DNA of 63,838 nucleotides, filler included, from Porpidia crustulata (lineage: Eukaryota), in the NCBI GenBank assembly GCA_964255105.1. It is 6 parts of 6 records of this genome, joined end to end, with 100 filler letters (N's around TTAATTAATTAA, not from the genome) between each part and the next. Parts side by side here need not be neighbours in the genome. Positions count along the whole stretch, not along the records: positions 32,012 to 42,559 come from CAXUWE010000758.1; 5 more parts are not named here. One strand, 5' to 3'. A program made the position numbers and the translations under genes. Of the stretch, positions 1 to 63,838 are shown one piece after another (positions within the stretch are counted from its first letter, which is position 1; every line of letters starts with the position of its first letter). The notes beneath the pieces were generated by a model, which saw only the letters and a program-made list of their open reading frames with translations, had not been told where the DNA came from and ran no database searches.

Positions 1-216
1 CTTCTGTGGCGATGCTTCGCTATGATTTGGGAAAGCAGGGGTAGGAGTGAAATCATTCAATAAGGCTTGTAATGGATTCAGCTGGGAAAGGAGTATGTAT
101 GACAGGAACCCCGATATCGATTGCGCTTACCCAGAAATGCGAACATCCTAATTTAGATAAAACCAAAGATACGTATAGTTGCCAAGGTTTCTACAACCCC
201 CAATCACGATCTCAAG

Positions 217-3208
217 TCAGTCTACGCACGCGATGCCCTCCAACGTTTTCGACGCTCTCACGCCCTCGCCCTCAAACCTCCCAACAAGTCTCTCACAGTC
301 ATTGCGCAGCTTTTCCTCCCGTTTCTTCGCGTTGAATAGAATCCATTCTTCCACACTCATTTTTTTCTCTGGGCTTGGCAGCACTCTCTTCAGATTAATC
401 GCAGTATCGGAAACGGAGGCGTCATTCTCCTTACCAGTCTCGGCTGGGCTGAAGAGCTTTTCGAAATCGATCGCGGTCCAGGGGACACTGGACTGCAATT
501 TCGATGGGTTCTGCTTGACTGGGGATGCATTGGGCGTGCTAGCTGCCAGTGGGAAGCGAGTCGTCTTGGTTATGGAGGGCGAGTCTGCAGCCAGTGGCGG
601 GCGAAGTTCAGAGGGTCGAGAAGACGGAGGCTCGTTCTCGGCGTCTGATGACTGCCGAGGGGATGCCGCTTTCGGCATAGTATGTACGGTGGGCGGTCGT
701 TCTGGAGATGAGGCAGCTGTTGTGCTGCCTGCCAGCCCTCCATTACGACTGAGCTGGGCGGCATCGGCCTTGTCAATGCCAGTCTCGGCATGTTGGACTT
801 CAGATGCTTGATGTTCTGGTGAGGAGCGTCTTGAAGATTCAGCCTGTGGGATCGATGACCTAGTTGGCACTACTTTGTTCAATACTGGCTTACTAGCCTT
901 AGACGTAACTGATTTGGCGTTCTTTTGCTTAGGTTTGATGTTCTTATTGGGCTCAACCTCCATGATCTGAGGTTCTATAAGCCCGACATCGTCCAAGTCA
1001 ATAGCCGTGCAATGTTCATCTACACTTGTCGTATCGTCAATGCTTGGCTGTATGACGTCCTCGATTTGACGGCTAATCAAAGGAACCTTTTTACCTCCCC
1101 TACCCTTCGTGGTAGCAGCCCTGCCCTTCTTCCTGCCAGGTTTCGCGTGAGGCTGGCTAGCAACACTTTGATCCGTTTCGTGGCCTGAGTCATCTTTGGC
1201 ATTGATAGAATCAAGCATTGAAGTATTCACTGACGATGATAGGCTAACATTGTCAAGAGCTGCCGCAAGATCAGATGCTCGAGTGGTACGCTGTAGAACT
1301 TGGCGAGAAGGCTGTCGGCTTCGTAGTTGCTTAGGTCTCTTTGGTATTTGCTCTTCAGCGTGCACCGACTGGTCAAGGATATGCTGCTTTGCTAGAGCAC
1401 TTTCATGTCCCGGGCTTGGCTCTTGGCTAATGGCTTTGTTACTGGTCTTCTTCTTACCAATAGTCTTTTCATTTTGCATGGTGGAGCAAACATTCCCTCC
1501 ACGGACACTTGATTGTGTCACTGCTTCGATGGACGCGTCTTCGTTGCGTACATTTGGCTGCGGGAAAACTCCATTACTAAGAGGAACCTCATCCACAACC
1601 ATCACACTCGTTCTTGTCGTCCGCCGTACGGGCGCTACGGACGTAGTCGCGTTTCTGGATCCAGGCTTTGTACGAGTCAGTCGACGCGTCTTTGGATGTA
1701 CAATCTCTAGCTGTTCGGCCTTGTTCTCATCGTCTGTTAGCGGCCGGTCGAGATCGGCTTCTAAAGCTGCATCGATATCGTCATCATCTACTCTAGTAGC
1801 TCTAAGGGATGCCGTAGAAGCCGTTGACATGGCTGAAGCCTTTCGAATAGCAGAAGATGCCCTTTTTCTACTTCCTTTGGCATTTTCCTTGGACTGGGAA
1901 GCAATCGGAGGTGGCATATTCTCGGCCTCAGTCATATGCACGTCATCATCGTGGCTTTCCGCGAAGACTGTTTGAAGAGGGGATTTAGCAACACTGATTC
2001 TTGATCTTGTAGCCCGTCGTTTGGCGGGCGGAGGTCGAGGATCCGCGATTTCGACCTTCTGGTCTTCGAGTTGTGCATTGCTGTTATCCACGCTTATCTC
2101 ATCACTATTTCTCTTCCTACCTCTAGCGGTCTTATGGGGAAAGGAATCAACCTTGACCTCAAAATCAGCATCCTCGGGCTCGATAAAGCTCGTCGCCTGC
2201 GTAGGTTCTGCTATCGCCGCACTTGTGATCTCGGGCTTTAGCTTGGCAACTGGCTTCTTGGCCTTTCCACCTTTCTTGCTTCCTTTTCCAGTTGTTGCAG
2301 ATTTGATCGAGCATGCAGGTGACAATAGTGTAGCATTGCCCTCGTTCATTGAGAACTTCGTCTCGGATTGTCTTTCCGAAATTGCAGTCACGTTTGATAT
2401 TGTAGATAATCGAGAACCCTTTGAGGCACGACTTTTTCTCGGACGTTCTGCCTTAGACTTGAACGACGATGACAGAGTAAAAAACATGCAGTCTGGGGAT
2501 CGGCGCTGATGCTCGTCGCTTCTGCGCATTAGCTAGCATTAATGAAGACCATGAGTATTCTTACTAAGGATTGTCTTTTGGCTCCCAGCCGTCTAGACTG
2601 AGATTGCAGTATGAACACTTCACAAAATCGTCACTTTCTGGTGTGGGACAATAGTACCATCCAGCATAAACCATCTAGGAAGTATCTCTCAGCGATTATG
2701 CTAGTTCCGTAGAGGTCCAAAGTTACCTTTTGTGTCTTGCAGATCCAGCCTCTCTTGTCTTCATGTGGCCAATGGGCTCCGAAAGTCATCGTTCGGGCGG
2801 TGAGCATATTCTCCGACATAGGGTTCTCCTCTGTTGGCTTGCCGCTCTCAATACCTCGTTCGATATGCATAGCAATCGCCCATCCACAATCGGGCGAGAG
2901 CCTTGTATGTTCCACAATTGGCTCATCGTCTGCCTCCCAGCCATCCAGACTGCTCTGACAGAGAAAACAGGTTGCATTATCTGGGCGCGAGGCAGTTGGT
3001 TGATAGTAAAACCCAGCTATTGCAAGCTAGGGATTGTTAGCATCATGCATTTCTATTGCGAACAAGTGGCTCATACTTGAGTCGGTGTTGGGCTTTTGTG
3101 TGGCCATTTCGAGGATTTTGCGCCTTTGGCTTCTGAGGCCCTTTTCCGTGTTGAATGCGCTTTGCTGAACGAATTTAGGCGCGCGATGTAGGTTTCCATT
3201 GCACTCAT
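217..3208 (-). CDS. BIR1: Bir1/survivin-like chromosomal passenger protein with two N-terminal BIR domains (multi-exon)
   Basis: Spliced exons give ARLNSF...WPH...LAIAGFYYQP...DNATCFLCQSSLDGWEADDEPIVEH and a second BIR (WPHEDKRGWICKTQK...). The long low-complexity exon 217-2529 ends in MSVEEWILFNAKKREEKLRNDCERLVGRFEGEG, the conserved fungal Bir1 C-terminus. ATG at 3208. Confidence 0.9.
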
Positions 3209-3595
3209 TATAAAGATATGGCTCCTGATTTGAGAGCTTATGACGGATCAGAAGAGCTTCTCAAGTATTGAAAAATTGGCGGTATGTTTGCGGCGGAAAC
3301 AGGTGGGTAGTGATATAGTCAAGTTGAGAGAACTGGTGTTGTGTTTGTTTTGATAGTTACCGAATCAGTCACTAGCGTAGTCATATTAGTTCCTCCTCCA
3401 ATACTCGCGTAAATCCACGTCGACTCCAGGAAGAACCCCATCCTTGACAGGTCATGTAAATCGCTATACATTTAGACAGCTTGCTTGTGTCTCCATGGCG
3501 GATTCTGAGCAGCGGCTGGAGCTGTACGATCTAATAGAGCTGCGATAGCTTGCAATCGAGCGGCACTTTACCAGCATCTTCAACTTACCAGAAGA

Positions 3596-5197
3596 ATGTT
3601 GGCTACTGTGAGGTCCTCCGGCATTTCTATTCGAATTTTGTATGCCCTTGATTACCGTACTAATTTTCTTGTCCTCTAGGTGCCGCAAAATGCTCTACAA
3701 TTGGTCACTCGCAATGTCCTACTCAGACCAAGGTGGTATTACCGGATACTTTCCAGCAAAGGCGTAGACAGCCAACGCCTGGCTTTTGGCACCTCGGGGA
3801 ACAAGGCTCCAAAGCCTGGGCCAGATTCGTCAAACGATGATATATTCTCATCCACAAGTTACTCGAGACCTTCTTCTACCGCTTCTTCGCAAGCTTCAGA
3901 TACCAATCCATCTCAATCACCAAAAGCGACAAGCCAGCCAAATACACCACCTACTGATTGGGATGATAATCCTGACTTGAGTATATCCACTTTCTCTCAG
4001 CTACCGTCCACGAACTTCGGAATCAATCAGCACATGGTGATAAATGAGCAATTCAAAGAAGCACTGCGTCAGGTCCTGTGGCAATTTCGGGCACCCATCA
4101 GATATGCCTTCGCTTACGGCTCCGGGGTTTTCCCTCAATCTGGATCGGGATCATCGAATAAGGCAAACCTACATCCGAACCCAGATCCTGTCATATCGTC
4201 CGTACAGAAGGGACAGGGGAAAATGATAGATTTTATATTCGGTGTTTCGTATACGCAGCATTGGCATTCCTTGAATCTTCAGCAACACCGCAACCATTAC
4301 TCAGCTGTTGGTTCTCTAGGATCTTCATTTGTCTCCCGAATACAGGACAATTGGGGCGCGGGTATATACTTCAATCCGTACATCACCGTAAATGGCATTT
4401 TGATCAAGTACGGGGTCGTCAACCTTGATACTCTATGTCGGGATCTCTCACAGTGGGACACCCTCTATTTAGCAGGACGTTTACAGAAGCCTGTCAAAAT
4501 TCTTCGGGACGACCCTCGTGTACGACTCGCCAACCAGATCAACCTGATCTCGGCACTTCGTACTGCTTTATTACTACTTCCGCCCACGTTCACAGAGCAA
4601 GACCTCTATGGCAAGATTGCTGGCATATCATACCTTGGTGATCCCCGAATGTCTCTCCCAACAGAAAATGCGAACAAAGTTGCCAATATCGTTCGGCATC
4701 AACTTCCCAACTTTCGCCGCCTATATGCGCCTCTTATCGAAAATATGCCCAATGTAGCCTTCCAAGACCCTCGGTGCAGCTCCCCTAAATGGGCTGATGA
4801 CCCTGATACCAATGCCACCCTTGCACAAGACATGGACCCTGTGAAACGAGGTAATATGGTGCGCCGTTTGCCGAAATCTTTTCGGGAAAAGCTGTATTTT
4901 CAGTACCAATCTAAGTTCCAGATTCCACAGCTTGAGTTTAATAAGATGCTCGAAGCCTCGAATGATGAAGACTCAACCCGTGTCAAGCGCAGGCAGGGTG
5001 GCGTCTTCGAGCAAAGACTAGCAGGAGACGATCAACGAGCTCTCGTCAAAGAAGTCGGTGAAGTCATCAAGAAAACAATTAGATGGCCGAGTGTAAGTCA
5101 AACTTTGAAGGGAATTGTTACGGGTGGCATCAGGAGGTCGTGGAGATATACCATGGAAAAGCTACAAAAGTATAAGGAGGGACAAAAGAAGGATTAG
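3596..5197 (+). CDS. TAM41: Mitochondrial phosphatidate cytidylyltransferase Tam41/Mmp37
   Basis: Motifs PIRYAFAYGSGVFPQ, MIDFIFGV, IKYGVV, LYLAGRLQKPV, ISYLGDPR. Likely start is ATG 3596 (MLAT), intron 3608-3679 (GTGAGG..CTAAT..TAG), then in frame with the ORF at 3680. The N-terminus is Arg-rich like a mitochondrial presequence. Confidence 0.93.
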
Positions 5198-5409
5198 GAT
5201 GGACTGGATCGCGAGACTAAAGACGCAGGCTCTAAGCCAGAGTAAGTCCGGAGAGGTCAGTAAGCGGGAATTGGAGAGAACCAGGTATTCGCGGCTTGAG
5301 TGATCCCGGGCTTTGCCACATTTCAGGGTTTGCGAAAACAGTCTGAGCCAAGTGATACGCCTTTTCTATGACCAAGCCTTACGAGTTTTTGCATGACCTA
5401 GCAATTTAG

Positions 5410-5977
5410 ATGCGACCTTATCCATCTCTGTCATGGTATCCTGCGCATGGTTTCTGTTGGTATTGTTGCTCAAGAATTAATTTCGCAAACCATAAGAATC
5501 CCAGATTCAATGCTGAGGAATCCATTTTTCTGCATATAGCAGTAGTGCAACCATCCATAAATTTTGATGAAGAATTCTTCAGGTCTTTTACTTGTCACGA
5601 AGGAAGGCGTTCTTTTGATTCCCAGAGACCAAAAGTCGAAAGGGCGAGGTCACAAGCAATGTGGAAAATGCACCAATCTTTACCCATGGCATTGCCACCA
5701 TGGCCACGATGACCAGGAGGCCGGCAAAAAGTGTAGCGTATGCGGGCACAACAAGTGTAGTGATTGTCCGGCAATTGGGAAATGCAGATCGAGGCAGGCA
5801 CCTGGCAAGCTCCTACAATGACGTGTTGATCCAGGCGGCATTATCCCCCGTTTGCTAAAACACAGGAAGCACTGGCTGCAGGTGAGAACGATAACGACGA
5901 CGATGACGAAATTAATTTTGATGAAGAAAATATTCTACGTTCCCGGGCCAGGCCATCACGCAGCAGGTCACGTTGAA
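5410..5977 (+). pseudogene. Degenerate Cys/His-rich tandem zinc-ribbon-like ORF fragments
   Basis: WHCHHGH...KKCSVCGHNKCSDC preceded by a decayed copy (FTCHEG/...RGHKQCGKC) split across frames. The 15-nt AATTTTGATGAAGAA (INFDEE) is repeated at about 5559 and 5914. Confidence 0.35.
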
Positions 5978-7039
5978 GGGTGATTCGAAAGCCACTGCAA
6001 GGACTTTGACGCTTCGGCGGTAGCGGCATGTTTAACGTGGTCAGGGTGTTAGCCAAGGGTAGTATTAGAAGGCTGGTCATCGGTGGGATATGAAGGGGTG
6101 CGGAGTTCTTCTGGGTGTTTTTCGGACACCCATTAGTTTTGGAAGTCATGTACGTTTCTAGATTCTCGGCTGTCCTACCTTGAAATATGAAAGATAGAGC
6201 CTCCACTCTTTTTCCACGAGTTGGATATTATGTCTGTTGTGAAGTCTCTCAAATCGCAAACAGTCGAAACATTGCGAACGCGGTCCAGGCCATCCCATCC
6301 TCATTGAAATTGCAAGCTCAGCGAGAAGCGGCAGGAGAGGCGGTGTCTATGCCTCACATTTTACGATTTCAAGATCGAGAGGAACTTGGAAAAAATTGTA
6401 CCCAAGAGCATTAGTAACAGCATTGTACAAGTGATTTTCCTTATATTTGGTGTCCACACTTATCGCCAGACAATTGAAAGGAATCGTTCTCACCAGAGTT
6501 GCTCGGTTTTGGATTCGCTAGGGAGCCATCCTTTTGTATAGAAGTCGACCACCCGGCGTTTTGATAGCTCACTTCGCGGTTCAGAATTTTGCTGCAATCG
6601 GAGGGTTTAGCATTGACTTGACGTTTAGGGCGAAGGAGGTTCTAGTTCATTCTGGAGAGGGTGATCTCGTGGATCGTCGTTGCCTGGTGTTTTGCGATTC
6701 TATGAGTAGTTGTGAAGTTCTATATGAAGATACCTGATTGGGAGCTGGACGGGTGCCATTCATGGGACAAGCCTCATAGAGTAGATATAGTAAATAGGGT
6801 TAGGGTTTGCTCGATTCTCCAGTACTCCATCACCTACTTCTGAACCATAAGTAAGGATGCGGAGGTGCAAGGCGTATCGTTCCTGTGTTTGGCCGTGCCA
6901 CTCAAGGTGTACTCAGCTAGCCCGTATAGGATCCCATGTCTAGGGATAGCTCTGCTCTCATTTGCCTCATGACACCATCGTTACTTTGTCTACTTGGAGT
7001 CGTCTACTGAAATCTTGTTGGATACCTGTTCATTCCATC

Positions 7040-8569
7040 ATGCAACTCATCGATATCCCGTTCCCGGCCTTTCAATGCGTGATCGAAAACATGGTCGCAG
7101 CAGTGGGTCTTGCTAAGGCTATCCGGCTTCGACTGGTGTGCCGTAAGTCTCCATAGATTACAGTATGGATTGCTTCTATTACTAAGTCTTCTGACATAGA
7201 TTTATTTGATGCGCAGGTCACACGCGTAGTCTATGGGACTCGCATCTGTAACTTCTGGGAGGACTTTGGAGCACGAAGCATGAGTCCAGAGTGTCTGAAG
7301 ATGTGCCTAAGAACTAGAATCACCAGACAGAGAATATTCGGAAGAGACTTGCTCGATTCCATCATCAGCCAGATCGCTCATTTGTTACTCGATGATGCAG
7401 GTGTAGAAAAATCCAAGGAGCTACGCCTCCAATATCTATACGCCTTGTGCGACGCTGTGGCGTACAATCTTTCACCTTGGGAGATGTTAGACCTTCAAAG
7501 GTCGAGTCATGCAACAGCAGGCATCTCGGATCTATCTGAGCACATGCTCGCCGCGATGGCAGCTATAGGGAGCAAGCAACAACTACAAACCCTACTTTCT
7601 AACGATGTAGATCCAAACGTTAAAAGTAAAATTTTCGGTTTTGCTGCACAGAATGCGGCAAGAATCGGACAGGAGGACATGGTGTTACTACTGCTCGAAT
7701 ACGATACCAAAGTCCCTGATCGCAAAAATGCAGCAGAGGCGACTGCTGCGGCGCTCAAAGCAGCCTGCGAAATCGGCCAAGAACGAGTCGTTCAATCTAT
7801 GCTAGTTTCTCAAGACAAGATTGATGTCCTACCGGCGCACTTCGAAGCTGCAGTCGTGGCTGCCGCGCAAAATGGTCATGTCGATCTGGTGCGTTTACTC
7901 TTGGAGAGTGGCACATTCACCAACAAGGAGAACGTAATTGTTCAATCATTCTTGCAAGCTTCTCGTCGCGGCTTCACAGACGTTGTACAAATCTTGATTG
8001 AGTCCGGAGTGGATGTAAACATAGTCGACCACACGGGATTCAATGCCTTGAATAAAGCTGCAATGGGCGGCCATACACTCGTTGTCCGACAACTTCTACA
8101 ACATGGCGCGAAGTATGATGCGGTAATCTACAAGGATCCCTTGTTCCTGGCTGGGATAAATGGACATGAGGACGTCGTGCAGATGTTGCTCGACTGCGGG
8201 GCCCCTCTCAACGGTAAAGGAAATATACATTGTCCCCTACTCATCCAGGCGGCGCGGAAAGGTGAGTCCCGAATGGTGCGTTTCTGTCTAGAGAAGGGAG
8301 TGGACCTTAATGTTTGTCATCATGGAGACTTAGCGCTTAAGTTCGCCGCTGAACATGGCCACGAAGACACAGTCCGGCTGTTGGCCGGGTTCGGAGCCGA
8401 TGTAAACGGTCGGGAAGATCAAGATAGCCCGATGCTGACAGCCTTGGTATATGGCCGTGACCGTATGGTGAAGACACTGCTTGGGCTCGGCGCCAAAGAG
8501 GTCAATCCCCTCGAAACCTGCTACGCCGCCTACTTCGAAGCTGGTCAATTTCCAGTGAGGAGACCGTAG
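7040..8569 (+). CDS. Ankyrin-repeat protein with N-terminal F-box-like segment (2 exons)
   Basis: Exon 1 7040-7142 (MQLIDIPFPAFQCVIENMV...IRLRLVC), intron 7143-7199 GTAAGT..TAG, in frame with ORF 7280-8569. That ORF has about 8 ankyrin repeats (AAQNGHVDLVRLLLE, AAMGGHTLVVRQLLQHGA, AAEHGHEDTVRLL). Confidence 0.85.
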
Positions 8570-9437
8570 AAATTAATTTTGATGCTACTGACAGAAATAC
8601 TATTAAAAAGGTGGTGCCCTGAGACATGATCCAATTTAATCCCCAGCAATAGTACATCTTCAAGGTTTGATACGGAATAGATTGCGCCTGAGTCATCGTT
8701 CGTGCTATCGAAAACCTCGACTTGCTTTTTGGAGAAGGGGAACGCGTCGAAGATCACTTTCAATACCCAGCAAGCACGCGGTGCCGAAGTCTGATGTGGG
8801 CTCGCAAATAATGCCACTATGGTATTCATCATGTTCAAACTCACATGGAACCTGGTTTAGTCCAAATTCCGCCTTGGCTCCAAGACTCGTGGTAGTCAAC
8901 ACCCTCCTCTCTGTTCCGACCAGGGCTTGACACCTGAAAAGGACGAATCAAGCCTTTCGGGTCGTGAAGATGGAGTCTAATCACAGCCTGGCGACAGATA
9001 TTCATTGCTGTTCCTACACCCGTATTGATTACATCTAGCATTGCCTACCGAGATATTCTTCAATGAAGATTGTATAGAGGATCCAGCGGGCGGATGGTGT
9101 CAGGGATGATATCATGATGCTGTTCTATTCATACTGTTGGCAGCTTCATGGATGTAGCTGAGCCGTATGGTTTATTGGGATACCTCATGATGTCTGTCTC
9201 CCGGTGTACATCTCCAAGACCGCGGAACTGTGTATAAGTGTGCTTGTTGCCGTTTATCTTATTGACGCCATATCACTTCTCACACCTCAATCTGTCTCCA
9301 TCTACAATAATAAATCTTTATCACTCGTACTTGCCATCATCACCACAGTCTCGTACCCTTCTACCATTCTCCAGCAAAGCTCTCTACTGGTTTGCGCACG
9401 CCGTCGGTGTCATTTCCTCCATATTTGAGACTCAGAG

Positions 9438-10586
9438 ATGGCGGTGGCCGTGATAGATGTTGTCGACGCCCTGGCTGGCGTCGTAGGCGTTGGTATGATG
9501 ATTCCCGGCTTACTCCCGGATAAAAGTAAAGACGAACACGAGACGGTTGTTCGAATCGGTGCCGGCCTGTCAAGCAACAAAAAAGACAACACCGCCGGAA
9601 ATTAGCCTGCCATATCCCTATACGACATTGAGGGCCGCTTGGTTGGCTCGACGAAAGGTTCCAAGACCACTATCCAAGACGGATCATTTGTTGATATCAA
9701 CGTCCCATTTGCCAAGGGAGTCGGGAAGAAGCCATCGGAGTACATCTCTGTTACGGACGGAGGTATAGATGCATTGTGCATTGCCTACATTGCAGTTACA
9801 CAACCAGACGGGACCAAAAAGGCATGGTACGGAGACGTCGGAAAGACATGCGGAGCAGATTGGTATCACTCGGAGCTGAAGACCGGGGACGACGACTATC
9901 AGCCATCCTGCATCTGGATCGACGAAAACTATTCCAACGGTCTCCGCTTCCAGGGCCTCGGTCTGCACCTCAACGATTTCGCCGCTACAGCGGAACGGGC
10001 GAAGCAGTTCGACGAAAACCGCGACCTGATGTGCAACGCCGCGCCGCGCTTCAAGATGTACGAGAAGATGAACGCCAAGGACTCCATCCCCATCTTCATC
10101 TCCCCCCTCGACTACAAGCCCAAGGAGCTCACCGACCCGGACCCGCCCGCCGTGCTCGACAAGAAGCGCTGGGTCATGCACCTCCAGGGCCCCAACATCA
10201 ATAAAGCCTCCATCAACGGCGACCCGCCGAAGCCCAAAAAGCCGGCCCGTCGGCAAACAACCAATCACGCAGGTCCAAACGGCGCCAAAAAACCCAACGC
10301 CGCCGCCGCCGTCGTAGTCGTCAGCAAGAGCAAGAACCACAGCGCCAAGGATCTCTGCGGCAGCGGCTCCTCCGTCGGCCCGGACTTCGCCTCCCTCGAC
10401 GAACAGCTCTTTTGCGACATGAAGGCCAAGAAAACCTGGCCCCTGTGCGGCCCCATCAAGGCCGATGCCTGTTTCGATCCCGCGGCGGGGACGATGAGGG
10501 CCGGCAAGGGGCTGCGCGGGAGGGACTCGTCGACGGGCGCGGTGCCGCCGACGAAGAGCTATGATAAGACGGTGCATTGGGGTTAG
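9438..10586 (+). pseudogene. Cys-containing fungal hypothetical protein with hydrophobic N-terminus, interrupted by one in-frame TAG (9603-9605)
   Basis: ATG 9438 MAVAVIDVVDALAGVVGVGMMIPG...TVVRIGAGLS..NTAGN*PAISLYDIEGR continues in the same frame into ORF 9639-10586, which has strong GC3 bias and multiple Cys (DALCIAYI, KTCGADWY, PSCIWID, LCGSGSSVGPDF, LFCDMK). Confidence 0.7.
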
Positions 10587-10589
10587 GGG

Positions 10590-10689
10590 NNNNNNNNNNN
10601 NNNNNNNNNNNNNNNNNNNNNNNNNNNNNNNNNTTAATTAATTAANNNNNNNNNNNNNNNNNNNNNNNNNNNNNNNNNNNNNNNNNNNN
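10590..10689. other. Artificial contig linker (N-TTAATTAATTAA-N, 100 nt)
   Basis: Six-frame stop linker flanked by Ns; identical 100-nt design at all five junctions. Confidence 0.98.
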
Positions 10690-10992
10690 GCTGTGCTTCT
10701 GCTGCGTGTATGCCTTCCTCATAATCAAGTAGACTGTTTTCCTTCAAAATTGGAGAAATGGAACGCTCAGAGTATAATGTACAAAGATGTTGCTTTCATC
10801 TTTTGTCATAGATTGTCAATTACAAGTATATACTATTTACGAAATGGTATCTCACAGACAGCCGCCCAAATATGCAAATGATCCACTCTAATCCGAGTCG
10901 TATATGTCATGCCCGTGAAACGCCACCTACCCACCGACTTATGCCGCTTGTACATCAAGAATCATATCATATATATATATTACATTACCCCA

Positions 10993-13155
10993 TTAAGCCT
11001 CCCTCCTCCATGGCTGTCCATTCCAATCTCCACTTCTAGCTGTTCTGGGCGAACCAAAAGTCGTAGGTGTGCCTGCGTCTTTGATACCCTCAAGACCTGG
11101 ACTAACGAGTATTTTCCACTTGGCCGTTTGCCGGAGCTCATCTTCGCCAACCTCGTGGTCTCGAAGTTCTTGCGCTAGCTCGCTAGCTTTTTGGTCGCCG
11201 CGACGCTTGGCATGGAGGGATGCTGGATTGTCGAGGGGTACGGGAGGTCTGGGGAGGCTCTTGTCTCGCAATGGGTTTAGTTCGACTTGCACTCTCGGGC
11301 GACGGGGCCGGCGCGTTGGACTTCCCAGCGAGGTCTGATGCTGTGCGACGGGATACTCTGAGCCAGGTATTCTTGGATATCGGACCTGCCCTGAAGGAGA
11401 CCGCTCCTTCACAGGAGAGAGTACTTGATGATGTCCAGGTATTTCGTCATTATCGCCAGCATCTTCGAAGCTGGTATCAGAATCCATTGAGAAGTGCGTT
11501 GGTGGCCTCCTGCGATTACTTTTTTTTCTTGGTGCAAATCTTGGGGGTGGGATACCTGAGCTTGGCAAAACTTCAGATGACGCCAAACCTAGGCTGCGAG
11601 ACGAATCAGCGGACGTTCCAATCCCAAGGCCCAATTGAGACCTATCAGAGAGCGGCTGCGATTTTGTTGCGCTTAGCGACTGCCGTGCAGGCACTGGTTT
11701 CCGTATCGTTTCTACTGACCGATTCCATGGCGCGCGGTTTAGTGCATTTGGAGGTGGAAGCTGAGATGGAGAGAATTTGCCTATTTGTTTGGCATTACTT
11801 GAAGTAGATGAGTGCGATTGAGGATCGATAAAGGGATCCGTAGGTGAAAATTGTTCATTGAAACGACCATGTTGGAGGTGAACCTGGCTAGTGTCTGAAG
11901 AGTTGCGGCCGCGAGGAGATGGCTTCGTCAAAGGCGTTCTTGTTCTTTGCCCAATACCAGCACTTCCTGCAACGGGTAAAAGTGGACTGATTGGAGGTTT
12001 GATACGCAACGGTGAGGGATACAATGAATATGAGGGCTTATCAGGTAGTAATTGAGAATTTGTCCTTCGGGTTGTGGTGCTGGTATGCGGGCTACCATAT
12101 GCCGGATTCAAAGCTGCTCTTGTTCCCTCCGATTCCACACCACTTGGCCAGGTACTCCATCTGCTTTCATTGCTCGCGGCAGAAGCAGCATATGTCTGCG
12201 ACGAGTTATTCATTGGCAGATTCCTCGACCGGTAACCATCTTCCAGATTGCTGGCGACGACCGTCGGAATGTTCGGTGAGCCCTGCTGGCTCTCGATAAT
12301 CTCGCCTCCGCCGAATGAGGAACCACTATTGCGTTTGTTTGAATTATGTCTCCGTCGGCGGCAAAATATGAAGAATAAGATGCCGAAAGATATCGCCGCG
12401 GCACCTGCACCTGCAACCGTGACACCTGCTATTTGTGGTTTGGTGAGAACATGATTTGCTGCCGGAGTCGCAGAGGATGACGCTGAAGATGCGGTGAACA
12501 GCGTAGAGGAGGGAGACGACGGTACAGATGCTGATGCAGTTATGGATGTTGTTGTTTTTGGTATTATTGGTGGTACATCGACGGAGGAAATTGAAGTGGA
12601 CGAAGAAGTGAACAAAGAAGTGCAAGTTGTAGAGGTAGTTGCATTATTTACACTTGCTGAAGAAGTTGTTATGGGAGACTGAGTACTGATGCTGGATGGA
12701 AGTGCAGACGTTGAGCTTGTTTCGTTTAGCAAAGTTGTCTGAACATGTGAGTCGGCGATGACAGACGTGAAGGATGATTGCGTTGCTGTAATTATCGAAT
12801 GTGTCATGGGCTGGAAACCTGGTACCCCTTGGCATACCTCATATACGGGGATTGCCGCGGCATTGAATATATCAGACGGACAGGTCGAAGCAAGGCAGCT
12901 CAAGGCCTCTTCACCGATTGTCAAACCTGAGATACTGTTGTTGGTGCAGAGGCAGTTAATGTTCTGCTGTTGGCGGCAGGCAGGAAAATTCTGGGCAATC
13001 AACGATTTGACGCAGCTTTGGGCACAGGGAGGAACGACCTCAGCGATGCCAGGTAACAAAGAAACCGTAGAAAGTGGGCCAGCCCTTATCGTATATGGGA
13101 ATAGAAAGTATGGGATAAGAGAAAGCACCATCGACATGCTGTGGAAAAACTGCAT
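10993..13155 (-). CDS. Single-pass membrane CFEM-domain protein (signal peptide, CFEM, Ser/Thr stalk, TM, Pro-rich tail)
   Basis: VPPCAQSCV...ACRQQQNINCLCT...ALSCLASTCP is an 8-Cys CFEM pattern, followed by an S/T-rich stalk, TM IAGVTVAGAGAAAISFGILFFIFC and RRRR. The true start is probably MSMVLSL, because GCTAAC..GCAG near 13150 looks like an acceptor. Confidence 0.85.
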   Translation of the reverse strand: MQFFHSMSMVLSLIPYFLFPYTIRAGPLSTVSLLPGIAEVVPPCAQSCVKSLIAQNFPACRQQQNINCLCTNNSISGLTIGEEALSCLASTCPSDIFNAAAIPVYEVCQGVPGFQPMTHSIITATQSSFTSVIADSHVQTTLLNETSSTSALPSSISTQSPITTSSASVNNATTSTTCTSLFTSSSTSISSVDVPPIIPKTTTSITASASVPSSPSSTLFTASSASSSATPAANHVLTKPQIAGVTVAGAGAAAISFGILFFIFCRRRRHNSNKRNSGSSFGGGEIIESQQGSPNIPTVVASNLEDGYRSRNLPMNNSSQTYAASAASNESRWSTWPSGVESEGTRAALNPAYGSPHTSTTTRRTNSQLLPDKPSYSLYPSPLRIKPPISPLLPVAGSAGIGQRTRTPLTKPSPRGRNSSDTSQVHLQHGRFNEQFSPTDPFIDPQSHSSTSSNAKQIGKFSPSQLPPPNALNRAPWNRSVETIRKPVPARQSLSATKSQPLSDRSQLGLGIGTSADSSRSLGLASSEVLPSSGIPPPRFAPRKKSNRRRPPTHFSMDSDTSFEDAGDNDEIPGHHQVLSPVKERSPSGQVRYPRIPGSEYPVAQHQTSLGSPTRRPRRPRVQVELNPLRDKSLPRPPVPLDNPASLHAKRRGDQKASELAQELRDHEVGEDELRQTAKWKILVSPGLEGIKDAGTPTTFGSPRTARSGDWNGQPWRREA

Positions 13156-15420
13156 TCATCGTTAGCCTCCGTCGTTTGTATAATGTAGACAAAAGGATCG
13201 TCAGGGACATTGCTGGATTGATGTAGTGGAGCGAGCAGTATGAGCCGCAAAGTATGCAGGAGGTCAGAAAGCTGAACGAAGGCGTATGTGACTGTGCCTC
13301 CTGTACGAACGCCGAGTAGTCGTACTGACCTGAAATAACTTCAAAGCCCCACCCTGACATGAAGAGACCCGTGGATGATGGTACAGCAAAGAAAGTGACA
13401 AAGGAAAAATCTATCGAAGCAACAAACTATGACATGAGGAAATATGGAAATCACTGAGATGAAACATCTCTAGAAGGATAGGCCATCATGGTGGTTTTGT
13501 CCTCAAAAACTGTCTGGACGAGAAGGTTAGTTGAATTGTACTACGAAGTGTCGATGGCATGGGCGGGAGGCTAAGCAGCCATTCATAGAAGTCAGATGTA
13601 GACGCCTGATCTGGTCAAGGTATCTTTCTCCAACGGATTCGCGTTCGCATGTCTATAGTGTTGTGATGATGTGTAGTCGAGGTTGAAGCGCCCACCTCTG
13701 GGCGGTTAAAGATAGATTTGAAGGCTAAGCCCGGTAAGTCGACCTAGCGCTACCAAGCCTTTTCCTGACAGTCTTACTTGCACTGCCTGGCGAAACTATA
13801 GATGCAATTTGGTCTATCGCAAGGTTGAATGAAGCTGCATCACACTATCCCTAGAGCAATAGTGATATATTTACCATCTTCGTAATGGAGTGGAAAGCGA
13901 TTAGCGTGGTAGTCCATAGCTTCGCACAGTCTATAGCCAGTATCGATTACTCCATGCTGCATGTAAGACTCGACATACTCCTTCGAGAACTCCTTCGGAT
14001 GGTTGCGTGTGTTACGAGGCAGCACAAATATGGTTTTCGTTCTGCGTCTTGTTGAAAGCACAGACGCATATATGGGTTTTGTGTAACCGCCCGTGCCTTA
14101 CCAACGTACCCGCCATCTGTCCTGCTATCTAGGTCAGGCGTCACCATGTTTGATTCCCCAACTAAGAAGTTTGAATGTTGACGGTAGCAATGCTACACAT
14201 CACGGTCATCACATGGACCATTTGAATCGGAGAAAATGGGTTTCAATTACTGATACAGAACGTGCTTAGCAAACACCGGAAAACGCTACGCATGCCCTTA
14301 AGGATGCGGGGATCATTAAAATCCTAGCCATCCTCCATCCTCGCCTTGCATTGCCTAGCATTCCATCGCGTGTTTCCTAAGGCGGTGGCGACAGTATGTT
14401 GGCAATTTGTGGCAGAGGACTTGGCGAAAGCTGATGGTGAAGACATATGAGGTATCAAGAACTCCTTAAACCAATTTTGTCGCACTGCAAGGCTAGTACT
14501 TGAGGATGATGTACCTGGCAAGAATTAGCAAATTTTAAGTATTTGCAGCGGGGCCACCATCGACGATCTCAGCCATCAATGGAAGTCACCGCGTCGTGTC
14601 CGACGGAGAGCTTACAATGCATGGATGACACCCGGAATGTAACCTAATATCGTGAGGAGGATATTGATCAGGAAATCCGCATTGCAGCCGCGCTCAAGGA
14701 AGACGCCCAGAGGGGGAACGAGAACGGCGAGAATGATCTTGCAAATATCACTGTGTGAACAATCTTATTAGCTAGCGCTCAATGAATCCGAATCATGCTT
14801 TCGTTCTGAACTTGTGAGTCAAGCGCATCCTCAGCTGCTTCCGGAATACTTCGGGACCGAAGTTGGCAATGAGATGTGCAATCGAGATTGATGAATGAGA
14901 ATAACATACCTGGCGGTGAAAGGCATTGTGGTAGCTAAAGTTGGAAGGAGATGTTGCAACGAAGAGGTGGTTTTCCTGAACTTATGATGGGTGCAAGTTT
15001 CGCGAGTTTGTTAATGGAGGAGAAAGTTATTTGGACAAAGTCAGGCGTGTTTATATGGCAGCCTTAGCGTATCTGCACCGCCACAAGTACTGCGTCATTT
15101 GCAATTTATGAAACAGGAAATGACTGGTCAGTACCGAGGCACCTGCGATTGCGAGTTATATGTTTGTCTGCTTGAACCTGTATTTACTCTAATGTACAGG
15201 TCTGAAGTGAGCACATGGTCATATCGAATGATGTCAGGCAATCGCAAAGCTTGACAGTTCATCCCAGACTTCGCGGAATAAGCCAAAACAGAACACCGCA
15301 TGATTCCGCTGGCAACAGGCAAGCCATACCTAAACTTAGAGGTAGTGTGGCGGTGCTACGCGCATTAGCTAGCCGGATATGCTCCGCATCACTAACGCCT
15401 TTCGTAAAGACCATAGCACG

Positions 15421-17236
15421 TTACGGAGCTTCAACTTTCTCTTTGCCCTTATCCGGATCAAGGTAGGCCTCGGTTTCTGCTTCTTCATACTCGCTTATGA
15501 GATCCATGACAACAGCCTTAGCTTCGTCAAACTCCCCAAGCCCATCTGCGAAAGGCGCTTCTTTCTTATAGCCATCCAAGTAAGCGTTCCGCTTCCTCAT
15601 TGCGCCATACTGGACCACGATACGTTTGAATAGCGTGGCTACGGATGTGTGGTTCGCCAGCATCAAACCCGACACTCGGTGGGTGTTAGGAAGGTATGGC
15701 GATTTCCTTGTGAGCGCAACCTGTATTGAAGCAGGACCCCAAGGAATGAACTTCACTAAATTGCGTTCGCGTATACGAAGTAATGATTTGTGGACCTTTT
15801 AGGTAGCATTAGCTACGCTCACGGTTTAAGTTGTTGAAATCATTACCTCTGTAGGATCGGCCTCTCCTTGTATAATGTTGAGAATGCTGATGTAACAACT
15901 TGTCTTACTTGGGGTGGTTGAAACCATACGATTCTTTGGTTGCAGTAATCTCCGCATCACATCGAGCACTGTAGTCTTTCGCACTGTCTTCGCTTGCTCG
16001 AGATTGTCGCTCGTGAACGGTGTATAGGAGGTCATGAGGAAGTGACATCGAGGTGTAGGTATGAGTGAGGCTACTATTCCAACCAGATCGTTGTGCATGT
16101 ATCCTGGATATCGAAGAGTGGTCGTGCTAGCGGACATAACAGTAGAGACCTAGAGATATCAGCGAGCTAAAGCGGTCAAAATCTACTGTATGAGGCGTAC
16201 AAGCTGGTTTGTTTGCTGAAAGGATGGTTCTTGCACGTGTAGTCGATCCGCAGCTATTCTGGAAAGTGCTCCGTTATCTAGTACTACCTAAATAATATTA
16301 AACAAATTTGGTGCAAATCTGACCTGTCCTCAGCTTACCACGGAGTCCGCATTTTGCGTTAGCCGTCTCATGGCTAGGAGGCTGTTATATGGGTTCACAA
16401 CGACACCTCCTCCCGACTGGGTATCCGGGAAGACAGAGTATGTTTGGATCAGCTTTTTCGGGAAACGGTCGTTCATCCTTTCGAGGATATAGCTACCCAG
16501 ACCGGAGCCTGTGCCTCCCGCAATTGAGTGAAGGAGCATAAACCCCTAAGCAGAAGGATCAGTACTTTTGCGTAAGTCTGCACCGCTCAGCCGTATATCA
16601 TACCTCCAGAGAGTCGCTTCCATCGGCTTCTCGATCAATCATATCAAAAATTTCCTCTTGTACCGAGTCCCCTACCGCGTATCCTACAGCCCAATTGTTG
16701 GCAGCACCACTGCCCTGGGAGCCAATGAAGAAGTTCTCGGGGTTGTATATATTCTTGTAAGGTCCATTTTGTATGCCTTGGAGGACCTACATTCAACCTT
16801 TTAGCTGCTATAGTTGTGGGTATGATATGATAAGGGAGACCTGCTCTTGGCTCCAGATCTATTAATATCGCTCGGGGAATGTATCGAGTATCGTCGCTCT
16901 GTGAGTTTTATCAGGTGATTGACAAAGCATGGGACGTTCATGTGGTACCTGGTAGAAGAAAACATCTTTCCTATCTCCACCCTCAGTTGCAAAATCTTCC
17001 AGATTTCCATCTTGGCTTATTCCATGCTCTTGACACAGCTGTTGCCAAAATTGGCTCCCAACTACAAAAACATCAGATTAGAGCGCTCTGATCTTTCGCG
17101 ACAGCAGGGCTCAAAGAGGGATTGGCGTTGCGTACTGCTGTTCCCGCATTGGCCAGCCTGTATGGTGATTATTTCTCTAGAAGATGGTCAGCTAGGTTCT
17201 CACAGCCATTCTGACGTATGACACACACCTAGGCAT
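15421..17236 (-). CDS. mipA: Gamma-tubulin (multi-exon)
   Basis: [98 protein letters not shown]: gamma-tubulin-specific sequence. Confidence 0.97.
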
Positions 17237-17812
17237 CTCTCATGACATTGTAGACACGTAAATTCGCGTCAATCGCGAGGCAAAGACTTCTAGGTGAGAC
17301 TCAAAGTCCCCAGGGAACTCTGTCGAGCCTATCAACACGCCAAACACGTCGCCACCCCACCATACCCACCACCCCACGAGTCTTAAAGTTCTATCTGAAC
17401 CATCGAATTCAAATTATTTTCGATTATACAAACAGATCTGACTGGAGTGGACCACTATGCTGCGCCTGTTTTACTTTATTACTTCAGGTACTGGAATTTT
17501 CACGAATTTTCACACAGGCGCATTGGATATGCATATCGTATAACGAGACCAGTTATATGGCAAGTTGTCGATAGGAAGAATTATTCACTAAGATTAACAA
17601 GGGATAAGCATGTCATGGAGCTCGAAGAAACGTAATGATGGTAGTTCATCCAATCCAAGGGTATATTGCTGGGACAAGATAACGCCTGACCTACGTTTGT
17701 GCAGACCTCTACCCCTTATAATCATCATGTTTCGCTGTGTTTATACACCATGAATGCCTTGACCAAACCAATACGCATGCGACGTTAGGGTCAACTCAGT
17801 CTAAGCTCCACC

Positions 17813-19238
17813 TCAAATTTCAAACTCCTCGTTGAGCCAGTGTTTCATGACCACCTTTCCTTCCGTAAAATCCTTTCGAGGTGTCCTGACGATAATTGCA
17901 GCGTGACTGTGGAAGGCTTCATGTATATAGACCGGATACTTTCGGAAACCAACGTTGTCTAGCGCTTCAATCATTGCAAATTGTTCTGGACTTAATGCAA
18001 GGGTTGGAAATTCCGCTTTTGTTCGAGTAGAATTGCGTCTCAATTCCGGGATGTTTGGTACTGTGTTGTTAGGCTGCCGCCCTTTGTCCGGCATAGCTTG
18101 GTCTTGTTCGCTCTCTCCGGAAGATTGGTCGGCGCTCTCTGGAAGATACTCTTGGTTCTGTCCTGCATTGATGTTCTCGAACGCACCTTCCATGGCACTT
18201 TGGGCATTTTCTATCATAAGGGGTATGCGGTAGCTGCCGAGTCCAATGCCAGCTTTCCCTTGCTCGTGGAGGCGAATCCGCTGTTGGCTGCGAATGGACT
18301 GGATACCTGCGGCTATCAGGAAAACAACGGTGCCAACGGGAATGAAAGCGGCCATTATGGCAAACATTGGAGCGCGATTAACCAAGGTCTGACCTGCGCT
18401 AGCAAGGCGAGTATAAATCGAGAGACTTTCTTTAGAGCCTTTACGAGAGACAGGGATAGAAGGGTCAAGGATTACAGGCTCGTAATCCGTAAGATAAGAA
18501 AAATCGAGCGCTTCTACGTCGACGAACGGATCTGTGGAGCTGATACACGTTGTGTAGTAAGGTGCCGATCTATCATTGACAACGTTTGCGTACAGTACGC
18601 GGTTCTTGAATTTGGAGAGGGCCTTGATGAAGATACTGTTCAGATCTGCCAGGACAGATAGAAGAGGACGATCAGTCTCGCGAAACGAGTCGACTATAAA
18701 AAGTTGACGCCCTGACGTAGACAATGTCCTTGCTCCGAAAGCGTTCCATGCTTGACTTTGGTAGCCGACGAGTGGTGTACGCACTCCAAGATGAGGCGAC
18801 GCGAAAGTGGTGAAGTTGACGGGTTGGATATGCTCGAACAAGCCTTTGGAGAAGAGTAATCCAATCGCGTACCTGGCAACCAGACCTCCTAGGGAGTATC
18901 CTATCATACTCAACTTCTTTATATCTTGCCTCTCTTTTGTAAGCTGTTCAAGTGTATCTTCAATCTCTTTAGTTACTCTCTCGCCTCCTACCTCAATCCC
19001 ATCATAGGTAAAGCTGCCTGAATTATTTTTGGCAACAAGTAAGTGGAGTTTATCTTCAGGGTATTTGTCGCGGAGGGCAGAGGCAATATAGGAGAGATGC
19101 GCAGGATTGCCCCAAAGACTATCGACGTTAACATGAATTCCCTAGGGTTGGAGAGATGAATTACCCATGCACCAAGACGCAAAGATGGTCGGCTTTCCCA
19201 TGTGCACTGGGTGTCAATCCGTTAGCTTCCGTGGGCAT
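17813..19238 (-). CDS. DUF676 putative serine esterase/lipase (Rog1/Lpl1-like), 2 exons
   Basis: HLCVLVHG|LWGNP, GYSLGGLVARYAIG nucleophile elbow, FTTFASPHLG, LYANVVNDRSAPYYT, HSHAAIIVR. ATG at 19238. Confidence 0.9.
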
Positions 19239-19816
19239 GGAGGCGCTGCTTAGATTGTAGTAGCTTTGCAGCAGGATTTGTTTTGCAGAAGAGCTCGCCA
19301 TTCAGGATGCTGGGAGGAGGAATCGAAAGCATTTATAGCGAAAGGAATAATGCAACGTGGATGGCAACGACTACCTAGAATGGATCTTGATTTCTGACCT
19401 GTGAGAATGCCTGGAGTCGATGACATACGCGTGGTCCCCTGCGTTACCGGTAAGCCTTAATTTCAGCCCTAGCCGCTGCCACCGACAGAGCTCTAAACCT
19501 CTAAAGTCAATATCTACACGTCGGTTTGATGATTTGGCTTGACACTATGCAACTGTGTTCGTTTGGCGCGATTCGTTGAACAGCATGCCTATCGAACACA
19601 GTAGTCATACTTGTGAAATCTTCCTACTCACCTACAATATCGACAGCACGTCGGAGAGCTCACTACTTCTTTCACAAATAGGATTCTGGGCTGCTCTACC
19701 TTACTTCCAGCGATGATTCAGCATCTCCTGCTCACGTTACCTTTGGTTTATGACTTTACATCCGAGCATCAGCTGTTCACTCTCCTCTCACATCTACCGA
19801 CTTTTCCGCTTACGCA

Positions 19817-21254
19817 ATGTTTTCTTCGCTGGGATTATTTAAGCATGTTCAATGTCCCGAGCAGTCTAAATGCTCACTTCTGAACTGTATCTTTGCTCAT
19901 GATAAGATATTAAACAATCAGACAGTGAGTATACAACAAGAGTCAATCCAGCAGAAAGAAAATGTTCGAGAGCCCGACAAGGATTCGACGTACACCGACG
20001 AACCCAGGAAAAAGCGGCGATTCAACGGTCCCAATCGACAAGATGATACCTCTGACGAAACCTTGAACTTTCAGGATCCAAAAGCTCCATCTCCTATGTC
20101 TACCACGATAGCTGCCGCTGAAAGTGATGGTAGTAGCAGGAGCACGATTTTCACAGGCGCGCTGCCTAAACCATCACACAGACCAATATCCCCACCCCCT
20201 TTGCGTAATCCCAAGGCGGGAGCTGTAGGATCCCCTTCTATTCAATATGGGAGTGAAGCAAAGAAGGAGCTTGCTGCTTATGCAAAGGCTAATAGTGGAG
20301 TTCTACCCGCCAAGCAAGCCACAGAGGAGTCCTTGAATCCAAGGATGCTACCCAGCCCGCCAGCAGCACATGCGATACGGCTAAAGCTGATTACCATGCT
20401 ACACGAGCATATGGTCCGCTTGAACTATGAAGCTAGAACATCTCAAGATCCGTTAATAGTACCATTGATGCTTTCTAAACAAGATTTAATACGAGAAGCT
20501 CTAAATGAAGAAGAAAAGATTGCGATGCAAAATCCCGCAATTTACACTAATATCGTGAAAATGCGGATAGTCGCGTTGAAGAAGATGAACTTGGCCGAGT
20601 GGCAGAAGGAACGCCTAGCAAAGAAATCGAAAGAAACTCCTAGCAACAACGCATCCGATGTTCCAAAACCGCCAAAGGTCATTGAAACAGGCCTGACCAG
20701 CAGCGAAGAAATCGCCTTCCTACCAAGACTTTTTGCAAAACAAGAGCCAAACCTAGTCAAGCATGGATACGTCTTCACATCACCAACCGAAGACGAGATC
20801 GAACAAGCTCGCAACGGCGTCGAAGCCGCTCAAGGCTGGGAGCAATGCGACCGCTGCTCCAGCCGCTTCCAAGTCTTCCCGGGACGGAGAGAGCAAGACG
20901 GCGCCATAACCAGCGGAGGCACATGCTCGTACCACCCCGCAAAGCCTCGACGCCAACTAAGCAAAGGCACCCGAGAAAATGCGTACGCCTGCTGCAACGA
21001 ACCGGTCGGAACCTCCGTCGGCTGCAAGTCCGCCGCCACGCACGTGTTCAAAATCTCCGAGGCCAAGCGGCTCGCGCTCGTCATGCCCTTCATGCAGACC
21101 CCGGCAAACGACGCGATCGGCAACAGCGCGACCGCGGTCTGCTTCGATTGCGAAATGGGATACACGACCTTGGGCATGGAGCTGATCCGGCTGACCGCGA
21201 CCGCCTGGCCCGCCGGCGCCCCGCTCCTCGACATCCTCGTCCGCCCCCTCGGCG
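19817..21254 (+). CDS. REX3: RNA exonuclease 3 (DEDDh), 3' truncated by contig end
   Basis: N-terminal CP...C.L.NCIFAH, CDRCSSRFQVFPGRR..G.C.YH, YACC..G..GC, then exonuclease motif I AVCFDCEMGYTTLGMELIRLTA. Confidence 0.9.
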
Positions 21255-21354
21255 NNNNNNNNNNNNNNNNNNNNNNNNNNNNNNNNNNNNNNNNNNNNTT
21301 AATTAATTAANNNNNNNNNNNNNNNNNNNNNNNNNNNNNNNNNNNNNNNNNNNN
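21255..21354. other. Artificial contig linker
   Basis: N-TTAATTAATTAA-N, 100 nt. Confidence 0.98.
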
Positions 21355-21572
21355 TAAAGTGGGGTGTGCACGGGACCGGAACGTGCACGGGCCCGGGAAT
21401 ACTCCTAGTCGCCGCTTAAGGATCCAACTTCGATCATCTACGACGACTAGTTCTGCTGCAATACTCCGCCAGGATTGAAGACGGTTAGCCCTTGAAAGGT
21501 CCTAAAGTTCCTCGCCTTCACAGACCTGGTCACAGAGGACATTGTCACCAACTTCTGATAATTGCATACACA

Positions 21573-22186
21573 ATGAGCTTCATTACCCGGCGTGGTCTCT
21601 CGACCTTGATACCTCCGAAGGTCCGCTGTTCCTCTTGCATTGCATCTCGCCTTTTCGCTAATACTTTGATTTAGGTGGCCTCGCCCAGTGTGAGTATTAT
21701 ATCCTTTAGCCATCCTCGATACAATTTCATTGCTCTTGTGAAGCCTATATCGGCAATCCGATAATAGTGGAAATGGGACAGACCGCAAACGACCAGATAC
21801 GACCATGCTAATGTATATATATAGGGCATTGGTGCAGCTCAAGATGCTGCTCGTATGCAGCGTGTAGTAAGCTTCTACGAAAAGCTACCACGGGGCCCAG
21901 CACCGGAAGTCAAGGCCAGTGGCCTATTAGGGAGATATCAGGCTCGCTACTTTGGAAAGAACCCCTCCGCTGCGCGTAAGTTTTCTACAAAAAGCGCTTT
22001 CACTGTCTCCTCGATGATCATCGCTGACCGCGTCGCATGTAGCAATTGCACACGTTATTGGTGCACTGCTACTGCTCGGCTACTGTAACGACTATTATTT
22101 CCATCTTCGTATGTGTCATGTTCCATGATCAATCAATCGGTACTGACTGACATAAAACAGGACACCACAAGAACAACGCGCATTAG
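21573..22186 (+). CDS. ATP17: Mitochondrial ATP synthase subunit f (5 exons incl. 15-nt micro-exon 21675-21689)
   Basis: Spliced product MSFITRRGLSTLIPPK|VASPS|GIGAAQDAARMQRVVSFYEKLPRGPAP...RYQARYFGKNPSA..YYFHL|RHHKNNAH. Confidence 0.93.
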
Positions 22187-22626
22187 AAATCTGAAGTTCT
22201 TATTGGGTGCGAAGATGTACATAGTATAGAAATAGCGTCATTTGCAATCCATACCCTATGTCAAGATATTGGAACAGTAATTCTACCTTGGTGAATCTCG
22301 GGATTTTACAAGATTGATAAACATGAATTAAACGGACTTGTCGTTCAGTCACAATGTTAGATGCCCACGACTGCCACGGCAACCATGCCATCCGAAGTTG
22401 TCTCGACGATACAGATCCGCAAGGTAACAAGGTCCCCTCAGTAAAATCAAATGCTAAAAGTAATGGTACTTGTAACATCAAAATCGATACGACTTCGTTG
22501 CCACGATGCCACGCTACCTAGCGTGCAAGCTCTGTCAATGATTTTCTGCGGGGTTTGAACTTTCTGATAATCGCATGAAATCGTGCACCCAGAATCATGA
22601 TGTCTCAGTGATCCCAGCAACCAGTG

Positions 22627-23625
22627 ATGGAGCTAAAGAACTTGTCTAGTAATTGGGAAAAGCTTCAAGCGTCTCTGAATCAAGGTGCGGCTAGACCTCC
22701 AAAGCGCAAAGCCAGCGAGGACATCCTCCAATCCCAGCGTAACGGCGTATTGGAGAAGCGCCGCAGGCTTGAGCCTAAGTCTCCAAAGCCAGCTTTAATA
22801 AGTGAACGACGAAGCACGACCGTACATCACGGCATGGGCTTACTATGGTCTAAGCCGGCAAAGGTCGCACCATCGGCCTCGCTGGCTTTATGGGCTGAAG
22901 ACAACGACATCCCGGCCAAAGATATCGCGGAAGCCTACGGTACCTCCTCGAAAATTACATCGATCCCAAACACCAAACACGCAGACGATAGTATCAATAC
23001 GGGTCTCTCTGCCATGGCCGAAGCGGGCAAGTACATCGCCATCGATTGCGAAATGGTCGGCGTCGGCCCTACGCCGGATACGGACTCTGCTCTAGCGCGG
23101 GTTTCGATCGTGAATTACCATGGTCACCAGCTGTATGATTCTTTCGTGAAGACAAAGGAACCAGTCACGGACTATCGGACATTTGTTTCAGGGATCACGC
23201 CACAATTACTGCAGTCCGCAAGGACGCTTGAGGCGGTACAAAAAGACGTCGCGGGGTTACTGGATGGGAAGATACTGGTCGGGCACGCTATCAGAAATGA
23301 CCTGGATGCAATGCTGTTGGGCCATCCACGACGGGATATCAGGGATACGAGTAGGTATCCCGGATATCGCCAGCTGGCTGGAGGCAAGACGCCGAGCTTG
23401 AAGAAATTGGCTCGCGAGATTTTAGGGGTGGATATTCAGAGCGGGGAACATTCCAGTGTAGAGGACGCAAGGGCTACGATGCTTCTATTCAGAAAGGAGA
23501 AAAAGGGATTTGAGAGGGAGCACATGAAGAAGTGGGGTACAAGCCGCAAAGTCATCACTTTGGATGAGGCAGGTGAGGCGGATAAGGTATCTAGCAACAG
23601 AAGGAAGAAGAAGGTCAGGAAGTGA
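22627..23625 (+). CDS. REX4: RNA exonuclease 4 (DEDDh)
   Basis: LSSNWEKLQ N-terminus, YIAIDCEMVGVG, LARVSIVNYHG, VTDYRTFVSGI, LVGHAIRNDL, IRDTS, EHSSVEDARATM. Confidence 0.95.
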   Translation: MELKNLSSNWEKLQASLNQGAARPPKRKASEDILQSQRNGVLEKRRRLEPKSPKPALISERRSTTVHHGMGLLWSKPAKVAPSASLALWAEDNDIPAKDIAEAYGTSSKITSIPNTKHADDSINTGLSAMAEAGKYIAIDCEMVGVGPTPDTDSALARVSIVNYHGHQLYDSFVKTKEPVTDYRTFVSGITPQLLQSARTLEAVQKDVAGLLDGKILVGHAIRNDLDAMLLGHPRRDIRDTSRYPGYRQLAGGKTPSLKKLAREILGVDIQSGEHSSVEDARATMLLFRKEKKGFEREHMKKWGTSRKVITLDEAGEADKVSSNRRKKKVRK

Positions 23626-23824
23626 GGTTGCAGGGCACTATCGTTTGGAATTATCACCATCTAAGCCAGAAAGAGCCGCCAATTATCCCCAAAACCAAAA
23701 AAGTCTAGGTCTGGATAGGAATCCGAGTAACGGAAAACGGAGATTGAGAACAGAACGCTCAAGTCGCTCATTAACGCCAGACCCGCTAATGCAGCTGCAA
23801 AAGCAAAAGGGATGCGAGGCAGCG

Positions 23825-25373
23825 CTAGAGCGGTATTTCTTCCAACATTTCCGTGGCTCCTTCGCGCCCAATGGTCAGGATGATATCGCCGAGAGTTTTG
23901 GTATTGAAGCCCGCTTCGCAATAGGTAAAATAATACTAAATGTTGGATCAGCAATTGACAGAGGAACCCGCGGTGATCTGAAGACGTACCTGCCATTTCC
24001 GTCTGAAAAGCTCGATGTCCTTATCTGTCATTCCGTCATGCTCTTCCAACAAGGACGGCCGTATTCTACTATCGAAGCTTTGCTCAAACTTTTGCCCCCA
24101 GATTCTCAGAGTCTTCGCATAATGGCCGCCGATGTTTAGCAGATTATCAACAACAAATGTGCCTTCCGAGCCTTTTTCGATGCTTGCCACCAATTGAGTC
24201 ACCGTAGGCAGATGTCCTCCTGGAAATATGTACTTGCGTATGAAATCCTCGCCTTTTGAATATCCTTCGTACCTGTTTTCTGGCATGGTGATACACTGGA
24301 AAACCGCGATCCCTCCATTTGGCTTCAGCAATCGATTAATGCATTCAAAATAGGTTTCCAGGTACTCGCGCCCGACCGCCTCCAGCATCTCTATGCTCAC
24401 CACCTTGTCATAAAAGCCTCCCCGCGGTACAGGTAAGGCCCGGTAGTCACAAAGGAGGACCTCGATGTTATCTGAATAACCGTCGGCTGCGATACGCTTC
24501 TCCGCCAGCTCTTTCTGCTCTTTGCTCAGTGTTAAGCTTGTCACTCTACATCCTGTCTTTTTTACAGCCGCGATCGCGAAGCTGCCCCATCCGGTACCAA
24601 TTTCCAAGACGTGGTCGGTCTTTTTTATTCTTGCTTGAGTGATAAAATATTGAAGCTTCGTCATTTGAGCTTCCTCGAGAGTTTCCGTTTTGGATTTCGG
24701 GTCGCTTTTGGGTAACCAAATGGGGCAAGAGTATGTCATGTCATCGGAAAGAAAAGCGGCAAACATGGCATTGCTTATGTCGTAATGGGCGGATACGTTG
24801 AGTTGTGAGTTGGCGAGGGTGTTTGTGCTGCGAGCAAGGTTGGTGACGGTCGAGGCGATCGAGGACGTTAATGTTGTAGCGTTCGACAGCTGGGTGCGGT
24901 TGAGGATGAAGAGCTGCCCGAATTAATGCCCATACCCCTCGGAACATCCGCTCCATGGCAAGAGCTGCCGAGCTTACCTGGAAGAAGGCCACCAAATCCG
25001 AACAGGCGATCTCCCCCAACATGAAGCTCTCCGCGAATCCCTAAAAGAATCCGCTCAGCTCTCCTGCCGTTTTCTGTCGAGCCCCAAGCAGCGCGGCCCG
25101 AGTACCTAAGCTCACCATATCCGCAAACAGCAGTACTCGCACCCAAAATGTCTCCCTCAGCACCCGCAGTTCCGTCCTCGGGCTCCCGTCTTTGATCTGC
25201 GGCGTCCCGCAGAGGGTGACGGCTCCGTCGGTGTCTATGACGACGAGCTGGCCGATTGCGATACGACGCAGCAGGCTCAGGACGGCGCCCCGGGAGAAAC
25301 GTACCAAGGGAGACCAAGTCAGGGAGCCGGCGTAGGTAGTTAGGGTATCGAGGGAGGTGGTGAGAACTGCCAT
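23825..25373 (-). CDS. Cyclopropane-fatty-acyl-phospholipid synthase-like SAM methyltransferase (multi-exon)
   Basis: VSAHYDISNAMFAAFLSDDMTYSC, VLEIGTGWG, DKVVSIEMLEAVG, FIRKYIFPGGHLP, HYAKTLRIW, last exon YYFTYCEAGF. ATG 25373, stop 23825-23827. Confidence 0.92.
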
Positions 25374-26925
25374 TTTGGGGCGGGACGTACACGGCACGCG
25401 GCGAGAAATGTTTTGCTGCTCTAAATAGTGGGGGGCAAGGTATGCAGTTGGTAGCTCTAGAAGTATAGACGTATCAATTGAGATATCGAACTTTGCCCTC
25501 GCTCAACACCGACAGGCCAAACACAGCCGGACGAAATACACGCTTCACAGGCTACAACATATGTACCTTCACAGAGCATAAATTTTGTGGTGGGCTGTCA
25601 GGTACATGAAGTCACCACTCCCCGCAGCCCTGCAGGGGTATAGACATGTCGATCCCTGCCGATTTCCGGCGGCAGGGGTCCGTGGGTGGGATGAGAAATG
25701 CACTAAGGCTGGTGTGAACGGCTGTCGCGGGCAGTCGGCGTCTCGGGGTTAAGAATTCGTCCGTTTCTGTGCGGATGAAAAAAACACGAATGGATCGGTA
25801 ATAATCATACCACCCAAAGACCTGGCCCTTTACGGAACTATGCAATCGTTCTGATCGCCTAAAGGCGGGTATATGAAGCGACCAGAAGTCCAGGCACGGC
25901 CAAGAGGAATACGGCTCATGACAGCCCCAATGAACGGCCAGCCCCACCAGCACGCCGCTCGCGAAGGATACCCTAATCGTTTTGTTGGGATAGCCTTCAC
26001 AGTATTGATGAATTAAACCGAATAGTACGCAAAATACGATGTCCGGCCTAGATATAACAAGGCGGTGAAGACGAAGCAGATCTTCCTCGGTCAACACACT
26101 GAGGTTTGCAGCGACTTGGAGCCTTCGGCCTGTTGAGATCAGCTTCGAGGGGCTGTCCAGGGATACACGACCTGATTTGCTGATATGCCATGAATTGGGT
26201 GGATTGAGAAGTTTCGCCGAGAAGGCTTTACACGGAATCATGCATCGACTCTCATATTTACAATGAACACATCATAATGCCTTTCAAGAACCATCGCGAT
26301 TCAACGTGGCGCTCGAGACCGCAAGAACGGACGCTTCTTCAAAAAGTAGGACGGAGTCATCGCTCTGTCATCAAGAACCTTAAGTCTTCAGGTTGTTTTC
26401 AAATCAATGGGTTTTACATTCAGTGTCCAGACTCATATTCATAAATCAATACGCCAGAGATCAAAGTCTCCAGCTCAATAGGGTAGAAACATCGCCCCTC
26501 TGGTATCACCGACATGAGAAGTTCATCTCTGAAGGTCAGTGAAAGGGCACCTCTCCAAATCCACACCTAGAAACAATCTTTCGCCCCTCAAGCCCCCACG
26601 TGCAAGGAACACTCGCCGAGCTCTTGCTATCTACTGACACAAGTGGGCTTTGCTTACAATGACCACTGTACCACCAACAAAGACCAGTAAAGGTAAATGT
26701 ACTACCGAGACTGGCGGTTGTATTGGATAGCTAAGATTTTCATATACTTGCCGTTAAGGTTATCATATTTTTTAAGACTACTGGGGACAATAAGCACAGT
26801 ATCTCATCACATATCGAAATCTCATATCTACACTGTTTCAAACGCGGGTATGGACACTGGGACGAGAGGTTTTCTTTTCACTAAAGTATTTCCATTCATG
26901 GCCACTCACTCATTGCACCGTGTTG

Positions 26926-28300
26926 CTACTGCAGGTTCACCTTCGTCCCGTTTCCTGGCAGCTTCGCCCGGAACAGCACATGTGGCTTGACCCTGCGGTC
27001 CGTGCCTGGATAGAACAGCGGTGTCCGCCACAGCTGGTTCTCTGTGAAGTAAATGTATCCATCTGTTGCCACGGCAAAGGTGTCGGTCCACTGCAAGCGC
27101 GGGTCCCGTGTGAAGATAGTGATGGTCTCGTTCGCCGGGTTGAAGATCTCAATGCTATTGTCCTCGAAGTTGCCGAGGTAGATGAAGCCGTTGCTGTCCG
27201 TCTCCAGACCGTCCGACACACCCTTTTGGCCGTGGTTCGACACGGCGGCTTCGGCCATGTTGGCGCTCGTCAGGCTGCGATCGCGCAGGCGTGCGGTCGG
27301 GATCGAGTAGAGGTACCGACCACCGACGACGCTCCAGTACAGGATAGCACCGTCGGCGCTGAGGGCGATACCATCGGCGCCGAAGCTAGCGTGCGAGATG
27401 GGTCCTTTGGGCCCGGTTTGGGAGTAGATGACTTCGCCCCAGATGAAAGGAGTGTAGCCCTTTTCGGGGCGGACGTAGGGGGTGCTGTCGAGATGGCGCC
27501 AAGACTCGCCAGTGCCGAGGTCGATGGTGATGATGCCGTTGCGACCTTCGGGGCTAGAGTCGGTCATATAGGCCACACCTTGGCCGGAATTGGTGAGGTG
27601 GGGGCGGAGGTCGAATCGCATATCGTTGATGTACTGAAGAGGTTTAGCATTATTGGAAGTAAGGAAAGATTACGAGGTTGAGGAGGCTTACCGAGTCTGC
27701 AAAGGCAACGTTGGATGGAAAGAGTATCGTCTTGAAGATTGTATCATTATTGAGGTGGACTCCAATCAGCTTCGGCCCTCCTGGAGCCGCCGGTACGTTT
27801 GTGCCGTTCTGCATCGCGGCACGACCTGTGTCAAGCATCCACAGCCGATCCTTGGGATCAATGACCACGCTTTGGACGCCTATCAGGTAATTCTCATAAT
27901 TGGCACCTGTCGCGGGATTTGTCGTATAATTGATGGCACCGCCAGGAGGAGAATTCATCTCGAGAGAGGGATAAGGGGTCTCGGTGTTGTTGGCCGTCAA
28001 TTCCGCAACAGTGTACTTGATGTTGTTCGGGTCGAGCGAACGGGCGTAGTTTGAAAATTTGCGTCCGGTGGATGAGACGGCGATGCCTACACGCAGATGT
28101 TAGAGATCTCTCCATGGGCAACGGCAACAATTTCCTGGGATACGAGGGGTCGGCATACCTTGAGGATACAAATCATTGTAAAGATGAACAATCTCCAGCG
28201 CCGCTCCGCCAACCCCAGGATCCTGAGGTATCTGCTGCGCAAACGCACCACCAGCTATGCTGGTGGCTGCCAGCCCAAGACTTGTGATTCCCGAATGCAT
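26926..28300 (-). CDS. Secreted major royal jelly protein/yellow family beta-propeller (3 exons)
   Basis: Signal peptide, PQG|IAVSSTGRKFSNY, IGVQSVVIDPKDRLWMLDTG, AYMTDSS, GADGIALSADG, SDGLETDSNG, DPRLQWTDT. Confidence 0.92.
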
Positions 28301-28860
28301 GACTTAGCTTTCTAATGTCGACGCAAAGCTTCTTGAATAACTTTACAGGGTAATCCTCAAGCCTAGGGGGAGGCCAAGATGCAATATATATACACCTCCA
28401 CGCCCGCCCCATCATTCTTTCCGGTGGTACAAACGTCATGGCAACCAGGAACCGTGAAACTTAGCACAGCTTAAGCTCCTCAAACCCCCCGGCCCAATTT
28501 GTGGGGAAAGTGCGTGGAGAAATGGAAGATTGAGGAGTTGAGATGCGTAAAGGCGGAGGTCCCACTTGACATCATAGCGCCGTCGGCACTTGGACGGGGG
28601 CTAGCGGCAGGGGCTTATAAACGAGCCGATCACGTGATGACAAATCATTCGAGCCCTGGGCCTTGCGATGTGCAATGGCGTTCTTGGAATAATATGCTTT
28701 GATTTTGGTAAGACATGAGGGCCACAGATCTCGCATGAAGAGGGAATTTTTTGTTTTCATGTCACACAAGTCATACGTTTGATTTCCGGTAAGACCTTCC
28801 CGATGTAACACTTTTTGTTTTCTTTCTCACGTGACTGAATTCCATCTTTCCTTTCGGACT

Positions 28861-29140
28861 GAAGCAACGAATGAAATATTGATTGGGTGAAGTACCTGAT
28901 AAAGCACTGGATGAAGCGCTGAATGGAGCACTGGATGGAGCACTGGATGGAACACTGAACGGAGCCCTGCATGAAGCATTGAGTGGAAGACTGAGTGGAA
29001 TATTGCATGAAGCACTGAGTGGAGCACTGAGTTAAACATTGATTCAGTGGAGTATTCAATAAAGCACTGCATGGAGCACTAGATGGGCATTAAATGGAGC
29101 ATTAAATGGAGCACTAAATGGGGCCCTACATGGGACTACG
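28861..29140. repeat. Degenerate 12-bp minisatellite (consensus about GGAGCACTGAAT), about 20-22 units
   Basis: Units such as AAAGCACTGGAT, GAAGCGCTGAAT, GGAGCACTGGAT x2, GGAACACTGAAC, GGAGCCCTGCAT, GAAGCATTGAGT ... GGAGCATTAAAT, GGAGCACTAAAT. Confidence 0.9.
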
Positions 29141-29215
29141 GCATCAAGGTCGACGGCGTGTAGTTTCTCGTGTGAACGCGATCTCCAAATGCTCTGATTG
29201 GGAAGGTTCCCCACC

Positions 29216-30820
29216 TCAACAACCGAAATACCTCCCCTCGATCCACCTCTCCTCGAAATCCTCCACGATCCTGCAAACCACCACCTTGATCCGCGGAAAC
29301 ACCTTCAGCAATCGATTCACCCCCCTTTTCCCCGCCGAGTACGTCACAAACACCATCCGCTCCTCCGGCACCCCGTGGTCGACGAGCACCTTCACGGCCA
29401 TCAGCGCGGCGCCCCCGCTCGCCATCTGCGGGTCCAGCAGCAGCACGTTGGTGTGGGTGGAGATGTCTTCGGGGAGTTTGAGGTAGTGGAGTTCGGGTTC
29501 GCCGGTGCGGTAGTTTGTCTGGATCAGGACGCGGCCGGTTTTGCAGTCGGGGATGACGCGCTTGAGGCCGGTTTCGAGGCAGCTGCCGGCGCGGAGGATG
29601 ACGACGGCGCTGATCTCGCCGATCATTTGGTAGCCGTGGGCGAGGTTACCGGTTGGCGTCCCTACGGTGATTGGCTCGAAGCGAAGGTAGTCCATTGCTC
29701 TGCTAATGCATTAGTGTGGTCGAATATCCTGGATTTGGTTCTTTTACCTACCTTTCAACCAAGAGAGTTGATAGCCGGTCAAAGTAGAAATTAAAGTCCA
29801 CGTGGTCTGTGCTTGGGTTTTGGAGGATGGTGCTCATGCCGACAATCTGCGTTGTTTGTCCGAGGAGTAGAACATTTGGCGACAGCGGCTCGTCTTCAAC
29901 CTGCTTTCCAAGTTTTTGAAGCTCCGTTTGGTGCTTTTTGGACTTCTCTACGAGCGTTCGCTGGATGTGCTTGACTACCATATCAATAGCCACGCGGTTC
30001 TCAATTCCCCGGGGAACGATGATGTCTATTCGTCCTGAAATTAGCTCACGTAATTGGACGTCGTGTGGACATTGATATACCTGCGACTTCTCGCTGCGGC
30101 TGAACAAAGCGTCCAAAATTCGGTTTGACGTATGAAAACCACTGCTTGATACATCCTTCTATGTCCCTTCCCCTTTCTCGTACATCGCGCGTGACTTTTT
30201 CGATCGTTAGGTTAGCTACCATATATAACATGAGTCTCTCTTGGACAGGCATACTCCTCCGTGAAAGACACAAATCCGCATCGGCCTCCGCAAATATCTT
30301 CAGGTCTAGCAATTCTAGAACCCGCGGGTCGTACAACGCATATATACCCTCCAAAATCAGGACGTGAGGCGAGTAAATGGGAGTCGCGTTTGATTGGCGT
30401 TGATGTTCCTGAAAAGAATATACGGGTATATCTGCTCGACGACTGACTTTCGTTTAGCATAAATTACAGTTTCTTTCCTTAATAGAATTACTCACCCCTG
30501 TTTGAGGTCTTGGAGACGCTCAACCAGGACATCAAAGTCGATTGCACCGGGAGCATCCAAGTCGTATTCATTCTTGTGTGCCAGAGCATTTTGAGCCGGC
30601 GTCAATATTTTATAAAATGAATCCTGAAATCTTAAGCATGTATTGCTTCGTTGCGGGGATGATTCTTGCAGCATACCATTGACAAAATGACAACCCATGG
30701 CAGATTCAAGGACGCTACAATTTCGACCGCCAACGACGTCTTTCCAGAGCCAGAGCTCCCAGCAATGCCGATGATGCTGGTGTCAGCCCACGGCGGGGAG
30801 TAATGTGCTCTCTCCATCAT
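29216..30820 (-). CDS. URK1: Uridine kinase with C-terminal UPRTase-like domain (multi-exon)
   Basis: IIGIAGSSGSGKT P-loop, DSFYK, DAPGAIDFD, LILEGIYALYD, RDVRERGRD, VILRAG, LLDPQMASGGAALMAV, IEGRYFGC. Confidence 0.95.
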
Positions 30821-31183
30821 TCGATTTTTCAGGAAACGACAAGGAAAGAAAAGTTACGAACACCGAGAACATGATTAAAGGGAAATATATAGACCATTCA
30901 TGTAACACTTCTGCTCCTCGTATGTTGTGACTCAGTGTCTACTTGTGTTTATGTAATTCCCTCACTGTAATCATCAAGTCTACATGACACCTTTTGCCCA
31001 TGGCGATGAGCTGCCCCTGACCGCCCTACGGCACTAGCGGGCAACACGACCGAAAGAAAGTTCCAACAAACTTCCTCAATCCATCCATCCATCGAGTCTC
31101 AAGACAACTTCTTCGTTTAGTCAAGAGGAGTTGATCACTAGGATACTGCTGCAGATGGAGAGCAGACAGCTCTACTTACCATT

Positions 31184-31750
31184 ATGGTAGGTTGCATTCA
31201 ACCCTGCTCAAACCAAGTCGGAGCTGATTCGGATCAAAGACGTCCTCTACAACCTCTACCGCAACACCAACAAGGCACCCCTTCGAGCGTCGTGTTGACG
31301 ATGTCAAACTTTCCAAAACGTGAGTCTCTCGCCATCTGTGCAGAAATGAATGCCCACAACCGACCCACCACCGAACACATGATGATTGCAAATCAAATTG
31401 GGAATCTCTCCGAATCAACTTTGTGGAGAATATGTTAATTTGACTATCTGATCCCTTCAACATTCTCATCAACATGGTTCACCTTCAAAATCACTGTCAT
31501 CATGGACAATTGATCGTCATTACGTACGCTGACCTATAAACACGAGTATGACAGTGATCTCAACTCTGTCATCATGGACTATCTGATCAGCGAAGGTTAT
31601 CCCTCAGCAGCACAGAAGTTCGCGCTCGAAGCAAACATACAGCCACAAGTGGACGTTGAGTCAATACGAGAGCGAGTGGAGATTCGCAATGCCATCTACG
31701 GAGGAGATATACAAAGCGCGATTGAGAAGATCAACGAGCTGAACCCTCAG
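31184..31750 (+). CDS. GID8: GID/CTLH complex subunit Gid8/TWA1-like (LisH-CTLH), 3' truncated; snoRNA host gene
   Basis: ATG-only first coding exon 31184-31186, exon 31240-31319 (TSSTTSTATPTRHPFERRVDDVKLSK), exon 31555-31750 (DLNSVIMDYLISEGYPSAAQKFALEA..RERVEIRNAIYGGDIQSAIEKINELNPQ). Confidence 0.88.
31375..31455 (+). ncRNA. Intronic box C/D snoRNA, SNORD79/U79-like (LSU rRNA 2'-O-methyl guide)
   Basis: Box C ATGATGA 31379-31385, guide TGGGAATCTC 31399-31408 (complement of conserved LSU GAGAUUCCCA), D' CCGA 31410-31413, C' GTGGAGA 31423-31429, box D CTGA 31448-31451, inside the 235-nt intron 31320-31554. Confidence 0.85.
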
Positions 31751-31810
31751 GTAAGTCTTTGAACTCTGTTACACATCGCTAGCAGTTAGCTTCTGTTACA
31801 CCCCCCCCAC

Positions 31811-31901
31811 TTTGCAATGATTAAACATCTCATGCACCACTCATATACCCCTTGGGGTGCTGATGAGAAACAAACTTACTTCAGTCTTCAAAATGAGCAA
31901 A
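31811..31901 (+). ncRNA. Intronic double-guide box C/D snoRNA (18S guide like snR40/SNORD32; second guide to LSU)
   Basis: Terminal stem TTTGC/GCAAA, box C ATGATTA 31817-31823, guide CATGCACCAC 31831-31840 (complement of 18S GUGGUGCAUG), C' TGATGA 31861-31866, guide ACTTCAGTCTTCAAA 31878-31892 (complement of LSU UUUGAAGACUGAAGU), variant D ATGA 31893-31896. Confidence 0.8.
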
Positions 31902-31911
31902 ACCCCCCACC

Positions 31912-32011
31912 NNNNNNNNNNNNNNNNNNNNNNNNNNNNNNNNNNNNNNNNNNNNTTAATTAATTAANNNNNNNNNNNNNNNNNNNNNNNNNNNNNNNNN
32001 NNNNNNNNNNN
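31912..32011. other. Artificial contig linker
   Basis: N-TTAATTAATTAA-N, 100 nt. Confidence 0.98.
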
Positions 32012-32843
32012 TACTAATAGTCTCGCTTGACAGTTGTGATAGCGAAACGGCCCTAGCAAGCTCAGGACCCTCAAAATACTTGCGGGTCACCTAATTTACC
32101 TACTTTCTATTGGTCCCCCAGTGTTTATTCAGTCCTTGGTCATCCACTTTTCACTACCTTACCTACCTTATGGTACTTCCATACCTTACCTTACCATACC
32201 AACTATCACCATAGATCCATCCATCGGAACCAACCTGTCAAACCCTTTGTCCGCGTGACCACTGTCTGTTTAGTCACTTCTCCACCCGCATCTCCTCAGT
32301 TTTTATCTTAAAATCTCATTGATTTTTTGGAGTGAATTTCAATAGCCTTTACTTAGGCGATACATCAGTACACCTAATAAGCGAGATAATTGCCATGCTT
32401 TGTACTATGCGTCTGGATTTGGTTCTGTTGGCCTAGATCATTCCCTGCAGTTCTTCCGTCAATGCTGCCGTGGTTGCTGTCTCTGGCACATGCTCAAAGA
32501 AAAGGGTACAGTATAAGATTAGCTACACAAGATGGTCAAGTCGCCTCTATACAACCTCTTCGTTTAACACAGTCATTCCAACTATGTCAATCATGAAATG
32601 TGATGTAAAAGTCACGCAGTCCTGGATGCCTATTGGTTTTCTTTGGCCCATCTGATCAAGACAGATACCTCGAATGTTTTGAATCAGATATTTGCAAAGC
32701 TTGCCTAGTGGACTTGACCATCAAGCGTGCGCTATGTTGAGGGAGTCTGTGTTCAAGAGAAGTGATCCTCAACCCTCCAAGATCCGACTATAAGTCCCAT
32801 TTCAAAGGCGACCAGTATGATGATCCGTTGAACAGATCTATGA

Positions 32844-33366
32844 ATGTTTTACCTAATGACAGTGACTGCTGAGAAAATTTTAGGGAGAAAAAAGTCGTTC
32901 ATGAGGCTGTCAATAGACAGCCATTCCAGACGTGCTCTGAGGCGCTACTTGTTGTCGACGAATTCAGTCTATTCGTGCTCAGATAGCTGGCTTCCCCTCT
33001 TTCCTTCAAAGAGCGAGCAAGACACTTCTACTCAAAGCGTTCGTCTAATGGTAAAACACTCAAATTTCGGAATGTACGTAGAACGACCAACATTCAAACC
33101 TTTTCAGTTGCGAAAAGAAGCTGATACGGGTGCGCGAGCCGGCAAAAGCTGATGATGCGCTCTCGACTGACAACCTCTTCAGATATTCTCAACATAATGA
33201 AAGTATGGAAAATCATGCAGCTCCCGTCCCACACAAGAACATTTTCATTTGAATATTGATTATTCTTAGTGGCAAGTCAATTCTCGGATGCTAAGGAGCA
33301 GTCTATCATGATGTCATCCACCCGGTCGATTGGAAGTCCTCATACATGGCCAAGCGCCTGGGCTAA
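32844..33366 (+). pseudogene. Possible small spliced orphan gene or decayed gene
   Basis: Canonical introns 33074-33182 (GTACGT..CTGAC..CAG) and 33203-33301 (GTATGG..GCTAAG..CAG) flank a 20-nt micro-exon. The spliced frame is open for about 104 aa. No recognisable domain. Confidence 0.3.
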
Positions 33367-34294
33367 ATAAAGAAATATTTGATCACTACAATGAAAGGCT
33401 TGGGCGAAGCTTGAAGGTACAAGAAGAGGATCATAGACTGTTCGCGACTCATCACAGTCGAGGCAAAACGAAATACCTGACAAATGATCAGACGAAAAGA
33501 GAGTTCTACTGGTGTTGCAATGCTTTTGCTTCTAGGATCGGCAGGATATGACACTGCATACTAGATTTCTTCGTACGATGATACCGCGAAGCATCGCCGC
33601 ACATTGAGGCTTACGAGGGACGAGGGTCGGATTCCAAAGTCGCTAGAGAGCAGTAACCGACGAATATGAAACTCAGATAATGTCAACGTTTCAGTGAAAT
33701 TCTATCATCTTCAAAATTGCTTTTAGTAGATCTAAGTATCAGTCGTATCAAAGACCATATATCAAGGATGAATCTCTAAAATTTTAGCTCTTTTGGAGTC
33801 TTGTTTGTGACGTCTAAAATGTGTGTCAGTGAGTCAGTACGCTAATCATTATCTCCGCTTAGTCTTGGATGCTCCCTCTCCGTCAGCGCGAATACACCGT
33901 ATCCCGAATCTGCTCAATACCCTCATGTTTTGACGACATATTGACTGGCATACCCTGCCTAGAATCTACCACTTACAGCCAGCTCTGCTCTACAAGTAGC
34001 TTAGCGTAGAGTGTTAATCTTTAGCCGTTATTTTCTGCTTGATGACAACCGCCAGCGTAACCAAACAGAAAGGGAATTGACTTAAAATACCTTGTCTATA
34101 TTGCTGATTATTGCTTTGACTAACTACTATTGGCCGATCGCAATGATCTTGCATATGCATGCTGTTTTTCAAGACGCCATGGACGGCACTGCTAGTCGTG
34201 AGACTGCAGAACGTAGAAAACCTCTTCTCGGACAATCTTTCTCTTTTTCACACCGAATCCTCCTGGAAACTAAGGCCGTTCTAGGAATCCAATC

Positions 34295-36393
34295 ATGGTG
34301 GAAATCGTAGGCTCAGCGGCTTCGCTCATCACCGTGCTCGATCTGACCGCTGTCGTTGGCAAGACACTCGTCACATTCGTTCGTGATGTTCGGGACGCAC
34401 CCAAAGAAATTCAACAAGTAGCGCAACGAATCTTGCGGTTTCAGTCCGTAGTGGCCTTCCAGTCGCGACTCCAGCTATGGAGCGTAGACGAGAATAGGGG
34501 TGCTGGAAGCCATTTTCTCTCCGCCGAAGATGTGAATGCTTTCAGGGAAGCACTATTAGGTGCTCAAGGTTGTTTAGAAAGTATGCAGAAGTACATGACT
34601 CCATACAAGGATCCAAGGACGAAGGTGCTGGGTGTTCTTTGGACACTTCGCGATCGGAAGCCGATTCTACGGCTGGAGGAGGATTTGCGTGCTGTTGAAG
34701 ACATTTTACTGAATATGCTAATGACTCTGAACACGTCCGTGATTTCAGCTTGCCCTTCTTTGTGGATAATTGACTGCTAGAATCCCCGCCACGATAGGAT
34801 CTACTTTGTCATTTGCAGTCCCCTTTGTCGAAAGACTATTTGGCTGACTCTCTCAAGGTCTGTCTTGTTGGCGTCTTTTAATAATTTTAACAACATTGCG
34901 AAGAACCAAGAAGTGGCAACTAGGCAGCTACAGCTAACCAGCGACTCTCATTCCCCACAAATCGTAACGGCCTCAAGCATCTCAAGCAATACGGATGTGG
35001 GCTCCTCAACCTCTACATCCATCGTGTCGACTCCGCAACAGCTCTTTGCAAGCACTAACGGCAAGAGACATACGTTGATGCCAAAATACTTGAAGTATCC
35101 GCAGTGGTCTGTCCAAAGGAATGGGATTTCCTCATACTTGGCTCTGTGCAGACATTGGGATGATTGGAAGTCAGAATATGGACTGATGGGATGTTGGCAA
35201 ATTCCATATTTTGATTTCGCCTTTTCAATCGCCTTACAAGCTAAAGCATCATTCTCAGTCGTTCACTGGCCAAAGATATGTTGCACGTTATCTGTCCGCA
35301 ACATTGTGCCTTGGAACTCAAAATTCATAAAAGCTTGCTCGACAGGAAATCTGCCTTACGTTAGGGAGCTCGCATTAGCTGGGCATGGTGGGCCTACGGA
35401 TATCGACAACTATGGATGGCCTGCACTTCACGTGAGGCCTCGTCATGCTAGATTCCACATTCGAGCTGACTTGCACTTAGCATGCAGTGAAGAGCGGTTC
35501 AGTTGATCTCGTCAAACTATTTCTTGACAACGGAGCTTGCGTAGACGACGTCGATAGACGACATTTTACGTATGTAAAAGGTTTCTTGGCTAGTATTAGA
35601 TATGTAGCTGACCTCTCTCGCCGCCGATGAAACAATGAGTGCTTTGACGGGCCAACTCCCCGCAGAGAACTCATTGTTCTGTCGTCTGCGAGTTTGTTAC
35701 AGAAGTCCGCTTCAGCGTGCCTGTTACTATGGGCATTTGGACATTGCGAGACTCTTGATGAACAGAGGAGCACTTATCGACCACGCCGATAGATATGGTT
35801 GCACTCCTCTACACAGCCTTTGGTTGGGCGATTCACCTTTCTCGCGGACCGACTTTGTCACAGCGATGCTCACAATATCAAATGTTACGATCTTATCTCC
35901 CTGTAAGGACATATGGCGTCCTGAAGTTTTAGCGGCCAAGTCTGGCTCTGCTGAAGATATCGCAATATTGGAAAAGCTTGGAGCTAATCTCTACAAATTA
36001 AACGATTGGGGTCGAGGCATTATGCATCATTGTTTACAAAATTCTAATCTGGCAATCTTCAACCACTTTGCTCCTCGCATGGTAAAGGATTGGATCCACG
36101 AATTCGATAATCGTGTTCGTACGCCTCTTCACTACTTGCTCTGCAGATCTCTGGAGAAGCCTAAGTCCGAGCTTGCAGAGCGATTGATTAGAGCAGGTGC
36201 AGATGTTCATGCTCGCGATATTCAGGGTCGTTCCGCATTTGATTATGCTAAGGATAACGATCTTAGATGCAAGAAATGGAGAGACGAAAGACTATGTCAG
36301 AACGTAGCCGGCTACGTCCGCGCTCTCCGAGCTTGCGACTACGATGTCCAGATCGATGAAGAAGGCGACATCTTGTGGCTTGCAGAGTCCTGA
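34295..36393 (+). CDS. HeLo-like/SesA-type fungal N-terminal domain plus ankyrin repeats (4 exons)
   Basis: MVEIVGSAASLITVLDLTAVVGKTLVTFVRDVRDAPKEIQQV...W..RDRKPI..LEEDL matches the HeLo-like N-terminus. Introns at 34735-34857, about 35432-35480 and 35570-35702. Ankyrins GWPALH|HAVKSG, SPLQRACYYGH, RTPLHYL..LIRAGADVHARD. Confidence 0.8.
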
Positions 36394-37722
36394 AGCAGAA
36401 CCTCAGATTTGAGCAACGAATGAGCAACTGCGCCTCCAGAACACTCTTTGCAACGATCTCTTACCACGTTATTGTTACTAGCGCTGGCACTTTTTTAAGA
36501 CTACCCGGCAGATGTTATATCCAACGATCAGGCAAAACATTCAACCTGGGCCGGTGTTTCCTCGCAACGATAACGTCAGGCCGTAATAGCACGAAGCAGA
36601 CATCTTGGTGGAAGTAAATCGCACATAGCACGGGACTCGGAGCAGGATCATTGAAATGAGGGCCCTCAAAATATCTCTATTGGGACGAAGAACAGGCCTT
36701 GGCCTCGGTGCTATTATTGTAGGTTTCGGAAGTCTATGTGGTGGAATTTTACGTCCAATTTCCTTATCACATGCGCCACATATCATCTGGGGTGTGCTCC
36801 GCTTCTCGAGTGGTCTTCGGCTCTTTTCTCTTCAGATCTCGGCGCATTGTAGTATATAAGATCTTACATAATTTCCTTCACCGACTTAAAATGCCTCCAA
36901 TTTTGGCCATAAAGTGACTGGCATGCGATTCATGATTACCATGCCCTCTGCGTACTCCACATTTGGTCAAAGTGACTCGGATATCCTCAGGTCTTGTTCA
37001 TTCGATAAAAGGGATGCCCTCCGTCGAATATAAAATTATTCAGCGATGCATATGCTCTAGATTTCTCCGCATTGTATACATGTCATTCTCTACGCGGGGG
37101 CGCGTGGTGTGAGGGGCAAGGAAGGACCGGCGGGTTGGAAGGTGAAGGGATCTCATGATACTAGATTCTTCCTTGAATTGATGCGATCGACTGAGGCAAT
37201 CACAGATCTTATCGACTTCTTGTACAGATGGTCACCAGGTGGTAGAGTCATGAAGTAGGTAACCAACAGTCGGGAAAGGGTGCATGCGAATCACTTGGTG
37301 GCTAAAACATGAAGAGGTCATCTGAGTTGCGAAATGTCTGAGAGTACGGTTCAAAAGCACCGTGGCAGTTACAGGGTACATGTGAGTAAGTCGGTGGGCC
37401 AACAACGGAGATCCATTTGAGTCGAAAACCCGTGGAGATTGTTTTCGGGGCCTTTCGTTGGCACGTTGTAGAGACAAGTTCCATGAGTACTCTGAGGCTG
37501 AAGCTGTGCTTCGATTGTGTGTCGTTGTATCTAGAACATCAGAAAGGGTTAAAGACTAGAATACTCGGGTCTTTTGACTCCAAATTGACACATATGACAG
37601 TTCGAATCTACTTTTAATCATTGTTCGACTTGAATGCCCTGCGTTGAAATAGGTAGCTTTATATATTACTCGTGCTCACCCCTCAACGGACCACCCTAAT
37701 AAAAACTACCCTATCACCCTAC

Positions 37723-37979
37723 CACGCGGGAGACAAAAAAATCCGGACCGCAAACACCTATCCTCCGCCCAAACCATGGAATTTACTACTAGATTTTAGA
37801 AGATATTTACTAGTATAATAATTCATCATCTTATTCTCGTCTTTAATAGATGTTGTATGATCTTGATCAGAGATCGACATTATGTTGTTGAATTTTCATC
37901 TCTAAAAATGTAGTAGTAAATCTAGTGATGTGGGCGCGGAATCAATATTCGCGGTCCGGATTTTTTTGTCTCCCGCGTG
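37723..37979. mobile_element. 257-bp non-autonomous DNA transposon (MITE) with perfect 29-bp TIRs, CAC...GTG ends
   Basis: CACGCGGGAGACAAAAAAATCCGGACCGC (37723-37751) is the exact reverse complement of 37951-37979. Subterminal inverted repeat ATTTACTACTAGATTTTAGA / TCTAAAAATGTAGTAGTAAAT, AT-rich core, flanks CCTAC / CCTAA. Confidence 0.88.
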
Positions 37980-38166
37980 CCTAAATGCCGAGTAGATATA
38001 ACCCTAACCCTGGATTGGGTGGTCTGTTGAGTATGGTCTGTACGCTAATCGTTATCTCCGGGCCCTCGCTTAGCACGACGGCGTGGACGGGTCAGGAAAG
38101 TCGCGTCTCCCTCTCCAAACAGCCGATCCATCAATCCATAGTCTTTGATATCCTCGTGATTCCAAG

Positions 38167-39499
38167 ATGCCTTATGGAGTTTCCAATTCTTATAGAAGGT
38201 ATTTACGCAGCGCTTGAGATCATGCTGACCAGAACGACTGACATTCATCACAGAGGCATACTTACGACCTATTCGCGCCAACCCCAACGCGTTGCCGACT
38301 CCTTCAACGACGATGTCCCACGCAAGAGGATCCGGATGAACGTGGATGGCACAGTTATAGAAGAGAACCTTGGTCCCAAGGCTATATCGGAAGCCTTCAC
38401 ACTATTTCTGTCCGAGCAACCAGCAAGCTCATCAACGGCTCCCTCAAGCCCACGACCAGCCGAGGATGCGCTTTTCTCAGACAACGCGCCCGCCAACGTT
38501 GGCCCAATCGTTCAATCGCCACCCTCCTCTCCCCCGCCCGTTTTCCCTTCACCAGAAGCAGCAGCGCGTAGACCCGCCTTCTCCTTCCTCAAACGTAAGC
38601 GGTCAGCTCACGGATCTCTCGGGTCGACAAACGAGCCGCTTTCTGACATCGACCGTAACCCATGCAAATTTCCGTGGCCAGACAAAAAGATCCCTTTGAC
38701 GCAAATGCAGATTGATCTGGGCGGAGAAGTACGAAAAACGTGTAGGACGTGTGGGATGGAGTATATACCATCAAGTAAGGAGGATGCGGCGCTGCACAAA
38801 GATTTCCATACCATGAATTCAGAAGGGGTGGATCTTGGGAGAACATTTCTGAAGGACGACGGAATCAAGAGAGTTCCTCCGAAAACTGGATCCGAGGGTG
38901 AAACAATGGTGGTAGTGGACCGGCGGAATGCTTTGGGTGTGCGAAATAGGGTAAAAAAGGTGTTGGAGGTGGTCAATGCCGAATTATCTGCTGCGGAAAT
39001 AAAGGATGACCAATTATGGGGTGTCTTGCCGCCGAATCCTCCTAACCGGTCCAAACAGGCTCTCAAGACACGCAAAGCCAGAAAGGAAGCGCCGGTCAAG
39101 CGAAGGGATCGGTTTAAGGCCTTTCTCTATCTTGTAGGGGACAAATGCGTGGGATTCTGTCTGGCCGAAAAAATCGTTGCCGCGTTTCAGGTCATCAATC
39201 CTATGGCGGAGAATGAAACGAGTAAAATTGGCACAGTCTCCAGCAGCTCGTCCATCACAACATCAGCTGTTGCTGACGCAGCCACCGTGGGCATTTGTCG
39301 AATATGGGTGTCAAAATCACGCCGAGGTCAAGGTATCGCAATTGACTTGCTGAATTGTGCAAGAACTAATTTCTTTTATGGAATGGAAGTACCAAAGGAA
39401 TTTGTGGCATTCAGTCAACCAACAGATAGTGGAGGTCGACTTGCGAAAAGGTGGTTCGAAGCGGAGACTGGGTGGCATGTGTACAAGGGAGATCCATAG
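38167..39499 (+). CDS. ECO1: Cohesin acetyltransferase Eco1/ESCO
   Basis: PIP-like QMQIDLG, zinc finger TCRTCGMEY..EDAALHKDFH, acetyltransferase GICRIWVSKSRRGQGIA..AFSQPTDSGGRLA. Probable start ATG 38167 with intron 38199-38253. Confidence 0.92.
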
Positions 39500-40439
39500 A
39501 TCATGCATGCAGAGTGAAGAAATATTCACCAAACTTCAAGTCGGCACGGAGCAAATGAATTGAAAACACGCTTCCCCTAATGTTGTAACCTCCACTGTGT
39601 TTCCGTTGGACAGGTAGGACTCGCAACCGTCTTTTCTCGAACATCCCACCGCTCTGCCCCCCATCTACAGTGACAGGAAATGCATTAAGCACTACTTATG
39701 TCCCATAAAATGAGGATCTCCTTTCAGAGGTGAGATAGGAAGTTTCTTGATAATGGTAGGGGCCAAATATTATATATGGCCTATTCAGAGGTGGTGGCTC
39801 GTGGAATCTCTTTCTCAGACCACCTGGAGCTCTTTCTGGTGCTGCATCAAAACCCCAGCCAATTCTATTGGTTATCGATTTTGTTGAGACAAATCTATCG
39901 GGTTGGGGATCGGCAGTCCGTTTTGAACACAATCATCTAGGTGGTCTTGCGATACAGTAAGTCTCTCCGCTCGCGATGGATTTTAAGAGAATCAGGCATA
40001 CGGTATCCGGTCAGGGGTCTTGTGTTCATCCGTACATTGGTGGGTTCGAAACGAGGCATGATAAGTCCACAGAAATGTAGATGAAATTTGATCGGTAGCC
40101 GCCCGAACGAGACAGGACTTGAATGTTCTGTCAACAGGCGGCATTGTTCATCCATGAGTTGATGGACTCGACGATTCTGCACAATTGCAGATATCCACTT
40201 AGCCAAAGAATTGCTGGACACAGCTTTGATAGCCCTAAAATATTATATTTAGATGCCTTAAACCTTAAGTGACGGCCGCCATTCCCGAGGGTCTGGACAG
40301 ACGATGATTGTTAAGGTAGTGGGTAAGCATCCGATAAGGTAATGGCAGTCAACCGCTGGATCCTGCCTGACTTCCTGACTTCTGTATGATTCATTGATCC
40401 CGATTGCCTCCATGACGGCTATCTTTCACCCTCATCGTC

Positions 40440-42213
40440 ATGTCTGGCACCAACCCTTTCCGCCGTAAGACAGTACTCGAACCAACTCCGCCGAATGCAC
40501 CCGGGAACCTGGATATTGAACGGATCGAAGCTCGCTTTCCTACTATAGACACAGGTAAGCTGTACCGGTCACATTATGACTCTCGAACTACGAAGCTAAT
40601 CCCTAGAAGATCTCCCACCAGCGCCCAAGACGAAGACCGTACGCATATTGTCTCCTCATTCCTCGACACCCGACAACGACCATGCCACTTCCCATGACTC
40701 TCTCACTCTGTCTCGGTCCTTTGCGGACTCTCATATAGCTGTTGATCCTGCTAGAAGTTCCGACAAAAATTCACCAGTGGATCCTTTTGGTATGGAATCT
40801 GATGAAGGGGAGGCCACGACGGAAGATGAGGATTTGAGGAAAAATACAATCGAGAATGCCGGTCATCGTTCGACAAATTCCACTGCGCCCAAAATTTCGC
40901 CCAACCCTTTCCAGAAAACGCTTGCCAGCCACTCCTTGGGAATCAACACCATTGATAGAGACGAGAGGGACGGAAGTATTAATGCAAGGACAAGGGCAGG
41001 TGGTACAAGACCTCATTACGATGTTGATGAATTTAAGAGGCTACTCCTGACTGGCGAAAGAAGCGCGGCAGAATCTAGCACCCCTTCAACGCCTTCTATT
41101 CATGGCCAGGGCACGCAAAATGTGGGTTATAGCAGCAGTAATACAGATACATCTTCGGAATCGAGACATTCCATCTTTGAGCCAATGCCAAGGACAAGTC
41201 AGGACACACCACGAACGTCACACGAGAATTCTCCTGCCGGAGATGAGCGAAAGCTATCAATACAACAACCCTTCACGCGCACGGAGAGGACCCGTCCTCC
41301 TGCTCTAAGCCCTGGGCATGGTAGTCACCCAACATCCAACATTCCACAGACAGTCTCTTTTCAAGATCCTTTATTGTCATTTCAACCACCCAGCAGCAGT
41401 GAACATACCATTTCTGGGCGACCTACACCAAATTCACCTCAGACGCCTACTGACCTGAATAAGCCCTTACCTCTGCCGCCAGCTGTAGACTCACTTGGAA
41501 ATAAGGTACAAGCATCCGCTGAATTCAACAGGAGATGGTCACAAAATGAGTCCTTTGAACTCCGCGGTCCACTGTCCAACAGCCCCTCGTCGAAAAAGGA
41601 ACCCCCATTACCACCCATTACTCGACGGCATAGCCAGCTTCGTCCAAAGTCTTTTGGGGGCCCTCCTGGAAGATCGATGAGAATATCGGAGGAGAACTCG
41701 TCAGACTTTAAACCGCAACCTCAACAACGTACCCCTACCGCAAGTTCGAAAGTACCGCCAGCGCCGCCACCACGGCGTTCCGGTCTCACTCGCAGCTTAT
41801 CTACAGCTAGCAATTCCTCCTCCATCTCCGCTGTTCGCACGCCCTCTGCATCCTCGAATCCAGACGATGAGGGTACCAAATTCTCAAAGTCCCCACCGCC
41901 TGTACCACCAGCCAGAACACCCTCCATATCGTCTGTCAAACGACCACCCAGACAAACCCCAATCCCGAATGCATCCCCACAAATAGCCCCACCAGTACCA
42001 CCAAGGCGAAGAGACTCTAGTCAGAGTAGTCTGACACAATCTCGACCGAGCGGAGAGTACCGCACCGAGCGCAACAGGGGTGACTCGAACGCCTCTTCTC
42101 TCCCATCAGATACCACGACACCCTCGGAACCAGATCTCCAGGACAAGGATGTCCTCGCCGATCTAACAGCGCTGCAAAGGGAAGTCGATGAGCTGCGAGG
42201 GAAGCTGAAATGA
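40440..42213 (+). CDS. Pro/Ser-rich hypothetical protein with PxxPPxR (SH3-ligand-like) motifs and C-terminal coiled coil (2 exons)
   Basis: MSGTNPFRR start, intron from 40555, DVDEFKRLLLTG block, repeated PPPITRRH/PPAPPPRR/PPPVPPAR/PPVPPRRR, terminal DVLADLTALQREVDELRGK. Confidence 0.75.
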
Positions 42214-42559
42214 GGCTGCCCAACAAACACCCTACACTCACGAGCGCATACCAGGTCCGATGGAGAGAGTTTGGCAGCTCTTTCACCACCCTGGGCGTCA
42301 CGATCGAAAATTTTCGGCGTTCGGACGAATATACAGCGTGCTACATGGAGCGATGGCGTCTCGAGGGCAGAATCCCCCCAGTGGAGTTCATGTTACATAT
42401 TCAATGATGAAACGTTTTGAGGAAAGGAGATTCTCGGAGCTACGAATATGCAAGATTTTAATGGGTGAAGCTGATACATTAGCAGCAGCAGCGGAGACAG
42501 CTTGGTCCCTCCAGTGAATCAAAGCCCAACCCCCGAATCCGACCTCCTCGTCATCCTCT

Positions 42560-42659
42560 NNNNNNNNNNNNNNNNNNNNNNNNNNNNNNNNNNNNNNNNN
42601 NNNTTAATTAATTAANNNNNNNNNNNNNNNNNNNNNNNNNNNNNNNNNNNNNNNNNNNN
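42560..42659. other. Artificial contig linker
   Basis: N-TTAATTAATTAA-N, 100 nt. Confidence 0.98.
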
Positions 42660-43193
42660 ATGGTATGGCCAAACGCCATGTACTAACAACATTTCGCCCG
42701 GATACCGTAGTACGCACAGCTGCAGCAATTTGCTGCACGACAACACACTAAGGGCTAAATTAGGAAACAATTAGGGAGAAAAGCGAATGATCGTCTGGCA
42801 GACCCCTGCTGAAACAAAACGGTCTAAAGTTCATCCGATCTAGAGTAGTCGCGACACGAGAATTATCCGAGTATCGGATAAGCACCACACGGTGACACGG
42901 AAAACTACTAAGGTACCTTTGTAGCCTAGGTCGACTTCAATGAGCACGTGATGTGGACAAGTCTATCCTGTTCAGCTGTCAAGGTTGGAGTATGGTTCTG
43001 CAAGACATGTCTAGCTGCCGGCAGACGAAGTTGTCACTCTCCGGAGTCTTCACATGGATGACTCTTGAGAAACCCGCAGTAATTACAGTCAACGCCCTGG
43101 TCGGGCGTGCGATATATCATGGTCTTGCGCATGAAAAACGAATAGCTCATGTGAAGATATGGATCTTGTAGATGCATGCGGCAGTCAGTCCGT

Positions 43194-45146
43194 CTAGATC
43201 AGTGCCTGGCCCATGAACATGCCTTCTTTGACTTCCCGCACCACATCTCGGCGGTCTCCCTTACCCACCAAAACAATTCCTCGGCCTCGTCGACCCATGC
43301 GCCCCGTTCGCCCCAATCGGTGAATGAAGTCAATCGTCGAGTGTGGCACGTCGTAGAGGAATACGTGCTTGACTGCGACCGTATCTATTCCCCGCGATCC
43401 CAAATCCGTCGTCACAAGCACTTTCGTATTCGGCAGATGACGCCGCGGCGGAGGAGAGGTCGAAGACCGGGTGGCAGGAATATAGTTGGGTTCCCCAGGC
43501 TGGAATTGTTTCGGCTCCGTGACAATCGACACCGTCTCTGGTGCCGAAGATGTAAATTCAGCGAGCGTTTCAGCTTTGCGCTCCTCCGGAGTATCGCGAT
43601 TCAGTGCGACGGCGTCGATGCCTTTCGACATGAGGTAATCGGCTACCTCCAGCGTCTTCTCGCGCTCGTTTACAAAAACGAGAATCCGTTTGACGTCTAC
43701 TCGATCGGGCCCTACGCCACCTGGAGTGTGGCTGATTGAATGTTCTGCTGCTGCTTTACCAACAGCCCAAATCGTGTCTGCGCACGCTAGGTTCTTATTT
43801 CCCCTGTACGGCTCCTTTTCCACGTCGACCACACTAAGCTGGACATGCCGAGGAATAGCGTGTAAGTTAGGTGTGACCAGCCGACGTATGTCAGGAAATC
43901 GCGACCGTACATAGTTGTCCAAAATTCGGGGAATGGTCGCGGAGCAGAGGACGAGTTGGCGCAAGGACGAAGTTGACTTGTCGATAATGATCGATGTCGA
44001 CGGGGCAAACGAGCGGTCAAGCAAGGAGTCTGCCTCATCAACGATGAGATGTGAGACGCGGCTCAGAATATTTGGATCAGATTCGGCGATACTCGACAGT
44101 AAGTGGGGGGTGGATATCACAACATCAATGCCGCTCGGTGAAAAGAGACGATTTCGAATGACACGCCCGGTGTATGCAGAGGAGATGAGAGCCGCACGAA
44201 ATTTGATTTTATGTGACAGAGCTTTGACCACACTGCCAACCTGGGTCACTAATTCGGAAGTTGGGACGAGGATCACTGCACGGGGACGGCCAGCGGTGGG
44301 GTGGGGCTGATTAGATAAAGGGGGAGCTTCGAGTTCCAAGGAGTTACTGTTCCTTCTTTTCTCTTCCTCTAGCGCTGTTTTGTGGGCTTCTATGTCGGCA
44401 TCACTGACTTCAGCGCGTTTGATGGCATCCAGCACTGGTAGAATATAGGCCAGAGTCTTCCCTGAGCCGGTCTCGGCGGCGAGTAGAAATTGTTCCATCG
44501 CCTCGCTTTTCGCCCTCCACGACCTCCTTCGGCTTTTCCCATCGTCACCTAGTAGTGCTGGTATTGATAGCCGTTGAATTGGCGTCGGATGTATGTACTC
44601 TAGACCAGTGAGAGCTTGTGTAGCAACCGACTCTTTAACGATTGGCAGGAGTGGAAAGTCGTCAAAGGTTTCGATCCCACTGATCTTTTCCTTAACCGCA
44701 TTTCGATGCCCATAAGATACTACACTAAGCGATCTTTGCATTTTAAGCGCTTTGAAAGTTTCCGCACTTCCTCTGGTCCTCTTTTCGCGTTGCGTTCGAT
44801 CTCTTCCTGGGCCTTCTCTATCACTTTGTGGTCTATCCCTCCCCGCATACGATCTCTTGAGCTGAGATTCTGAGCGCTGATGGGGTGGACGGCGTAGGTC
44901 TGCCGACTTTAGATTCATAGCGCCAAATGGGCTATTCGTCCTCCGCCTCACGGGCCTGCCGCTGGGAGCAATTTTCTCGGAAGGGCGGGCAACTTTCGGT
45001 GAGAGCGCCATCCTCGAGGGAGCACGTCGTTGTAATTGCGCCATAGACCTAGAGGACTGCCATGACTGGAGATGCGGAATGGACGCTATATTTGTAAGAA
45101 GCCTATGCTGGCAGAACAGACACAATCGTTGTGATGAGGATGACAT
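43194..45146 (-). CDS. MRH4: Mitochondrial DEAD-box RNA helicase Mrh4
   Basis: Q-motif PTPIQ, AAETGSGKTLAY, VPTSEL, DEAD, SAT, SRGID, HRLGRTGRMG; N-terminal LCLFCQ..QLQRRAPSRM presequence typical of fungal Mrh4. Confidence 0.92.
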   Translation of the reverse strand: MSSSSQRLCLFCQHRLLTNIASIPHLQSWQSSRSMAQLQRRAPSRMALSPKVARPSEKIAPSGRPVRRRTNSPFGAMNLKSADLRRPPHQRSESQLKRSYAGRDRPQSDREGPGRDRTQREKRTRGSAETFKALKMQRSLSVVSYGHRNAVKEKISGIETFDDFPLLPIVKESVATQALTGLEYIHPTPIQRLSIPALLGDDGKSRRRSWRAKSEAMEQFLLAAETGSGKTLAYILPVLDAIKRAEVSDADIEAHKTALEEEKRRNSNSLELEAPPLSNQPHPTAGRPRAVILVPTSELVTQVGSVVKALSHKIKFRAALISSAYTGRVIRNRLFSPSGIDVVISTPHLLSSIAESDPNILSRVSHLIVDEADSLLDRSFAPSTSIIIDKSTSSLRQLVLCSATIPRILDNYVRSRFPDIRRLVTPNLHAIPRHVQLSVVDVEKEPYRGNKNLACADTIWAVGKAAAEHSISHTPGGVGPDRVDVKRILVFVNEREKTLEVADYLMSKGIDAVALNRDTPEERKAETLAEFTSSAPETVSIVTEPKQFQPGEPNYIPATRSSTSPPPRRHLPNTKVLVTTDLGSRGIDTVAVKHVFLYDVPHSTIDFIHRLGRTGRMGRRGRGIVLVGKGDRRDVVREVKEGMFMGQALI

Positions 45147-45797
45147 GGAAATAGTTGGTCGGCTGTACTGACTATAGAGATGGCCACCATCTGAATGTTG
45201 CAGTCTCGTTCTCAAAATTTTGAACAAGGATCTTGGAGCTTTGAACTGCACGGGCCCTGGTTTATCTTAGCGCCTACCGTTGCTATGCCAATATTTAGCT
45301 TGTTTTGATGTCGCTTAATTCGCGCCTCTTACGGTGTGCACCACCAACAGGTATCTTCGCGGTCTCTATCAACAAGGCCAGGCCAGCACAACAGTGCAGA
45401 GCTACATACGCATCTCAGCTTGGCGAATACCCTGATTGAACAGTCTTGCTGTGTAGTGTTCCTGAAGAAGCAACTAAGGAGCTCTCTTCTTAATCTTCCT
45501 TCTATTCGCTGCCTGAGCAGCTGTTTACTGTCCTATACCGTTCTGCAGGAGCATTCCTCTGGTCTTCTTCTGGCAAGGCTACAAAAGCGACGAGACTCGA
45601 AAGGGTATTGGATTGCGCCAACTCTCCTCCCAGCTAGGCATAGTCGTCTGTCGTCATGTCTCAATCTGTACGTTGCGTATCTCAACCATTCAGGTCCCCA
45701 TCAGCTACTATGTGTCATAACACGATTTCTGATTCGCGAGAATTAGATCCAGCCACTTCGCATACAAAAGAATACTCCTTCATCCTCCCCAACAAAA

Positions 45798-48700
45798 ATG
45801 GCTGGCCCTCCAAGACACCGGCCACTTGCTGAGCTCAGTCCTATGGCGCAGAGAAGAAATTCTCCAAGCTATAATCAAAACGCAAAGGTAAAATCACCAA
45901 ATCACTGCGCACGAAGCGTCAAGAAATTTAACTGACAACCATCGAAGAACCAAGTTCATGGAGCGGACTCATCGCCATTCGATTCCTCGCCCTTCGCTTC
46001 TAATTCTCCACGAATGTACTGGCAAAACCGCGATTCCAGATCCCCTACGCGATTCAATATAGAGAATAGGGCCCCTATAGAGGCACGCGATAGCTCTCCG
46101 TCCCCTGCTAAGCGCTCCTCTATTGAAAATCTCAAACGTGCCTCAAGAGTGAAAAACAGTAGCATGTTTGCGCGGGAACAAAAACAAGAGTACGACCCTA
46201 CCTCAAGTCCGATGATTGAAAGACCCTTGGCATCAGGCAGGCCGCTTGGCGCTCAGGTCCAAGGTAACCTCTACGGAGGCAAAGGCCTCAGTGATTTCCA
46301 TAAAGAAAATACGCTTAATGGCGGCAAACATGCAATTTATAGCGGGTTAAGATCTCCATTGAAAATTGACGCCGCGCCAGAATTGTCTAATACGCCAAGC
46401 AAAGGTCAGGTATCGCCTACGAAGTCTTCGATGTCAAGTAAAAGCCGGTATGCGCAGGCCCACGCCTTCGATCCTGAGAACGGCATTTGGTCAGACGATG
46501 AAGAGTCGTTTGCTGAGCGCGAGTTGCCTCCTGGAAAGTCCTTACATCGTCATGCCAAGAGTGTAACGTTTGATGCCGCTCCACCGCAGGTCAATGAATA
46601 TGAAATGACAACTCCAGATCCCTCATCAGTCGCCTCAGGATCCCGTGAGGGAAGCTATGAATCTGTAGAAAATGAAGAAGATGAGAGCTTTGATCGTGAC
46701 TCTTCAATGGATCGTGATGATAGCTTTGATGCCTCTCTAGAGGACACTGCCAAGACCCCTGTGGTGCTGCCTGAAGATTGGCGGTTTATGAGTCCTGCAG
46801 CAGCAAATGATGACTTGGTTGCCCACGTCGAAGACCCGTTTGATGGCGAGCAGAGTAGTCCGGCTCCTACTGCAAGACCTTCTTCAGCGGTAGATGCTCG
46901 CGTTTCTCCTACCAGAACCGACTCGACGAATTCAAATGGAGAACGTCGTCCATTGCCACCACTCCCAGGGCTCAATCTACCAACTTTAATAAGACCTCGA
47001 TCCGACTCTAGTGGGAGCCTTTGTGCCACTGCGGAACGCGCTAGCAGTGCTCAGCGCGTTCTTCCATCACCCCCACGACCAGCCTCTATCTCCAAATTGG
47101 AGATCCAAGGCATGGGAGGTTGCTCTATGTCCCTCGAAGACCGTTTGCGCTTAATGATGGTTCAAGATGAAGAGAAATCCAAGAGTCCTGCGGAAGAGCA
47201 ACGAGAGAGACGCCTTCGACGGGGGCAGAGTAAGAGCCCCGACCGTGAATGTGACAGCCAGGATAATGGTATTCAAATCCATGAAGACGAAGTGGAGAAC
47301 GACGATGTAGCGGATCTTGGGGACTATCCACTACCGCCAAGAATCTCAAGAGAATCCATTCTCCGCAAGGTCAAGACCCAACGTGAGCATATGCATGAAG
47401 AAGACTTCGAGTTTTCGTCACCGGCACCCAGTGGAAGCCACGATAGAGGTCCCCTCAGCAACCTTGATCCGGACATTCCAATCCCTTCGCTCGAAACCGA
47501 ACCAGGTCTAGATTATAGTTCCGCAAGTCCAATGATCAAGAAGGAAGATGATGGCGAAGAGAGTGAGGTTGACGTTTACTCGATACCTGATCTTTACAGT
47601 CAGCATCTACAGGCCGAATCTTACATGGATGCCATTGAAGGTCGTGAAGCGCTTGAGGAGCGTCTCAGCCAAGTCGCGAATCAGAAGGAGGATGATGACG
47701 AAAGCCACTATTCTAATGATTCGACGATTGAGGATAAATCTCGCTTTCGACCCAGTGCAATAAACGAAGAGAACATTCCTACTCCGCGAGCAATAAGTCC
47801 TAATCAGGCAGAAAATTTAGTGGAGCGAAAGAGCAGCCACCGAATGTCACTTCCCCAATTTGCATCGATGCTCGGGGAGCATGACCTGAGCTTTGGCATG
47901 GAATCCTTTTTGACTCCTACTCCACCGGTAGATGAAGAGCCAGTGAAAGCTTTCCAGCTCCAAGAGCCTCGAGAAGTCCCAACGCCTCCTGAGTCTTCCA
48001 TGAATAGGTCGAGCCTTGACCGTCCTGTTACACCTGAATCACAGCTTGAGCCTCCACGATTCCCTGGTCAGCTTGATGACCAGGAAGAAGAACCACGGAC
48101 TCCCGACTCTGTCATTCGTCATCCTATTGCGGAGTCCCCCCTTCCCGAATCCCCCAGTGTTCCAGAACCAATCGCGACTATCAAAGCTCCTGGCGCTAAA
48201 TTGAAGACTAGACCATCCATTACGCCCGCCGATATTCGTGCGATGGCCGAGACTAGACGCCAAGTAAGTGGAGGAATGCCCTCCGTGCCATCTATCCCAG
48301 CGCGTCATCAGAATCGTCCATCCGTCGTTATGGAAACGTCATTTGTTGATGGTTTGGATGGTGATGCGCACAGCTCAGAGAACGAGACAAAGTCAGAGGA
48401 AGCCTCAATTCAACATGACATATCGACACAACCAAAGCGGAAGAGCAGTCTCGTTCAGCTTGATATTCCCGTTGAGGGCGGTGATGGTCTAGGGTTCGGC
48501 TTGGACAAGGAATTCGACCGTGTAATTGAGTCGCAAAAGGTGGCGTTCACATTTCTTTCTTATGATGCGGGTGCCCAGCCCAGCTCCCCCAGTTTTGTGG
48601 AGTACCTTGATGGACAAGCATTTGACCTCACTACTGAACGAATTACTGACATGCATGTACGTACACAGAAAGGCTATCTTATGAGACAAAACACAAAGAT

Positions 48701-50492
48701 GGTCGTTGCAAGCAGTGCTTCGCATGACTCTGCGACAGATACAATCGATGCCCAAGAGCCTATCGCAAGGGGTACACGGTCTGCAGGTAGCTCCCCTAGA
48801 AAGGCTAGCCACACCCAGACGTGGACAACGGAGCCGTGGAATGGTAAAGTCAGACGCAAGAGTATTCGACAATCTGGGGGTAGTCCACAAAAGAAGTCGT
48901 CGTCAGGGCCCGCCCCTCCTCTGCCTGGCCAAGCCAGCAATGTTGCAAGCGGTTTAGGAAGCGTTAACGAGGACGAGATGATGCTCAACTCGCAGGAAAT
49001 TGAAGATGGTGCGGAGAGAGGAAGAGTGTTTGTGAAAGTCGTTCGAGTCAAAGACTTGGACTTGCCACTGCCTAGAGGTTTGTCTATTCGTAGATGAGAT
49101 TTTAGATTCGGAGCTAACACCTTTCAGGCGAGCGTTCATACTTCGCCTTGACACTGGACAACGGTTTGCACTGCGTCACTACTGCCTGGTTGGAGCTTGG
49201 CAAAACTGCCCCTATTGGACAGGAATTCGAGCTTGTTGTGCTCAACGACCTAGAATTTCAGCTCACATTACAGACTAAATTAGAGGAGCCTAAAATAAAG
49301 CCAATCATTGAGTCACCCACGAAGCCAACCAAAACGCCAAAGCCGTCAACTTTTAGCCGTGTTTTTGCCTCGCCTCGAAAGCGAAAGGAGCTCGAGATAA
49401 AACAGCAAGAAGAGGCGCAGAGAGCCGACCGCCAGAGACAGCAAGATGCCCAAGCTAGCAGACGTGCTGCTCAGCCTACTGCGTGGGACTTGTTGAACGG
49501 ACTGGTTGCCAAGGACGGTAGCTTTGCACGATCTTATATCTGTCTCAAAGATCACGAGTCGAGCGCCTACGGAAGACCATTTACTGTGGATGTACCGTGC
49601 TTCAATGAGTGGGCGACAGAAGAAATGCAATCTGTTAAGAGTAGGCGCAATGGAACCAGCGGCGGTGTTCAGCGAAAGGCTCCATACCGGATCGGGAAGC
49701 TAGAGCTGCAGCTTTTATTTGTACCCAAGCCAAAGGGAGCTAAGGACGAAGATATGCCAAAGAGCATGAACGCTTGCATTCGTGAGCTAGAGGAAGCCAA
49801 GGCCAAGGCATCCAAGTCGTGGGAGGGTTTCTTGAGCCAGCAAGGTGGCGACTGCCCCGTAAGTAGTCCATAGAATTTATCCCAGAATCCCGCTGACGAT
49901 AACACAGTACTGGCGTCGCCGGTTCTTTACGTTAGATGGTCCTAAACTCACAGCTTATCACGAATCAACACGGCAGCCGCGGGCAACAATCAATCTCGCG
50001 AAAGCCAGTAAGTTGATTGATGACAAGTCTGCGCTGATGCGGAAGGAGACGTCAAGTAAAAGCGGTGGCCGGAGGAAATCAGCTTTTGCCGAAGAGGAAG
50101 AAGGCTATATGTTCGTTGAAGAGGGTTTCCGTGTCCGATTCGCCAACGGCGAAACCATTGACTTCTACGCCGACAGCGCTGCAGAGAAAGACGGGTGGAT
50201 GAAAGTGCTGGCGGACGTTGTGGGGAAAGATGCTGGCAAAGTCAAGAGTTGGACCGACCTTGTACTAGCCAAACATCGGGCAAACGCCTCAAAAGGCGCT
50301 CAGGCACAGCAAGGGCAGATGAAAGCTCCTCCCACCCGATCAGCGCCGCCAACTCCAGCCAAACAACAGTCACCATCGAAACGTCACTCAAACCAGCCAT
50401 TCACACCTGCACCTGCACAAAAAGACTCGAGGCATCCGCCCGTAGGTCAGAGGAGGACGGACGTGTCAAAGGCGAGGTCCATGGTCTTCTAG
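45798..50492 (+). CDS. BUD4: Anillin-like septin/axial landmark protein Bud4 (anillin-homology and PH domains, multi-exon)
   Basis: LHRHAKSVTFDAAPP, GYLMRQNTKMVVASS, GRVFVKVVRVKDLDLPLP, LTLDNGLHCVTT, PH domain WEGFLSQQGGDCP|YWRRRFF..FANGETIDFYADS..KDGWMKVL. ATG 45798. Confidence 0.92.
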
Positions 50493-51515
50493 GTACCTAC
50501 CTCGAAGATGATTTCTTACTTGCCCGAGTATGTACATTCCAGAAACAGTACGGTTTTGCAGGTCTATGTTCTATGTCTCTTCGACCTCTGACAGTACTGG
50601 AGGCTGCAGAGGACCATCACTGCTGGACGGTTCTGTTGATGCTCTTACTTTCGATATGTACAAAGACGCGGCGTGGGGAGGTTCATGTGTTACAGGATGG
50701 CCAGTGGCTGTCGATTTCCCTGTTAATTTACATATTCATCAAATACAAAGACGTTCATATGATTTGCTTCGAGGCGAGTGAAAATGTGACATGCAACAGA
50801 TTGACGGAGGGGAGTAAATGACAACGTATATGCTTCAAAATCAAAGATAGATATACGTATAAAGAGAAGATATCTTTGTCCTCGGTCATCTGATATCAAT
50901 AGGAGGTATCGTTGTTTACAGGTTGAGAAAGAGCAGGGTAACCCCAAATGACCAAAAACGCTTTTGTGTAAGCTACGGTCATCTCACGCTTAGTCAATTA
51001 GAAGTAACAAACTCAATATCGTAGACTGAAGCTATACACACCGCTTGACCCTACATTAAATTCTTAAACAAGCACCTCATCAAGATTTCCATCAAGATAA
51101 TTGAATTCCCCGTCATGACTGGTTCATCAATTGACCAATTGACCAATTGATTGATTGACTGCGGCCTCCCATCAAGCCTAACATCAGGCTTAATGAGAGG
51201 CTAAATGGGGACCTTGATGGAAATTCAGTCGAATGGTCAACCAGTCAGTCATATAATCAATTCGACAGTTAAACAATCAGTCAGTATGGTGAAGGAGTCG
51301 ATGGAGGGCTCAATGTGGATGCAAAAATCATCTTCCATATAGCGATAAGGCTGAGCACGAGACTCGAAGGTGATGGTGGGGCATAAGTTTATATGAATCG
51401 CATCCCTCTCTGCTAGAAATACAATTCGACAAGCTTGCCAGTTGGACAGAGTTTGATCTACAGCACCGTACATGAGGTCGTCGAGCTTGAGCGCGCATAC
51501 AATAGACAGGTATAT

Positions 51516-53205
51516 ATGGCTACAGCAAGCCAATCGCTCAATGCGCTGCTCAAACGCACCACCATCCAAGATCATGCAGAAGTTCTAGAAGCGTGCAACG
51601 CGGGCTTGATGCACTCTAGAGGCGACCTAGATTTACAGCATGCGAAACTTGTTGCACTGCTGAAATTAGATCGGTACGAGGACGCATTACGAGTTTTGGA
51701 AACGAGTGGTGACAGGTTGAAACAAAAGGCGCGCTTTGAGTGGGCATATGCATCATACAAAGTCGGCGACTACAAGCAAGCCACAAGTGTTGCCGGTGAT
51801 GTGACTGGTGAGCGAGGGGCACGGCATGTAGAGGCACAAGCTGTGTGTAGCCTTAGCAAAGAGAAATCATAAGGTCTGCAGCACTGACAAGAACTGTCAG
51901 TCTTACCGACAGGAAGATTTCGCAACGGCTTTTGATCTCTACAAACACCTCGCTGGTACGCAAGCCGCCATAGAAAACGAGGAGAACGACCTGCGTATCA
52001 ATGGTGGGGCTACAGATGCGCAGCTAGAGTGGAAAAGGCAAGGAGACCTTGTGCTGAAGAAGAAGCCGGATAGGGAGGATTTGGAAGCATTCGAGACAGC
52101 TTACAATGCTGCTTGTGGGTCAATCGCGCGAGGAGAATTAGGACAGGGGGAAATTCTGCTGAAGAGGGCCAAAGGTCGGTATTACCAATCTCAACATTAT
52201 ATATGCCGCTCACTCTGTGCTTGCAGATTTATGTAATTCTCTGGATGAGTTGTCAAACGAGGAGAAAGCCGCGGAACTGCTTCCGATTGAAGTCCAGCAA
52301 CTGTATGTACTGATCAGGCTGGGAAAGATTCAAGAAGCAGAGAGACTTGCGTCCGAGATAGGTCTTGAACAGTACGGCAATGTTACTACCCATGTAGTGC
52401 TTATGCTTAGTTGTCTATAGGATTCCAGACTACTCGACAAGACAGATAGCTCAGAACAACAAGCTTGCCTCCATGACTAGCCATGCTAATCCTTATCTTT
52501 CCCATCGACTGTTCAATTCTACGGCAGATTTGGCCCGAACCGATAAGCTCTTCAGTTTTCAAGCCGACAAAATACGACAGAACGGCCTCGCCCTCGACCT
52601 GCTCGCTGCGAAGTCCACAGGCGTCTTCACCTCGACAACAAAATTGTTGGGAGAAAAACTACCTACAACCTCAAGTCATATTAACGGTATCTCCGTATTC
52701 AACGCCGCCGCTCGGGCTCAAAGTCAGCTGGGGAAGTTCGGCTTAAAGAAGATCCTACCTTTGTTGGAGCAAAGACCAACTGATGTTGGCTTGGCGTTAA
52801 CGATTGTGCAACTTTACATACTAACAAACAACCATGGGTCCGCAGTCACCATAATAGAATCCCTGCTAAAGCGCCTAGAGGAATCCTCCCAGTCCACAGA
52901 CCAAGACGTTCGATTCGCCCCTGGCCTCGTCGCCGTCACTGTCTCCCTCCATACCCGCCAAGGCCGTAAAAGCCAAATCAAAACCGAACTTGCAAAAGCA
53001 GCAACCTACTGGCGCCACAAATCAAAACCCCAGCCCCGTCTCCTCCTCGCCGCCGGTCTCTCCCTCCTCGAATCTTCCGGCCCGCAAGATCTTGCCACGG
53101 CCCGCGAACTCTTCACAACCCTCCACTCCCAAGACCCCACCTCCAAATCCTTCACCGCCCGCTACACCCCCGCCCACCCCCACGACACCCCATCCCACGA
53201 CCAGT
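51516..53205 (+). CDS. SRP72: Signal recognition particle subunit Srp72, 3' truncated
   Basis: QHAKLVALLKLDRYEDAL, FEWAYASYKVG, ARHVEAQA|SYRQEDF, ENEENDLRIN, FETAYNAACGSIARG, ELLPIEVQQLYVL. Confidence 0.9.
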
Positions 53206-53305
53206 NNNNNNNNNNNNNNNNNNNNNNNNNNNNNNNNNNNNNNNNNNNNTTAATTAATTAANNNNNNNNNNNNNNNNNNNNNNNNNNNNNNNNNNNNNNN
53301 NNNNN
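53206..53305. other. Artificial contig linker
   Basis: N-TTAATTAATTAA-N, 100 nt. Confidence 0.98.
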
Positions 53306-55688
53306 TAAGATCGGTTTGCTGCTGACCACCTTCGTACGGGTACGGTACACCTAAAATACATTAGATTTATGTTGGACATGGCAAGTGTTGGAGGCATACT
53401 AATTGATCGTTGAAGAGAATCGTACAGTAACCATTTGGTAATTTTTTGCTTTCTTCTTCCGTGATCTCACCAGCCGGTTTTGCTGGTTCATATTCTCGAC
53501 CTTTGCGGTTGCCTTCGCTACCTTTGATGTTTTCGAGCTCGAGATTGACGATTTGGTGAACAACTACACTGCATACTCCACTAGGCCATAGAGGGTCTGG
53601 TGGAGTATGTGCAACAGCATCTGCGAATTCGTTGTCCAGTACACCCTTCTCATCTTGAAGCTCTGGCTTGTCCTGCAATTCTTTGGGTAGATTGCGATCT
53701 TTCCCGTCTGTCCGAAGAGCAGGCCTGAACTTGGGCTTTGAAAAGTATCCAACTTCCCAGTGGAGTTCTCCCGGCATTTCACTGTCAGCGTCCAAGCCCT
53801 TGAGCTTTGATACCTGGGGATACATTTTGCCTGGATGCTGTATCATCTTCTGCATCGAGAGTTCGACTTTACCGACAATATCATCAGCGCTGGAACGATC
53901 GGAGTCCCATAACTCGATACTGAGTTGTTCGTCGGCCTTAATCAATGCAGGGGTCACAAGCAATCTGCTTTAGCTTAGCATATCCTCTTCCATGAGGATG
54001 CAAAGCAACTTACGCCGCAGTTTCTTCCCAAATGGGGTTGAGATCGTCAGTAATCACCCGAGTGCAGTACATGGGTTTCCCGTATTTTGAAAACGACAAG
54101 GTGATATATGGATCAGAGCCGCCACCTTTGCTGCCACGTCTGTCTTGTTTACTTAAGCCTCGAGCTCTGTGGATTCTGATCCACATGACGCCAAGCGCCA
54201 ATACTTCTTTTTGGATGTCATCACCCTTGAGCATTGCGCCGAGGTCTAGGGACATGGACTTGGGCGCCACATACATGCTCGCCGCAGCTGCAATTGCATA
54301 GTTGACGAAATTTGAAATCAGCGGAAGGTTTAATATATTGATGCCTTTTTGGACCATGGGGATACACCCAGCTTGGACTTGAGGTAGACCCATCAATGTG
54401 AAAGTCAGATTCTTGAGAAATGGCGGTTCGGGACTCATTTGGAGACGCATTCTGACCGTGCCAACCAGACCTTGTAGTTCCACAAAGATTGGTAGAGGGA
54501 CACCAAAGAGACCCTTTATGCCCAAATAGAATACTAGCTGCATATGCATGTTCGCTGCCTTCGACGAAGCTTCTGCGCCACTAGGTTTGGCATGGTATGC
54601 AAATGATGCCTCGATGTTGTAGTAGTCGCCTCCCTCCTCGTCAGCGGCCGCCTCCTGAGGGTCCTTGTTCTTTTTATTCTCCTCGTGAATGCTATCTTTC
54701 AATTCTTTGACATGTGTGTCCGGCAAAGCACGAAGGCTAAGAATGCGAATGGGGTTGGTACCCTGATTTATTTCCGCTACTCTGACATTTTCAATCACCC
54801 CCGGAACAGATGCTGCCATTATATCCTCGAGCATATCGGCCACAGAGGCAAACATGTCCGGATCAATGAGTCCCCAGACAATGCCAAGCAATTTGTTCAT
54901 CCACTCAACGGACTCTGGTAGGAGATTTGCAACGGCCGTTTCACCCCGGGACTGTTCACTTGACCATTCCACATCTCGACCACTGCGCACGACTTCCTTC
55001 ATCCACAGCCAGATACCGGAAGTGATGCAGGCAGCGGTTGGGATAAGGCCTTTCAGGGAGCCCCCAAACATTTTGCCAAGAATAACAATTGCAAGAAAGA
55101 CACCGATGCAGAGACCGCCTGCTCGAGTCTCCAAGGATGCGAACATGGGTTCATAGCTGACGGAAGGGGTTGGGTGGAACAATATATTTGTCTTCTCTCC
55201 ATGGATGGGGACATCTGATGTGGATCCTTCCGCGACTGGGTCTGGTGGTGCTGTAATATCCTGGTTTCGTGCGTATTCAGGATTGGATTGGGTTGGGTCG
55301 GTCTTGACGGTGGTAGATTTCCCTAGGTTGGCATTGGGAACTGAGAGCTGGGGGTCCTCGGCAGCTTTCATGAAATCCTTATTGACGTCTTCAATTTGGA
55401 CCTGCTGTCCCGTTGTTGGATCCGTGACTGTCTTAAGGGAGCCTTCTTTGCCCGCTTTCGTCTCTTGATGAGGCTTGACATCGCTTTGACCTGACTGCTC
55501 CACTTTGCGTCGTGCTTCGAGTCTCTGATCTCTTTCGCGCTTATCTTTGTCTAGATTCTGAATGAACGTCTTGATATCTGGAATTTTGTTTGTTCCTACA
55601 AGATGGTCAGCCCTGATTAGTTATTCGTCCTTCAATCTCCCTTACCACTGTAATGTTGTCCAGGGGCATGCTGCTGCTGCTCGGCCAT
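53306..55688 (-). CDS. SMP/C2-domain membrane-contact protein (Mug190/tricalbin-like), 3' truncated
   Basis: Two TM helices, PESVEWMNKLL SMP start, C2 motifs GGGSDPYITLSFSKYGKPMYCTRVITDDLNPIWEE and LWDSDRSSADDIVGKV. ATG 55688 (MAEQQQHAPGQHYSG). Confidence 0.88.
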
Positions 55689-55999
55689 CTTGGTGGGCCC
55701 AAGGTTTTCGATGTCCAGTGAGAGCAGTCGAGTAAGCTACTTCACCTTAGCCAGCAGCTTTCAGTCTCATGAAGTATGAAGCATTGAACAGGTTTTCCCG
55801 GCTGAAAGATCGCCAATCGCAAGTACCTTTTCTCAAGCTTGTATAATTCCCAGATGCCTGCAATTAGGAGACCGAAGGGACTAAACCGACTAGTCGCCTA
55901 CCCAGAAGCGGTAGGATGACATCACAGGACTTGCCCACTTTCCTCACATGCGCTTCTCACTAAGGCATCTACTTTGCGATATAAGGTATCTATCCATGG

Positions 56000-57472
56000 A
56001 TGGCGAACAATACTAAGGCCTTCGTGAATGGTCGGCTGTGTATAAAGGGAGAAGAAATACGAAGATCAGTCTTCGTTGACCAAGATAGTGGCTTGATTGT
56101 CAGCGAACCCAAGGAAGGGCCGTCGGAGACAGTTGACTTGAATGGCCGCTTCCTTGCCCCTAGCTTTTTGGAATTGCAGACCAATGGTTGCTTAGGCGTA
56201 CATTTCACCAATTATGAAGATTCTCATATCTACCAGGACAATCTCAAAAGGATTTCTCAACATCTTACTACACAAGGAGTGGGTGGCTTCTATGTTACCC
56301 TTCCAACTGTTAGCTCCCACGTCTTCAAAAAGGTAGTGATCCAGCCTTTCATCAATATATTGATAGCTCTACATTCAGAGGTGGAAATTCTCCTCTAGAC
56401 CGTTTGTCTTTATCTGTAGATGCATCAGCGGGATGCAGAGATTTCCTTCCTATCCAATTTTGAACATTCTACGTTTCTAAGTCGTTCTTTTTGTATCACT
56501 AAATGATCAAGCGACTATGATTAATTTAGGCAACTAGCAGACCAAATAGTCGCTGAATCATCGTTCAGGTCTTGCCTGAGTTAAAGCCCAAAGACTTTCA
56601 CGGCGCAGCTGACTTGCTTGGTGCTCACTGCGAAGGACCTTGGCTGAATCCGACGAAGAAAGGAGCTCATGGTACCCTTCACCGGCTTTCCGGGAAGGCT
56701 CCGGGCAATCTTGCTAATCAGTGTAGATGCATCACTTATGCAAAATCCCGCTGACTCCACTGCGAAGGAGATATACGGAGGCCCCGAGAACCTTTCGGTG
56801 ATCAAACTAGTCACTATGGCCCCCGAGCTCGAAGGCTCGATGCCACTTATAAAGACGCTCACGAAGCAGCATGGCATCGTTGTATCTCTCGGGCACTCCA
56901 GCTCAGACTTTGATACCGGTATCCTGGGCCTTGAAGCCGGTGCAAGAACCCTAACGCATGTTTTCAATGCCATGAATCCACTGCACCACCGGACACCAGG
57001 TCTTGCAGGCTTGATAGCATCACCATCAACCCCTTTCTACTCTTTGATCGCAGATGGCATCCATCTTCATCCGGCAACATTGACGGTAGCCTTTCGCTCA
57101 AACCCAGAGAAATGTATATTGATCACGGATTCTATTGAAATGGCGGGCATGCCCGATGGGGTTTACCCTGGCCACGCGCAGATACCTCATCCGCAGCGAA
57201 AGCAGGGGAACAAAATCACCATTGACGGAACCGATACCTTGATTGGGTCTTGTAGCAGCATCGATGACTGCGTTCGCAATCTCAAGAGGTGGAGCGGATG
57301 CAGCTTGCCGGAAGCAGTCCGTTGCGCATCAGAGAACATTGCCGACTTGATGAATATATCGGACAGGGGAGTGTTGGAAGCGGGACGGAGAGCCGATTTC
57401 GTAATTTTGAGTGACGACGGAGAAGTTCTTCAGACCTGGAAAAAGGGAGTGCAAGTATTTGAGCGAAGCTGA
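56000..57472 (+). CDS. nagA: N-acetylglucosamine-6-phosphate deacetylase (3 exons)
   Basis: DLNGRFLAPSFLELQTNGC, LGAHCEGPWLNPTKKGAH, VTMAPE, SLGHS, THVFNAM, IADGIHLHP, LITDS, GRRADFV. Introns 56333-56568 and about 56672-56726. Confidence 0.95.
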
Positions 57473-57768
57473 TTAGTGCTATAATTATCAAAATACACCG
57501 AAACGGGAGTCTGTAGATATTTGGGCTTTCCCAGACTTTCCCCTTAGAGCTCATAATTAAGCATACATGCAACAGCATTACCTTTCTAACAACCGCATCA
57601 TCTTCTCGTTTTGTGTATGATCAACAACGGTACCCAGAGCTCCTCGATATTCCAGCTGCATACTCGTTCTTGCACCTCATTGGAGCACAGCCGATTTTGA
57701 GATACTTTGCGAGCAGGTTTTGTGGGTGGGATGATCTGGACTTCTGGCACGGGATGCGGAACTTGGCG

Positions 57769-57906
57769 GCGGGGGAGAGATGTAGGTAGTTGCATACGAG
57801 TAGGGGGCGGGTAGGCGATCCTTTTGACCGTCGGATTTTACCCCACACGACCCAATCCTAGTACAGTAATCCCGCAGTCATGGTGGGGCAATCTTGAGCA
57901 CTGGGG
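57769..57906. promoter_or_regulatory. Cluster of CreA/Cre1-type SYGGRG sites upstream of acetyl-CoA synthetase
   Basis: GCGGGG 57769, CCCCAC 57841, GTGGGG 57883, CTGGGG 57901, 400-550 bp upstream of the ATG. Carbon-catabolite repression of facA is established in Aspergillus. Confidence 0.45.
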
Positions 57907-58319
57907 AGTGTTACGCCAGAGCCTGGCTTGTGTGGTACCAGCCAAATCTACCTACCCTACTTTACCCATCGAAAGATAGGAGGCCAGTACTAAGTAAGTG
58001 ATTGATTGCCCAGCCTCCAAGTCAGGAGATCCAGAAGTCCGATTAGCTAGTCTCTCGGAATGGAATTATTATTGCTGGGCCATGTTACCGTCATTAGCCC
58101 TTCAAGTCAATTGACTGTTGTCCCATATAGTCAACACCCATTCAGTTCGTGACTTGCACATAGCTTTCATTCTTCCTTGTAGTGACAGATCAATTACACG
58201 GCTGTCGCTCCAAAAATCTATTCCTTTGCCCCAAAATCTGGTCCATTGACCTACGTGATCGCATCTGTGACGTTCTCCCCCTCCGGAGGCTCATACAACG
58301 CACGAGGAACACCGCAATC

Positions 58320-60644
58320 ATGAGCGAAGGAGACGCGCAGCCTCCTACCATGGTGGTGGCAGAGGCCCACAACATAGGTCAGAATGGACATAGATTGGAG
58401 CGAGTGCATGAACGCTATGCTGATCTATGGCTTAGATACCTACCATGTTCCCAAGCAAATGTTTGAGTGAGTACCCAAGCTGTCGAGCATCCAAAAGGAT
58501 AAATGCTGAGTCCGAGCAGCAAGCATCCCTCAAAACCTCACTTGGACGGCATCGATGAGTATAAAAAACTGTATCAAGAGTCCATTGAGGACCCAGATAA
58601 GTTCTGGGGAAAAATGGCACGGGAAATTCTCACGTGGGAGCGGGATTTTCAAACCGTCCATGCGGGGACTTTCACCCACGGTGACAATGCATGGTTCCTG
58701 GAGGGCAGACTCAACGCTTCGTTCAACTGTGTCGACCGCCACGCCATCAAGACCCCCGATAAGCCAGCCATCATCTACGAGGCTGACGAGGCTGGCGAGG
58801 GGCGGACCATCACATACGGCGAGCTCCTCCGGGAAGTCTCGAGACTTGCCTATGTCCTTAAGCAGATGGGCGTCAAGAAGGGCGACACTGTTGCAATTTA
58901 CCTCCCCATGATTCCCGAAGCCTTGATAGCTTTCCTCGCATGTTCTCGAGTTGGGGCGGTGCATTCTGTGGTCTTCGCTGGATTCTCGGCAGGCTCTCTG
59001 CGAGATCGTGTAATCGATGCCCAGTCGAAAGTAGTCATCACTAGCGATGAGGGTAAGCGAGGCGGCAAGGTCATTGCAACAAAGAAAATCGTCGACGATG
59101 CCTTGAACCAGTGCCCGGATGTTTCTCATTGCTTGGTTTTCAAGCGTACTGGTGCCGATGTGCCATGGACCAAGAATAGAGATTGGTGGTGGCACGAGGA
59201 GGTGGAGAAGTACCCAAATTACATCACACCGGAGCCCATGAATTCAGAGGACCCGCTTTTCCTGCTTTACACATCTGGATCCACCGGAAAACCAAAGGGC
59301 GTAATGCATACTACCGCTGGATACCTGTTAGGAGCAGCCGCGACTGGGAAATACGTTTTCGATATCCATCCAAACGATAAATTCTTCTGCGCCGGTGACG
59401 TTGGCTGGATCACTGGACATACCTACGTGGTGTATGCGCCGCTTTTGCTTGGAGTCGCTACCGTTGTCTTCGAAGGCACTCCGGCGTATCCCAATTTCTC
59501 CCGCTACTGGGAAGTCGTTGACAAGCATGAGGTCACACAGTTCTATGTGGCACCGACTGCACTAAGATTACTCAAACGAGCCGGTGATTCGCATGCGAAG
59601 CATCCGATGAAGCATCTCCGAGTGCTCGGATCTGTGGGTGAACCCATCGCCGCAGAAGTATGGAAATGGTATTTTGAGATTGTAGGAAAGGAGGAAGCTC
59701 ACATCGTGGACGTAAGTCAAAACCAAGCCCCCCTATGTAGTTGACTAAACTAATCGACATGTTAGACATACTGGCAAACCGAGACTGGTTCGCATGTGAT
59801 CACACCCCTTGGAGGCGTAACACCCACCAAACCTGGAAGCGCATCATTGCCTTTCTTCGGCATTGAGCCTGCCATCATTGACCCTGTCTCGGGTGAAGAG
59901 ATTCACGGAAACGATGTAGAGGGTGTATTGGCAATCAAGAAGCCGTGGCCTAGCATGGCTCGCACGGTTTGGGGTGCACATAAGAGATACATGGACACCT
60001 ACCTCAACGTATATCCCGGCTACTACGTGAGTGTCACTTGCTTATTTTGTGCATAGTCACTGAGGAAAAACAGTTCACGGGAGATGGTGCCGGCCGTGAC
60101 CATGAGGGTTACTATTGGATACGCGGCCGTGTTGATGACGTGGTCAACGTTTCTGGCCATAGACTGTCAACAGCGGAGATCGAGGCAGCTCTCCTTGAGC
60201 ATCGTTAGTACACCCACCAAAGGTGAATTTGCAATGCTGATGAAGTCGTAGACCAAGTTGCCGAAGCTGCAGTCGTTGGCATCAACGATGAGCTTTCGGG
60301 CCAGGCCGTGAACGCCTTTGTATCCCTCAAGGAAGGCAATGAGACCAGCGACCAGGTCCGCAAAGATCTTGTCCTTCAAGTGCGGAAATCCATTGGACCT
60401 TTTGCTGCTCCCAAGGCCGTCTTCGTGGTCGATGATCTACCCAAAACCCGGTCGGGTAAGATCATGCGGCGTATTCTACGTAAAATCTTGTCGGGAGAAG
60501 AAGATTCCCTTGGAGATATCTCCACGGTGCGTGCAAATATCAACGAGCCACTGTACTGTGCACTGACGGCGTGATGCGTAGCTTTCCGACCCGAGCGTGG
60601 TAGAAACGATCATCGAGATAGTGCAGGCATCGCGCAAGAAGTGA
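58320..60644 (+). CDS. facA: Acetyl-CoA synthetase (multi-exon)
   Basis: [75 protein letters not shown]. Confidence 0.97.
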
Positions 60645-61543
60645 ATGAGTCGTTGTTGGGACATGATATATGGTCAAGCTTGGATCCTACTCACGCTCAA
60701 TTCTTGTATATCTGGCGGCGTTTGGTCGCAGTTCGATGTAGGCCTAACCAAGGCAGCTATCAGATTTGAATCCTGTCAGAGAACATCAATAGTGACACAG
60801 ACGTGTATTCGCTTTCTCGTGCTTCACCCCTCTACCCGAGCCTAATGTTATGCTTGCCAACAGAAAGGCCGCTGAAGCATCGAATGTCAAACGGAAGAAG
60901 TTGCAGATTCGACGATTTACCGCCGTGTATGGGAACCAATCATAATGCATTGTCACTCTCCCGGCCAACATACCCCCTACAGTTCCCATAGGTATCTCTC
61001 GACTGTGTACCTACATTACGTGCTTATGCACTACCCTCGTACAGTAAGCTCAGAGATTCGTAATCGGGGGGGATCTGGAAAAGAATAAACGAGACACAAC
61101 AGGCGTCGGAAGCATAGCCACCACTGCTCTGCCTCTGCCCGTGTTATTCCTTCACTTCTATATCGAACTCTAGCATTGAATACCTGTGACCACCTACATC
61201 CTGAATTATTGTGAACTCGCTCGTTACGCTTCACTATCGTTGTTGTTCAGTACAAAGTGTTTGTCATTCTGCAGGCTGTAGATTTTCCTTCCCGCATAGA
61301 CATACGAAGTGCTTGCGCGGCACAACCACTAAACGGAACCCTGGGTGTGCCGGCTGACATCTGGCCCAAGAGATCGGATAATAAGACTACAAACCGTTCT
61401 CTACCACTATTCGATTACCCTCATTTGTTCCTCGTTACTGTTTACTTGGACTCGTTTGGGCTGCTACTTGAAGCTGAGTGGCGCCTTGCGAGTATTCCTT
61501 CAGCGCAGTTGTGAGACTGTCGCTGTCCTTTACTAATCACATT

Positions 61544-63838
61544 ATGAGAGTGCCATGGCGATTACCAGCAATCTCCAGCATTCTCTGCCTATTCTTTCTT
61601 TCTGTACATGGTAGGCATTCCTTGACCCTCACTGCAAGTCTGTCATGCTTACATATAATTGCAGCGAGTTCTCGGAGTAGGGAACCTTTAAATTACCTGT
61701 CATTAATCGAAAATCCCGAGATACGAACACCTTCGCATCGAGTGCATGCTGCGTCGCATTTCGACATACATTTCAATCTCCATCGGAGTCAACAGCGAAT
61801 AAAGCTCACCCTAGAACCTAATCACGACATTATACCCGAGGGAGCGACGGTGCAATACTTGAATTCAGCGGGGGAGATCGTTAGATCGCAGCAGATCATT
61901 CGAGACGACCACAAGGTCTTCAGGGGTGATGCGTGGATTCAGAGCCATGATGGAAGTTGGACAAACGTGGGATGGGCCAGGATAGTGGTCCGAAGAGATG
62001 GAGTTGACCCTCTGTTCGAGGGAGCCTTTACAATCATGCACGATAATCACCACATTCAGCTACGTTCCTACTACATGTCTACCAAGCATGATCTCGACCC
62101 GGATGTCGAGCATAGCGACGATGAATATATGGTCATATTTAGGGACTCGGATATAGGGAAGATGGGTCACATAGATCTGAAGCGATCAGAAAAGAAGGAA
62201 TTTTCTTGCAATTCAAATAAATTATCCTTCAACTCGGACCCTCAGCATCCTATATTTGCGCCGAAGCTAAAGCGCGATGTCGGATTCTGGGGAGCTGTGC
62301 CTGTCAACTCCTTATTTGGAAAGCGGCAAATTGATACGGCTGGCATACCGACTGGGGGTAACTCTGCTGGTGTCAACTTGAAGGATAGTATCGGGAGCAC
62401 CCAGGGCTGCTCATTGAGCCGAAGGGTTGCCCTGGTAGGTGTGGCTACCGATTGCACCTACACTGGAACCTTTAATTCGACGCAGAGTGCCCATGCCAAC
62501 GTCATCACCCAGATGAATACCGCGTCGAGCCTTTATGAGAAGAGTTTCAACATAACGCTTGGACTTAAAGACCTCACCGTCTTGGAAGGTTCATGTCCCG
62601 GTGCACCTCCTCCAGCAACGCCGTGGAATATTGGATGTGGTGGCGCCAATTCATCCATCACAGACCGACTTAATACTTTCTCTCAGTGGCGAGGTCAAAG
62701 AAAAGATCAGAATTCCCACTGGACTCTTTTGACGAATTGCAACACTGGCCCAGAAGTCGGTCTAGCATGGCTTGGGCAAGCGTGCGTTACCGATGTCAAT
62801 AACGCGCCTGGGGAAATCGTCAGTGGTGCAAATGTTGTAGCCAAGACCTCGACCGAGTGGCAAGTCATTGCTCATGAAACTGGCCACACCTTTGGAGCAG
62901 TACATGACTGCGATCAATCGACTTGTTCAAATAATAATGCCGTCAATGCGCAGCAGTGTTGTCCTCTCAGCGCAAGTAACTGCGATGCCGGGTCTCAATA
63001 CATAATGAATCCTTCCACGGGAAATGGCATCTCGCAGTTTAGCCCTTGTTCCATCGGCAACATTTGTTCCGCCATTGGCCGTAATAGCGTGAATACTACT
63101 TGTCTCCAGAACAATAAAGGCGTGGTGACCATTTCCGGCAACCAATGCGGTAATGGCATTGTGGAAGAAGGTGAGGACTGTGATTGCGGAGGCACAGCCA
63201 GTTGCGGCAATAATCAATGCTGCGACCCAACTACCTGCAAATTCAAGAACAATGCCGTATGTGACGACTCGAACGAAGACTGCTGCAAAGGGTGCAAGTT
63301 CGCTTCCTCTGGCACAGTCTGCCGTGCCAGCACCGGCACCTGCGACCCCCAAGAAACCTGCTCAGGGACCAACGCAACATGCCCGTCCGATCAGACCGCA
63401 CCCAACGGCCAAAGCTGTGGGAATAGCTCGGTGTCTCTTCAATGCGCGAGCGGGCAATGCACATCCAGGGATAAGCAATGCAAGACCCTGATGGGATCAT
63501 ACACCGCCAAAAACGACACCTATGCCTGCAACAGCCAGGACTGCACACTCTCCTGCGCATCTCCGGAGTTTGGACTAGGTGTCTGCTACAGCATGCAGCA
63601 GAACTTCTTGGACGGTACCGTCTGCGGCGGCGGTGGATCCTGTGTCAACGTAAGTCCTACGACCCTTCAAACCCCCCCACTCCTATCACCAACCTCCCCC
63701 TCATTTGCTAACACTGCACCAGGGCCAATGCAAAGGCTCCTCGGTCGCCAAAGAAGTCGGCTCCTGGATTCACGATAACCGCAACCTCGTGATCGGCATC
63801 GCCTGCGGCATCGGTGGCCTCCTCCTCCTCTCCATCCT
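61544..63838 (+). CDS. ADAM-family zinc metalloprotease/disintegrin, 3' truncated
   Basis: Signal peptide, prodomain with KR sites, HETGHTFGAVHD zinc motif, Met-turn YIMNP, disintegrin CGNGIVEEGEDCDCG..CCDPTTCKF..CRASTGTCDPQETCSG, Cys-rich domain, start of a TM helix at the window end. Confidence 0.95.

Follow-up and report, generated by a model that had tools for sequence, protein, structure and literature searches.

What kind of sequence occupies the 257 bp that lie just upstream of the predicted ECO1 gene of Porpidia crustulata, and does it belong, as a sequence-only reading had proposed, to the Transib transposons or to their nearer relatives? Transib is the ancestor of the immune-system RAG recombinase, and the tips of the sequence in question, which read CAC...GTG, invite the comparison. 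The window examined here (the whole stretch of DNA that was analyzed, 63,838 nt) is made up of six pieces ranging from 10,589 down to 10,533 bp, and represents about 63.3 kb of one draft assembly; the spacers that join the pieces consist of 44 N, TTAATTAATTAA and 44 N. The element is located in the fourth piece (32012-42559).

The gene on the downstream side is, by its predicted domain content, ECO1: the corresponding open reading frame (ORF) carries Pfam PF13880 (4.7e-26) and PF13878 (2.6e-12), the ESCO acetyltransferase and ESCO zinc-finger domains, respectively. Its predicted structure is as follows.

38167-39499, plus strand: ECO1 (ESCO-type acetyltransferase), with exon 1 at 38167-38198, an intron at 38199-38253 and exon 2 at 38254-39499

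The start codon at 38167 opens the peptide MPYGVSNSYR, which is interrupted by the 55-nt intron and resumes as GILTTYSRQ, and this predicted N-terminus agrees with MPFGVSNSFKRGTLKTYSRQ, the N-terminus of a Mycoblastus sanguinarius protein (P0010). The codon begins 188 nt past the final base of the element, in keeping with the distance of about 190 bp that had been claimed. Homologues of the protein number 478 at E <= 1e-20; among the best 120 of these 478, 14 carry an organism name (49-58% identity to the query, with other best matches reaching up to 70%), and all 14 belong to genera that we take to be lichen-forming Lecanoromycetes (Mycoblastus, Xanthoria, Caloplaca, Pseudocyphellaria and others). 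Because every named homologue comes from such a fungus, the host is, as judged from this one gene, an ascomycete near the lichen mycobionts, with an ECO1 nearest to that of lichen-forming fungi.

The element is built from a small number of parts, each of which can be placed to the nucleotide.

37723-37979, no strand assigned: the whole element, MITE-like and palindromic, 257 bp long and non-coding, with a longest internal ORF of 45 aa from stop to stop
37723-37751, plus strand: left TIR, CACGCGGGAGACAAAAAAATCCGGACCGC, 29 nt, perfect (pattern search)
37951-37979, minus strand: right TIR, the perfect reverse complement of the left (pattern search)
37781-37815, plus strand: two direct subterminal copies of ATTTACTASTA in the left arm (37781-37791 and 37805-37815)
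37911-37921, minus strand: inverted copy of ATTTACTASTA in the right arm, the best-conserved part of the end in a related sequence, P0123, where it reads N-V-V-V-N-L-V (motif search and comparison)

Across the left edge the sequence passes from ATCACCCTAC into the TIR, and across the right edge from GCGGTCCGGATTTTTTTGTCTCCCGCGTG into CCTAAATG. The 29-mer, searched with up to three mismatches, has only these two matches in the window (37723-37751 on the plus and 37951-37979 on the minus strand), for a chance expectation of 0.00 in 100 shuffles. The element and its perfect ends, first described from the sequence, are thereby upheld, and so are the additional subterminal inverted repeats that had been reported with them: the arms are 78% complementary over 82 nt (37723-37804 and 37898-37979), in blocks that comprise the ends, a CGCCCA block and a 17-nt ATTTACTACTASATTTT block, and ATTTACTASTA occurs in both. 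That motif has three copies, all within the element (37781 and 37805 on the plus strand, 37911 on the minus strand) and none elsewhere in the window, where chance would give 0.85; a count of three is reached in 6 of 100 shuffles. Complementarity breaks off sharply at the CAC/GTG tips, which are GC-rich, while the interior is AT-rich. In its size (257 bp, MITEs being shorter than about 800 bp) and in the lack of any Pfam-bearing ORF inside it, the element has the dimensions of a MITE.

The element folds as DNA at -59.8 kcal/mol, compared with -21.6 +/- 3.2 for 200 shuffled sequences, none of which folds as well (z = -12). So stable a hairpin, present as a single copy in the window, might instead be non-mobile: a local palindrome, a structural or regulatory hairpin, or a small-RNA precursor upstream of ECO1, of which a weak resemblance to the long-hairpin microRNA precursor MIR7533 of Rfam could be a sign. 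The score of that resemblance (24 bits, E = 0.04), however, lies far below the gathering score of 230 and reflects hairpin shape only, while the sharp CAC/GTG edges, the subterminal repeats and the flanking near-repeats are hallmarks of a transposon, and the related end in P0123 stands in an unrelated flank. A non-mobile hairpin is very improbable.

A separate resemblance concerns the first 12 nt of the element, which equal nucleotides 36-47 of an animal tRNA-Asp(GUC). ARAGORN predicts 0 tRNA genes in the window, and Rfam gives none at the gathering score and none at E <= 1 around the element; the identity of the tip is treated as a coincidence.

Multiple dispersed copies are one mark of a MITE. 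Within the window there is no second copy by exact and mismatch-tolerant patterns, by blastn at word size 7 or by an nhmmer profile of both arms (next best E = 9.7), and no transposase domain is found in any of 60 scanned ORFs of at least 130 aa (of 61 in the window, the minus-strand ORF at 38611-39126 having been left out). Further afield, protein collections were searched for spurious ORFs that read through the ends of such elements, with ORFs longer than 97 aa covered only at E <= 0.001. Several of these searches were negative: an alignment of the arms in the inward frame, set against ORFs of 18-93 aa, gave three candidates, none with E <= 10; the outward-frame alignment together with P0123, set against ORFs of 15-97 aa, gave nine, again none with E <= 10; 0 of the element's 5 small ORFs were found in the protein collection; and the end sequence had 0 matches among bacterial and archaeal contigs, as expected for that range of taxa.

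A profile of the two outward-read arms, by comparison, returned two matches at E <= 0.001 among 1.84 billion representative proteins. One of them, P0122, was rejected as a repeat artefact (a spurious repeat protein with eight stretches). The other, P0123, is a spurious ORF of 180 aa without a Pfam domain (profile E = 9.7e-6); both arms align with it over 29 residues, and in a tblastn comparison it is 59% identical to the right arm over 29 aa (E = 3e-6). Read outward, P0123 gives LYISENVVVNLVVWAGDQRLRYGLICLAR, the right arm IFISKNVVVNLVMWARNQYSRSGFFCLPR and the left arm NLVVNSMVWAEDRCLRSGFFCLPR. What is kept in P0123 is the tip, C-L-x-R (C-L-A-R versus C-L-P-R), and the subterminal N-V-V-V-N-L-V, encoded by AATGTAGTAGTAAATCTAGT in the element; beyond the tip the sequence diverges, with no similarity in any frame past about 25 residues. 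A tip and a subterminal motif that are kept while the flank is divergent would be as expected if P0123 represented another member of the family, set in different surroundings, and the match supports the existence of a related end in at least one other place, be it in this genome or in another, known here as protein sequence only.

That place was also considered as the orthologue of the ECO1-upstream locus, which appears unlikely: similarity is lost past about 25 residues, and its end differs at no fewer than four positions from the ends here, which are identical to one another. Identical ends in the one element and at least four differences from the other argue against a shared old insertion, that is, against P0123 marking an orthologous copy of this locus. 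Since one related end is found elsewhere, the element most likely represents a repeat family of the MITE kind, a reading that is reasonable because a short non-coding TIR element is joined by at least one relative. We therefore consider it probable, with some room for doubt, that the element is a MITE: a non-autonomous cut-and-paste DNA transposon, mobilized in trans, that was inserted into the CCCTA-rich region upstream of ECO1, where the promoter or leader of that gene would lie. Against it count the single copy in 63.8 kb, the two negative protein-level searches (of three) for further copies, both among ORFs of at most about 97 aa, the lack of a transposase domain in the 60 ORFs scanned and the rate at which a 4/5 flank match arises by chance. 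The duplication, moreover, is imperfect beside perfect ends, a slightly strange combination if the insertion is young.

The sequence that flanks the element bears on the superfamily to which such a MITE might belong.

37718-37722, plus strand: left candidate target-site duplication, CCTAC (sequence reading)
37980-37984, plus strand: right candidate target-site duplication, CCTAA, a 4/5 match to the left (sequence reading)

The 4/5 match of these flanks, one of the original observations, is present as described. Counted from the CAC/GTG boundary, the flanks match at 1/2 positions for 2 nt, 0/3 for 3 nt, 1/4 for 4 nt, 4/5 for 5 nt, 1/8 for 8 nt and 3/9 for 9 nt; the best-fitting duplication among lengths of 2-10 nt is 5 nt, in one imperfect pair. 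Among 61,641 random positions, a flank match of at least 4/5 occurs by chance at 1.63%, and some pattern resembling a target-site duplication, of any length, at 10.5%; in a CCCTA-rich flank the chance of a 4/5 match is probably higher still. A shifted reading of the same bases puts CTA on each side, one base outside the tips. Superfamilies with duplications of TA, TWA or 9 bp (Tc1/mariner, PIF/Harbinger and Mutator) do not fit flanks that read AC/CC and TAC/CCT and that match at 3/9.

The more specific resemblance to Transib centers on a short block within each end.

37735-37743, plus strand: AAAAAAATC in the left TIR, equal to the Transib consensus nonamer, with a mirror copy at 37959-37967 (minus strand)

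For Transib, Kapitonov and Jurka 2005 (PMC1131882) give AAAAAAATC as the consensus nonamer. The 9-mer of the element matches it exactly and has only two matches in the window (0.84 expected), both in the element's ends. Together with the CAC tip, with flanks that match at 4/5 for 5 bp (no other length fitting better), and with a candidate target, CCTAC, that is moderately GC-rich in the manner of Transib targets (PMC1131882), this is the case for a genuine Transib-superfamily MITE, that is, an element moved by a RAG1-core-like transposase, with 5-bp duplications and RSS-like ends, and the first of its kind in Ascomycota. The architecture of the ends argues otherwise. The 38-bp Transib end, as described in PMC1131882, consists of a heptamer (consensus CACAATG), a spacer of 23 or 12 bp and the nonamer; in the element, AAAAAAATC begins 5 nt past the heptamer rather than 12 or 23, and the heptamer itself, CACGCGG, agrees with the consensus at 4/7 positions.

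The comparison with P0123 points the same way. Where the element reads G-F-F-C, P0123 reads G-L-I-C, and since codons for leucine and isoleucine cannot be TTT, the A-run is interrupted there, and the "nonamer" differs between the two. As far as one translated relative can show, conservation within the end is lowest in this block and highest in the subterminal repeat (the ATTTACTAC block), which points to a transposase that would bind subterminal sites. The RSS-like ends of the sequence-only reading, with an A-tract after the terminal heptamer, are hence not supported, given the 5-nt spacer, the 4/7 heptamer and an A-run that is impossible in P0123. Nor is a 5-bp duplication, put forward as typical of Transib, peculiar to it: hAT5 makes one as well, according to Kojima 2025 (PMC12730594), and here there is one imperfect pair.

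Further points against a genuine Transib element come from its host and its setting. In the table of Muszewska et al. 2017 (PMC5751038), Transib is the sole superfamily missing from fungi (entry 0, 'Absent'), and the portion of Kapitonov and Jurka 2005 (PMC1131882) that deals with fungi places it in soybean rust only. None of the 60 ORFs that were scanned encodes a partner transposase, perfect ends and an imperfect duplication fit together a little uneasily, and the flank match is of a kind that random positions supply at the rates given above. A Transib MITE in the strict sense consequently seems quite unlikely; the Transib/RSS reading is an attractive resemblance that fails the one architectural test that was run, heptamer-nonamer spacing.

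Subterminal repeats are a classic feature of CACTA, hAT or P elements, and the element could be a MITE of another superfamily (CACTA/EnSpm with 3-bp duplications, Chapaev with 4-bp duplications, hAT5, MULE or PIF), its duplication having been blurred or its 4/5 match being derived from the CCCTA-rich flank. CMC/EnSpm transposases, and not Transib, are recorded in fungi (PMC5751038), and for fungal EnSpm-like families PMC12730594 describes CAC..GTG termini with 3-bp duplications; the CTA on each side of the element, one base outside the tips, and the 5-bp duplications of hAT5 (PMC12730594) can be counted on the same side. The flanks, however, match at only 1/2, 0/3, 1/4, 1/8 and 3/9 for duplications of 2, 3, 4, 8 and 9 nt, and perfect ends argue against an age great enough to erase a duplication. 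The termini, too, speak against hAT, including hAT5. According to the legend of Figure S7 in PMC1131882, hAT ends invariably have G as their third base; the element has C, and its 8-nt flanks match at 1/8. Another superfamily is thus an unlikely explanation of the flanks and ends taken together.

The CACTA/Mirage/Chapaev/Transib (CMCT) clade, as characterized by Kojima 2025 (PMC12730594), shares CA..TG termini and duplications of 2-5 bp, and the CAC...GTG of the element has the terminus 5'-CA..TG-3' (PMC12730594). The proposal of a non-autonomous, Transib-like or other CMC-type element accordingly survives in part: the MITE anatomy and the fit of CAC...GTG to the CMCT clade stand, and Transib proper is disfavored by the spacing and by the A-run in P0123.

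The same flanks raise a second question, which is whether the element was aimed at, or forms part of, something larger.

37694-37722, plus strand: CCCTA-rich (degenerate telomere-like) left flank, with CCCTAA, CCCTA and CCCTA (motif count)
38000-38011, plus strand: right flank, with AACCCTAACCCT, a pair of telomere-like units (pattern search)
37682-37696, plus strand: CTCAACGGACCACCC, left arm of a 15-nt inverted repeat that encloses the element (the outer inverted repeat), separated from it by 26 nt (repeat search)
38017-38031, minus strand: right arm (14/15) of that outer repeat, separated from the element by 37 nt (repeat search)

Units of CCCTA on the plus strand at 37694, 37709, 37717 and 38002 amount to four in 84 nt of flank. 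At the rate of the window as a whole, 41 in 63,838 nt, so dense a cluster would be very rare (Poisson P ~3e-7), and the flanks of the element are the only 84-nt stretch of the window with at least three; window-wide, CCCTAA is not enriched (20 seen, 22.7 expected). The suggestion that the element had been inserted into telomere-like repeats is right in that the flanks are truly CCCTA-rich; the tract is short and degenerate and is not a telomere array. An interstitial telomere was rejected on the finding of only two tandem units and scattered CCCTA, the 12-mer having a twin at 6796-6807 in another promoter-like region; a promoter motif or a short degenerate tract is more likely than a telomere array.

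The telomere-like dimer and the adjoining GAGTAGATATA have an inverted counterpart at 6779-6807, likewise between genes. Because the two recur together there, they may belong to a promoter module of an ordinary kind and not to telomeric DNA. A stretch at 33.8 kb was examined as a paralogous empty site and discarded; since its similarity begins about 30 nt beyond the element, it is silent on the insertion.

No further copy of the outer inverted repeat, CTCAACRGACCACCC (14/15), is present in the window, and its arms stand nearly symmetrically on either side of the element. Seventeen nucleotides beyond the tip, moreover, P0123 reads I-L-G-W-N-A-E, the left flank of the element L-L-G-W-S-V-E (TTATTAGGGTGGTCCGTTGAG) and the right flank, in another frame, I-G-W-S-V-E, which hints, from few residues and two elements, that sequence containing TTAGGG/GGGTGG adjoins independent family members, either as a preferred target or as a component of a composite. 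What moves or functions might then be a larger or site-specific unit, with the element nested in, or aimed at, a CCCTA palindrome bounded by CTCAACRGACCACCC (37682-38031), or with the composite itself forming the repeat. In favor of such a unit are the near symmetry and uniqueness of the outer repeat (chance within 700 nt ~0.01, a rough estimate), the shared G-W-x-x-E in P0123 and the flank (chance within 20 residues ~1e-3, an estimate) and the strong CCCTA enrichment. Set against them, the similarity of the arms vanishes between the inner and outer repeats, the spacers of 26, 37 and 17 nt differ, no duplication flanks the outer repeat (37682-38031), and the testimony of the relative consists of a few protein residues in a comparison of two elements. 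On balance, a larger or site-specific unit appears rather unlikely. An undescribed Transib/CMC-clade lineage in lichen-forming Ascomycota, which would combine 5-bp duplications, a compressed heptamer-nonamer end and CCCTA/GGGTGG palindromes in promoters as its targets, is decidedly doubtful; if real, it would bring a Transib-like cut-and-paste system into a phylum of fungi for which surveys have recorded none.

The MITE reading can be put in terms of mechanism. The element, which encodes nothing, would depend for its movement on a DDE transposase supplied in trans from a gene at another site in the genome. Recognition by this enzyme would involve the subterminal ATTTACTASTA repeats and, within the 29-bp ends, the conserved tip of 12 nt, CACGCGSGAGAC. 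Insertion into the CCCTA-rich stretch upstream of ECO1 was probably recent, because both 29-nt ends are still identical, and would most likely have followed a staggered cut of 5 bp (CCTAC/CCTAA). The CAC...GTG tips and the short putative duplication fit the CACTA/Mirage/Chapaev/Transib clade best.

For now, the element counts as a further probable case of a small DNA transposon next to a gene, in lichen mycobionts, a group whose mobile elements are barely cataloged. Should 5-bp duplications and a RAG1-like partner prove true of its family, the distribution known for Transib, the RAG ancestor, would have to be revised to include ascomycetes; should a preference for telomere-like promoter motifs prove true, it would be an unusual case of target choice. 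The putative insertion, 188 nt before the start codon of ECO1, could also alter the expression of an essential cohesion gene.

How the element compares with known systems can be stated for each in turn. In the literature outside most subscription journals and Repbase Reports, we found no lichen fungus for which a MITE of Transib-like or CMC type has been described. The non-autonomous TransibN families of insects and sea urchin, as presented in the relevant passages of PMC1131882, likewise have a CAC tip and AAAAAAATC in the end, are short and non-coding, and share with the element a possible 5-bp duplication; in contrast to theirs, the block here lies 5 nt from a heptamer that agrees at 4/7 and is not kept in P0123, and the host is an ascomycete, a group for which PMC5751038 reports no Transib transposase. 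With the CMCT clade (EnSpm, Chapaev, Mirage, Plavaka and ESTA, in the sections of PMC12730594 devoted to it) the element has in common its CA..TG termini, a short candidate duplication in the range of 2-5 bp and, as in CACTA, repeated subterminal motifs, but its flanks misfit 2, 3 and 4 bp at the tips, the tip reads CACGC and not CACTA, and the lineages described in those sections come mostly from Basidiomycota and Mucoromycota. A 5-bp duplication is possible both in the element and in hAT5 (PMC12730594), which differ in the third terminal base, C in the one and, as in hAT generally, G in the other (PMC1131882). Finally, in the lichen fungus Umbilicaria pustulata, four MITE families and 18 unclassified TIR families have been described (PMC8773270), to which the element can be likened by description only, the passages concerned naming no TIR sequence or duplication length: in both cases a lichen-forming ascomycete is host to small TIR elements without an assigned superfamily, some of them near genes.

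The 257-bp MITE (37723-37979) and the ECO1 acetyltransferase gene that follows it are set among several short repeated sequences, and these are considered here together with the genes and gene calls around them:

34295-34780, ORF without a Pfam match, upstream of the MITE and ECO1
35635-36393, ankyrin-repeat ORF, upstream of the MITE and ECO1
37682-37696 and 38017-38031, arms of an outer 15-nt inverted repeat (CTCAACRGACCACCC), flanking the MITE on both sides
37723-37734, and 37968-37979 on the minus strand, first 12 nt of the MITE end (CACGCGGGAGAC)
38167-38198 joined to 38254-39499, true ECO1 coding sequence, plus strand

The outer repeat CTCAACRGACCACCC occurs nowhere else in the window; in P0123 (a 180-aa spurious ORF that carries a related element end, and the sole relative found), a similar GGGTGG...GAG sequence seems to be present 17 nt outside the tip.

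A 504-aa ORF from the protein collection, P0001, starts directly after the MITE (37985-39499) and runs across both the leader and the intron of ECO1; it is a prokaryote-style gene call made on eukaryotic DNA. The two upstream ORFs lie within 34274-36393 and, as an impression only, look like a putative fungal NLR-type gene.

A block of about 115 nt directly upstream of ECO1 (38010-38125) is similar to one at 33800-33900, which precedes the start of the ORF at 34295 by about 400 nt. The two blocks share the 21-mer GTACGCTAATCRTTATCTCCG, present two times where 0 are expected, as well as CTTAG and CTCCCTCTCC; such likeness may reflect a common promoter or leader module, or a short, old repeat. 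GAGTAGATATA adjoins the telomere-like dimer AACCCTAACCCT at 37990-38011 and again, with the dimer in the opposite orientation, at 6779-6807. The latter site is intergenic, and an ankyrin-repeat ORF (7157-8566) begins about 350 nt beyond it. This combination may be a common promoter module.

The window itself comprises more than one locus, and consists of six contig-like pieces, ordered from the longest (10,589 bp) to the shortest (10,533 bp) and separated by spacers of the form N44-TTAATTAATTAA-N44:

10590-10689, spacer
21255-21354, spacer
31912-32011, spacer
42560-42659, spacer
53206-53305, spacer

Distances measured across these spacers are therefore meaningless.

Neither ARAGORN nor Rfam detected a tRNA-like fold, and the following likeness to a known RNA is for that reason judged to be probably coincidental: CACGCGGGAGAC is identical to nucleotides 36-47 of one animal tRNA-Asp(GUC), in the sequence given by PMC5699543, and three of the five left-flank bases of the MITE also agree with that tRNA.
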